Positions 1-64,000 of a stretch of 64,000 nucleotides of DNA are shown here, in pieces. The DNA comes from Camelus ferus. Lineage: Eukaryota. Both the position numbers and the translations under genes were made by a program. Numbering within the stretch: position 1 is the first letter of the stretch; every line of letters begins with the position of its first letter. The stretch lies in assembly GCF_009834535.1 (NCBI RefSeq), contig NC_045696.1, forward strand, positions 16,370,001 through 16,434,000. Reading direction: 5' to 3'. The notes beneath the pieces are model-generated. The model searched no databases. It was given only the letters and a program-made list of their open reading frames with translations, and had not been told where the DNA came from.

Positions 1-829
1 CTGGATTTATACTTACTCTGGAAAACAGACTTTATTTACCTCTACGCATGGCCAATTCCAAAAGTAGGGAAAAAAAGATACCTTTCTGGGCTGGCAGACT
101 GTGAAGCTTTTATTGTAAAACTGCACTGCCCATTTGCACACATTTGACAAAGTGCTGTTACAAAAGAAACAACTATTTTCAAAAGTACCAGTAATATAAC
201 CTACCACATTTAGCAGACTTTTATTATAAAAGTCACTCATTTTAACCCAAAATCCATTAATGAAAAGACTACATGTAAGAAATTATGCCACCTTTCCTTA
301 ATTCTAGAACAACTGAAGTATAATGGTTATGCTCACCTTCCCAGTAAGAGATGTAACATAGTCTTGTGTCTCCTTTTTTGACAATTACATTAATACAGAA
401 TTTAGATCTCAACCCACAAACCACCAACTGCTTGTCATCCGGTAAAAATGCTGCAGGCATTTCAATTTCTTAGGAAAATTTCTACATAATATGTAAGGCT
501 GTTACAGACACTTGGGAAAAAGGGAAAATGAAGAAGGAAAGTGGTTTCATATTTCTAGGAGGAGAATGGAATTGGTATAATCTTGTTTTTTGGTAAGATG
601 TTATAAAAAACACACACACCTAAGTTTTAATTTTGATTAACACAAGTTTACTTAATCCTTCCTTCAATCTAGCAGATGTATCATACGACAGCATGTAACA
701 GCACTCACTGCAACTGTCCCCTCTAAAATGAAGAAAGTAGAAAGGTCCACAATACCTATGTTTTCATGAACATGATTTCTTCCCTCTTTTTTAAAAAAAA
801 CCTGTATTTTTAAAAACCTTTTAAATTGC

Positions 830-2270
830 AAAATCACAAACAGAAAGGACATAAAGTGAACAGCTCAGTGATTTATTACAAAGTGAATATTCACCTGTTA
901 ACTATGACTGAGGTCAGGAAACAGAACACTGCCAGCACCCCAGAACCCCTCCACGGCCCCTCCCAATCATCACCCCTCCCTTGCTCTAAAACGTTAACAC
1001 GATCCTTTCATGATAATGAGTTCATTGCTCTTTTTCATACTCTTATCACCCAAATATGCATCCATAAATGCTGTAATCTAGTCTTCTTGGTTTTTTAACT
1101 CCACTATATAAATGCATTCATACAGTTACACTCTTTTGTCTCTGGAATTTTTCACTGAACATTATGATTGTGAGGTTCACCCACATAAGTCCACGTTCAT
1201 GGGTACACTGTATTCTCCTGTATAGCACAGTTTATTTATTCACTCTACTCTTGATAGACATTTGGGTAGTTTCCACTTTGGGGATGTTACAGATAATGCT
1301 GCTATGAGCATGCATGTGGACATATGTGTACATTTTTGTTTGCTAACACTCAGAAGAGAAAAACCTGGATTACTGGTCACAGATTACATTCCTATCAAAA
1401 GTGTAGAAGCATTCGAACTGCTCCATGTCACCAACACTTGGTACCGGCAATTACTTTGATTTTAGCCATTCTGGGATGTGTACTGTGCCATTACATTGTG
1501 GTTTTAAAATTCATTTCCCTGATCACTAATGAGATTGTGCACTAGTGCATATATCCACTGGTCATTTAGATGATCTCTAAAATTGTCTACTAAGTGTCTC
1601 TTGCCCATCTTTTCTAATTCTCCTACGGCTCTGTAAGAGTTCTTTAGATATCCCAGATCAGTCTTACGTCCGGTATGTATGGCTTGCCTTTCAATCTCTT
1701 GATGGCTGCTTCTGATGACCAGAAGTTTTTAATTTAAATGTAGTCCAGTTTATTTATCTTTTCCATTAGGTTAGTGCTTTTGCTTCAGTTTAAAGTCTTC
1801 TTCTCACCTACCAAAGTCATGCAGGTATCTCTAGAAGATTTCCTGTTACCACTTTTCACATAAGCTACATGGGACGATTCTTAGTATGCTATGAGGAAGG
1901 GGTCAATATGGACAGTCAACTGTCCCAGCACTACTGATTGAAAAGTAGGTCTTCTCCCCACTGCCATCTTTAAGTCAAATGTCCCTATATTCTTGGTTCT
2001 ATTTGGACTATCTAATCTGTGGTCTATTTGTCCATCCTAAGCAAATAGCACACTGTCTTACTGTAGTAGCTTTACAGTGAGTTTCAATATCCTGTAAAGC
2101 AAGTCTTCCCACTTTATCTTCTTCAGGTGTCCTGGTTATTGTGATACTTTATATTCCTCTATAAATTTTATAATTATCTTGTCAAGTTCTATGAAAAAAC
2201 TTATTCAGGAACTTACTGCACTGAAATTTAGGCCAATCTAGGGAAAAGTGACATCTTAATTATTAACTCT
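830..2270 (-). mobile_element. Old LINE-1 (L1M-type) 3' fragment
   Basis: Antisense L1 hallmarks: gacatttgggtagtttccac, aatgctgctatgagcat, tcattgtggttttaa-like catttccctgat, cccagcactactgattgaa; boundaries approximate. Confidence 0.7.
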
Positions 2271-3394
2271 AATAATTCATCTGTAATTTTGAGGGGGCTT
2301 GAATGTACACAATTACATCAACTGTCAAAAACGACAGTTTTAATTCTGATTATATTGAAAGGATCTTTAGACAGCTGGCAAAGTGTTTGAGATTGAATAA
2401 GTGATAAGCACATTGAAAATAAAGCATTAGTTATTTATGTATGCTAAGAAAAACACATGGTCACTCTGGAAAAGGAAAATGATCATGATAAACTGTTATC
2501 GTACTTACACGGCCATGATCCTGTAACAGTGAACACTGTTCTAACCAACACTTCTGCATAACTATATAATTATATAATTAAACTGGGATGAAGAGATGGA
2601 AAGTGTGTTTGTGTGTGTCATGATGAGAGGTAAATCATGATCTCTCAGTGTGAAATTCACAATGAATTTCCTCAAGTGAAACACGAGGCAGCAGTAAAAG
2701 CATGTTATTTAGAAATACAGTACAGAACTGTCTTATGAAATCTTATCAAACTCTTCCAAAAAAAATAGACACAATTCCTATATATTCTACTTCTCAGAAG
2801 CTTAAGTGCACATACTGAATTTCCATCACTATAGTAGGCATAACTTCTGACAGTAATTATGTCAAAAAATTTCACACCACTATGAGAAATTACCAATAAT
2901 TATTCTATTCCAACTCAACCGATATAAAGGTTGGATATTCAAATTTAGGCAGATTGTAGAAGAAGAAAAAACAGGGAAATGGGTTAATATTTTGCAATTA
3001 TAAAAACTGACAAAATCTGTGTATTTGCTAGAATTTACACTCACTCAATTCACCTGTGCCAAATGACAGCATTTCTGTTACGTACATAACACAAACCTCA
3101 AAGATTAAATATGTTGGCTTTAAACATGGTAGTATAAGCTTTTAAATCAGATAAAAACAAGTAATCTTAGAATCATTAAAAAGATTTTGTGTACCTCAAA
3201 TTACTACTAAAAATCTTTTGAAGAAGTAATTTTTAACATAAGTGTAAAAAATTTTAGCAAAAAAAATGTTGGAAACAACATTTATAAACAAGTCAAATAT
3301 TTTAACATCATTCCAGAACAACGATTATGCTTAGAAAAAGAAGCCATTTTAACGAACGTATGATACTTGAAAAAAGAAAGTAATAAATGCTTAC

Positions 3395-3587
3395 CTTAAC
3401 GCACGACTAAGTTTCTCATAGTTCATTGTAGGTTTATTTTTACGTTGTCCCCATTTTTGTGCAACCAGTTCAGGCTGATTTAGCTTAAATTCTCCTTCAT
3501 CACCAACCCAAGAAATGCAGTCTCGAGCATCCTTGTCAGTAAGAAGTTCTAGCAAAAACTGCCACAGCTGGATTTGGCCGTTGTTCC
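3395..3587 (-). CDS. GABPA: GABPA coding exon 9 (most of ETS domain)
   Basis: Translates (G)[63 protein letters not shown](R); acceptor tgtttag, donor gtaagc; 193 nt. The final exon (YYYDGDMICK...) was not found in 1-3394 and is presumably left of the window. Confidence 0.97.
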
Positions 3588-3817
3588 CTAAACAATTGAC
3601 AAGAATGACAGGTACTGACCACAGTGCTATGGATGAACAGAAGGTCAAAGGCAAACACAGGGTCTCTGGGTCATCTCTCAGCCACACTCAAAACACAGAT
3701 GTTTGTTACAAATGCCATGTAAGCACTGCCAGAGTAACAGTCCATATTTACATTTTTTTATGCAGCAAAATAAAACAAAACATATGTAACAAATATCAGA
3801 TGATAATGCACAAATAC

Positions 3818-3958
3818 CTGTCCTGTTCCCAGGAGAACTTCGATCTTCCCCTGAAATCCTTGGAGCTCTCTGTACTTTAGCTGCCTTTGCACTACTGTTT
3901 ATAGCTTTAATGGCAGTTGGTGTAGCCGACTGCACTGATGCTGGAATAATTTGCACAG
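3818..3958 (-). CDS. GABPA: GABPA coding exon 8
   Basis: (P)VQIIPASVQSATPTAIKAINSSAKAAKVQRAPRISGEDRSSPGNRT; ctttgcag / gtattt; 141 nt, phase 1-1. Confidence 0.96.
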
Positions 3959-4249
3959 CTGCAAAGAAAGACAAGGGAAAAAAATCATTTTTTCTCCTTC
4001 CAATACAAGCAGTGAAAAGAAATTGCTGAAAGAAATAAAACACAATTAGTTTAACTAATGCCCTTCTAATTACCTCAACAAAAGTTTAGGGGATAAGGTA
4101 TAATGTTTGCATTACAGTTTATGAACCTTAACTCAGTGAATAAAAGGTGGTCTCCTTATTTTAGAAAAACTTAGTGATGAATATATATTTGATAAAGTTA
4201 TAAAAACATTTATTTTTAAAAAATACTTGTTCATAAAAAATGGTCTATC

Positions 4250-4780
4250 AAATTTTGGAGAATGTGGACAAATGAGAATTCATATTCCACTGTTGATAAG
4301 AGTACAAATACACCACTTGAGAAAAACTTTGGTAATATCTAGTAAGGTCGAAAGGGTAGAAACTCTATGATATTACAACCAGAGAATCTTACACACATTC
4401 TTACAAGTACTCATTTAATGACATTCACAAAGTTTTAAGAATAGTATACACAGCAGTAAAAATGAATAGAATCGAGCTGTATGTATTAACATGGGTCTCA
4501 TAAATGTTAAACAAAAAAGCAAGTTATAAAAGGATATGCAATTATTATTTTACCCCAAAAATATAAAAATATGTTAAACAATGCTATAAAGTGTTCATGG
4601 TTACACAGTTGGTAAAAATATAAAATATGCACAGAATAATAAACATCAAGTTCAGGACATTTAAAATGGATCTACAACAGGAAGATATATAAAGTTTTCT
4701 CTCTTATAGTGTACATAGATGTTGGCTATACTTTATTTCTTTGTGTATCTAAAGTACTTCATATAAAATTTAAAAATCTT
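4250..4780 (+). mobile_element. Degraded L1M 3' fragment
   Basis: gagaatgtgga-like start, cattccactgttgat, acagcagtaaaaatgaa, aaaaaagcaagtta; approximate. Confidence 0.45.
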
Positions 4781-4869
4781 TTTTTTTTTTTACTATCTTG
4801 CAGTACTAAATAAAGAAAACATTTCTTGTTGATAAAAGAGCCATATATTATGGGCACAAGAATACTCAC

Positions 4870-4923
4870 GTTGATCAATTGTAACTATCTCATTCATCTG
4901 TTGTTCTTGGCTTGCCAATACAT
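4870..4923 (-). CDS. GABPA: GABPA coding exon 7
   Basis: (Y)VLASQEQQMNEIVTIDQ; ttcttcag / gtgagt; 54 nt. Confidence 0.95.
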
Positions 4924-7900
4924 CTGAAGAACAAACATAAAAACTTTTATTTTCATTTAAAACCAGAAATGCAAACCCCAATCCAGTAAAATTTAACTTA
5001 ATAAAAGAAATATCACAATTAAAAACCAAACAAATAAAAAAACCCAAAATATCAAACAATTGAAACTTATTGGCATAATAACCTAAAAAATACTTGATAG
5101 TCATTTTATACAGAAAAGATATTTTTAAGAGAAGTAACAGAGGGAAAGCTCCAATTTCTTTTAAGGTTCAGGAAAGTTATTCAAAGAACTAAATGTAAAT
5201 ATCTATATCTAAATCTATTTTTTATCTACACAAAATCATGTAAAACAGGAAACCTTCAAGATCAGATCAAAGATGAGAATATACACCACACTGAAATTAT
5301 TTAGATATACATTCTTCATCAAAAAGTCTCCCTCAAAATGATTGGAGAGATCATCATAATTTACTGATCTAACATGTTTTTGAATAAAACTGTTTGAACT
5401 TTATAATGCTTCTTCTAAAAGATAGCTAAATTTTCATTAAAACTAGCTGTCCTCAATGTCACATCTGAACTAAATAAGTTAACAAGTCTACAAATACAGC
5501 TCTCAGCATAAGAGTTACAGTGTAAAAGGCCCTAACAACTCTTCGGAGAACCTTTCATTACTCATCTGTTGCTGTTCCCTACTCTTTACCTCTTGGACAA
5601 GTTACACTTCCCAGTCTATATCCTTCAGTCTGTTTAGTGCCCATCACAGACTGGATGCTTCTCTCTTGAACTGAAACTGTACCCAGCAGTCATCTGTGTA
5701 CTGAGTGAGTCCTGGGGCCTGGGCTCCCACCACAGTTCTACCTGGGGGTCTTGAGTTTAGGAATTTAAACAACTGTATAGGACTACCCTCAGACAGATCT
5801 GGGTTATGATCTTAGCACTCACTGGCTGTGCTGACTAAGGAAAACTATTCAACCAACTTGAACACTGATTTCCTCATTTTTAAATGAGATACCCTCATCT
5901 ACCACTTCACGAGATTGTTGTGAGGATTAAAGGAAAATGTTTTTAAGAGGCACAATGCCTAAAACACAGTTAACTTTCCAGTATATTAAAGACACTACTC
6001 TTTTACCCAGATTCCTAGTTCTGAGCAGTCTTCCCAAGAATACTTCTCCCTCTTGAAGAAAAATCCATGCTTTATATTTGTGACACATTTCTCCCAAAAT
6101 TTTATAAGAGTGTCCTGAAGAGGCAAAGTGCTATTGAAAATGAAACTGTTCCATTCGTGACTGTAAATGAACACAGTGCCCTAGCCAAAAAAGAGGCAAG
6201 AGCAAGTCCTCACCACACAGCACAGGTGTTACCAACCTGTAAGATCAGCTTCTCAGCCCTGATTTTCAGAATGGAGTTTGGTTTGTTTCCTGGGAACTCT
6301 CCAGATGGAAGGCAGAACACAGAATGAGAGGGCTTTTTGAAAGGTTGGCCCAAGACCATATAGGCCCCTCTAAACATCATGCTCCTTTGTAGCCCTCACA
6401 GCCCAGCCACGCACAAGGGCAGCAGAACCCAAGAGGCAAAGCCCTGGGAGATACCTAGAGATAGAGCACTATCTGCTTAGGACTGCTTCTCCCTGCTAGA
6501 TCACTGAGGAACAGACAACAGATGCTGGCTTAATAAATGACTTTCAGAAATATGTTGTAGACTTCATTCTACAAGAGGGGCCAGAGACGCAGACTGTGCT
6601 CATAGGAGCCTGTCTGAGAAAGTTAAGACTTGAGAATTAGAGAAAGTCTGTCAGAAACAGCCTTACACACCAGCCTACCCGCTCCCAAAGTCTGAACTGA
6701 GCACTGGATTCCCACACCAGATGGGACTTCCTTGCCAGGCAGAGCAAAGACCCACGGTCAGATAAGCAAGGAGCTCCCGGAGATACTCATCTAGCTCTGG
6801 GGCTTTGTTACTTCTGAACACAAGACAATTCCAGGGCAGAGCATTCTTGAAGAAGACCCATTCTACTGCAAGGACGTGGAACGATACACAAGGTTCCTCC
6901 ACCCCCTGTGCAGGAAAGGTCTCTGAATGAGTTTTAACGCTTGAGAAGCACCAGGAGAACCAGAAAGAGACAACCGACAAACTGCTGGCCTGGGAGAGAC
7001 AGAGAATACCATGGATTTGAGAAAAACTGAACTGTAGTCTAAACACTGTCCTTGTTCTATTCTTGAGAGTTCCTATAAGAAAATGTTTCAGTAAACGTGA
7101 CTGATGTTAAGAATCTGAAACAATTCAGTTTACATTCCTCATCTGAGAAGTTCTGCAGAGAAGAAAACCTGTGAAGCCAAGGACAAACCAACCTTCAACC
7201 ACAACATTCAACCTGCTATCTAACAGGAACTGAAACTGGAAATAAACCCTGTAAATGGAATGATTGTAATAATTTTTTCAGATACTTCTTCCCTCCTAAT
7301 ATTTCAGAGAACCAACACAAGAGAGATACTACCAATAAAAACATGAAGTAAAGCCTCTCCACAGAGCTCATTTCTTACTCAACAGCAGAGAATGCACCCT
7401 GGATCAACGACTGTGAAAAATCCCTCCACCAGAGCTGTCCCCTCATCGGTACACAGCAGAGAAAACGCTACCAGTTACATCTTTATCCATAACCATTAGA
7501 AGAACAGTGTCCTGTTTACACTTTCTTAAAAACATGCGAACTTGGCTAGCACAGCTGATTTATGTAATAGTGTTAGGAAGTGGGTCACTGCTAGGATACT
7601 TTAACAGTCATTGAAATTTAAGACAGATTAAAACTCAAAGAAAATAACTTATATTTGAACTCTTTCTGTTGGACAGTCAAGTGGTTTCTAATTTCTCTAG
7701 TCACTTAATCATTTTAAGAATGTCTGTGGAGCAACACGGGAACATGATAACCTCCAATTCAAGATGGTCGGCTGCATACTTACACTTTCCCCTTTTCCCT
7801 TAAGATCCATTCAATTAAAAGATATTTTAAAAGAATTAACCCCAGTAATGAAGACAATGAGAGGGAAGCCATCCGTGAATAGATAATCTTAAATTTCTAG

Positions 7901-7989
7901 AAGATGAGCATAAATGGAAGAACTGGCTGATGAAACAAAAGTCAACAAGCAGAGTATAAGTGCAGGGGCACAGAATCTTACTTAAGAAC

Positions 7990-8200
7990 TCGGATTCCAG
8001 TGTTGGTCAGCTTGGGTTTGAATCCCGGCTCTGCCACTCCCTAGTCCTATAACACTGTGAGGGCTTTCTAAGCCTCAGTTTCTTATCTAAAAAAATAAGG
8101 GAAGTAATGCTCTGTGGCATTAGTACAGGACTAAATAATACATACAAAGCTCTCAGCACAGCCTCACACAGTCAATACATGTTAGTTATTATTGCTATTA
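7990..8200. mobile_element. MIR SINE
   Basis: gggtttgaatcccggctctgccact...aagcctcagtttcttatct core. Confidence 0.7.
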
Positions 8201-8287
8201 TCAATGAACAAGATGAAAACAAAGTTATAAAGAAATTCAATTACACTTAAGTTACAATGCAAATAGATAATAATTTCAATTTTGTAC

Positions 8288-8482
8288 ATTTTCGAAGAAG
8301 TTCCAGATGACTCCAGAGAATTTCTCCCCGAGGGACCCGCTGAAAAAAATCTTCTTGGTTGAGGCTACATAGTTCTCTTCCAGAAATATTCAGCGTAGCG
8401 AGGTCGATGTCAGTCATGCTGAATTCCTTCATTACCCAAACCACCCAATGCAGGACTTGGTCTGTGGACCACTGTATGGGAT
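8288..8482 (-). CDS. GABPA: GABPA coding exon 6 (PNT/SAM domain)
   Basis: (D)PIQWSTDQVLHWVVWVMKEFSMTDIDLATLNISGRELCSLNQEDFFQRVPRGEILWSHLELLRK; ctttatag / gtacaa; 195 nt. Confidence 0.96.
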
Positions 8483-10207
8483 CTATAAAGAGAAAAATAC
8501 TATGATTGGTCCAATTGCATCTTAAATATTATATAAACTTACAGTTGTCAACACACACACATAGATAAAACCCAACAGGTTTTTTTAACTCCCAAGTAAG
8601 TGAAGTAAATAAATTCATTATATGAACTAAAAAGATTTTTATGCTCTATTTTCTCCTTAGCTCCTTTTCAATTTCTTAATCTAAATTTTTGATGGATTCA
8701 TTTGTTTCTATCAGTTAGTCTAGAATTTTATCAAGAAAAACAAAATGCAAAACTGCCCTCCAGTGGGCCAAATGCAAGAATAAAATACATAATTAATCCT
8801 AGAGAAAATGGAATAAGTTATTCAAGTTTTAAAAATTATTTTGTGGTACTGTATATATGATGCACTGAAAAAAACTATAAGGGGTTTCTGAGGAGCTAGA
8901 CTTATTCCAGAATATAAACAATGTAACCTTTCCTCACTTCTGCTTCTTATAAAAAGCTAGTTGCTCCTTCACTTACCCGTTTGGTGGTACTTACAATAAG
9001 CTAATCGTACATTTACTCAACTGTCTTTCCCCTATAAAATCTTTAGGTCTTAAATACAAGGACTGTGTCTTATAAGCCTGTGGATTATAAGGACTGTTTT
9101 AAATATGAGGATTGTATCTTCAGAGCTTACCACAGTGCATACATTTGTTGAATATATAAAAGATGAATCCAAATAGTTTCATTTTCTTCATTATTTTTTT
9201 TACTATCAAATGAATTCACAAACGAAAAAGATGGCCAACATGTATAAATATTATTGTGTCCCTGGAACCTAAGAGTGCATTCTACTCACAGAACTTTAAT
9301 AAATACTAACTGAATTCATTTTGGTATAGGTACTTCTGCTTGGAGAAGATAATCTGTCCAAATAACTGGTTATACACTCCCAAGATACATGTTATTCAGT
9401 AAGAAAACAGGTGGGAAAAATAACTTTCAGGTACTTATCAAGAGCCAATTTACAGGAAAAATGAATCAAATATAAGAAGACAGAATTGACAGCCACAGAA
9501 CTGATTTTTTTATTTGATTTTTTTTCACAAAGAAGTTAAGGGGGGAGGATTCTGAAGATGGCAGCAATTTTTTTTTAATTTCCCTGAATGCACACATTAA
9601 AAAAAACAAAACACTAACAACAACTAGAGAGCAAAACCAGAAATCCATGGACATTTACAATAAATCAGGTGATGTGGGATCTCCATGGAACCCAAAATAC
9701 ACACAGGTAAAGACACAGCAGTAACAGCCACAAGAGCTGTGAGTATCAGCATCTAAACAGGAGAGAGCGAAGAGGAAAACAAAGGGACATCTGACGCATT
9801 CTCCATCCTGGGCCTGGGAAACCTCAACACAGCCAGGAAGTATTGCTTGAAAGCACAACAGGCCAAGCTGAAAGGAGCAGCTCAAAGTAGGTTAGCCCAA
9901 CACAGCAGCAGTGGAGTACTGAGTCCATAGTAGCTGTAAAGGGGCTGGAACCATGTACTTGTGAGCTTTTCAAACTAAGCCAAGATCACTTCCAGGAGAG
10001 GGGAACACAATTAGCAGAAACTGGTGGGAGGGAAATCGAAGTTGAGCAGTATAGGAACACCTGGGAAAGGGACAGGGAAAGAGGAGGTCCAGATACAAGT
10101 GGAGTAAGGGACAGGCAGGAACCGAGAAAGCAAGAGGCTCTACTTTTTAATACAAGTCAGAAACAGCAGAAGGAGTTCTGGAAAGTTAGAAAAGCGTCTA
10201 TCCGGCA

Positions 10208-10372
10208 GGGAGGGTAGAGCTCAAGTGGTAGAGCAATGCTTAACATGCACAAGGTCCTGTGTTCAATCCCCAGTACCTCCTCTAAAAATAAACCTAATTA
10301 CCTCCTCCCCACAAAATAAACAAATTAAAAACTTATAAAAAGAAATTAAAGAAAAAAAAAAAAGAAAAAAAA
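10208..10372 (+). mobile_element. tRNA(Ala)-derived SINE with A-rich tail (Vic-1-like, camelid type)
   Basis: A box (agctcaagtgg), B box (gttcaatcc), ccccagtacctcc, body aataaacctaattacctcc, poly(A); degenerate TSD aaagcgtctatcc / aaagctacctatcc. Confidence 0.8.
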
Positions 10373-11167
10373 GCAAAGCTACCTATCCTGAACCACACTT
10401 CAAAGTTCAAGTCAGTGCGTTTATTTACATAAACAAAGAAGTATCAAGATCAAAAAGTTAGGGGAAAATAGTACTCATCTGTTTACTTTCTTACGTAGTA
10501 TCAGGAGTTCTGGTTTAACGTAACTAATTGCCATGCATGTTGTCCCTGACTCTTTGCTCTAAGTCCCTAGTAAAATGACAGTAAAGACATTTCTGAAAAA
10601 TGTAAACTCATAGGAACATGAGTGGGAAATGACAGAAATGGATGAGACGGCAAGCAGCTTTTTGGAAGACAATAAGCAAAGTAAAAAAATCAAGTGGAAT
10701 AAAAGCAGCTATGACCTAATAGCCATCACGGAGGAAACCAGTAAGGAGCGAGAGCGTTCCTGCCTCTGGAGCTTCTACTGACTCAGGTCACGGTGGTTCC
10801 AGGTTGTAGGAGGTTTAAGTGGAGAACGAGACTAATTTAAAGTCTACAGTGTGGTTAGAAACCCCAGGGCCTCTCCTTCATTCTCAGGAGCCAACTGAAT
10901 GGAAGCATCCCCTACATGTGGACACTAGGAACACATCAGATCAGGGAGGATATGAAGCAGATACTGAAATAATTTCTTAATACATTTGTATTTCCAGCAC
11001 CATTATGTGTTACAGTCCAAAAAAAAAAAAAAAAAAGATACATGAAAAATTAACATATTTCCTAAAAATTCTACATTTAAAAGAGATAACTCACTCACCC
11101 TAGTGTCTTCTATGTGAAGCTTAATTCTGTTTATCCTACCTAACATCATTATTTTGCATTTGATTAC

Positions 11168-11413
11168 CGTAGGGTATCCCAAGACGCTCCTGCTCTTTCC
11201 TGTAACCTTCCAGGGCGGCAGCCCATCTCGTCACCTGTTCTGAGGTTTCATCGGAAATGGTTGTAATGTGCTTTGTGCCATCAAGAGTTATCACTTGAGC
11301 TTCCTCAACAAGATGTGCTTCTGCTTCAGCATGGTGGGCATCTGGATCAATAACCACTTCAACTGTTTCCGCAGGTTTAACAATTTCCAGGATGTTTAGC
11401 TTTGGTTCAATTC
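11168..11413 (-). CDS. GABPA: GABPA coding exon 5
   Basis: (G)IEPKLNILEIVKPAETVEVVIDPDAHHAEAEAHL...ERLGIPY; ctgttaag / gtaatc; 246 nt. Confidence 0.96.
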
Positions 11414-13423
11414 CTTAACAGTGATTTACCAAAAGGATAAGAAAAGCAAAAACATGAAAGTCACTAACAAATTAAAATTTAGTTTACTTTATATGTTCTC
11501 TAATGGTAGAGCAAAACTCAATTTTAAATATTTTTTAGCATTATGTCTAGAGAACTTAACAAATTTCTATTAAATGATAAAAACAAAAATTCAACAGAAC
11601 TTTGGTAGATTAAAAAAATTACTGTATCAATATTAATTTCCTGATTTTGATAACTGAACTGTGGTCATGTAAAAAGAATTCTTGTTTTTGGAAAACACAC
11701 ATACTAATGTATTTAAAGATAGAAAGGAATCATGTCTACATCTTACTCTTAAACAGGTCAAAAACAATGTGGGGATGAGGGAGAGAGAGAATAAAACAAA
11801 AGTAATAAAATTTTACATTTGTAGAATCTGGGTAAAGAATATCCAGGAATTTTTACTACACTTGCAACTTTTCCACAAGTCTAAAATAATTTAAGACCAC
11901 CACCACCACCACCACCCCCTCCCACCCTCACACATACACCCTACGTACAAATATTTAACTAAACTAGGGAGAGTACAAATGAGTAGCTATCCATCCTCAG
12001 AACTTTAAGTCTTTCTAAGCAAATTGTTTACTGACTGCTTTTAGAAGACAAAGTATATGTTTTAAAAATAAACAGACACTGAGTGTGTTAAATTCACATC
12101 ATTAAATTCTGATTTTCATTTTCAACTGAATAAAGAAAAACCTAAATACTTAAGATATTCAAAACGTAACAGCCCTTTATGAAATAATCTCAGATACTTA
12201 TGTTAAATGACAGCTCTAAGGAACTATCAGACTACTTAACAGCTACTGTTTACTGTTCAGTTACAATCTATATCAAAATTCAATCAAAGTACATTTGAAA
12301 GAAAAAACAAAACTCAATTTCAGTATCGTGAAATTCTATCGTGAAACCAATTCAATCATGAAAACCAGTATTATAAGAAAATACACTGCTATCACCCATT
12401 AGGTGGTATAAACAGAAGTCACTTTTTCAAATATACATGAGAAGAAAATCATAATTTTTGAAAAGAATTTTTCCTTAAATTTATCCCCTAATCTTCCATT
12501 CAAATTTTATGAAGTCAACTTCTTAAACACGCCTGCACTGAGAGATAACCATGCTTTTAAAAATAAAAACAAAAACTGATTTTCTTTTCTATTCCCAACA
12601 ATAGTAAATCCTGGAGAAATTAAGGATCAGAAGTAAGTAATTACCATTTTTATAATCTGAAGAAAACTTTGGATTGTGAAACAGAATTGTAAGCAATAAA
12701 ACATGTTCAAAGATTAAAATTAGTCTAAAACTCTGGTTAGAAAACCCAACAGGCCACATTTAAAAAGACTAAGATTCAACCCACCAAAATTTTCCTAATT
12801 TTCTAACTTGTGTACTTAACACAGATTAATAAAATACTGTGATGGATCTGGCTGACTGGGTCACCCACATTCTTTGCAAATTCCTCTGTCTGTGTTAAGC
12901 TGTAGAGACTAGGTTCCCTTGCAGCTAGGGTTTCCAGGTGTGATTTAGGTTCTAGAATCACGAGCATGAGCCTTCTATTTGGAAATGAGTAGAGGAGACA
13001 AGCATGCACATGGCATCCACGTTTTGGCTGATGTGGATCACTGAAAAGGCAGCATGGTTCCAGGTTGACAGCTACAGTGGCGGCTTTCAGATCCGGCATT
13101 TTCCACATCCTGGCAGAGCAGCAGCTTCCTTGGCAGTGCAGTTCTGTGGTGGGGCTGCGGCATTCTTAGAAAGTCCCCCAGACCTGTTCTTCTAGTCCTC
13201 CCTGTGGTCCTGCTATTTACTACCCTACAATATATCCTTTCCTGATAAAGAAGGGACAATGTGTTATACTATCTGTTTCACCCCAACAGGTAAAACAATT
13301 AAATCAAAAATATGAATATTTGGCTATAACATTACATTAAGTAATTGACAACCATCTAAAACTGAGTTCCCGTATTAGAAAAACATGAGCTGAAATTTTT
13401 AAATAACATTAAAAGTAACTTAC

Positions 13424-13508
13424 CTTGGTAAGAAATTACCTGTACACTAAGCTGTACAGTTCCATCTGTTTTTACTCCTTGGTCAAATAAACTTCGTTCT
13501 GGATCCAG
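13424..13508 (-). CDS. GABPA: GABPA coding exon 4 (OST domain part)
   Basis: LDPERSLFDQGVKTDGTVQLSVQVISYQ read manually (too short for the ORF track); catcttcag / gtaagt; 85 nt. Confidence 0.95.
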
Positions 13509-16500
13509 CTGAAGATGGGTAAAATGAGTAAGATTATTTTAGCTCAGTCATCTCGTTTAGTATAAATGGATATGTCAAACAGGACTTAATTACTGAAGCA
13601 TACTAATTAAATTATAAAAACACATTTAATTATTCAAGTTGTCATACCATTTAATTCTTTGCCAAAACTGAGAATAATTTAACCACTGTGGTAGCAATTA
13701 AGGACAAGACAAGCAACAGGATTTAAGTGGGGGTCTCCTCTAGCCCCGGAGTCTAGTTTAGAATGTTAAATGATGCCAAAAGGCAACGATTTCTGTAAAA
13801 GTATTTAAAGTAGAAGAGAATGCACTTTATCTGCCATGAATAAGCAGAGGTATTTTATTAGGGGGGACAATTTATACAAATTAATTTACATAATTCTTGC
13901 CATATATATCTCACTTGTAAACAACAATACACATTCAAGAGCAAGGTTAACTCTGAATTTCTGATCATAAAGTTACAGGACTTACAACCTATTATCCGAC
14001 CTAGCTATGAATATGTTTTATCATAATTATATATCCTTTCAGGATCTTTCAGTATCAGTGCTTCTGAATGCATTTCACACAAATGGCAAATTGATGACAA
14101 AAGTAACTCTGACTTCCAGACATTCTGTCACCAGTTTAAAAATAGGCTTCCACTATTAATCCTTTTGACTAATGTATATCTCTGTGTGTCTGCGTATCAT
14201 ACAGCTGGATGGACAAAGCTCCTCCCACTCTCATTCTCAAGAATTCAGCCAGCACTCTAGTCATGGTACAAACACATTTTCTAATATTAAAAGCGTCACA
14301 TACATAAAGCCTAAAACCTTACGTGGCTATGCATCTAACTTAAGCAGAGATGGGAAAAGCTGTGTCACCCTGCAGACAGATCAAACGTGGCAGCTTCACT
14401 CCTTAATACAATAGTCTCTGCCTGATATTTTGTTAAAAAATTCTCATTTTGAGATTTCCCCCCTCTCTAGTGGACACTGGTATTGTCTACCAGAAGCTGA
14501 AGCCTGTGTACCTCTGGAAGAGGGCTCTTAGGTGCTAAATACACTAGCTAGTTCAGTAGGAGCCGGCCCAACGACAAAACTCAATCACGGTATTAGATCT
14601 TGGGTCATATTCCTTAGAGAAGTGCAACTCAACTGCTGTTCAGCAGCTTTCAGGCCAAGATTCATCTGAAAATACAAGAGCATTACCACAAGCACTGTGA
14701 CTCCAACTGCGTTTCTGCATTCGTGTCTTGACATGGAAAACAGAAGATGCTATCCTCCCACCCTTTTGAGGAGAGGAAGGGGGACAGGAAGAAATGCAAA
14801 ATGCCCTAGATCCAAGACTAGCTCTGAATTCTATGATACTATAAATTTTGCATATTTTCTTTTACTCAACTAATATTTATCGAGGACCTATGATATATTG
14901 GGTGCTGTGCAGGTCATATTTTCATTTTGGTTAGGTCAGGTATTGTAAGAGCAATAACAAATGTCAGAGCTGAAAGACAAGGAAGAGATTGAGTCCAGAT
15001 TCCCCACAATTTTACACATGAAAAAAAATCAGGTCAAGTCCAGTGACACTGAGTTAGTCAATAAAAACTTTCTTAAAAAGTCAGCTTCAAACAAGTGAAG
15101 AGAGTTTTGGAGTCACACAGGCCTGGGTGCAAATTTCAATGCACCCCTTTGTAGCTATGCATTAGGTAAATTACTTAATTTCTTTAAATCTCAGTCTCCA
15201 CGTCTGCAGAATATGATTAAGAATATGGTGACTTCAAAGACTGAAGTGAAGAATAAATGCAACAATTTAGAAATGTTCTGCAGAAAATTTTCTATTCAGT
15301 GTAAACTGCCCATATAGCTTTAGTTCACCAAATTTTAATGGTTGCCCTGAATTCCAATCTATAGAGTTTATTTATCTAACTCTCTGTTTTTGGATCATTT
15401 GAGATAGCTTCTGCACAACCATGCAATGTACATTTCAGAGGTACACCTTTGTTCACCCAGGTGAGCATGTCTTTAAGAACAATTCCTTGAGGTGGAACTG
15501 CTAGATACTCCACATTCAACATTAACAGACACTAAATGCTATATTACCTTCCAGAAAGACTGTGCTAATTTATCCTTTCAGTATTGAGAGAAGAAAAACC
15601 TTAAATCCTAAAATTATACTATTATTAGATGCACTTATATTCTCTAGTTTTAGAAGAGCAACTTCCCTTCCCCCAATATTTATTAGACTTACCGAAAAGA
15701 AAGAAGTATGGTTAAATGGCAACTAAAATTCAAAAATTTCATTAAAACATTTCAATTTGTTCTACATCAATATCTTATTTTAAAATAGTAGACATAACAA
15801 TGATCTGAATTTTTTAAAAGTATGGCAAACGTTCTGTAATACATGGAATAGCTATATCACAAGGCGGGGGCGGGGGAGGAGTAAAGAATAAAGCAAACCA
15901 AATGATCCAAAAAATGACATACTATACTTTAGCATGAGTTAGTATTAAAAAACAGAATAAACCCCTAGTATTTACTCACACGCTCCAGGAAGGCCTGGAG
16001 AAACTATTTGAGCAATCCTGTCTAGGCTACTGCCTTTTATACATAAAAATACTCCCTTGCTTGAAAGAACACCATAGAACATGACTATACATATGCCACA
16101 AACATAAAATATTATTATCATATATATTATTATAAATATCTATGTGTATACATAGATATTTAAATTTTTATCTAAAATATACTGCTGGAGCAAATAAAGA
16201 TTGAAGGGAATGTAAAATCATTCAGTCAAATCATCTCTTTATAAAGATGAGGAAACTGATGCACTAAGAAGTTAAAAGCTATTTAGAAACAGGGTACGAG
16301 GAGGACACACTCCTTCAGCTTCCAAGGTCAATGTGCTTCCCACAGCTCTAAATTTAAGCTCTGATTCAAATAGATTTAAACTTCTCATTTTCTATATGTG
16401 AAAGTAAAAAAAAAAAAAAAGAACGCTTGATTACTCAATATTTTAAAAATAAATTTAAATAAAGGAAATTCTGTTGAAAGAATTCTTTTTATTTCTAAAT

Positions 16501-16642
16501 GCTTAAATTTTATAATAATATAGGTCAAATCTAGGTTCAGAGAGAAAGGCTAGAGCTATAGAAATAAAAGGCCAACAACAAAAGAATTCTAATGCAGACA
16601 TAAGTGCTGAAATAGAAATCTCAAAAAAGAAAAAGAGAATAC

Positions 16643-16787
16643 CTGGATATCTTGCAGGCAAATTTCATGAGCATCCAAAGAACACTGTAGTCGTGGTTCC
16701 AGTAGTTTCTTTAAATTGCCTATTGGCTCATTGATGTCTATGGCCTGGCTTACACATTCGGCTGGGGTGTAGGTTTGTTCCACAATG
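16643..16787 (-). CDS. GABPA: GABPA coding exon 3 (OST domain part)
   Basis: (S)IVEQTYTPAECVSQAIDINEPIGNLKKLLEPRLQCSLDAHEICLQDIQ; ttcgttag / gtattc; 145 nt. Confidence 0.96.
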
Positions 16788-18214
16788 CTAACGAATATAA
16801 TGTTAAAGGATATAGCAGTTAAGAATTACATTTCTACCCTGGATGTTAATGTAACAATGTGTTCAATATAAAATTCAACACCAAAACATATTTCTGGTCT
16901 TTGAAGCTCATTTCTGCAAAGGACATCTTTCATAGTGGTAGGCTCATCACCAATCAGCGTTGCCAAACTGAACAGTGAATCACAGAGAAACGCCAGCTTG
17001 CAATTTAAAGCAACCTTGCAAATATGCCTTGTTACGTATATATATATGTGTGTGTGTTTGTGTATATATACAAATATTGCACATACAACATTTAAGGGGA
17101 GATCTTTACGTTTATATATTTCTAAGTTATTTTAGACTCAAAAAAGAATATAAAAAGTCTCAAAATTTGTATGCCATCTCTACTAGTCAATTTCCCTTCC
17201 CAACATAAATACAATTTAATAATATAAATTATAAAATAGTTCCCATTTAATCTACTGGTTATAATCACCACAGATCCACCATAAATAATATTATATTATT
17301 CCTTTAAAACTCTCTAAGGGCTCTTTTGCATTGTTAGTTCATACTCTGAATTCTATGGAACCATAGCTCCTTAAGGGTAAAATCTTTGGTAAGCAATCCT
17401 ATATATCTTTTGTGAATCCTTATTTGAGGCCAAACAGAAGACAGTAATATTTGCTGAATTGGTAAATCTAGAATTCAATTATGTTTCACATGTTTAATTT
17501 AAATATGATTTAAAACTCACTTGCAGTTGTCAAAAACAGTATGTCCTTAAAAACTTGTCAAGTTCCATTTCACATAAATTCCAAGCCTAATGCAATTTAT
17601 ATAGCATATTCATTGATTGTATTTAGCTTAAATTCCTTCTAAAACTTTTAACATTTACAAAATAGATGACTCATAACTGAAGAAAACAAGATTTTAAAAT
17701 AATAGTGAACTATTATTATGCTTATTTGTGAGGGTAAAATAATTGGGGTTTTTGGTTAAGTATTTTTACCAAATACTTCAGCTGTAGTGCAGTGGGCTAT
17801 ATTTTTTCCTTTCTTTGTAACAGTAATTCTTTAAAAGAGTCAGATATCACTTTGAGACAGATTTTTAAGGACCTACTTTACATAAGCTCAACATTTAAAA
17901 CATTTTTAATATTCTGTTGCCACTATTTACACCTTGGGAAACTTCATACAAAAATCTGAGTATCAACTTCTCTCAAAAAAAAAGTGTGGATGATCTCCCA
18001 TAACTAGATCTAAATTCCTGCTACAGCCAGATGGCCACCACTGCCCCCTTCGCCAGTAACCTGCTGCTACCCGCCAGGCGAGCAGTAACTACCAACAGCG
18101 GTAACTACCAATCTCTCACGTGAGACATGGACAAAGGTTTTCGAAAGGGGGCAAACAGTAAAAACTTTAGATTCTGTAGACCATGAATGTGTATATAAAA
18201 ATAAATACATGTAC

Positions 18215-18687
18215 GTGAGGCTTCAAGATGGCCCAAAGATCCTCACCTCCTAATATTATACTTCCCTCCCGAACTGTACCAAGGTTGGACTGTGTGACCA
18301 AAGGACTAAGGCTGTGACATATGTGTCGCTTCTTAGATTAAGTTATTTAAAAAGATACCGACGCGAATGCTCTCTCAGACTACTTGTTTTCGGGAAAGCT
18401 GGCTGCCATGTCACGCGCAGCCCTACACAGAAGCCCACGTGATGAGGAAGTGAGTGGTCCTGCCACCAATCTCATGAGTGATCTCGGCAACAGACATACC
18501 AGCCCCAGTCAACTCTTCAGATGACTGCAGTCCAGACTGACAGCTTAACTGCAAGCTCATGAAATACTCTGAGCCAGAACTATCCAGCTAAACTTCTAGG
18601 TTCCTGACTCTGAGAAACTGTGCAATAACAACAGTTGGGTGTTTCAAGCCGCCAAGTTTTGGGGTAATTTGCTACATAAAGAAATAA
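18215..18687 (+). mobile_element. MaLR solo LTR (MLT1-type)
   Basis: aagatggccc...cagatgactgcagtcc...gagaaactgtg...tttcaagccgccaagttttggggtaatttgctaca. Confidence 0.7.
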
Positions 18688-18732
18688 ATGTATGTATGTA
18701 TGTATGTATGTATGTATGTATGTATGTGTGTG

Positions 18733-18767
<35 letters not shown>

Positions 18768-18770
18768 ATG
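18688..18770. repeat. Compound microsatellite (TATG)n(TG)n
   Basis: Directly visible. Confidence 0.95.
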
Positions 18771-19039
18771 AAAATTTTAAAAGGCATGTAGTCTGTTGTT
18801 TCTTTGGCTGGGGAAAATTTCATAATCAAACATGTTGAAAAGGTCCATTAAAAATTTAAGATCTCCCAGGCAGTCATGTCAAGGTATTTTAGACCTTTTC
18901 TGTGAGGAAAATGTTCCTATGTCAGGACATGGTGAGAGAGGACAGGACTGAGGACAACTAAAATGGGGTTTGTCTTTTGAGCTAGAGTCAGGCGTCTCCT
19001 TTGAGCAGAAAAGGTGGTGTGGTTGGGTAACCATGGCCT

Positions 19040-19225
19040 GAGGGCAAAAAAAATGGGGGAATGGGGGAGCTAATCATTAACTGGCATAAAATCTCAATTA
19101 TGCAAGACAAATAAGTTGTTGAGATCTGTTGTACAACATTGTGCCTACAGTTGACAATATCATACTGTACACTTAAAAATTTGTTGAGGGTAGACTGCAT
19201 GTTAAGTATTCTTTCCACAATAAAA
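19040..19225 (+). mobile_element. L1 3'-end fragment
   Basis: gtacaacattgtgcctacagttgacaat...actgtacacttaaaaatttgttgagggtaga. Confidence 0.65.
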
Positions 19226-19993
19226 TCATCCTTATTTTATCCTTAGTAATCTTGTCCGTTCCCACTGTAGCTGTTCTATTCTAAAGCTCTGTAACTCTAC
19301 AGAAGTTTTCGACTACTCTTTAGCCCCTTTTACCTTCGGCATATTAAAATATCTCACCTCCGGCTTTACAGAGTAAAGCAGAATCATTAGCCATTACCTT
19401 CCTCAACCTTTTTGACTCCCAAATCTCTATTTTTACCCACATTCTCTCCTTGGATTCTGAACTCACTACAACTGCCCTCCTTCCTTAACAGAGAAAGTAA
19501 TATTCTATTACTGTTCCAAAAACGAACACCTTCCTACGACTCTGCATGCTTAGTAATGTGGTGGCTCCCAGCTGTATCTCCTCAAATACATGGTGGTCCC
19601 TACAAGGGCAGGTTATAGTCTCACTGATTCATGTACTCCTGATAGGTACTAGTTGTTAAATTCGTTCAGGTTGTGAATTAAAACTCTTCCTGAAATAAAG
19701 ATAATCAGCACAGACAAGAAGAGAAAGAATCAAACAGTGCCCAAGGATAAAAAACCATCACAATCAATTGCTTGATCATTATCACCTACGCTTATTACTA
19801 TCTTCGGTTTAAAACTACCTTTTCCTCCCAGCTACAAACCCATTAAGTTAGAGAAAAAAGGCAATACATTATCCCCCCAAATGCTGAGGTCAGTTGAAAA
19901 AAAGGAAAAGGGCCCCAAAGAACTCTGGCTTGATCCTTAATTTTAATTCGGCATGCTGCTAATATAAAAGTGGTCAATTCAAAAAATACTAAC

Positions 19994-20070
19994 CTTTCTT
20001 CTGTGCACTCTGGTTTCTCTGTTCCATCAATCTCAATTTCTATCAGCTCCTCTGCTTCTCTCTTCGTCAT
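19994..20070 (-). CDS. GABPA: GABPA first coding exon (exon 2; whole exon 19994-20096 including 26 nt of 5'UTR)
   Basis: accATG, MTKREAEELIEIEIDGTEKPECTEE; acceptor cttatag at 20097-20098, donor gttagt; 77 coding nt; cumulative CDS of exons 2-9 = 1136 nt with consistent phase. Confidence 0.97.
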
Positions 20071-21179
20071 GGTTGAAGTATTTCAAAAGCTCAGCCCTAT
20101 AAGAGTTAAATTTTAAGACATTCTGAAATTATCTGCATAAACAGAAATGCTATATAAGAAGCAAAAACTCAATTCAAATAAAATCAGAGGTAAGCAGGAG
20201 GAAGTAACCTTCACATGTAAAGGAAAATCCATAATTTATAGATATTTACAAACTAGTTTTTGTTTAATGATATTTATTAACCAGACATGACATCATCATC
20301 ACTCCACTGGATGTTCTGGGATGTTTTTCACCCAATCTTAGCTCAGTAAATTAATTTAAGTTACTCCAAAATCAAGTGACAAGTATGTCAACTATATTAA
20401 AGCAATTCAGTCTTAATAAAAGACTCAAACCTGCAGCTTAAAAATCAACATGGAGATGAACCATTTACAACTGTTCAGCTAAAAACTGTACCTTATTAGC
20501 AGAATTTACTGCAAACCACTGAACTAACAGAGTAATACAAAGTTAATCCTGGCTATGATTTTTGTTACAAATTACATATCTTATAAATGTCAGTGTAATA
20601 ATCTCAAACAGCAAAATAAAATAACAAAATCACTATAGATATTTGCATTACTGCCTAAATACACACCATCACCAGTACAAGAGCCACCACCATCTCTCAC
20701 TGGAATGCTCCAACAGCCTCTTCCTAACATGTTTCCCTGTGCTGCTGCCCTTGTCCCCCTACAATGTGGTCTCAGTCAGTACACAGCAGTGACCTTTTTT
20801 AAAAGTGCAGTTACATCATAGCACTCCTTTGATTGATACCAATCACAGTGAAACCTAAAGACTTTCCGATGGCCAGCAAGGCCCTATGTGAGCTACTCCC
20901 CATTCCATTACTACTGACTCCCTCGCCCACACTGGCCTCCTTGCTTGTCCTAGCTTTGTTCGTTCTTCTTGTCCCAGCATTCATCCTCTAACCTACTACA
21001 GCATTCATTTACTATAGTCTTTCTTTTTCTGTTGGCTCATTATCAAAGTGCGAAGAGCAAAACTGTCCAAACGTGACCCCAGGAACTTAAGTTGGTTTCT
21101 CTGGACTGGGGACTTCCCCTAGCTCCTAGAAGTGGGACAGGCTGTACCAGCTCTCAACTTTTCCAGGAACCAAGATCTC

Positions 21180-21603
21180 TGCGGTAGGCACAATAATGAC
21201 CCAGAACTTGTGATTACATTCTATCATATGGCAAAGAAGAATTAAGGTTACTAATCAGCTGACCTGAACATAAAGAGAGTAGCCTAGATTATCCACATGA
21301 GTCCAATGAAATCACTTTCTTAAACTGAAGAGGTCGAGTGATTCAAAGTGAGAAGGGCTTGACTAGCCGGCTGTGACTAGTTTTGAGGATGAAAGTAAGT
21401 GGCCACAAGCCAAGGAATGCACACAGCCTCTAGAAGTGGGAAAAGAAAAGAAACAGGTCCTCCCTCACAGCCTCCAGAAGAAACACAGCTCTGCCAACAT
21501 CTGATTTCACTTTTGACTTCAAGAACTGTATGGTGATAAATTTGTGTTTTTAAGCCCCTAGGTCAGTAGCAATAGTGTCACAGCAGCACTAGGAAACAAC
21601 ACA
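21180..21603 (+). mobile_element. MaLR solo LTR (MLT1-type)
   Basis: tgcggtaggcacaataatg...agccaaggaatgc...cagcctccagaag...acagcagcactaggaaacaacaca. Confidence 0.7.
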
Positions 21604-22109
21604 GGCTTCTTTCCCACTTCAGAAATGGCTGTAACTCTCCACAGGGCCGAACACCTCCAGCTGCTCCAGAGCTGGTTCTGACAACTTGGTCCACAAATTG
21701 CTGGCATCCGAATCTAGAATGCCTGGTACAAAAATGATGATTTTCAACACATTTCCCCTATAAGAAGAAAGAACAATAAAAGCGTGGGGCTCTCCACTGG
21801 AATAGATACACCTCATGAACATCTAGCAGAATGCCTAGACCCCAGAAAATTCTGTTTGAGATGATTAAAGAATGAAGGGATTTTGTTTTCTTGCTGATCC
21901 TGGTCTAAGACTTCCCTTCCCCCATAAAGCCTATTTCTTAATTGATACTATGTGTAAAACTGTGGAATCCATCCTGAACACTACAGCAAAACAGGTGGTG
22001 ATGACCCAGCAGGGACCAACCCCGTAGAACAACATAAGCTCCTCCTGGGAAAGGTGATTTGTTTACAGATGTATACAAGGTATTAAAATGTGTTGAATAA
22101 ATTAATGTT

Positions 22110-23000
22110 ATAAGAACTATTACACATGACATAAATTAACTCCAGAAGCCTAAAAGGCTTAAATATGAAAGGTAAAACTATAAAGCAAATAGAAGAAAAT
22201 GGTGGGAATTTTTTTGTGATCTAAAGAGAGGTAAGGATTTATTTCTTAAATAAAATTCCAAAAACATAAATTTTGAGGAAAAAAAGCAGACAGATTTGAA
22301 CACATAAAAATTAAGATTTATGTTCACCTGATAGGCTACAGAGGAGAAAAGATATTTCTCATATCCAAACGTGTATAGGGACTAATAACTGGAATAGACA
22401 GTGAACTCCTGCAAGTTGATAACAATCTCAAAAAAACCAGGGCAAATCAGAAAAGTAGGCAAAGTACAGGAAAAGGAAACTCACATAAAGGGAAACCAAA
22501 ACGGCTAAGGACATGAAGAAATGCTCACATTCAGACCATTCAAAAATGCAGCTACCACTTGATACCATGTGTACATGGCAAAGATTAGAAGAGAGTCAGA
22601 TCAGAAGAGGGACATGGAGGTGTAAGAGTCCTGCCTCTGCTGGTAAGAGTACAGAGAGGTCTGACAATTCTGGAGAAAAATCTGCTAGCACTTGCTCAAA
22701 TAAAATACACTTATACCTATGATCCAGCAATCTTGCCCGTGGATGAGCATTCCAGAGACATTCTCATACTGACTGAGGATGCTAAGGGGAGCTTTGCTGG
22801 AGACAGCTGGAAGCTGGAGCCAATACAAGCATCCATGTAAGGGAGTACTGTGATACAAGAAAATGTGAAAGAAGCAAACACACTATGGAACTTTCACAGC
22901 AGTTAGAAACAAGGCTCTAATGTACACACACGCAGAGGCAAAATCATAAAAACTGTTCTGTACAGAAAGTGAGAAACAGAACAAGGTTTATATAGTAGGT
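22110..23000 (+). mobile_element. Old L1M ORF2 3'-region fragment
   Basis: ttaaatatgaaaggtaaaactataaag...agaagaaaat, catgaagaaatgctca, tatgatccagcaat; many stops. Confidence 0.65.
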
Positions 23001-23148
23001 CAGCACTTAAAAGGATCATTTACGTTTCATTTTCAGGGCCTACAGGGAAGCCCACTCCCACCTCCACAACCAACTTTTAAAAAAAGATTAGAAAGCAAGT
23101 GAATTTTCTGGGAACTTGGCGAAATAGAAAGCATTCTGAGACACTAAC

Positions 23149-23984
23149 TGTAAGGAGACAGGGTAGGGGAGTTCTCTGGAGAAAGAGAACCAGGCACAGC
23201 TTTCTTTCTTTTTTTTAAACTCAAGACAAACGCAGCAGGAATTTGCAGCCCGCTGAGAGTGGCTTGGGCTGTTGGCAAGTGCAGGGCTGGGTGAGGTGAA
23301 CCTGTCAGAGGCTGGTGTTCCTGGGGCTGTTTCCCTTCCATCAGGCCACAGACAGCCAGGTGTGCAGCCCCGAGTCCTGGGTGCCGGTCTCCTGAGTGAT
23401 CAGGTGTCCAGGCATGGCCTTCCTGACATAAGAGAAGCCATTTTCGGCCTAAGCCATTTTGGGATCTTAGCCTGGCCACAGCACTTGTCCTTGAACAGGC
23501 CTCAGTAATAAAGATTTTAAAGAGTAACAACAGTGAAGATCATTAAGTCCGCTGCAGACTCCCAGTTGTGTTCCAAAGGCAAAGATTAACCTGAAGCACT
23601 TTCTTGAACAGTTTTGCAGAATCTAACCCCCTTCAAGCACTCAACTACCAGATCAACTGGAACCTAAGGGATGATGATGTTGACCTTTCTGACCCTCATG
23701 TCTTCAATCAACTAAAGCTTAGACTCTGTCAACTCCCCACCCGCCCACCCTGCCCCTATTCTATGCTGCATTCTCCTGTTCAAGCCCCTTCATGAATATG
23801 CATATACCATCTAAACCCTTTCATGAATATGCATATACCCTTAGCTTAATACTTTCCTGATTTAGGGAAAGATCCCTGGTGTTCTCCTTATTTGATACAA
23901 GTAATAAATCCTTCCTTCTCCTGATCTTTGGCTCCATCATGTCTTCTGACTTGACATTCACCTGAAAACTGCTTTCAGGTAACA
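23149..23984 (+). mobile_element. Putative ERV1-class solo LTR in GABPA intron 1
   Basis: TG start (tgtaagg) and ggtaaca end, AATAAA at ~23904, near-TSD taac/aaac, internal 31-bp tandem duplication; left boundary uncertain. Confidence 0.5.
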
Positions 23985-26071
23985 AAACCAGAGCCTGAGA
24001 AATGGCCCTAAGGTCTTATCAGCAGGGATACCTGTGGCACCCGTTAATATAAGCACTAATACGGGGTTGTTAAAAAAAATTTATCCTATGATCTTCCAAA
24101 AAAGTTAAGAGATCAGTTTCAAGAAGGTGCCAAATAAAGAAAAAAAAAAAAAAAAAAAAGAATCCCATGTAATTCTGGAAAAAAAAAATGTTACTTCACA
24201 GTCTCTGAATTCATCTTCCTCTTTCTTTCTCAAGTTCTCTAAATTTAGTCTAAAAAAGCAACGGAGAGATTTGGGAAGTCATCCGAATCTTTGATATCGC
24301 TGCTTGAGTGGGTCTTAGCTCTTTTTCTGGAACCAATTCCCCAGAATTCTATGCCAATACTTAACATATGGAGAAGAGAACAGTACTTGGAGCCTTTCCA
24401 CCTAGGGAAAGGTGCCCCTTGACACCCTGGTTTCTCCTAGATTAAATTTAATCTGGATTCAAAACGCTTCACAAAATGAATACAAACTAAACTTAAATTT
24501 AACTAAAAATTCCAGGAAAGGCTAGTATTCTTTAAAATACAGTTATGTTTAACATTCTCTTTTAGAGCCAGAGATAACTTGAGGGTCATTCTTCTTTATT
24601 GGAAAACATTATTAGTTTACACAGTTTAGGGTAATTTTTCCCAGGAAAGCTAAATACATAAATAAAGGATAAATAAATACAAGTATAAGCCTGATCAACT
24701 GTACGTTTCCTCGTGCTAAAAAATACTTTTAAATACCTGAAGAAATTAAAACACATTTCTGTTCTTCAAAGATAAAATCAATACGGAAAGAAAAGTAAAG
24801 CATATACGTGTGTGGGTGTGTGTGTACCTGTGGAGAGAGAAAGCAAGTGTGGAGAAAGGTTAACACTTAGTGACCCTTGAGGGTGAAAGTGTTGCTTGTA
24901 TAATTTCACTGCATAATTTTTTGTCAATTTTCCTGTAGACTTGGAAGTTTTATAAATAAAAGCTGGAGGGAGATTAAAGTCAACAGTTCTAATTTAGTAT
25001 TCAGCCTCCATATGCTCTCATGACTTGCCCCAATTTAACATCTAGCTCACTATTTTCTTACTTCAAGACTATATATCCCTCATGGCATTTGGTCCTGTAG
25101 GTGCAATCCAGGTAAAATTAATTTAAGTCCACCTAGTGTCGGGATATGTTTCAAAATAAATAAGCTTGGAAAGCCTGAATCAAATCTAAGAAAGATTTCA
25201 TTATTTCTTTAAAGAAGTTTCGAACGAGTTGACCAGTTTCCTTTGGTATTTAAGACAACACAGTACCCAAGAATATTATCACTGCCCAGTTCTTCACTTT
25301 GCTCAAGCGGACCCTCCCAAATCTTTGCTCCGCCCACGACTCAGACCTACTGCGTGTATTTCTAAATTACTAGTCATCATCTTGCAATGCAATGTTAGGC
25401 GTAGTCCTCCCAGCCGTTAATCTAATCAGAGTAGGCTTCCTAAACACAAACACGCGCTCGCTTACTTTTCGGTCCACCAAAAAAAAAAAAAAACCCTAAA
25501 AAAGCTGACAAGCTACGTTAACCCATCATTTTCCTCATGTCTTACTTCCTCGTTTTTAAAAGAAACCCAACAGACACCATATACATTAGTAGATGGCTTT
25601 GATGCAACTGTAAGACAATTCTAGAAAGACAACTGGATTTGAAGTGAGAGCGAATCGCTGAGCTGGCAAGGACACAGGGTTTGTATCTTCCTCTGAAATC
25701 CCGGGGGCATCAGGATCAGATGCCGACCGCGGCGACTGTGGACCACCGCGGACAGTCGGGTGGGGGACAGTGCGGGAAGAGGGCGGCGAAAGGTGACACG
25801 AACGACCTGGGACCCGGGGGCGCGCGGCTCCGCAGAGCCCCGCGCCGCGCGCCCCCCGCCCCTCCCCTCAGCTCCCCGCACAGCCTCCTCCGCCCCTCCC
25901 CACCCGGCTCCCTCAAGTCTCCACGAACGGAAATGGGAGTCACAGCGCCGGGGACCAGCGGAAACAAAACACAGAGGCGGCCGCGGGGGGGCCGCGGTGG
26001 GGGAGAAGGCCCCGGAACGAAGCCGGCCCGCGCGGGCCCGCGCTCCCCTCCTCCCCCGCGGCCGCACTCAC

Positions 26072-26480
26072 CCGCTCCGGATTCGGCCCCGTCGCCCCCG
26101 CCCGCGCTCCAGAGCCGGCTGAGAACGACAGCGGCGCGGGCTCCACGTGCAGCGCCTCTCCCGGTAAGACCCGCAGCTCCCGCGACTCGAAGTGGGAGGC
26201 CGCTGGGCCCTTCCCGCGAAAACGGCGCTGAGAAACTCCAACCCCCCCTCCCGCCTCCCAGGCACCCCCGGGTCCGGGACTACAACTCCCAGCAGGTTGC
26301 GCGAAACGAAGCCCGAGGCAACGGAGGCTCGCGAGGCACAAGGGAGCACAACGCCTCAATCCGCTTTGTTTCACACTCTTGTCACTTTGTCTGCACAAAG
26401 CGTGCACTTCACCACCCCAAGAAGTAGGACGCTGATTCCGGGAGGGCTGTGGGAGAGTAACTGAACTAGGGGAAAGGCCA
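26072..26480 (-). other. GABPA: GABPA non-coding exon 1 (3' boundary from donor; 5' end approximate)
   Basis: Consensus minus-strand donor CGG|gtgagt at 26072/26071 inside the CpG island; the TSS cannot be determined from sequence. Confidence 0.65.
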
Positions 26481-26739
26481 GTCCGAGTGCGCATGCGTAC
26501 ACAACAAGGTTTCCGAGAGGGAAAAACAGCGGGTCAAGATGGGCAAAGGAAAGATGGCGGAGGCGTCGCCAGGGGACCCGGAAGCACTTACCCTCCACTT
26601 CCTCCTCCTGTTTGGTTTCTGTCTCACCTACAGCCGTCCGGTCGCAGACTGTCTCCGAGACGCTTCCTGTCCGGTGAGTGTCGACCGACTGAAACGGCGG
26701 CCCATAATGCATTGCGATGGCGGGTGGGGGCGGAGCCAG

Positions 26740-26792
26740 GGCCGGAAGTAGAACGGCGGCGGCGGCTCTGGCAGCTCGGGACTTCGTGCAAG
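26740..26792 (+). other. ATP5PF: ATP5PF non-coding exon 1 (main form; 5' end approximate)
   Basis: Ends ...gtgcaag|gtgact. Joined to exon 2 it gives GCAAG-AATCACC-ATG, resembling the mammalian ATP5J 5'UTR as I recall it. Confidence 0.65.
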
Positions 26793-28452
26793 GTGACTGG
26801 GAGGGTAGCTGGACTAACTTGGCCTCTTGGGACTCGGATTCTGGATTTGTTCTCGGGGTCTGGGATGTCCATTAACTCTGTCCTTCAGGAAGGGAGGGCA
26901 GCCTTTTGTCCGGGGCACTTTCGCGGCCTGGCCCCTGGTCATTGCTGACCGCGGCGTTTTTAGGCCTTGAAGTTTTGCGGCGGACTCAGTAGACAGCCGT
27001 GGTAATGCCGCTCTGAGGGCAAACGAGGTGGCGCGGGAGGCGGCGAGGCCGGCGTTTCTTGGACCCGCGCGGCCGGGCTAGGGCAGCCCAAGGTCATGCC
27101 CACGGGGCAGGTGTGCAGCCAGGCCTGCCAAACAGGGGCTCGCGGGAGATTGTTCTGAACTTAAGGCAGAAAGAGGGGAAAGGGTAATAGTAATCTTAAA
27201 AGTTTGCATCCCAGCCAATCTCACTTGCCCTGCACAATCACACCCCTCGGAAGCCCTAACGAACGGGACCCTAGCTGGGGTAGAGTGGCTGACTGCTTGA
27301 ATTGGGAGAGAGGCCAGATTGCGCATGCGAACACAACACGGCTTCCAAAACGGAAAAAGAGCGGGGGCATAGTTAGGTGCATTTTGGATTGACTTCAGGA
27401 TTATGTGTAGAAGAGGCAGCGAAAGGACTAACCTTTGGTCAGTCATCACCGTAAGCAGGATGCATACTCTCACTCACCACCAGGCCTCTGCGCATGCCGT
27501 GCCGTTTTGTTGCTTTCCCCTGTTTTTCTGTATCAAATTTCTTGTCATAGGCTGGCGCGGCCTCCCAGAGTAATGGAATAGGGAACTTAATCACGGTTGG
27601 TATTTTATATCTAATGGTGTAATAACAAGTGTCTTACTGATTAGATATTTAATCAGTGGGGGAAATAATGGAAGGGAATAAAGGAAAAGGAACAAGTTTT
27701 GATAGGTTATGCATTCATTTTTTTAGGTAAGTTAAATTTTAGGTCCCTGTAAAGACTTATGAAAGGATGAGAGATGTTGAAGGTATAGGTTTGAAGTTCA
27801 GGAAAAAGACCAAAAGTCGAGGTGTGATTTGGGAATCATCTAATACTTAGAAAACAAGAAGATGGATTGTACTCATGTTGCAGTAGGAATAACATGGTCT
27901 TTGCCATCATCTAGACTTAGAGTAAATTAACTGTGGAAATATGGGTAGTTAATAACCTTTCTTAAACATTGCTTTATTATCTGTAAAGGAGGGATAACAC
28001 CTTCCTGTGTTTCTTAACAATATTGCCATAAGGGTACAGGAGAGAATATGTATGGAAGTACTTTACAGAATACCTAGAGCTGAGCAAATGTTAGGTGATC
28101 TTATTGCTGAGTGTTAAATGTGTCTTTAAGTTGCCAAAAGGGAAAATATACATTGAGTTGAACAATTTCAAAAATATATTTGTGTCCAGTCGGATTTCTA
28201 TTGTGTTAACTGGGAACAAGTACTAACCTCCAAGCCTCAGTTTCTGTATATGTAAAATGGGAATGATTAAGTAGCATCTTAAGGTCTTTAGTTTTTTGCT
28301 TGGAGTCTTTCTCAAGTATTTTTCTCTGATGGGGTGTAAGAGTGATGTATGATGAGTTCTTTAATTTCTTCAGATACTTTGCTTTCATCCTGGCAGGGGA
28401 AGGATATTTTGTTGATTGTAGGATTTCTTTTGGTGGTTTTTATGTGCCATTT

Positions 28453-28635
28453 CAGGGCTTCTCAACCTTGGCCCTGTTGACATTTTCGATCAGATAGTTC
28501 TTTGTTGTAGGTAGGCTGTTACTATTACTGTAACTGTTACAGGATGTTTTGCAGCATCTCAGTTTTTACCCCCTAGAGGCCAGTAATACTCACCCATATC
28601 CCAGACGTCTTCAGACGTTGCCAGATATCTTCTAA
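28453..28635. mobile_element. MER20-like hAT DNA transposon fragment
   Basis: cagggcttctcaaccttggc...gacatttt...tctttgttgt...aggatgttttgcagcatc...cagacgttgcca. Confidence 0.7.
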
Positions 28636-30103
28636 GGTTAATGAAGACACACAAAATATGAACTCTAATTTTTATTATTAAGTTCAGCAGATATAAATTA
28701 ATGTGTCACATTGCGGTAAAAGTTTCTAAATGCTCATTCCCATTTTGGTATTCCTATAAACCAGTAACAGTACGACCTTTGGTCCACAGACCGCATCTTG
28801 AGCAGTAGTATTGTAATTTAATAGCAGCCCTATGTTAGTATGACAGTGGTTATCATTTTATTGCTTTTAGGTAATTGGGGGAAGCCAGGAGAATCATGTT
28901 AGCATGTCAGGTTTTCACTTTATCTTTAAGGTTCAGAAATTTTACCAGGCTATATTGAGGTGTGAATCTTTATCATCATTCCAACATAGGATTTATTTCT
29001 TTATGTCTTTATTTCTTTATTTAATGGGCTTTATTTTTTAAAGCAGTTTTAAGTTTAAGAGACATTAAGTGGAGAGTACAGAGTTTCCATATTTTTTTTT
29101 TAATTAAAAAAATTTTTTTCCCTACATAGGGTTTAGTAATCCCTTTCAGTTTAATAAACTCAGTCTTTCTTAATCTGGGGAAATTTCTTCTAATTATTTA
29201 TGGTCTCCTTATTCCTTTTTTGGAATTCCTTTCTACATATAATTGTGTTTTTTGCATTTGATCTTTCAAGACAGTAAATGAGATCTCAACTGAGATTGTC
29301 TAATTTATCTACTGAATTTTTTTAGTTAGAAAATCACGTATTTTAGCTTCGGTAAGTCTAAGGACTTGGAAGTCTTTAAGTCCTTATTTTAAAAATTCAG
29401 ACTTTCTTCACAAATTCTATTTCACTGATTAGGTTGTACTGCTTGATTTTCCCTCTGTTATTGGTGAGCTCCTTTGGACTAGTTGCTGGTTCTGTGGGAC
29501 TTGGATTTGATTGTTACAGTATTCTTGAATGCCTGGAATCCTACAATTGTAACAGGCAGAGCTGTTTCCCTTTCTGTGGGCCTATGAAGTAGAAAATGAG
29601 GTTGAGGCAACTATCTCCAGTCTCCCTGCCCAGCCCCATTTTGCCTTTTGAGGGAGTTAGAGAAACCTGGTTCTTTAATTTGGTTAATCAGTATTGTTCT
29701 TTTTCTGCTGAGGGTAGACAGTTTTCTAACATCTTAACTCGACTGTTTCCTCTGTTTCAAGACTAAAGTCATGGAGAAGAAACACTCCGACCCAGGTTTC
29801 AAGCTTTCTTTCTGCATCTAATTCTAGTGGAGCTGCACACAGGCCTGAGTGCTTCATAACTGCTGCTTGGGTCCCTGGGCCTTTTGGTTAAGAAGCAAAA
29901 AACTTGCACTGGGGAGTATAGAGGGGAAGGGAGCTATGGTGGGGTGACTGTTCTGGGTATTCACTGGGTTGTGGTCTGACTTAAGTTCTGTAGCAGTCAG
30001 TAGAATGAAATGCCCATTATAGCATATTTAGAGGTGTCTTACAGTTATATGTATTTCAGAGTTTCTTAAGTTTCTGGTGCTTGTTTCCAGTAACAGAATC
30101 ACC

Positions 30104-30267
30104 ATGATCCTTCAGAGGCTCTTCAGGCTCTCCTCTGTCCTTCAGGCCGCAGTCTCGGTCTCTTTGAGGAGGAACATTGGTGTTACAGCAGTGGCATTTA
30201 ATAAGGAACTTGATCCTGTTCAGAAGCTCTTCGTGGACAAGATTAGAGAATATAGAAATAAGCGACA
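30104..30267 (+). CDS. ATP5PF: ATP synthase peripheral stalk subunit F6, coding exon 1 (transit peptide and mature N-terminus)
   Basis: accATG, MILQRLFRLSSVLQAAVSVSLRRNIGVTAVAFNKELDPVQKLFVDKIREYRNKR(Q); acceptor taacag at 30096, donor gtaagt; 164 nt. Confidence 0.97.
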
Positions 30268-31194
30268 GTAAGTGGTTAGATAATCAACCATGATGTAAAC
30301 ATGAGTATTCAAAGTATGTAAGTTTTGAGATGGTAATAAAAAGTTACTTGGTGTTTGCAAGTGTCTAAGACCTTCATTGAGCTGATTCCTGATAAAGATT
30401 TGGTAGGTGCGCTAAGAGAAGATGAGGGTCTTTTTGAGTTTCAAAATTTATATAAAATCATTTATTATAAACTAGAATCAATTTATACAAGTACATGGTC
30501 TCTTGGAAATCATTTGGGAACTATATATGAGAAAACTAAGCCCCTTAGACATTGATTAGACTAAGGTCATAAAATTAATTGTGGGTAAAGCAAATATTCT
30601 AAAGCAAATATTCTAACTCAGTTTAGTGTCTTTTCTGTGACATCATGATTTTGGGGAAACTTATAAACACAGTATTTTTCCTTTAATGTTATTTCCATAG
30701 TTATATATTTCTGGGAATAGCAGAAGACTAAAATGGCATAAAGCAAGTCCAGGAAAAACATGATTATAGAACCACACAGTTTTGGAGATGAATAATAACC
30801 TTAGGCATCATCGGTTCAACCCCCAAGTCTTTGGAAAGTGATAATAGATCAATTCAGAGTTTCATTTGCTTTTATTTAGTTGTCTACCACGTGCAAAGCA
30901 CTGGAATATTAACAGTGGTGGGCCACGAAGAAAGATGCCACGTTGTGTTTCCACAGTATTCTTAAAGTCTGATGGGGTAGAAAGTTTGTAAGCAAGTAAA
31001 TACAGAGTAAGGTAAAATAAGTTAGAAGCTAGGCTGGTGACACATTCAATGTTTGGGAGTTCATAGGAAGGAATGTTCCTTTCTAGCTGGTGCCTTTTGG
31101 AAGGCAGCTTAGAAGAGTGAATGTTTCTAGAAGCTTGTGGATACTAGAGCTGGGTGACAGTCATTAAAGTATCTGGTTGAAGGCTCAGTTGGAA

Positions 31195-31392
31195 CTGTGC
31201 TGTATATCTCAGTAGCTATTATCCACACGTGGCTATTCAAATTCTAATTCAGTATAAATAAAAATTCAGTTTCGTGGCCTCCTAAGCCACGTTTCTAGTG
31301 CTCACTGGCTTTCTGGCTAGCGGCTGCTGTATTAGACAGCACAAATGCAGAGCATTTCTGTTATCGTGGAAAGTTCTAGTGCACATACTGAC
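31195..31392. mobile_element. MER3-like DNA transposon
   Basis: ctgtgctgt...gtagc...ccacacgtggctatt...agccacgtttctagtgctca...ggaaagttcta. Confidence 0.65.
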
Positions 31393-32674
31393 GTAGAAGA
31401 AAATTGGATCCATGACAAGAAACATCATTAACAAGTTCTTAAATTAGAGCTGGCTGGGTATTTTTTTGTGAAAATTTTGTATGAATAAATAGGACCCTAT
31501 ACTTTTATCATAGATATGTGTGAAAATACTTACCCTTGATGGAGTTTGCACTTGTAAATTTTTTATTTACTACATTGTTCATTGATAAGTGGGCAGTAAC
31601 ATTATGACAAACAGAAGAATTTGTGCAAATAATTAGATTAATTGGCCCCACGGCTGGTCTGTGATGCTGTATTGATCTTCCCAAAGTACAACTCTAATTT
31701 TGCCATTTTATTGCTTAGCAAACAAAATACAAACTCCCAGGCTTAGCATTTCTGGCCTTCCGTGGTCTCGGTCCTGCTGGCTTTTCCGTCCAGACTGCCT
31801 AGTATTCTCCACATACCGCCAGTGCTTTATCACATCCTCATCCTTGGTTTTTCAGTCTTCGATCATCTCAAATTAAATCTGACTCAAATGCCTGCTTTGC
31901 CACCAGTGCCACCTTTTTAAAATGAAGTTTTCCTGATTAGCTTAGGGCAAGTACTCCCTCAACTCGAGTAGCTTTTTGTTAAAACGTGTTTTTGAAGCTT
32001 TCACCTAACTCCCTTACAGCGTAAATGTTTATAAATGTTATTTTTTTTCTTCTAAGTGGCAAAACCTCTGAGTACATGGAATAATTTGCTTCTTTATTAG
32101 GCCCCCATTATAGAGACTTAGAGGTATTAAGATCTCTTGAAATCCGTTCTGTGGTGGTTGATTTAAGTCACAGTGGAAGTGGGTAACTGAGAGCCCCCTG
32201 TGTGCCAGGCACTGAGCTGAGTGGCATATGTGCATGATGAATCTCTCATTCTCTCAACACCACTGTCAGGTGAGACTCGCAGTTGTAGGTGTAGGAACTA
32301 AAGTTTGGAGTGTGTCATGCCTTGCTGTAGTTCACGCAGTTTACTAAATTGTAGAGCTGACGTCGAGATGGAGCTGTCATTCACCCCAGAGCCCGCAGAC
32401 TTAGCCTTTACACCTTACTGCACCTTAGGCCCTGAGAGAGTAATAAGTATCCTTGATACTAACAAACCTTAAATGTTACAGGTTTGTTTAAAGCTGCCTC
32501 ATTTATGTGAGACCTCATCATATTTAAAATATTTCGAATTGAAATTCAAGTGGAAATACTTGAAAAGTCTGTTTTTCTCTACATTTAGATCTATGAAACC
32601 TGATTATGAAAAGTAATTTTGGTTGTGTAAACTAATGCTTAAAATAAGCTTTTACTGGATCATTTCTACAACAG

Positions 32675-32799
32675 GACATCTGCAGGACCTGTTGATACTG
32701 GCGCAGAATATCAGCAAGAACTGGACAGGGAGCTTTTTAAGCTTAAGCAAATGTATGGCAAAGCAGACATGAATACGTTCCCCAACTTCACATTTGAAG
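32675..32799 (+). CDS. ATP5PF: ATP5PF coding exon 2
   Basis: TSAGPVDTGAEYQQELDRELFKLKQMYGKADMNTFPNFTFE; ctacaacag / gtaagt; 125 nt. Confidence 0.97.
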
Positions 32800-33321
32800 G
32801 TAAGTCTTTTTAGTCACAGATTCATTCTTGTGGGAGGTGATTTTAAGTGGAGAATATTTTTACTTACTTGGGTTGTTCAAAGGATTAAATGACGATTATA
32901 TGTAAATTTATAAGGCAGTGACTTGTGCATGGGAAGCTCTGGGATAAATGTTCGCTTTTGGAATAGGAGATCACATAACATAGAGGTTAATTGGTGGGAA
33001 TCTAAAATCAAACTCCTTGATTTTGAATTCTGACATTATCAGTCATGAGCTGTGTGATTTTGAATAGTTGCCTGGTACCTGTTTCTCATCTGACAATTGG
33101 AGAGAATTATACTATCTTCCTTATATGGTAGTTGTAGTTAAATGACATAATATATGTAAAGTTAATTAATAGAGAGCCTGAATAAATATTAAGCAGTTGT
33201 TACATTTCCATGTGGATTTTTTTTAATCAGAAGATTGATGAATTAAATAGTGAATCTTTCTAGAAAATGCATTTTATTGCAGCGTAGCTAAGCTTGAACA
33301 TTTTTTTTTCCTTCTTCTTAG

Positions 33322-33359
33322 AGCCCAAATTTGAAGCTGTTGAAAAACCACAGTCCTGA
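33322..33359 (+). CDS. ATP5PF: ATP5PF last coding exon
   Basis: (E)PKFEAVEKPQS*; long polypyrimidine tract then tag; total CDS 164+125+38 = 327 nt = 108 aa plus stop. Confidence 0.96.
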
Positions 33360-33426
33360 AGAGAGAATGTAAAATTTTTCTGGTAATTTGTCTTAGATTA
33401 ATTATACAGCTGATCAGAAGTATCAG

Positions 33427-33432
33427 AATAAA
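33427..33432 (+). terminator. ATP5PF: ATP5PF polyadenylation signal AATAAA
   Basis: AATAAA 68 nt after the stop, followed by a T/GT-rich stretch (tgttcttttaa). Confidence 0.75.
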
Positions 33433-34205
33433 CATACATTTCACAATTATCAAATGTTCTTTTAATTCTGATTCCAAGTAAATTATTTGGTGATGTTGGA
33501 TGTATGCTTGAGTGTATTGAATTCTGGGTTTTTAGATCCTCCCATTTGTTATAACAAAGCAGGTGGAGACCTTGGAGTAATTGGTTACAACTTGCCGGTA
33601 ACTTGCCAGACTCTTCTCAGTGTGCCGGGTATCCTTTCTGTTGTGGAGACTGATTGCCTGAGGGGAGCCACCCTGACTTTAGGAATGTTCGCTGGGGAGG
33701 GCTGATATTTCAGGAAGCTCTGGTGTGACTGTGAATGTGTACAGGAACGTCCGTTGTGTTTTAATTTCCACCTCCTTGTATGTTAAATGCTGTTATTTTC
33801 CCAGTAACCCAGATCCCTCCTCTTCCTTTGCAGCGTTTGGTCATAGAGTCTGTTTGAGTGCCGTGTGGATAGTGGGAAGCTGGGGGCAGGGGAGAAAAGG
33901 GTTCTACAAGGAACTTCCTTTAAAAGATTAAGCTGAAAGGTGGTGTTTTGCCCAAGTGATGGAAGATCCAGCAGATAATGTGCCAGGTAAGTGGCGTACC
34001 AGGCACATCAAAATTTAGGTGGCTCTCTCGGAAATTATTTTTAATAATTTTTTTTAAAGGGGGAAAACAGCTGTGCCTTTTTGTATCTGACAGTCTCTGA
34101 CTTGGGTCAGTAAATATGGGTCTTTAATAAAGCTTTAGAGATTTTCTTTAAAACTGTCAAGTCTGAAAAGCAGCCTTCCTTGTGAGGTTAGCTCACTTCA
34201 GAAGA

Positions 34206-34295
34206 GGGGAGGTGGGGTAGCTCAGTGGCAGAGCATATGCTTAGCATGCATGAGGTCCTGGGTTCAATCCCCAGTACCTCCATTTAAAAAAAAAA
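34206..34295 (+). mobile_element. Short tRNA(Ala)-derived SINE / retro-tRNA with poly(A)
   Basis: tagctcagtgg...ttagcat...ggttcaatccccagtacctcca followed by tttA10. Confidence 0.8.
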
Positions 34296-35216
34296 GAGTA
34301 TATTTCAGTCTGGTGTGCCATATTAGCTGAAGTCAAACCTGGTGAGGAATACCTTTCTCAAAAGATCCACAAATATTTCCTAATAATGTGGGTGTGGTTA
34401 AACAGTAAGATGTGAAGCAGTGGAGTTGGGGACGGTAAAGTAGTAGGAGGAAACCACCCAGTTTTCTTCAAAAGACGCTAAGCAGTGAGGGTCAGCGGAA
34501 CTACTTTTACTTAAGTCCCTGTAGGCGATGACATGGAATTCCGTGTTGGGTTCCGGCACCATGAAAGGTACCTGAGGAGGTCTAGCTCAGGTCCTTTCTC
34601 TGACCTGCCCTGAAATGGCTCTTCTCCACCTCGCTGTGGCCGGCCAGCAGCCTGGGGTCAGCAGTGCCCCTGCCAGTCGAGGTAGAGAAGGGACCGACCC
34701 TTTCCACGCATGCAGCCCTCTCCTACTGAAGAGTTTGGTTGAATTTTACCTTTTATCATCTCATATGTATTTCTTCACATCTTTTTTTTAATCTGTCTCA
34801 AAACTGTTGGAAGTTTGCTTGAACATCACAGTCTCTTCTTTATGTCAGCAGAAGGACTCGATTCGTGGCTGACTGCGAGAATACTGTGTTAAGCACCCTC
34901 CTCTTGTGCACTGCATCATAGGGTTATGTGTCTATAGTTGATTTGGGCCCAAGAAATGCTCTGTTTTTTCCAACGGAATGCTATAGTGGTGCTTCAAGTC
35001 ATGCATGTTAACCAAGGCCTCATCTTCAGAGCGCCTTCCTCTTTCTGGTGAGGTTGCCCCAAATATGCAACCTCTAGCCTTTCTGGTCACTTCAGCCTGT
35101 CAGTGTGCTGCTCATCCTGCACTTACCATTTGGGGCCACCTTATGTGTTACTACAAGTAACCTCAACCTTCTAGGCTTTAAGCTGTTTAAATGGCATTTT
35201 TCTCCCTTGCCTGGTG

Positions 35217-35390
35217 GTGTGGGCTGAATTGTGTTCCTTTAAAATTCAGACGTTGAAGCCCCAAGTCTCAGAACTTAACACTGTGATTGTATTTGAGGGT
35301 AGGACCTTTAAAGGGGATTGAGTTAAAATGAGGTTGTTAGGGTGAGCTTGAATCCAGTCTGACTGGAGTTCTAAGAAGACTGTACTTACA
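35217..35390 (+). mobile_element. MLT1-type LTR 5' fragment
   Basis: tgtgggctgaattgtgttcc...gttgaagccc...tttaaagggg...aatccagtctgactgg. Confidence 0.65.
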
Positions 35391-36795
35391 AGAAGAGTGA
35401 ATTTGAGTTGGGGAAAGGTACAGAGAACTGCAAGTGGACAGGTCCCTGCCTGTTGCCTATCCAGTGCTACCTTTAATAATGGTAATAAAGAGGACTTCTG
35501 TTCTAGGCAATTTTTACTTATTTAAATCCATTCAATGTAGGATTCTTTTTTGTTTTTGACTATTACTGTTTCTCTGATTGTCGGTGCCCTTGGTGGAGCA
35601 GGCCTGTATAAGTACTGGCTCTCTTTGGTTGGGTTAATGTGTGAGTTCTTGGAGGGCTCTTTGGGCTAGAAAGTCTCCATATTATACAGATTACCTTAAA
35701 TGGGAGGTAGAGTCCAGTCCACCTCTTCCAGACTCCCCTTAGCTCCCACCCCAGTGGTACAGGCTGCAGTCTCTTTGTTTCAGATGTTTGCTCCCAGACA
35801 TGACAAGAAAGCTCAAGGTCAACTACTTTCAAAGATGCCTACATCTTTGCCCTGAGACATTGTGGGAAGATAGGCGCCTCACCATTTCCCCTGCTCTCTC
35901 CCTGGATATCTTTTTCCAACTCTCCTTCACTGCTCAAATAGCTAGTTGCTTCTTGGCAGGTGCCTTCAATTTTTGCTGGTGATTCTCTTTAAAATTCTCA
36001 TTACTAGCCTTGGGGATGAGTTGGGGAATAGAACTCACAACTTGACAAACTAACACAATTTGGACACTTTGTTCTCTGTGTCTGTCCATTCCTCACCCCC
36101 CAGCCCCAGTTCAGCCCTGTACATAATGAAGGTATCAATATATAAAAGTTCATGGACTTTGTGTGGTGGGATGAAGGGGAGAGGACCAGGGTAATAATTT
36201 CAGGGTAGCACCACTGTCTCTTCCTAAACATCAAAGCAGGTATTTATACCCAGATCACTTACGGGTTTCTTTAGAAAGTGAGGTATTTATCTTCAGCCTT
36301 CCAGCAATAGAAGTCCCAATCAACAATGTGTTTCATGAATATATCATATCTTTATGTATAAAACTTTTTTCATTCTCTTTGCTATATGTTATCCTAAAAT
36401 TGAGAAAAATAAATTTTTTGACCTACAGCAACTTCAGTATAATTCATGGTAGTTAAATATTTGGAAGGAACAGAAACTTGAAAAGTTAAATGACAGGGGC
36501 AACTTTAGGAATCCAACTACAGATCTTAAGAAAAATCTCAATTTTTATGCCATCTTTAAGAAGCACATTCAGTGTTGAAAACATTGTAAAATGGAACTTT
36601 AAAACCATCTGCCTGTGATCTTAGAGTATTTTAACAAATCCTTGGTTGACACAACTATTCATTTGAGAGAATATTCTTAGTAGAAAGTATAAGGACATTA
36701 TACTCTAGTATGTCTTAATTAGTACATTTTTTTTTCAAACTTGGTTAATAAAAATATGACATACTAAAAAGTAATACATAAGATTAAATAGAAGG

Positions 36796-37344
36796 TGAAA
36801 CCAAACAGGACCCTGTAGGGCACTCCCTGGCACAAAAACCCTTTCACTTCCCCTGTTTCTTGTTTGTAGGAGAAAAAAACGGCTTTAGTCTCCCTCCTAG
36901 GCCTTCCCCGAGTTCCAAAGAGCAGGCTCAACAGTTGGTAGGAGAGCAGAGTCCCAGGACTCCTGGCCCCTCCTGAGGGACACAGGGAACAGGCTGATGC
37001 GGGTCTGAATTGTTCTGCAGAAGCTAAGCCCCCACCTCGGTGGAGGATGGAGGCTACCTGCTGACCACAAGCACACAGACCTCAGACTGGTTGGAACCAG
37101 AAGGTTGTGAGATTCCAGAGACATCACCCTGTTACCTCACCACAACCGGTCATAAGAGTCACACATCCTGAAGCCCTCACCCCAAATTTTTCCTTTGAAA
37201 AACTGAAAATCCTCAGGGAGTTTGGGCCTTTTGAGCACAAGCCATCTCTCTGCATGGCCTTTGCAGTAAACCTTTCTCTGCTCCAAACTTTCATATTTTG
37301 CTCTGACCTCACTGTGCTTGGGGCACACGAACTTAGGATCAACA
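36796..37344 (+). mobile_element. ERV1-class solo LTR
   Basis: tgaaaccaaacaggaccctg start, agtaaacctttctctgctccaaac poly(A) region, gggcacacgaactt...aaca end; TSD not seen. Confidence 0.65.
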
Positions 37345-38408
37345 ATAAAAGTACAAGTATATAAAATTTTACAGTTTATCTTAAATTTCCTGACCAATTA
37401 CTACTACCCAAAATGTCCCAAGCTCATAATATAATAAGAAACAAGATAGAAAGTTGTATTTTAAAACTTTAGAGTGGAGAAATATTTTAAGATCTTTTTA
37501 AGAACTATGTGGAAATTGATGCCTAATAACTAAAAGGAGTAAGATAAGAGGAAAATAATTTCTCTTCAGCCTTAATTCATGGAACAATAATTTGTGTAAC
37601 TTTGCATAATAAATAAACTAGATTATAACACTGCAGAATATAACATTTTATTAATATTCTAAATCTGGAAAAACTATCAATAAATAGTCTTTAAATGACC
37701 CTTTCACAAGTGCTATTTTGATCTTTAAAAATTCAGCATTTATTAGACACTGACTACACATTAGATACAGTTAAATACTTCGGGGCTTCTAAAGATGTAC
37801 ATAAAAACATGATTCTTTTCTCAAAGTACTTCTAGATAGGTAGTGATGCTGGAGATGTATATACATAACTGTATTGTGAAATAAAACCAAAAGTGCCATG
37901 AGAAAACCAATCAAGTGCTATGGAAATTCAAAGAAAGAAACTTCTTTTAGTGGGGAGCACCAGGGAAGGCTTCATAGAGAAGATGGAATTCCAGCTGAGC
38001 CATGAAGAGGAACTAGAATTTACATATCCTGTGATTAGGAGTCTGTGTTCCAGGTAGAGGAGGAGGTAAAAAGGGTTGTTGAGATGGAGTGAACTTAGTT
38101 CAGTTTGATGGGTGCATAAGGCAACTAAGAGTAGCGGAACATGTAGATGTGACAATATGACCAGATCCGTATGTGTGGGAGTCGGGGGAGGCCCTGAATT
38201 TCAGACTAAAATGTTTAGACCTCTGTGAGGGGTCATGTAAAAGAAAAGAGTGAAAGATTTTTAGCAAGGGGATGGGAGAGAAAGAGAAGGGAGTTGATGA
38301 TGATCAAGAGAGTAACCCCGCAGTAACTGTTGGACTGATGGCATGGGAGAGGGAGAGGCTGAGGGGGAAAGGAGCCTTTAGAACAGGAGAGATTAAAATT
38401 GCTAGTAA

Positions 38409-39495
38409 GAATGATTGGTTTTGGTCTTTTTGGATATATATCCAGGAGTGGAATTGCTGGGTCATCTGGTAGTTGTATTTTTGGTTTTTTGAGAAACCTC
38501 CATGCTGTTTTCCACAGTGGCTGCACCAATTTACATCCCTGCCAACAGTACAAGGGTTCCCTTTTCTCTACATCCTCACCAGTGCTTGTTATTTGTAGAC
38601 TTTTTCATGATAGCCACTTTGACAGGGGTAAGGTGATATATCACTGTGGTTTTGATTTGTATTTCCCTGATAATTAGCAATGTTGAACATCTTTTCATGT
38701 GCCTATTGGCCATCTTCATTTCTTCTTTGGAAAAATGTATATTCAGTTCTGCCCATTTTTTAATTTGGGTTGTTTGGTTTTTTGCTGTTGAGTTGTTTGA
38801 GCTGTTTTTATGTATTGGATATTAATCCCTTATCAGTCATTTGATTTGCAAATATTTTCTCACATTCAGTAGGGTGTCTTTTTGGTTTTTTGATGGTTTC
38901 CTTTTTGTGCAAAATCTTTTAAGTTTAATTAGGTTCCATTCATTTGTTTTTCCTTTTATTCAGAAAGATAGATGTGCCCCAGTGTTCACAACAGCATAAT
39001 TTATAGTTATCAAGACATGGAAGCCACCTAAGTGTCTACCAACAGATGACTGGATAAAGGTATGTGTGTGTTTGTATACACACACATACGTGCACGCACT
39101 CACACAGTGGAATACTACTCAGCCATAAAAATGAAATTTTGCCATTTGTAGCAACATGGATGGACTTGGCATTCTGCTAAGTGAAATAAGACTGAGAAAG
39201 ACAAATACTATTTGATATATGTAGAATTTAAAAAAACACAACAGACTATGAATATAACAAAAAAGCAGACTCACAGATACAGAGAACAAACTAGTGGTTA
39301 TCAGTTGTGGGTGGGGGACAATGCAGAGGTGGAGGAGTGGGAGGTACAAAGTAAGAAAGGCTCGAGGATGTTAGTACAACATGGGGAATATAGCTAATAT
39401 TTTGTAATGACTGTAAATGGAAAGTAACCTTTAAAATTGTATAAAAATTTAAAAAAGTTTTAAAATATATATGTATTTTTAAAATTAAAAAAATA
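38409..39495. mobile_element. LINE-1 3' end with 5' inversion (antisense 38409-38957, sense 38958-39495)
   Basis: Minus ORF 38233-38553 contains an L1 ORF2 C-terminal motif ([22 protein letters not shown]...[11 protein letters not shown]); the sense part continues through the 3'UTR to an A-rich tail. Confidence 0.85.
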
Positions 39496-40229
39496 TGGTA
39501 TTACCAATATACTGCTTTTATAGAATTTGTGGATTTAAGTATGATAGGAATTATTTCTAAAACTCAAAGAAAAAAAAATTGCTGAGAGAGGGTACTTGAG
39601 GAAGGAAGTTCCTAGAAGACAGGTGAGATAAAAGTAGTGACAGTCATCAAATGTGTCATGAATAAACGGGAGGTTAAAAATGGAGTTTAGAGATAGGGAG
39701 GGTGTAGTGGTAGTGATAGAATTCAAATGTATTCATCGTGGTTAGCTTCAATCTTGACAAAAATAAGATGAAAGATTCGGGCATCTGTGGTGAAGGGATG
39801 AAATGGCCCACCGTGGCATTTAGACTGGGCGAGGGAAAAGGGAAGACAGAGAACATGACAGGCTGTGAGATTAGGGAGGGGTGGACGGGCCAGAGATTAC
39901 TGAGGTTGAAGGGGAGGTGTTCTAGGAGCTTCTCATCTCAAGCCGCTAACGTGCTAGCCCTGTAGCCACGGACGGTAAGAGGGAGTGTTTCCTGGGTTTT
40001 ACTGAACAATAGGTGGATGCCTTCCCCTGCACCAGTCAGTGGGGTGAAAAGTGGAACAAGTTCAGCTATTTTTACTAACGTAGCCTGCAATCAAACAAAA
40101 CCACCTGTGAGATGAAGGAAGTTCTTCGCAAAGCTGTATGGAAAAACAATCAGTTGTTCCAGATTTAGTTAGGTTAAACCTCCAACTGAAAATAAATTAA
40201 GTCTAGTTACGACAGCAACGATGATAATT

Positions 40230-40259
40230 AAAACAAAACAAAACAAAACAAAACAAAAC
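40230..40259. repeat. (AAAAC)6 microsatellite
   Basis: Directly visible. Confidence 0.95.
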
Positions 40260-40409
40260 CTGCTATTAAAGATTCGGGAGCCCTCACCCTTACACAACAC
40301 AACTTCACTGCACAAAAACAAAATAAAAATGCTCTTAAGAGTTATAATGGGATTCTACCAGTTGTCAGTGTGCAAGCCCCTCAAATAAAAGCAAAGAGAA
40401 ACACAAGTC

Positions 40410-42571
40410 CAGACCCAGGTGGATATACTTTTAATAATTGGAAAATGAGTGCTCAACACTATATCCTACATGTGGGAGAAAGCATTCTTTGCACAGTGAT
40501 TTATTTAGCTGTTTACAATATTCTAAGGTAACGTATGTGTGTTTGACATAAGAGACTAGACGTTGACACTGCATACAGTGAATCCTCTAGCTTATATGGC
40601 TTTTCTTCTGTTAGGAAAGCTAAGGCACCGCTTATTTTTTCCCCCACAATAGGGATCTGCATCATTTACGCTGAAGAAGTTGATCTCGTGTGCAGGTAGG
40701 GATGCCTGAAGAGGCATCTTGGAGCCTCACGTATCCCCTTGGTACTCGGCGATGCCAGAGGACGGCATTCCCCAAGCCAAAGCAAATCAAAGCATGGACA
40801 ACATTTAGCTTAATTTCTGACAGAAGGTGTTAGATGGGTGCTTTGTTTCATGCTCCACCATCAAGAGTTGGGAAACCACACGTGTGGGCCAGATCCTGGC
40901 TGTGCCTGCTGTTCTTGTAAATAACACAAACCCGACCATCTGCTTGTTGTCTGTGGCTGCTTTCATACCACAGTGACAGAGCTAAGGAGTCCAGGCAGCC
41001 GTAACAGGGACCGTAAGGCCTGTATGGCTTATAGTATCTACCGTCTGGCCCTTTACAGAAAATGCTGGAAGGGGTCTGCTGAAAAGCATTGAATGTCACG
41101 GGTAAGTGGGGCAGGGATGGAGGGTGGGGGCAGGCAATCTGACAACAGGCATCTTCCCAGTGACCTGCTGTCCTGGCATATGTTAGGCACCTGGTGAGGA
41201 CTTAATCCAGTTGTCCAGTGAATCCTGGGGATTTGCTTTGCCAATTGGGAAAAAAGCAGGGCTCCTTTCAAAGCAGCGTAACCGTGTTCAAAGTTGTCAA
41301 AGGTAGTGAGGGACCTTGTCTTCCAGATTTGCCTAGAATTGGAAATGCCCTAGCCATGCTTTGTTTTTAATATGAATTGAATAATCAGCATAAGTTATAG
41401 ATGATCATTCCTAACTGAACACAGCCTAACTGCTCTCCCTAGTACGTGGGTCACTGGAGTTTTCACGTTGTAACACTAGCTGGAGGTCTTTGTGACATAT
41501 CAGTTGAGAAGCCAGATGATCAGGCCCAGTTTTCACTTCATTTCTCCTGTGTCTTCTAAGTCTCAAGCAGGGCTCCAGGTTGGGGGAGCCACACCGAGCT
41601 GCTTCATCTCATTTTTCTTGTGCGACAGCCACTCCTCCCCTCTGTATCCCTGACTTGGCCGTAAGCAGGATCGGCAGACCACTAGCCAAAGAGCAAGGGA
41701 CTCAGGCCAACACAGAATTCACTGCGTGATTTTGAGAGACAGAGAGATGTGAAGTCACCATCACACAGGGACAGGTACCTGCAGGGTCCTGTGTGTTGGC
41801 TCCAGTGGTGAGTTCTGACGTCAAGGTCACTGTTGCTCTTCAAGGGGGCCTTAGGGGAAGGAAGTAATGACAGGAAGCTCTGGGGGTGAAATAAGACGCT
41901 TGGGTTTGTGTGTGACTCAAAACAATGTTTAATGAAGAAATCATTGACACACACTGGTGAGTGAGCTCTGGTCATTAGATGTTCTTCTTCATGTTGCTTT
42001 CAGTTCTCAGAAACTAAACCCAGAGTGCAAATCCTTGGGTGTAAGACCCAGTCCCGCCATCTCCCTTCTGTGGATATATTAGTGATAAAGGAGCAGTGGA
42101 GTCAGGATTATATTAGGGGAGAAAAGAGGATCCTGGTAGATATGAGACCAGAGGTTCCTTTTGGATCTGTCAGAATATTTTCTGAACCCTCTAAATCTCA
42201 CACAGAGGGTCATGCAGTTTATATTTTCAGGCTTTGGGGATTAATTTCACAACCAACATGATATATTTTAGTAACTTCCTCTAGGAGTTAGGATATTTAA
42301 CGTTTCACAAGTCCCGCAATATTACAAAGTATTTTGATTCTTTAAAACTTCGTCCAGACATAAGAAACCAGACTGTATTTTAGGTGCTGACAGAACTATT
42401 TGTGTAAAATAAAAATTTCAAGTGATTTAGCAGTCATAAAGATTATAATGAAATACCCATTTCATCTCCTCATGGATCTCTTTGCAAATGTAAGACAAAG
42501 CAGAGTTTTATAATCTTTTAATAACTTGGGCAACAGCTGTGGTTTTGGTGTATCTCAAAGGTGGGGTTCTT
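40410..42571 (-). other. JAM2: JAM2 3'UTR (distal end tentative)
   Basis: Candidate minus-strand poly(A) signals AATAAA at 40500-40505 and ATTAAA at ~40430, followed by GT-rich sequence; a proximal ATTAAA at ~42517. Confidence 0.4.
40862..41075. mobile_element. MER58A-like DNA transposon
   Basis: gggccagatcc...tgtaaataa...tggctgcttt...tctggccctttacagaaaa. Confidence 0.7.
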
Positions 42572-42604
42572 TTAAATTATAAAGGATTTTGTATGCTTGA
42601 AATC
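42572..42604 (-). CDS. JAM2: JAM2 last coding exon (PDZ-binding tail)
   Basis: DFKHTKSFII*; acceptor tttcctag. Confidence 0.95.
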   Translation of the reverse strand, partial: DFKHTKSFII

Positions 42605-44263
42605 CTAGGAAAAGAAAGAAAAACTGAGTTTAAATATCATGCATTAGTTCATCTTTAAAGAAGTATATGTCTTATGAGTATAAAACTACATCCACTCTGT
42701 GACTTTCACAGGTACAAACCAGTGTACACATAATTAAATCGTTTTTATAGGGGGATAAAATAACTAAATGCTAGAAGACGAATCTTTGAAACATTGCCTA
42801 AAGAGTAAAGAAGTAGGAGAGGGAATTAGAGCAGGAGAAATCTTGTTTGCTGGGGGTGATGCTGCTCACATCTAATGGATAGAGGTCAGGTGCTGCTAAG
42901 CATTCTATAATCGTCACAACAAAGAACTATATGAAATTATAAGAACTCATTATATAAGAATTGTAAGAAATTGTCATTTCTTATATAAATTTTACATGAG
43001 AACTATAAGAAAATGTCCTTAGTGCCAAGTTCGAGAAACCCTGCTCTTGGGCCGAACTAGCACTGGGACTAGCTCTCAGCTGATGACCAGGGCAACCGAG
43101 AGGAAGACAAGGAAAAAGAAAGAGGCTTTTGTTCTTCCAGCTCAGCCACAAAGTGTCTCTTCCTGTTTGATGGGATGAGGTTATTTTATTCCACACTCAA
43201 GGAGTATTTTCCACAAATTGTAGGAGCAAATGTGGAGTTACATACTGCTTAGCTGCTAATTAAAGAATAACATGCGTTCAGTACTGTAAACTATGAAATA
43301 AAGTGCCTTCCGTGATAGATTCTGGAGTCGACAATTTTAACAATTTTTGACAGAAAATCCTCTGTGGAGCAGTACATAGGTCTTACACGTTAGTGTCCAT
43401 TAGAGTCACTTCAGTGTTTAAAATATTGACGTCCACACCCCACCCCAAGCTCTACTGAAAGGAAAGCTAAGAGATCCCTATTGTAGAGGACCACGGAATT
43501 CGGGGAGCCAGCGCCCCATTTCTCAAGAAAGGACTTAGCTTCTAAAAACATAAAAACTCTCTCCCCCAAGTGTATCCCTGAAACATAGTCCAGAAGGCTG
43601 AATATCCATCCAAAGAGCTACAAAATCTGAGCAACAATGGTACTTAACTGCTTCCCTGTAGAGCTTACAAATGCAAAAGTTCAGGATGGTCTGGATGTCT
43701 AAATTACGGTCCCTTACCCATCCGAATTAGATCATCCTTGCATCTTTTCAAGGATTTCTGAAATGCTCCTTTCAACAAAGGCACAGGGTATTCCACTTCC
43801 CTAAAACATCTAAGTGCTCTGAATAACCACAGAAGAGTCCTGGAACCACAGATGTGCTGGAAGCGATCTGCTTGGTCAGCCTGACAAGAAATCAAGGTAC
43901 CTGGGTCCCAGCTCGGCCACTGTACTCCTGTGAGCACTTGTGTCTTAATCACCTCATCTATAAAGTGGAGCTGATAATGCCAGATCTAATGATACCAAGG
44001 AGGCTGACTAATAATAGAAAACACCATGAGAGATTATAATAGCGCAGTAAAGCGCCATTGTTCTACACGTGCTGGGCAGCTTTATCGTCCCTCCCAGACG
44101 GGGGCTGGAGGCTGACATTTATTTAGCTCCTTCTAAAGACCAGCGGTAACCACTAGTACAAAATATATTAAAAGTGAAAATTCATCACTTCCGTACAATT
44201 ACTTTTTTCCTGCCCAATTCCCTAAACACATTCGTTCTATAAATATGCTCAACAAATACTCAC

Positions 44264-44306
44264 ATTTTCGCTCATTGTCGTGGCTTTAGATGCAGAACTG
44301 CTCTTC
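44264..44306 (-). CDS. JAM2: JAM2 exon 9
   Basis: KSSSASKATTMSEN; taaacag / gtgagt; 43 nt. Confidence 0.94.
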
Positions 44307-44726
44307 CTGTTTATGGAACAGAAAAGACAATATTTACTACATTATCATGGCCAATTCTGAAACACATACCCGCTTTTGGTTAACGCTACTTCCATCTATT
44401 TTCTCAACAGGAGGATGAACATTTGTCTTAGCCAGGTACAACCCCCCTCCCCGCCCAGCAAGCCTAACTGAATTTCTTCTATTTATAGACAATATTCACA
44501 GAGAAAACCATGCAACAAAATATCAGTATGTGTGAACCCTGTGTCTATTTATAGCCTAGGGCTTGATACTAACAACTTTTGTGGAGTATGCAAACCAGAA
44601 ACTTTACTTTTAGCTCATCAACTCATTAACGTTTATCATTTTGAAATCGTTATCATTATAATCTCAAATTTCATTTTTATTTCTATGGAAAGAAAGTTTT
44701 ACAGGGTGACTATGGTTCTAGCTATC

Positions 44727-45107
44727 TGTTAATGGGCTGAACTGTGCCCGCACCAAATAGTCATCTGTTCAAGTCCCAACCCACCCCCTCCTCCAGTACC
44801 TCAGAATGTGACCGAATTAGCAGACAGGGTCTTTAAAGAGATAATTAAATTAAAATGAAGTAATTAGGGTGGGCCTTAATCCAACATGACTGGTGTCCTT
44901 ATGAGAAGAGGAGATACAAACAGGAGAGGGAAGGCCATGTGAAGACGGAGAAGGCCAACTTTAAAAGACACCCTCAGAAGTAACCGATTCTGCTGCTATC
45001 TTGATCCTGGACTTCTAGTCTCCAGAACAGAACAAGGAGAAATAAATTTCTGTTGTTTAAACCACCAGTCTGTGGCACTTTTAAGGCAACCCTAACAAAC
45101 TAATGCA
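44727..45107 (+). mobile_element. MLT1-type solo LTR
   Basis: tgttaatgggctgaactgtg...tacctcagaatgtgacc...tggacttctagtctccagaac...aataaatttctgttgtttaa...aaactaatgca. Confidence 0.75.
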
Positions 45108-45457
45108 ACATCCAATTCATTATCCAACAGGTTTTGAGGGGCATGGATTTGACAAATGGGAGGTGTGTCTAGGCATACAGATTCTACCTCCAGATTATTG
45201 TCTGGGTTAGAGATACTCTGCTCAAGGGTCTCCAGTGACTTCCCACCTCACTCAGAACCAAAGCCGAACTCCTGACAACTGCCTGGAAGAGGCTCCATGT
45301 AACCTGGCCCCCCTACACTGCTTGTGCACATTTATCTCCGCTTTGCCTTGTCCTCACTCTGTTCCAACCACACGGCCCCCTTGGTGTTCCTGCCTCAAGA
45401 CCTTTCTCAAAGTCCCCTCATCTGCGAGACCCTCCCTAACCACTCTATTTAAAAAAC

Positions 45458-45966
45458 TTTTTTTTTTCTGGTAAAATGTGTCAATTTTATTAAAATCTAT
45501 TCTATTTTAATCTGCACATTTGATTATAGCGGTCAGCTAACTATGTACAAAGATGATATAGTCCCTATGCTAATATACTCGGTTTGCTAATGCTGTGCTT
45601 AGAATTTTGCATTTATGCTAGCGACTAAGACTGAAACACATGTTCTCTTCTTACATAAGCCATATCTGTTTTTTTTCCTTTTAATTCTTATTTTTTATTC
45701 AAGTGCAGTCGATTCACAATGTTATTTTCACGTGTACAGCAACGATCCAGTTATAAAGATATATAAATATTTTTTCAGATTCTTTTCCATTATAGCTCAT
45801 TACAAGAAATTGAACATAGTTCCCTGTGCTACACAGTAGGTCTCTTGTTTATCTGTTCTACATACAGTAATGTGTATCTATTAATCCCAAGCTCCTAATC
45901 CATCCCTACCCCCTCTGCCCGGCTGGTAACAACAGATTGTTTTCTATGTCCGTTAGTCTATTTCTG
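45458..45966 (-). mobile_element. 5'-truncated L1 (45669-45966) plus ~200-bp non-L1 tail with its own AATAAA and poly(A), inside one TSD pair
   Basis: L1 3'UTR antisense (gattcacaatgtt...atagttccctgtgctacacagtagg...ggtaac); TSD 45435-45454 / 45967-45986 at 18/20 identity. Confidence 0.75.
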
Positions 45967-45989
45967 CCTAACTACCCTATTTAAAAGGA

Positions 45990-46212
45990 CAGTCTCCACT
46001 CCTCCCAGTGCATTCTCTATTCTCTTACCTGCTTTTCTCCATAGTACTTATCACAATCTGACATCCTGTAGAGTTCACGTATGTGTTAGCTTTCTGCCTC
46101 TCGCTAGTAGATTGTAAGCTCCATGAGGCAGAGGGCTTTCTCTGGCCTATTTTATTCACTGCAGTGTTGTCAGTCCCTGGGACAGTGTTGGGCACATAAT
46201 TGGTATTCAATT
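45990..46212. mobile_element. L2 3'-end fragment (host of the L1 insertion; its other part lies at ~45215-45454)
   Basis: ctttttctccatagtacttatcac-like, tgtaagctccatgaggcag...cagtgttgggcacata. Confidence 0.65.
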
Positions 46213-46526
46213 AAATGTAAAAATGACTGTTAGGGAAAATTTTATTTGAACATTTTAAATTTAGCAAAATACAGAAAAAAACATTTTTAAGTAGTACTAC
46301 AGAAATGCCTACGAAGTCAAAGGAGCGACTGTATTTATTCTGTAGGTAATTAAACATAAATAACAAGTAGGCATGAGGTAGGATGTGTTTCCTGATGAAT
46401 CTGAATCACTTCCCATAGAATTAAACCCATACAAATAACTCAACTTCTCACTTTTGACTTAAAATGGATGATTAACAAAAAAGTAGTTGATATGGGAGAA
46501 AGCATGCATTAAGAAAGTATACTTAC

Positions 46527-46542
46527 TGGAAGGAAGTTTCTT
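46527..46542 (-). CDS. JAM2: JAM2 exon 8 (16-nt micro-exon)
   Basis: ttttgcag|AAGAAACTTCCTTCCA|gtaagt = (K)ETSF(Q); required to keep frame between exons 7 and 9. Confidence 0.93.
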
Positions 46543-46673
46543 CTGCAAAAGAATAAGTATATATCATTAATACAAGAATTTACATAGTATACAGATTCAT
46601 AAAAAGTGAGTTTTGCCGTAATTTATTTTTCTCAATTTTGATTTTTACTTGCTGACATTTATACCTTCTAAAT

Positions 46674-47022
46674 CAAGGGTTGGCAAACTTTTTCTGTAAG
46701 GGACCACAAAGCAAATGTTTTAGGCTTTGCAGGCAGAGGTAAAAATTGAGGATATTAAGTAGATACCTATATAACAAAGAGAAAACAAATTTCCCAAAGA
46801 TTTTATCAATGGATTCAAAATACAATAATAGTAATCAAAGTCTTACAACACATGTCTAGTAATTCAAAGAATGGAGTTCTTTTGGGAGAGGGGATAACAT
46901 TTCTCTTAATTGGGGTTCAAAGTTAGTGTTCTCTATTATCAAACAGATTGCAGTGTTCATCTGTAAACACCATTCTTAGCTCGTGAGCCATAGAAAATCA
47001 GCTGGCAGACGGTTTTCTGCTA
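46674..47022. mobile_element. MER58-family DNA transposon
   Basis: cagggttggcaaactttttctgtaaggg-like terminus, ccattcttagctcgtgagcc. Confidence 0.6.
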
Positions 47023-48208
47023 GATGTAAATGGGAGTAACATTTTTAGCTAATGAACTACTAATTTTCACATCAAATCTTTAATTGATTGAGGATTTTAA
47101 GAAAAATTTACCAAGTCTTCAGTAAAAATACTCAGATATTCTTTGCAAGTAGAGACAAAGACACCAGTGTACTTTCACTGGTGACCAGCAGGGGGACCCG
47201 GCCAGATTACATTACTCGGGACTAGACCAGCGCACCATATAAAAAAACAGCTACTGTTAATTCACAGAGCAGTTATTTTTAATTATAGAGAAATACCCCT
47301 GAAGCCATGTTCATGGAAACTTTTTTATAATACTTAATGCCTACTTATAGATATTATTAGAAACCCCTCTTAAATTTAAGTTTTATTTTGGTATAAAATA
47401 TTTCTTAAACCTAAATTCCAAAATTAATGTTCACTTATAAAACAGTGGGTCTAAAACTGGTCCATGCTATCAACTTATTATTTCATTAAAAAATTCTACT
47501 TTATTCACGATTCCTAATGGACCTGATGGAGTTCTGCACCTTTTAAGGTCTCAGGTAAATTTAAAGACGGGGAGTAAAGAAATGCATTAAGAGACTAAAA
47601 CATTATTTTAAAATCTCACGCATTTACATCAAACCTGTTGTATCCCCAAATGGGAGTTACAAGACAGCTAAGCTTGAAGAATTAAAAACCTCAGAAGCAA
47701 CTGTAATACAATTGGTTTCTAGTTTTTATTGAACAATTCTCTTCTAAATACATTTGTGCTAAATTTGACATTCAACACTCCACTGTTCTGCACTGATGAA
47801 ACATTTCACAGATTTATTTCAATGAAATTTCTTATCATAAAACTAGAAATTAATTTACATCTTGAGATGTACAATTCGTAACTTAAACTAAAAGGATCTT
47901 AAATATGTGTACATATACTATAAATAACCAACCACGTTGAGCATCTCTCAGTATCGCTGCACCAGGGCGCCTCTCACGGATGCCGTGGTGTTTCCCGGAA
48001 TGCTGAGATGAGACAGCGCTGCCTTTCCTCCCTGTCTGCCAAGGTGCTTCATGACTCACCTGTGTGTCATCTGGAACATTTTCTACCGCAGAAAAATCAG
48101 TGAAAAATACTCTCCAGAGTTTGTGAGAACTTCTTAGGGGAAACAGTGTCTCATAAGAAAACTCTATATCCACAGGAAGCTGTCTAGCAAAGAGTGAAAT
48201 TCACTTAC

Positions 48209-48316
48209 TTGAAAAGTAGCCTTTCCTCTGAGCATAGCACACGCCGAGGCCACAGACAGAAATCACTAAGGCCCCAACCACTACGGCTGCTATGATGCCA
48301 CTTATGTTGAGATCAT
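48209..48316 (-). CDS. JAM2: JAM2 exon 7 (transmembrane)
   Basis: (D)DLNISGIIAAVVVGALVISVCGLGVCYAQRKGYFS; attccag / gtaagt; 108 nt. Confidence 0.96.
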
Positions 48317-51300
48317 CTGGAATGCAGAATAAACCATGTGTGAATTCGTGTCACAGAGATGGACAGATGGAGTCATTAAACTGAAAAAGCTCTGACAAGC
48401 TCCCTTTCGGAGCTATACCATAAATGTGGATAGTTTCATGCTTTTGAAGCCTGTTAAACTCACTCATTCCCAGGACGTGGTACAAAATTGATTAAAAATT
48501 TAACAATTTTTGCAAGAATCTTAAATTTTAAAAAGTTCTATGATCCAGAAGAAAAAAAAATGTATGGCATTCTCTTGCATTCATGTGGAGATGTAATCCT
48601 ATACGATTAAATATCAGGTTGGAAGTGAGCTTTGAAGTTCAGTGAGTTCAAGAATTCTACTGCCTCACTCCCCTCAAATTTTTCTTAAAATTCCTCTACA
48701 TCATCATCTGTGTCAATTTCCCAAATACGGAAAACTCATTCAGCCCCAAAGAAAGCCCGCGCCACTGCTGTTCTATAAAACTACATGTCAGAAACATCTT
48801 TCTTGAATTTATGTGGGGGTGTGCGTGTGTCCACACATGAACACATACACACCCACATACATATATGCTGTTAAACTGTTATCCCATTAAGTTAAAAATT
48901 ACTTAAACTCCCCAAGGCTTTTTCCTGTTGCTACTAAGTCAGCTTTCCTCTAACCGACCATAACTGTACTTTTTTGGACCTAAGTTTGAAATCACTACCA
49001 CATTATCAACTTGTGAGGTTTTTCCAGTTACTGATTCAGTTGCCCAAGAATGAGATGATTAACCTTCTGAGGTTAACATTTCTGCAGCTGGGAAATGCAT
49101 CAGAAATACTCTCATTCAAGTCATTAATAAAATGATAAACATGACTTTGAGGAAGAACTATTTAACAGGCTATTAGACATCTCTCTTCATATAACAAAAT
49201 TTACTAGCATACTCTGGGTGAGGGATCCAACTACGTGTGAATCCATCTAGACATTTAATTTGGGTCCCATTTTTCCATCTTGTCCATAAGGATTTCATAT
49301 AAGCCACACTCTTCCATCATTTAAACACTTCTTATTTATTAATATGCAAATAGCCTACACTTTTTAAAGGAACAAAAGGGTTCTTTTTTAAAAAGCAAGT
49401 ATTTATTAACATAAAATTAAATAAGTTGGAGAAAATATTAGATAGCATTTTCTCAATAGTAATTTTAGATATTTTAAAGCAGTGTACATTTGGGGAAAGA
49501 TTTTTTAAGAAATATTACTTAAGTGAGTCTGCTTATCATAAAACTTTCTGGTCTTAAATTTTTTCCAAATGCCAAATGCTACTAATTTTTTCAGCTACCT
49601 CTCAAATATTAACTGATTTTTTTTTTTTAAAAAAGGGATAAATCCTTTGAAAGTCTGAGTAATTTGACTAGAATAAAAGACATTAATTATTATTGCTTGG
49701 TATAAACTCAGTTCATATTTGCTTGGGTATTGGGAGGTTGAGATTCAGCTATTTATTCACTTGGATAAAAAAGTAACAGAGAGGGGGAAAAATCCACAGT
49801 AGTCATAGTCTAAGGCAAAATGAAATTAATAACTGAATAAAACTCCTGAGAACCAAACTGTGTGCCTACTGTTTTCTTTGTAATAGTCAATGAATTTGAC
49901 ATCTATGCAGGTTTCAAGCTAAAGGCAAATTCTAACCAAAAAAGCTCTTACCCTGTCAGTACTAAGTCGTGGTATAAATGTTATTTTACTTTTTTCAATA
50001 GAAGATGGAAGACTTCTAAGCTAGAGGTAAACCGTGTTCATCCCATTTACCCGTTTACTTTGAGTTTTTGAGCAAGTCATACGCCCACCTTATGCCTCAT
50101 AAAGAGAAAATTTAATAACAAATACGAAAATACTGTTCTTTCTTAAAAATCACGATAAAAGGAAGGTATCATTATTCTAATTGAAAGGAAAGGAACCAAA
50201 TGCTAAAATGCTGCGTGTGAGTAGAATCTTCTGGAGTTGTATAATGAAGCGGCTCGGGAACAATCAGCAAATCCATGATTTTATCTCTTCCTACATTTCA
50301 AAAAGGATTTAGTTAGAATGGTTAACAGATCTGGTTTTGGTTACAAGTTATTGGTGATAATTCAGAAAACTGGAAATGCGACCTCATGAATTATGTATTT
50401 CCAAAGATGTGAATTCCAAACCAAGTGTGTGAACACCTAGGATCAATGGATGAGCTTTAAACAAAGTAATTTTGACTCTGAAGCCAATTATACCAGAAAG
50501 GGTAGATATGTGGAAATCATGTTCAAATTAAAATGACACTATTAGTGAAACACAGGCTTCTAAATTTTGTCATGTATTTGTTTACTGCATGCTACGAAAA
50601 TGTAACTAGTATGTCAAAACCATGACTTCACAAATAATATTTCTTAAGATGAGGCTAAATCAGGCATTGAAATTAAACACAATCATTTAAAGAAAAACTA
50701 AAAAGTAATATGAATTTTTCTATTAACTCCAAAGCAGCATTGAGAGATTTTTTTCTGATAATTTAAGCAAATGCTTATGTTTGACTATAAATGTCAGCAC
50801 TTGAATGAGTCTGGTTAATGGTAGGTATCCCTGAATTTTAAGAAGACCTGAAATTCAAACTTACTTGTGGAAATGAGAGTATACGATTGAATATCTTTTA
50901 CTTTAGGAGATCCTGAAGTCTAACAGGATTATGTTTTCTTTAAAAAAATTATGCTGAGAATTTAACTGTGCACAGACAATACAAACTATGCCCACATATC
51001 AAAACGCATTGGGAAAAAACGAATTTCTGACTCCACCAAGCTGAGGACAGGCTCCTGAACTGAGGGGCGCCCTCAGTCTTCTGCTTCAGGACACAGCCTC
51101 CCTGAGTGATCTTTCACCCCTCGGTGCCACCTCCAGCTCACCCCTCTCTATTACACAATCGTTTTCAAAACACACAGCTTTCATACAAGAGAGAATTCAA
51201 CCAAATTACTAAAAATAAAATGAGAAAAGTTTGCTCTGAAACTCATCTAATCGGAAGAGATTCTTGGGCCCAAATTTTATTGGACATTAAGAAGCTTGTT

Positions 51301-51936
51301 TTGTGAAATATAATATATGGCAGCTATGTTTTATAGCAAACTAGATCCATAACCATATTTAACATGTCTTTTTGGGGTGATTACTCTTAGATAAGTACAA
51401 GCGTAGTATTTCAGGGGGTTGAGAAAATTAACAGTTAAAACAGCCAATACTTAGAGCTCACAATATGCCAATGCCATTCTCCTAACACTTTTGAATATTA
51501 ATTATTTGAATCTCCATACCAACTCTATGAGGATGGTATATTACTATGTAATTAACTTGCCCAAGAGCATATAGTGAAAAAGCAGAACTGGGATTTGAAC
51601 CCCTGCTCCAAATCCTTGACCCCGGGCAATTTACAAGACTCTTAGTTTTTGTTTGAAGGAGGATTTCTCAGATGAGCATATTTTAAAAATAATACTTGAA
51701 AAATTTTAAAAATCTGTAAAATATAATGATAAGTATCCTTGGCTTGTTTGGAAGCTGGATTGAAACAGCATCTTTGCTCTTGGTAACACGTTATGTCAAG
51801 CTGATTTTAAACATTTATCCTGTTCATCCTTCAAATCACTCAGTCCTTACCTATCCCTTGCTCCTTCCACCCTCGAATATGGTATTTGCATGTTCTAACT
51901 GCAAACCATTCGTCCCTCCCACTATTTCGTGCTTAC

Positions 51937-52036
51937 CTACTTGCATTCGTTTCCCACGACACCTGCGGTGTCCAATGGAATTACGGGCTTCGCAGGCGTA
52001 TTCGCCACTGTCCAGTTTTGAAACAGTATTAAATTG
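51937..52036 (-). CDS. JAM2: JAM2 exon 6 (Ig C2 domain, second half)
   Basis: QFNTVSKLDSGEYACEARNSIGHRRCRGKRMQV; aaatag / gtaagc; 100 nt. Confidence 0.96.
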
Positions 52037-53275
52037 CTATTTGGGGAAGAAAAATAAGTATGTTTTTAAGCAATACATCTATCAATAGACTCCTAAAAGA
52101 ACCGTTTTCCTTAAATTTAGCATTGTTAGTCTTTTTTTTTTTAATGACTTAGGACTTTATTATACCTTTGCTGAGAATTTAAAAACCTGCCACTCCTCCA
52201 AGGAGTAATTAGCTAGGCCACCTGTCTAATTTGACAGAGAAAGACTTAAACAGATATGGGTAAGTGTCTTTTTGTGTGTGTGATACTGAGAAAGCAGTAC
52301 GTTAGGAAGGCAGTAGGCATTTTTTAAAGTTTACAGCACATGGTAGTGTTCAGTATTCTAGGTATTTCTAATTCCTAGGAAACACCATTTATAAATGAAG
52401 GCCTTGCTGGCCTTAAAGGACAGTTTTCTAAGTCACAAGTAAGTTTATGGCAGCAGTAAACAACGAACACTTCCTCTAAAGACAGTAGTTTAGGGCCTAG
52501 GAAAGCCTTAATCAATGCTGTTTACTGGATTATAAATTCCATCAGCTGTTGAATTTTTGAAAATTCTGAGAAGATCAAGTGTAACCCTTGCTCAATCTAT
52601 TCCCTGCCAAAGCAGCTGAAAGGTAAGACTTTGATACAATAAGCTTCATAATTGTTACTAGCAGTGTTAGCATCTTGGAAAATTTCTGGAAGGAAGGAAA
52701 GAAGGGTGGGTAGAAGGGATGGATGGATAGATGGATGGAAGGCCAGAAGTTAGTTAGTTAGGAGGGAGGAAATGCAGTGTGTCCTGGCCACTTTAAAGGA
52801 TCCTGCCAGGACCAGCACAGAGGGTGAGAATCATCCTTCCAGCACCCTCCAGTCACACCCTCAAAACCGCAGTGGTCACCACTGTCTGCATCCTTGAGAG
52901 GCCATGATCCTCTAAGGAGCACATCCTCACTGTCTGGTACCCACACACGAGGTATGTTCCTGAAAACAGCCTTCTCCTCTTCTCCTTACCCACTACTGAC
53001 ACCCCTCTTCCTCCTGTGTACCTCAGCATGGTGCAGCAGAAAGCTTCTCCTTGTGTATTCTCACCACATGGAATCAATCCTCAAAGCCAGACTTCTTTAC
53101 AAACCATTCACCATGAACTCAGAGCCAAGGTTATGTATAAACCACAAGCTAGACTCAAACGGGAAATGATCTCCCAGCACATAACTGGTGATTAAAAGGG
53201 AGCCACTGTCATCCACACACTGAGTCTTTGGCAAGTTTCTCAGAAAATAACCCATCCTGGTTATTTTGGGATATT

Positions 53276-53344
53276 TTGGGAGCCGAGTTTGGGATTCCCC
53301 AACAAACGGATGCCATCCTTAAACCACGTGTATTCAGGAGCTGG
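53276..53344 (-). repeat. Perfect 69-bp direct copy of part of JAM2 exon 5 (54582-54650) within intron 5
   Basis: 69/69 identity by direct comparison. Confidence 0.95.
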
Positions 53345-54536
53345 TGCCCTGGTGCCTCCCTTTGACATCACAGATATTTCAAGGGTTGAGGTTGACTGAG
53401 GAAAGTGAATCTATTTCATCTCAGACCTGCCTTGGGGCTTTTTAGCACCTGGTCTGAGAAAAACTAAATTTGAAAAGTAAATATAGCCAAGTGTGACTGC
53501 AGGTTTTCTGCCCAATTTCTCGATGTAAAAATCACTCGGAGCTGCTGACTGAGCCTGCTGACTGGGCAGGGCCAGGGCAGGGCCTCCTTCCTTAAGGAGT
53601 AGCCGAGATGCTGATTTTTTAAGTCACTTTATCAATACACTTGATTAGTTACCAGGGGATCTAGTTTCTAAATATCATTGTGCACTTGGAGACTGAAGGA
53701 ATGAAAGGAAACATTAGACCATCCTTATAAAATTCATTAAAATTTTTATTACCATGCCTTTAAGATTCTTTGATTATAGTGATGCTAGTGAGTCTGCATC
53801 GCTGGAAGTCAGACATGTTTAAATTGACATATTATTTTGAATGAAAAAAAAAGCCTCAAATTTTTTTTTTAAAACATAGAAAGGTTCAAATTTAATGATC
53901 TTTTTTGTAAACTCCTCATCTCTACCCTAAAAAGTCAGGGACAAAACAGTAAAAATACTCTTATTTGTAAATGTCATTAACTTTAAAGAGTTTATTTCTA
54001 GATTTCCAGTAGGATTCCTTAGAAAGGCTTTTCAGTCATCAGACAATCTGCCTAAATCCAAAGCAACAGATACTCAAGTCACAGAGTCTGTTGCTGACGA
54101 ACTAGCCATGGCAGAGTTTAATGACACAGACATCCTATCATAGGTTAGCAACAGTCACTATTCTCACGTGGCTGGCACTGAGGTCAGCGTGTCCCTAAGA
54201 GAGTGTTCGTGAACTTCCCTGATATTATAAAAATGAACGCGCTTAGTACCTTCCCTGGCCTGATCCATCACCATGAATCCATGCCAGCCTGTTTCAGGTC
54301 CCTGGCACAGGCCTCGGTGTGCCCGGCTCCCTAGGTCTCTGTCTTGTCTTCCCATCTCCTGGGGCAGCTTTTCCCATCACTTCTCTGTGCGAGCGCCGTT
54401 ATCTTTCCTGCTACCCCCTCCTTTCTCTACTTAACAAGCAATGGTATCAGCCTTCTGTTCTCCATCACTGCAGTTCTAATAATTTCTTTTTCCAAATGCA
54501 AGACAGTTATTAGGTCAATGCTTGAAATGACCTTAC

Positions 54537-54739
54537 CAGAGTTCCAGATTTTGTGTTCACTGTATATGAGCTGTTGGTGCCTTGGGAGCCGAGTTTGGGA
54601 TTCCCCAACAAACGGATGCCATCCTTAAACCACGTGTATTCAGGAGCTGGATTGCCTTCTTTGTCTTGACATCGCAGCTCTACCACAGTTCCACTCAGCG
54701 CAGAGTTGGGTACTTCACATGACGGAACTGCTGGAGCCA
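54537..54739 (-). CDS. JAM2: JAM2 exon 5 (Ig C2 domain, first half)
   Basis: (V)APAVPSCEVPNSALSGTVVELRCQDKEGNPAPEYTWFKDGIRLLGNPKLGSQGTNSSYTVNTKSGTL; ccttcag / gtaagg; 203 nt. Confidence 0.97.
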
Positions 54740-55463
54740 CTGAAGGATGGACGGCAGATGGTACTGGTTATTGACAATCTAAACACGGGTTTTAACAGCC
54801 AAGTGAAGGTGGACTTATTGGATATCTGTGATAGAGGCCTGTCTCCTTTCTTCATAGGCACACAGCTAGAGCACATTTGCTAGCCCCTCTGCAGCCAGAT
54901 GGGGTCACCCGCATGACTTCTGGCCAATGGAACGTGGGGAAAAGAGATACATGCTATTCCCCGGCCTGAGTATAATTCTCCATCACTCATTCTCCTCACC
55001 ACTCCACACCTACCAAGGAGGTGTGGTGACCCCAGAAAGCTATGTAGTAAAGACGCCAGATTTACATTAGCTTGGGTCTCTAATGATTTCGTGAAGTAGA
55101 TCAATGTAATTCCACCACTACCTATCTCTGGCCCAACTACTTAGACTTTACTTACATGAGAAAGAAACTTCTATTATGTAAGCCACTCAGGGCTGACGTG
55201 TTATAATTAGCAAACATTATATTAGCTACTACAACATCTATTCTTTGTTAGATAAACAATCTCTACTTCTCCCCTCCCCAATGGTTTTAATGTATTATTA
55301 CCAACTATATTTAAATAAGTCAATCTTGAGGATATTTTCAGGACCAGTACTCAAAACTAAAATCCTGTTCAGGCCAGCACAGAGAATAGCTGTGTTAGGG
55401 TTATTCCTGTCCCAGGGATTTGTAAACCAGACTTTACTTAAATCCAGGATGCCCCAGACATGT

Positions 55464-56010
55464 CTGTGGTAGGCAGAATTCTAACACAGTTGGGCCCCCA
55501 AGTTCCCCAGCCCTGGTGTTTATACAGTTTCTCTCAGTTATTTAGTCAAACACTAATCTAAAGATTGTACTCTGAAGGGATTTTAGAGTTGTAATTAAAG
55601 TCCCAAATCTATTGTCTTTAAGATACAAAGATTACTTACATGGGTCTGATCTAATCCCATGACCTCTTTCAAAGGAGTTTTCTCTGGTTGGTAACAGAAG
55701 GGAAATGCAGAGATTCAAAACACAAGAAGGATGCAACATGCTTTTGTTAGACTGTAGATGGGGAGGACCACGTGGCAAGGAATGTGGTGGCTCTAGGAAC
55801 TGAGTGTGGCCCCCAGCTGATAGCCAGCCTGGAATGGGGACCTTGGTTCTGCAACCAAGGAACTGAAATCTGCCAACAGCAAGAATGCGCTTGACATTGG
55901 CAGCAGATTGTCCCCTCAGAGCCTCCAGCCAAGAATGCAGCCCAGCTGACTCCTTGATCTCTGTGCCCCGAGATACCCTGGGCAGAGAACCCAGCCATGT
56001 TCTAAGCTCC
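55464..56010 (+). mobile_element. MLT1-type solo LTR
   Basis: tgtggtaggcagaattctaa...ccacgtggcaaggaatgtggtggctctagg...cagagcctccag...ggcagagaacccagcca. Confidence 0.7.
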
Positions 56011-56910
56011 AAGTTTCTGATCATTTGTTCTAGAGCAACAGAAGACGCCAGCTGAATCTTCTGCAAGTTCTACTGATTTAAATTTCTTCTCTACTAGTGT
56101 AGTGCTAGTATTTGAGAACGAGCCTGGACTATGTACAAAAAGGAAAAGGAGTTATTTATTCTCTTTGCTTGGCAGTTAATACCAACACCTGTGGAGCAGA
56201 ACAGATCATGTTCCTCCACCAATTGTCACACTGGGAAGTTCTTTTTTTTCTTTTTTCTTTTCCCCTTTCTTTTGTTTTTCTGTATCAGTGATTTTTAGAG
56301 TAACTAAATGTATTAGCTTTGGAGTTAACCCCATCAGGATCCAAAGCCTGGTCCAGACACTTAACTAGCTGTGCAGCCTTGGGAGAACCACTTAGCATCT
56401 ATTTCCTCATCTGTAAAAATCAGGTTGTCAATGAAGATTAAGTAAAATCACATACACGAAAGAGCCCAACACATACCAGCTGCACAGTAAATGCTAGTTT
56501 CCTTTCTTTACCAAAAAGACTTCTGTCCTTCTCTGGTCTACTTTTTGATTTTATTGCTTTTCTATCATCTCACTTGAGACATTTTATATGGCAAAAGAAT
56601 TACGACATATGCTGAAAGCGACCGAAAGATAAACCCTTGGGGAAAATGCTTCTACATACAGTGTAGGACCACTAAGATTTATTTCAATTGTAAGTGAAAA
56701 GAGATTTTGTCCTAATTAATTAATAACAGTAACATTTCAGCAGCCAATGAGGTGAAGAGGAAAAATAGCCAAGATTTTTTTCAGGAAAGGTGGTGCTGGT
56801 GGTCCGCTTTTATAACTTTACCTTCCTGGCCCCAACTGTGTCCCTGCCCCAGGGCTGGGTGAGGGGGACGAGGGTGGGGAACAGTAATCACACAGATACA
56901 AGCACATCAC

Positions 56911-57063
56911 CTAATACTTCTAGAGTGACCGTATCCTCTTCCAGGTTTTGACCTTGTTCAGATGGGGCACTGACTTCACAACGGTATTTCCCGGCATCCT
57001 TTCTTGTAACATTTTTGATCCGGATGCTAAAATCAATCATCTCAGCTCGATCTTTAAAATCAC
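56911..57063 (-). CDS. JAM2: JAM2 exon 4 (Ig V domain)
   Basis: (G)DFKDRAEMIDFSIRIKNVTRKDAGKYRCEVSAPSEQGQNLEEDTVTLEVL; tctaaaag / gtgatg; 153 nt. Confidence 0.96.
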
Positions 57064-58463
57064 CTTTTAGAAAAAGAAGACAATGACATTAATAACGATG
57101 CAATAACATTCTGTCCGCTACCTTCCTTTCATCTCTCAGTAACCAACACATTTATTTTCCTATTAGCTCAACTGAAAAACTTAAAAATTATATATGAGTG
57201 CTATTTCAAATTTCTTTTTTTTATAACGTCATACTGTTCACAAAAGAACGTTCAGTTCCATATTCCCATATTTTACTTTAAGGAATTCAGTCCTCAGTCC
57301 TCCCCCCTCCCCTTTCTAGGATGCTTATAAAAATACTCGTATCTTCAAAAGATGCTGCAGAGCCTAGTTCAATTAGCTGGGATGGTAACTTTACGTGTGG
57401 TGGCTCACACCATGCTGCCACAGAAGAGGTGAGAGGGTTCTTTTATCACCTTCTTTTGGTTGGTTTTTGATAGCCGTGTATGTGGAATTCAAATCGTGTT
57501 TTGTATGACGTTCAGGTGCCAGACTGACAATTATAGAAAATTCAAGAAAAGACAGCTGTTCTATTATCTCCCTGCTGTCTGTGGTCTATCTTGACAGATA
57601 AGAACCAGAGGGATATTTTAAATTTTCTATGAACTTTAAACATTTGTTCACTTGTTTAATTCTCTAAAATGAAAGTAACACATGGTATTTTAAAATAATA
57701 ACACATTCATAACAGTTATTGAGTTATAGCACCAACTTTTGAAATATTTATAATGGAGAATTTCAAGTATACACAAAATTAGGGAGTATAGTAAAATAAA
57801 CCTCAGTGTTCCCATCACCCAGCTATAACAGTCATCAATGCATGGCCTATCTTATTTTATTGGTGCCTTTAACCTCTGGATTATTTTAAGCCAATCTCAG
57901 ACATCATTGTATTTCATTCATCATTATCAACACTTTAAATTAAAAGCTCATATATCCAACAAGAAGAGTAGGAGTGTAAAGAAATGTCTAACAAATAAAC
58001 AATTTTAAAAAGAAAGTGCCGGATAAAGTTAATTGTATTTACCCTCCACTAAGTCCTACCTCCCTAGGCTTCTCAGTGATGGCTTTCTCGGTGGTGATAC
58101 GGAAACAGGGTAAATTATCACAGCTAAGCAGTGACCTTCCATCCCAACCCGACACCATCTTTTCTTCTTTGCTCTCAAGAGTTTAACCTACTGGGCCAGC
58201 GAGAACAATTACACCTTATATACTCTAGGAATGAGCTGAGAAATGAGGGGTCCAGGGCCACCATGGAGTCCACCCGCTTCTGTTCCCTGTCCTCTGTTGT
58301 GGTGGTTGCTGTGATTTGGGTCTCAGTCCCTGTTAGTTTCATCTCACACTTACAGAGACACGTTTTCAGTCAGCAGCCACATCCTGCTCTCGCTGGTTAA
58401 AGAAAGGATCTGGGGTACTCAGCCTTCTCTTATTCTCACCTCGTCAGGTCCCCAGCTTCTTAC

Positions 58464-58571
58464 CTTGAAGAGCCTGTTGATAATAAACAAAGGAGACACT
58501 CCGCCCCAGTTTCTTCCACTCTAGTCTGGAGGAGACGGTCTTCTTTGGGTATTTACAGGCTAAAATAGCCT
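58464..58571 (-). CDS. JAM2: JAM2 exon 3 (Ig V domain, RLE dimerisation motif)
   Basis: (E)AILACKYPKKTVSSRLEWKKLGRSVSFVYYQQALQ; gtccctag / gtaaga; 108 nt. Confidence 0.96.
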
Positions 58572-59201
58572 CTAGGGACAACAACAAAAATACTTGTTTT
58601 CTAATTGTCCCTGTGAAGTTACATTTTACTTATTTAATAAACTTTTAACATCCTTAAATTATCCTTTGATATTTCAATTCGTTCATTCATTCATTCACAA
58701 GTTACCTCACCAGTTACCAGGCTGGCTTAATTCAAAGATGAACTGAAAGCGTTATGACTCTTGCACATAATTATCTGTGACACCACTACTTTCCCTAGCT
58801 CTTGAGCCTCAGTGACCATCTGTAAAATAAGAAAGTATGTCACAGAGTTGGTGTGAGTCTTCATATACAATAATATATGCCAAGCCTACCCACCGTAGGT
58901 CCTTGACAAATGGCAGCTATGATTAATTATTTATCTTTTTCTTCCCAGTCTCAGTCTTCAAGTTTATAGTTTGGTAGAAGAGATAAATAAGATAATGTCA
59001 TTTCAGTCCAATGTGATGAGGGCCAGGACGGAGGTGAGAAGAGGGGGCTTCACACCTAGTGCCGAGGAAAGGCATTTAGTCTAGCCCAGGCCACACTGTG
59101 GAACCCACCCCAAACGTCCCTTCAACACGCTACATTCTCCATCAGATCCCTTCTTTGATAATAACTCTGCAAATACATTAATACAAACCCAATATGGTCT
59201 T

Positions 59202-59286
59202 TTTTTTTTTAAATGGAGGTACTGGGGATTGAACCCAGGACCTTGTGCTTCCTCAGCACACACTCTACCACTAAGCTGCATGCTCC
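59202..59286 (-). mobile_element. Short tRNA(Ala)-derived SINE with poly(A) and TSD
   Basis: Same family on the minus strand; 14-bp TSD cccaatatggtctt (59188-59201) / cccagtatggtctt (59287-59300), 1 mismatch. Confidence 0.85.
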
Positions 59287-62200
59287 CCCAGTATGGTCTT
59301 CTAATAAATGACTGACTCCTACTCCTCTCCTCAGTCCAGAAAAGTTATTAAAAGGTCTAATCTTGGCATCAAGTTTAACTGCCTCAGTATAGCTCCCCAA
59401 GGTCCCTTTACCACAGGAAATTTACTGCAGTTGCATTGTTGAAGAATTCCTGGAACCACCCAAGGAACGAACCCCTTCTCTTAACTGTCCAAACAAGATG
59501 ACTGAGGGAGGAGGAGCCCGGGACCTGTCTGCCAGCTGCTTCAAGGTGCCACATAGAAGCCTCTAGTCCTAAATCTGTTAAAAATACCTTTCAGCCAGGC
59601 TCTCTAGAGTGTCACCTTCCTATTTCTAAGACTTTTTTTTCCCTCTAAAATGCGTACAGTTTGACCTAAAAAACCCAGTATCTTTTACGAGAAGAGAAAT
59701 TATGTAAAAATTCTTTCCATATCTCTGATTTTGATGTTAAGCAGATTTAATGCCATTTAAAAAAATAATTCAGGATATTACATGATATAGTTGAGTGAAG
59801 AGCAATACTTATAAATATTTATCCCAGGTTTTATTAAAAAAATATATATAGACATAGACCAAAAGCCTGTAGGAATATGTATGAAAATATCAACCCAGAG
59901 GTAATTTCTGTGGGCAGAATTACGATTTTTTCTGTTACATGTAGTTTCGAATTTTATTTTTAGTTCCACACATATTGCTAGAAATATAGAAATCGAATAA
60001 TAAGTAATGGAATGCAGAAAGTAAGACAGAGAAAAGAAAGGCAAGGGAAAAAAATCCAAAAGTTGCTTTCAAGGAGGCCTAAAGTTTGAAAGCAGGCTTT
60101 ACATTACAAACAGACATCATTTTACAGTCATGTTTACAATTATGCCGCATGGACAAATGCGTGCTGAGGGACTTGTCTGAGGAAACAGAGTTCTGTTCTG
60201 TTGATTAAGGAGAATGGGCGGTGGTTTTCCGGAGTCTTGAGTTTTAGATAGGTTTCCTTCCCGTATTTTGTTGAGTTTCCAACAATTAAACACACACCCA
60301 CACTCATTATTTAGCCCATACTCCTAGGTCTTAGGAATAAATTTATCAAATAATCACATTGTTTCATATATTTACCTAGACACACACACTCCTTTTTGTG
60401 AATTCTTCCTGATTCCTATCCTCATTGCTCTGTGGAAAACCTCTGCAGAAATTATATTACAAAATGTAACCAATGGTTTTCTTGAGTGCAGTCACTCCCC
60501 TCCAGCCTCAGTCTCATTGACCATATAAAATGTGGAGAAATGGTCTACTCAGTTTGTCCAAAATATATTGGGTACTTGCTGTGTGTCTGACACTGTCCTC
60601 CAGCTAGAACAGGGAGCAAACCAAAGTTCCCTGCCCTTTGGGACCTTACAATTTGCAGGGGGTCAGACACAGAAGAAACAACATAAAGTGAATTGTACAG
60701 TATGTTAAAAGGTCATGAGGGCTATGGAAATACCGTAGAGTAGGTCAGAGTACAGGAAGTTCGGGAATGCTGGGGGACGGGGGTGCGATTTAAAAAAACA
60801 GAATAGTCAAAGTGCAGCTCATTTATAAGGTGACATTTGACCAATGACTTTAAAAGAAGGAATTTGAATTTAGAATTTTCCATGTGGTTCTTTGGGAGTG
60901 TTCCAAGCAGGGGACTACCTTGACCTTCAAAACTGTGAGAAATAGTAAATCTACTGGAATCATAGGGTCAACATCTCAAAAAAAGAACTAAGTGAACTTA
61001 GAGCCAGCTACCATGGACTCTCCTTTCTATTTCAGCCAAAATTCAACGTTCTGGCCAGCAGAATTTCTGTATCTAGCCCCCAGGGTTACTATACCATATT
61101 CATAATAGAGTTTAAGGCATGGGTTTTGGAGTTAGACCTCTGTCATAAACTAGATGAGTAATTTTGAGCAAATTGTTTAAGTTTTTTAAAAAAGACATGA
61201 TTATGTTCACAGCTGTAAAATTAGAACAACAGTACACATCCCACAAAGTTGTGTAAAGATTGTGCACATGGTACTTTGTAGAAAGTACATGCTCTGTAAA
61301 TGGTCAGTATCACTCTCACCCATGAGGCACTTCTCTTACTTAGAGTTGTAAGCTTGTCTTGACATGATAGAAATCCATACTTAATACCATCACAAATTTC
61401 CCCCCCAAATTACTCAAATCTGAACTAAAATGTTGCCTGTGTTTGAGACAAAGAAAATAATACAGACATAAGTCATACTTTCTCCAAGCAGGCATATTAA
61501 CACAAAAAAAATGCGCTAAGTTTTTCTCTTAAGATGATCATTACATTGCCAAAAATATCTGTTTCAGTCTGGATTGAGAAGAGAGAATTCTTTGTTTAGA
61601 AAACGCATTTTCTCAACATGCAGCAAAAGAATCACTTTGAGGAGTCACATAGAATCATTAGGGATTTTAATTTTTCTAAGATTCTGTATTGCTGACTATC
61701 ATTTGATTTTTTTCAAATGTTCTTTTTTTTTCATTTGATTTTATTCTCTGTGCTCAGGTTAAAAATCATCAAAAATCTTACATAATGCAAGAAGACAATG
61801 GAGACTACCAAAGTAGCTCTGAAGAATTAGCATAAATTACCTCTGTGAAGAAAAGCACGCTGTTAAATTCTGATTTATCGCTCTCAGGGTTGAACACCCT
61901 CTGCGTAAGGCGACTCATGTTATTTATAAGCCTAGCAGAGCAGACCTCATTTTACTCGATTTGCTTTTGGCATCACTGTGGGAAGTGATAGAGAAAAGCC
62001 ATACTGAAAAGAAGGAATTAATTAATTTATGATTTACTGGCATCAGAGAGACAAGAGACAAAAAAATTGAATGAATTGGGGGGAACACACATCTGCAGAT
62101 ACATAAATCATAAAATACTTCAGACTTTAAGTAAAATTAAGTTACTGTGTAAAATATCCTAGACCTGAAATGTGGAAGAAGATAGAAATTAATTTTGCTT

Positions 62201-62394
62201 TCTGGGAAGCCACGTTGGAATGACTGGAGCACATATAAAATAGAATCAAAATGTAATTTTTAATTAAAAGGAGCAGAGGTGAAACCAAAAAAATAGAAAA
62301 CACTTATTTGGGAGTAAAAAAGACCAATGTTTGATGGCAATAAATATAGAAGGATTTTCTATATTAAAAATAAAACACACATTTTAAAGTGATA

Positions 62395-62550
62395 TAAAAG
62401 GTACAGGATTTTCATTTAAAGTAATGGAAACATTTTGGAATGAGATAGAGGTGGTGCTCACACAACACTGCGATTGTAATAAATGCCACTGAATTGTTCA
62501 CTTTAACATGATGGATTTTGTTATGTGAATTTCTCCTTAATACATTTTTT
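62395..62550 (+). mobile_element. L1MB-type 3'-end fragment
   Basis: gatagaggtggtg...cacaacactg...aatgccactgaattgttcactttaa...tatgtgaattt. Confidence 0.7.
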
Positions 62551-63384
62551 TTAAAGTAATGTTAAGACTCAAGAGTATACTTTTGGCATCCTAATTCAGG
62601 TATCTTGGCATAGGGCCTGGGGATCCAGGGACGAATATGCACAGTATCCAGCTGGACCCAACAATAAGAACCTCCCGGAAAATAAAAGTAGGAGAAATTA
62701 ACTTCGTTTCCTTTGTCCCACGTGGACATCCTGACCTACCTTTTCCTCGCACTGTGCTCAGTCATTGGCTCTTCCAGTCTCCTTTTGGGCACCTCACCCA
62801 GCCCTGTTTGTCTTCCCTATAAGCACTCCATTCTCCCAAATTACTTCCAATCATTAATTCCTTTTCCCCGCCTCTCCCCATTTCAGACTAATTCCTGATG
62901 AAGAGTAAATGTTTTCTTAGCTTAAACATGTAAAATATTAGGACTTAAAAGAAACTGATTAACCTAAATACTTATTTAAAGTGAATGACAGGCTGGTTCT
63001 TATTACAGCATATTTTTACTTAACAAGCACAGAGAACAACTTACTAGATGCCAGGCACTACTGAAAGCACTGGTTAAATAGCAGTTCATTTAATTCCTCC
63101 TCACCCCAGCCCTCTTTTTTAATCTTGGTCTCTTTACTCCAAACCTCTCTCTCTCCAACTCCAGAACCTAAGGCATGCCTGAAGAAGAGGGATTGGACAT
63201 TTGAAACCTGTTTCTTAAATGCTTACGATCTAAAGAAGCATCATATTTAACAAACAGTAATTCTGGTTGTCCACTATTATTAACGTGTTCTAGGTAAAAG
63301 ATCCTTCAGAAAAGTAGTAGTCTGTCAATATTTGAAGTAAATTTATAAAAGCTTATAATTCTTTTTGGTTATTAGAGCTTTACA

Positions 63385-63560
63385 AGATTTTTTAAATTGT
63401 AATAAAATACACATCACTTAAAATTTACCATCTTAATGATTTTAACTATACAGTTCAGTAGCATTAAATATATTCACATTATTGTGCGATCAAACTCCAG
63501 AACTTCTGCATCTTGCAAAATTGATACTTTATACCCATTAAATACCAACTCATCCCTTAT
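63385..63560 (-). mobile_element. L1 3'-end fragment (antisense)
   Basis: aaaatttaccatcttaa...tacagttcagtagcattaa...ctccagaac...acccattaaa. Confidence 0.7.
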
Positions 63561-63996
63561 AAATATTTTAAGCAGCTAAAATAAATAACAAAATGTTACC
63601 TCCAAATAGGATATATCAATGTTACCTTAAATACATAGAGTTTTGTATCTTAAATACAAAGGGTTTGCAATGCTAATTTCCCTTTGCCAAATCTAGCTGG
63701 CTGGAAACTGCGAGATCTTCGCCTCCCAGTTTTACAAATTAGACTGGCTTTGTTGCAGGTACTTTATGTAATAAGAGACCTTCTTTGTACAGCAGGTCTT
63801 TCGTGGAATATCCAGAATTTCCACTGAGGAGGTGGAGAGAGAGTTCTCAGGTGGAAACCGCAGCAGGGAGCAAGCAGCCTTTGAGGCAGAGGAGTCAGTG
63901 TGAAGGGAGGTGGAGGTTTCTCACAAACAGACACACATGCCACCCCGGTGAGGTCTTTAAACAACACAGCCCATGAAGATCAGTAAGGTACTCTAC

Positions 63997-64000
63997 CTTG
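63997..64000 (-). CDS. JAM2: Possible last 4 nt of JAM2 exon 2 at the window edge
   Basis: Minus strand reads CAAG|gtagag; JAM2 exon 2 should end ...Y-Q-(E) = CAA G in phase 1, matching the exon 3 start. Only 4 nt are visible. Confidence 0.4.

What the first reader, a model, noticed from the sequence alone, without database searches (positions are those of the whole stretch)
53244..53356. Perfect 69-bp copy of JAM2 exon 5 inside intron 5, with fold-back and micro-duplication junctions
Seen: 53276-53344 is identical (69/69) to 54582-54650, 1306 bp away in the same orientation, and encodes PAPEYTWFKDGIRLLGNPKLGSQ on the minus strand. The left junction has an inverted repeat, aaaataacc (53244-53252), 6-nt loop, ggttatttt (53259-53267), followed by a tandem tattttggga x2. 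The right junction has tandem ctggtgcc x2, and cctggt flanks both sides (53256-53261, 53348-53353). There is no poly(A) and no exon-exon junction. Known: snap-back synthesis, short template switches at microhomologies and local templated inserts are the footprint of Pol theta-mediated end joining or MMBIR/FoSTeS. Inference: a recent germline repair event copied nearby coding DNA into the intron. Zero mismatches imply young age, ongoing conversion, or an assembly artefact. The copy has no polypyrimidine tract, so it is probably not spliced, but it would carry exonic enhancers and confound read mapping.
Basis: partly seen in the sequence, partly recalled or inferred. Interest (0 to 1): 0.72.

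Follow-up and report, generated by a model that had tools for sequence, protein, structure and literature searches.

The report
DNA-repair scar in camel JAM2 intron
An intron of the camel JAM2 gene carries an exact 69-base copy of part of the neighbouring exon; it is likely an ordinary, probably harmless scar of DNA break repair, and similar local copies occur about four times per million bases on this chromosome.

Summary
Observation confirmed: 53276-53344 equals 54582-54650 (69/69, JAM2 exon 5, a two-humped camel), with a 9-bp fold-back and 10- and 8-bp tandem copies at the junctions, each seen at 0.1-0.3% of random sites. Public runs not flagged as the assembly's source hold 0.99 of the region's words (about 0.93 expected without the insert), so an artefact is unlikely. 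New here: the right flank resembles the exon's continuation almost in register (22 of 25 bases; about 0.1% by chance). If that similarity pre-dates the insert, the gene's sense strand primed the copy, which favours a DNA template over JAM2 RNA. Best reading: microhomeology-primed template switch closed by Pol theta-type end joining. The class is known, and common here: 6 comparable local copies in 1.6 Mb. The scan reported similar exon copies in other genomes. Perfect identity bounds the age only to under roughly 10-29 My. An unremarkable in-frame cryptic acceptor lies 50 bases upstream; nothing shows that it is used. No outgroup intron and no read alignment across the insert were obtained, so the empty site and polymorphism remain open.

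The parts
53276..53344 (+). 69-bp exact copy of the middle of JAM2 exon 5, same orientation as the donor; keeps 3 CpGs
54582..54650 (+). Donor tract inside JAM2 exon 5
54537..54740 (-). JAM2 exon (second Ig domain, first part; 'exon 5' by recalled numbering), phase-0 donor site at 54536
   Evidence: 68/68 aa identical to Camelus ferus model P0001; JAM-family match; splice sites
53244..53267 (.). 9-bp inverted repeat with 6-nt loop; inferred snap-back: 2-nt primer at 53259-53260 plus 7 new bases 53261-53267
   Evidence: (DNA fold -5.8 kcal/mol)
53261..53275 (+). 15-nt left filler: fold-back piece, then 53265-53272 identical to donor 54594-54601 (inferred aborted copy from the same donor), then a slip that makes the 10-bp tandem 53262-53281
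53341..53356 (+). 8-bp tandem duplication at the right junction; its first 4 bases are the last 4 of the copy (4-bp microhomology with 53349-53352)
53349..53373 (+). Right flank homeologous to donor 54647-54677 (22 of 25 bases, two gaps; 11 of 12 ungapped at 53362-53373 versus 54666-54677, offset 1304 against 1306 for the copy)
   Evidence: does not extend further
53261..53395 (-). Hypothetical cryptic reading: 44 codons plus stop behind an acceptor-like AG ending at 53396, in frame with exon 5; use not shown
51938..52036 (-). JAM2 exon 6, the other boundary of the host intron (52037-54536)

Best explanation
The 69-base exon copy and its patchwork junctions are likely the scar of one germline DNA-break repair event in a camel ancestor, in which a broken end likely copied nearby DNA and was then rejoined; it is probably neutral. 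Shown: the copy, the junction repeats and the flank homeology. Inferred steps: (1) a break or collapsed fork near 53260; (2) the right end's minus-strand 3' tail (53373 towards 53349), imperfectly matching 54647-54677, annealed to exon 5 on the sister chromatid or a looped template, slipped once (8-bp tandem) and copied about 65 nt towards 54582; (3) the left end folded back on itself and added 7 nt; (4) the two extended ends went through short anneal-extend-abort cycles (5 nt from donor position 54597-54601, then a slip giving the 10-bp tandem) and were joined, as Pol theta does. An equally simple variant has only the left end growing and copying the resected right arm 1.3 kb in; both are DNA-templated. 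Which polymerases acted cannot be read from sequence.
For: All 15 filler bases on the left and 4 on the right trace to the flank or to the same donor. Junction repeats are each 0.1-0.3% by chance. Flank homeology: 18 of 14,256 anchored background 30-mers score as high; 16 of 20,000 random windows give 11 of 12 in register; it lies exactly behind the copied tract for a minus-strand primer, the arrangement described for microhomeology-assisted template switching (PMC6902434, passages). Complex multi-template germline insertions number 33 and 26 in two human genomes (PMC8421209, section 10 part 1). Snap-back, loop-out and trans priming are the SD-MMEJ classes (PMC5728401, passages). 6 comparable local copies, 121-1349 bp from their twins, in 1.6 Mb of the same chromosome; resection range about 2 kb (PMC7615360, passages). 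No poly(A), no exon-exon junction. Presence in runs beyond the possible source.
Against: The empty site was not seen: no outgroup intron was found, so the insert's right boundary and the pre-existence of the homeology are inferred. The single mismatch in the 12-bp core falls on a donor CpG, as decay of a copied tract would give. A 69-nt tract from 1.3 kb away is atypical for Pol theta alone. None of the 6 background copies has junctions this ornate: 2 of 24 ends had a relaxed inverted repeat (0.75 expected), 0 of 24 a tandem. A donor wholly inside an exon has only a 3-6% chance under a position-blind DNA model, though the case was picked because it is exonic.
Confidence: 0.75

Rival explanations
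1. The duplicated tract is longer (about 96 bp, donor 54582-54677) and its right third was scrambled during the event or is an older, decayed copy of which 69 bp were later re-homogenised by gene conversion from exon 5.
For: 22 of 25 bases match almost in register (offset 1304 versus 1306), about 0.1% by chance; the mismatch in the 12-bp core is a CpG-type transition.
Against: Five differences in the 28-nt tail against none in 69 bp is unlikely for one tract of one age (about 0.002). Similarity stops at 53373 and is absent on the left (null fractions 0.45 and 0.94). The 6-mer on both sides and the clean fold-back fit a fresh insertion at one point.
Confidence: 0.12
2. The left end's plus strand used JAM2's own transcript as the template (RNA-templated repair in cis), which is why the donor lies inside an exon.
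For: The transcript is complementary to the strand that made the fold-back; exon-contained donor 3-6% by chance; transcript-templated repair exists in human cells (PMC12065846, passages).
Against: No exon-exon junction, intron loss or poly(A), the marks that identify an RNA template. The flank homeology points to a sense-strand primer, which cannot copy the mRNA. 6 similar copies nearby (5 inverted) show that local copying is general (their exon status was not checked).
Confidence: 0.06
3. A 73-bp piece of exon 5 (54578-54650) was released as a small circle closed at a 3-bp microhomology and reinserted: 53276-53348 is a circular permutation of it.
For: The 4 bases after the copy equal the 4 donor bases before it, and an 8-mer at 53350-53357 also occurs at 54575-54582.
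Against: The same 4 bases are explained by the target's own 8-bp tandem; the circle explains neither the fold-back nor the homeology; only 4 bases are informative.
Confidence: 0.03
4. Assembly or library artefact (chimeric fold-back read).
For: Perfect identity and a fold-back junction; no read-level alignment across the insert was obtained.
Against: 15 of 24 listed runs hold 0.99-1.00 of 126 sampled words, 5 of them (3 studies) not flagged as a possible source; a genome without the insert would hold about 0.93, and the chance that at most 1 sampled word spans a junction is 0.001 if sampling is random.
Confidence: 0.01

Closest known systems
Complex germline MMB-TI (microhomology-mediated templated insertions; PMC8421209, section 10 part 1 and passages read)
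   Same: Insertion of 25 bp or more built from several local templates in both orientations, with microhomology or microhomeology at switches; germline; no gross rearrangement.
   Different: Camel, not human; the reference (empty) allele is not in hand; the main donor is 1.3 kb away and exonic.
Pol theta TINS / SD-MMEJ (PMC7165422 and PMC5728401, passages read)
   Same: Short, AT-rich aborted tracts, snap-back inverted repeat, direct-repeat pieces, several rounds of priming.
   Different: The 69-nt tract and its distance exceed the usual Pol theta tract (rarely over 10 bp) and range.
Microhomeology at replicative join-points (PLP1 rearrangements; PMC6902434, passages read)
   Same: Imperfect match beside a short perfect microhomology at the switch point.
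   Different: There 7-14 bp with gaps of at most 2 nt; here 25 bp with a 2-nt and a 4-nt gap, and the product is an 88-bp insert, not a large copy gain.
Class 2 templated sequence insertion polymorphisms (PMC5110952, first of four parts read)
   Same: DNA patch at a break, no poly(A), no L1 hallmarks.
   Different: Those donors are distant by definition; polymorphism here is untested.
Locally templated inserts at complex human deletions (1000 Genomes phase 3; PMC4617611, passages read)
   Same: 871 (53%) of the complex sites assessed had a template within 10 kb.
   Different: No accompanying deletion is evident here, though it cannot be excluded without the empty site.

Membership tests
Complex MMB-TI / local templated insertion | Inserted sequence matches nearby templates | tested here: met
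   69 bp from 1.3 kb away; filler from flank and donor
Complex MMB-TI / local templated insertion | Two or more template switches with microhomology or microhomeology | tested here: met
   2-, 3-, 2- and 4-bp microhomologies under the reconstruction, and a 25-bp homeology; the shortest are weak singly
Complex MMB-TI / local templated insertion | An ancestral allele without the insert exists | tested here: inconclusive
   No mammalian JAM2 locus among 34 metagenome loci; the genome search holds no relatives
Complex MMB-TI / local templated insertion | Real germline sequence, not an assembly error | tested here: met
   Word shares of 0.99 in 5 runs of 3 studies not flagged as source, against about 0.93 expected without the insert; indirect, no read alignment
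Pol theta TINS (TMEJ) | Short (mostly under 10 bp) tracts from templates close to the break | tested here: inconclusive
   Met by the 7-, 5- and 4-nt pieces; not met by the 69-nt tract
Pol theta TINS (TMEJ) | Genetic dependence on POLQ | not testable with these tools
   Past germline event
Class 1 TSIP / L1-mediated retrocopy | Poly(A) tail, target-site duplication at a TTTT/A site, spliced donor | tested here: not met
   No poly(A), no exon junction, only a 6-bp shared flank; features from PMC5110952 abstract
Class 2 TSIP | Donor from a distant region; polymorphic | tested here: not met
   Donor is 1.3 kb away; polymorphism untested
RNA-templated break repair in cis | Splice junction or intron loss written into DNA | tested here: not met
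   Donor lies inside one exon and touches neither boundary, so the mark could not appear; not a disproof
Tandem exon duplication / new exon | Copy carries its own splice sites and is spliced in | tested here: inconclusive
   Neither exon boundary was copied; upstream AG has 12 of 18 pyrimidines, reached by 22.5% of 564 YAG sites; 0 of 81 fetched JAM2 proteins repeat the exon core motif

The most novel reading that the evidence does not exclude
The repair event created a camel-specific cryptic exon: exon 5 splices in frame to the acceptor at 53396 and reads 44 codons, including a repeat of 23 exon-5 codons, to a stop, giving either a poison exon or a secreted JAM2 without its membrane anchor, switched on by the exonic enhancers that the copy brought in.
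Probability: 0.04. Interest if true: 0.5.

Novelty: new member of a known kind. Interest (0 to 1): 0.17.

Why it matters
As it stands it is a clean teaching example of a known mutational class: one 88-bp scar showing fold-back, aborted copying, slippage and probable homeology-guided donor choice. It could serve as a presence/absence marker in camelids and can mis-map short reads between exon 5 and the intron. It would matter more only if the cryptic exon is used, or if a genome-wide survey showed that own-exon donors are enriched with RNA-compatible polarity.

Tried and rejected
Outgroup intron from metagenome contigs, using an exon-6 peptide alignment: 34 loci, all 46-79% matches over 14-28 residues to unrelated Ig domains, no mammalian JAM2. 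Repeat-family consensus for the empty site: the flanks gave no other match in the genome. Longer ancient exon duplicate: no similarity beyond 53373 or left of the copy. Retrocopy: no poly(A) or exon junction. The translation printed was in the wrong frame and was redone. Literature: 'JAM2' with 'camel' gave 2 unrelated papers; camel structural-variant search gave 5 listings, none opened; 'templated insertion / pseudoexon / partial exon duplication' gave 2 unrelated listings. These three searches found no description of this locus; supplements of camel variant papers were not examined and could list it. PMC12337305 gives no absolute mutation rate, so the rates used are assumed.

Full report
Setting. 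The window is C1:16,370,001-16,434,000 of a 2.09-Gb genome. JAM2 runs on the minus strand; tblastn of stored homologues places exons at about 58617-58459, 57070-56912, 54740-54537, 52036-51938 and 48317-48207. The 54740-54537 exon is 68/68 identical to the Camelus ferus model P0001, and exon 6 has the residue of P0001 where the dromedary model P0003 differs, so the window is from a two-humped camel lineage (inference). The exon is a JAM-family Ig segment (best solved match JAM-A, E 1e-13). 'Exon 5' follows recalled human numbering.

Observation. Confirmed in full. The 69-bp direct repeat is exact and maximal, unique in the window apart from microsatellites and found at only these 2 places in the genome. 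The fold-back and both tandem copies are as stated and each occurs at 0.1-0.3% of 20,000 random background points (post hoc thresholds).

Is it real? Of 24 listed runs, 20 (10 studies) hold at least half of the 126 sampled words of 52700-53900; 15 hold 0.99-1.00, of which 10 are flagged as a possible source and 5 (X11-X15, 3 studies) are not. 77 of 1171 words are specific to the insert's junctions, so a genome without it would hold about 0.93, and the chance that at most one sampled word is a junction word is 0.001 under random sampling (the same word sample serves all runs, so this is one test). A second organism label (X3) also holds 0.99 but is flagged as a possible source. The list shows best holders only and cannot speak to polymorphism. 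No read alignment across the insert was obtained.

Anatomy. Under the simplest empty site (left flank to 53260, right flank from 53349) the insert is 88 bp: 7 nt that complete a hairpin with 53244-53252; 5 nt that, with the three preceding bases, equal donor 54594-54601; 3 nt from a slip that makes the 10-bp tandem; the 69-bp tract; and 4 nt that make the 8-bp tandem. Every base has a local source, but pieces of 3-5 nt are weak singly.

The right flank 53349-53373 aligns to donor 54647-54677 at 22 of 25 bases with two gaps, including 11 of 12 ungapped, two bases off the register of the copy. 18 of 14,256 background 30-mers that start with the same 4-mer score as high, and 16 of 20,000 random windows give 11 of 12 within 5 bases of register. 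The similarity ends there and has no left-hand counterpart. Read on the minus strand, it lies directly behind the start of the copied tract, where a primer would anneal. If ancestral, it explains why this donor was chosen and makes the sense strand the primer, which needs an antisense (DNA) template. If not ancestral, it is the scrambled or decayed tail of a longer copy; its one core mismatch at a donor CpG fits that, while five differences in 28 nt against none in 69 (about 0.002) argue against one tract of one age. Only an outgroup decides; my search for one found none.

Mechanism. I favour a DNA-templated switch primed at microhomeology and closed by iterative Pol theta-type joining (0.75). 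Sources: PMC8421209 (section 10 part 1 and passages; complex multi-template germline events, 33 and 26 in two people), PMC6902434 (passages; microhomeology at about 32% of join-points), PMC5728401 (passages; snap-back, loop-out, trans), PMC7165422 (passages; direct and inverse templated insertions, tracts rarely over 10 bp, distal templates under 0.1%), PMC7615360 (passages; resection about 2 kb, TMEJ in meiotic repair), PMC4617611 (passages), PMC5110952 (first of four parts), PMC12065846 (passages). The long tract argues against Pol theta acting alone; no enzyme can be named from sequence.

Age. With assumed rates of 1.5-2.5e-9 per site per year, with or without a tenfold CpG rate, zero differences give a 95% upper bound of 10-29 My and medians of 2-7 My. 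The copy keeps 3 CpGs (observed/expected 0.64 against 0.11 and 0.30 in the two intron halves). Old and New World camels split about 16.3 Ma (PMC12337305, passage), so the insert probably post-dates that split, but need not be recent within the species.

How unusual? In 160 evenly spaced 10-kb stretches of the same chromosome (1.6 Mb), 21 self-matches of at least 30 bp and 85% were found; 12 were dropped as interspersed or tandem repeats and 9 remained. I set aside 3 more by eye (L018 resembles a MIR core, a recalled label; L141 is low-complexity; L090 is cut by the stretch end). The 6 left are 31-125 bp, 88-100% identical, 121-1349 bp apart, 1 direct and 5 inverted (L147 may also be MIR-like). 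That is about 4 per Mb, some 8,000 genome-wide if the chromosome is typical; 2 of the 6 are at least 50 bp and 95%, about an 8% chance per 64-kb window. None is perfect over 60 bp, and none has junctions as ornate: 2 of 24 ends had a relaxed inverted repeat (0.75 expected) and 0 of 24 a tandem. So the class is common and this is an unusually well-preserved member. Earlier unchecked scan notes describe similar exon copies in shark, octopus and camelid introns; none lies near this place.

Function. Neither splice site of exon 5 was copied. An AG ending at 53396 is in frame with exon 5's phase-0 donor and opens 44 codons to a stop at 53261-53263, but its pyrimidine tract (12 of 18) is matched by 22.5% of 564 comparable intronic sites, a one-in-three frame match is expected, and the nearest donor-like sites are weak (6-7 of 9 consensus positions). 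None of 81 fetched JAM2 proteins repeats the exon core motif (67 have it once, 14 not at all). Neutral is the likely state.

Verdict. Real, well described, and a new member of a known kind. Interest 0.17.

Noticed in passing
window 54741-54767 (minus strand): The dromedary model P0003 extends exon 5 upstream by about eight residues, implying a second, in-frame acceptor roughly 24 nt upstream of the main one; the window encodes the same residues. May be a prediction artefact.
   Followed up: partly
L152:847-968 and 1241-1362 (G000:C1:50,500,001 stretch): 122-bp inverted local copy, 97% identical, 272 bp apart, outside detected repeats; the largest young local duplicate in the background sample.
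   Followed up: no
L058:3853-3905 and 4611-4663; L083:357-481 and 1715-1837; L147:8122-8152 and 9502-9532; L068:3315-3352 and 4350-4387; L074:735-771 and 893-929: Further local dispersed copies (53 bp direct 98%; 125 bp inverted 88%; 31 bp inverted 100%; 38 bp inverted 95%; 37 bp inverted 89%), all within 1.35 kb of their twin, which suggests a distance limit near the resection length.
   Followed up: partly
L090:9860-10000: Near-tandem duplication of at least 47 bp with what looks like a small inverted repeat between the copies; cut by the end of the stretch.
   Followed up: no
window 53844-53870: A run of 9 A and a run of 10 T face each other across a short spacer in the same intron.
   Followed up: no
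window 26963-27160 (minus strand): The last 66 residues of the Camelus ferus JAM2 model P0001 map here, 21 kb beyond JAM2 exon 7 in the G+C-rich 26-28 kb island, so that model is probably a mis-joined prediction running into the neighbouring promoter region.
   Followed up: partly
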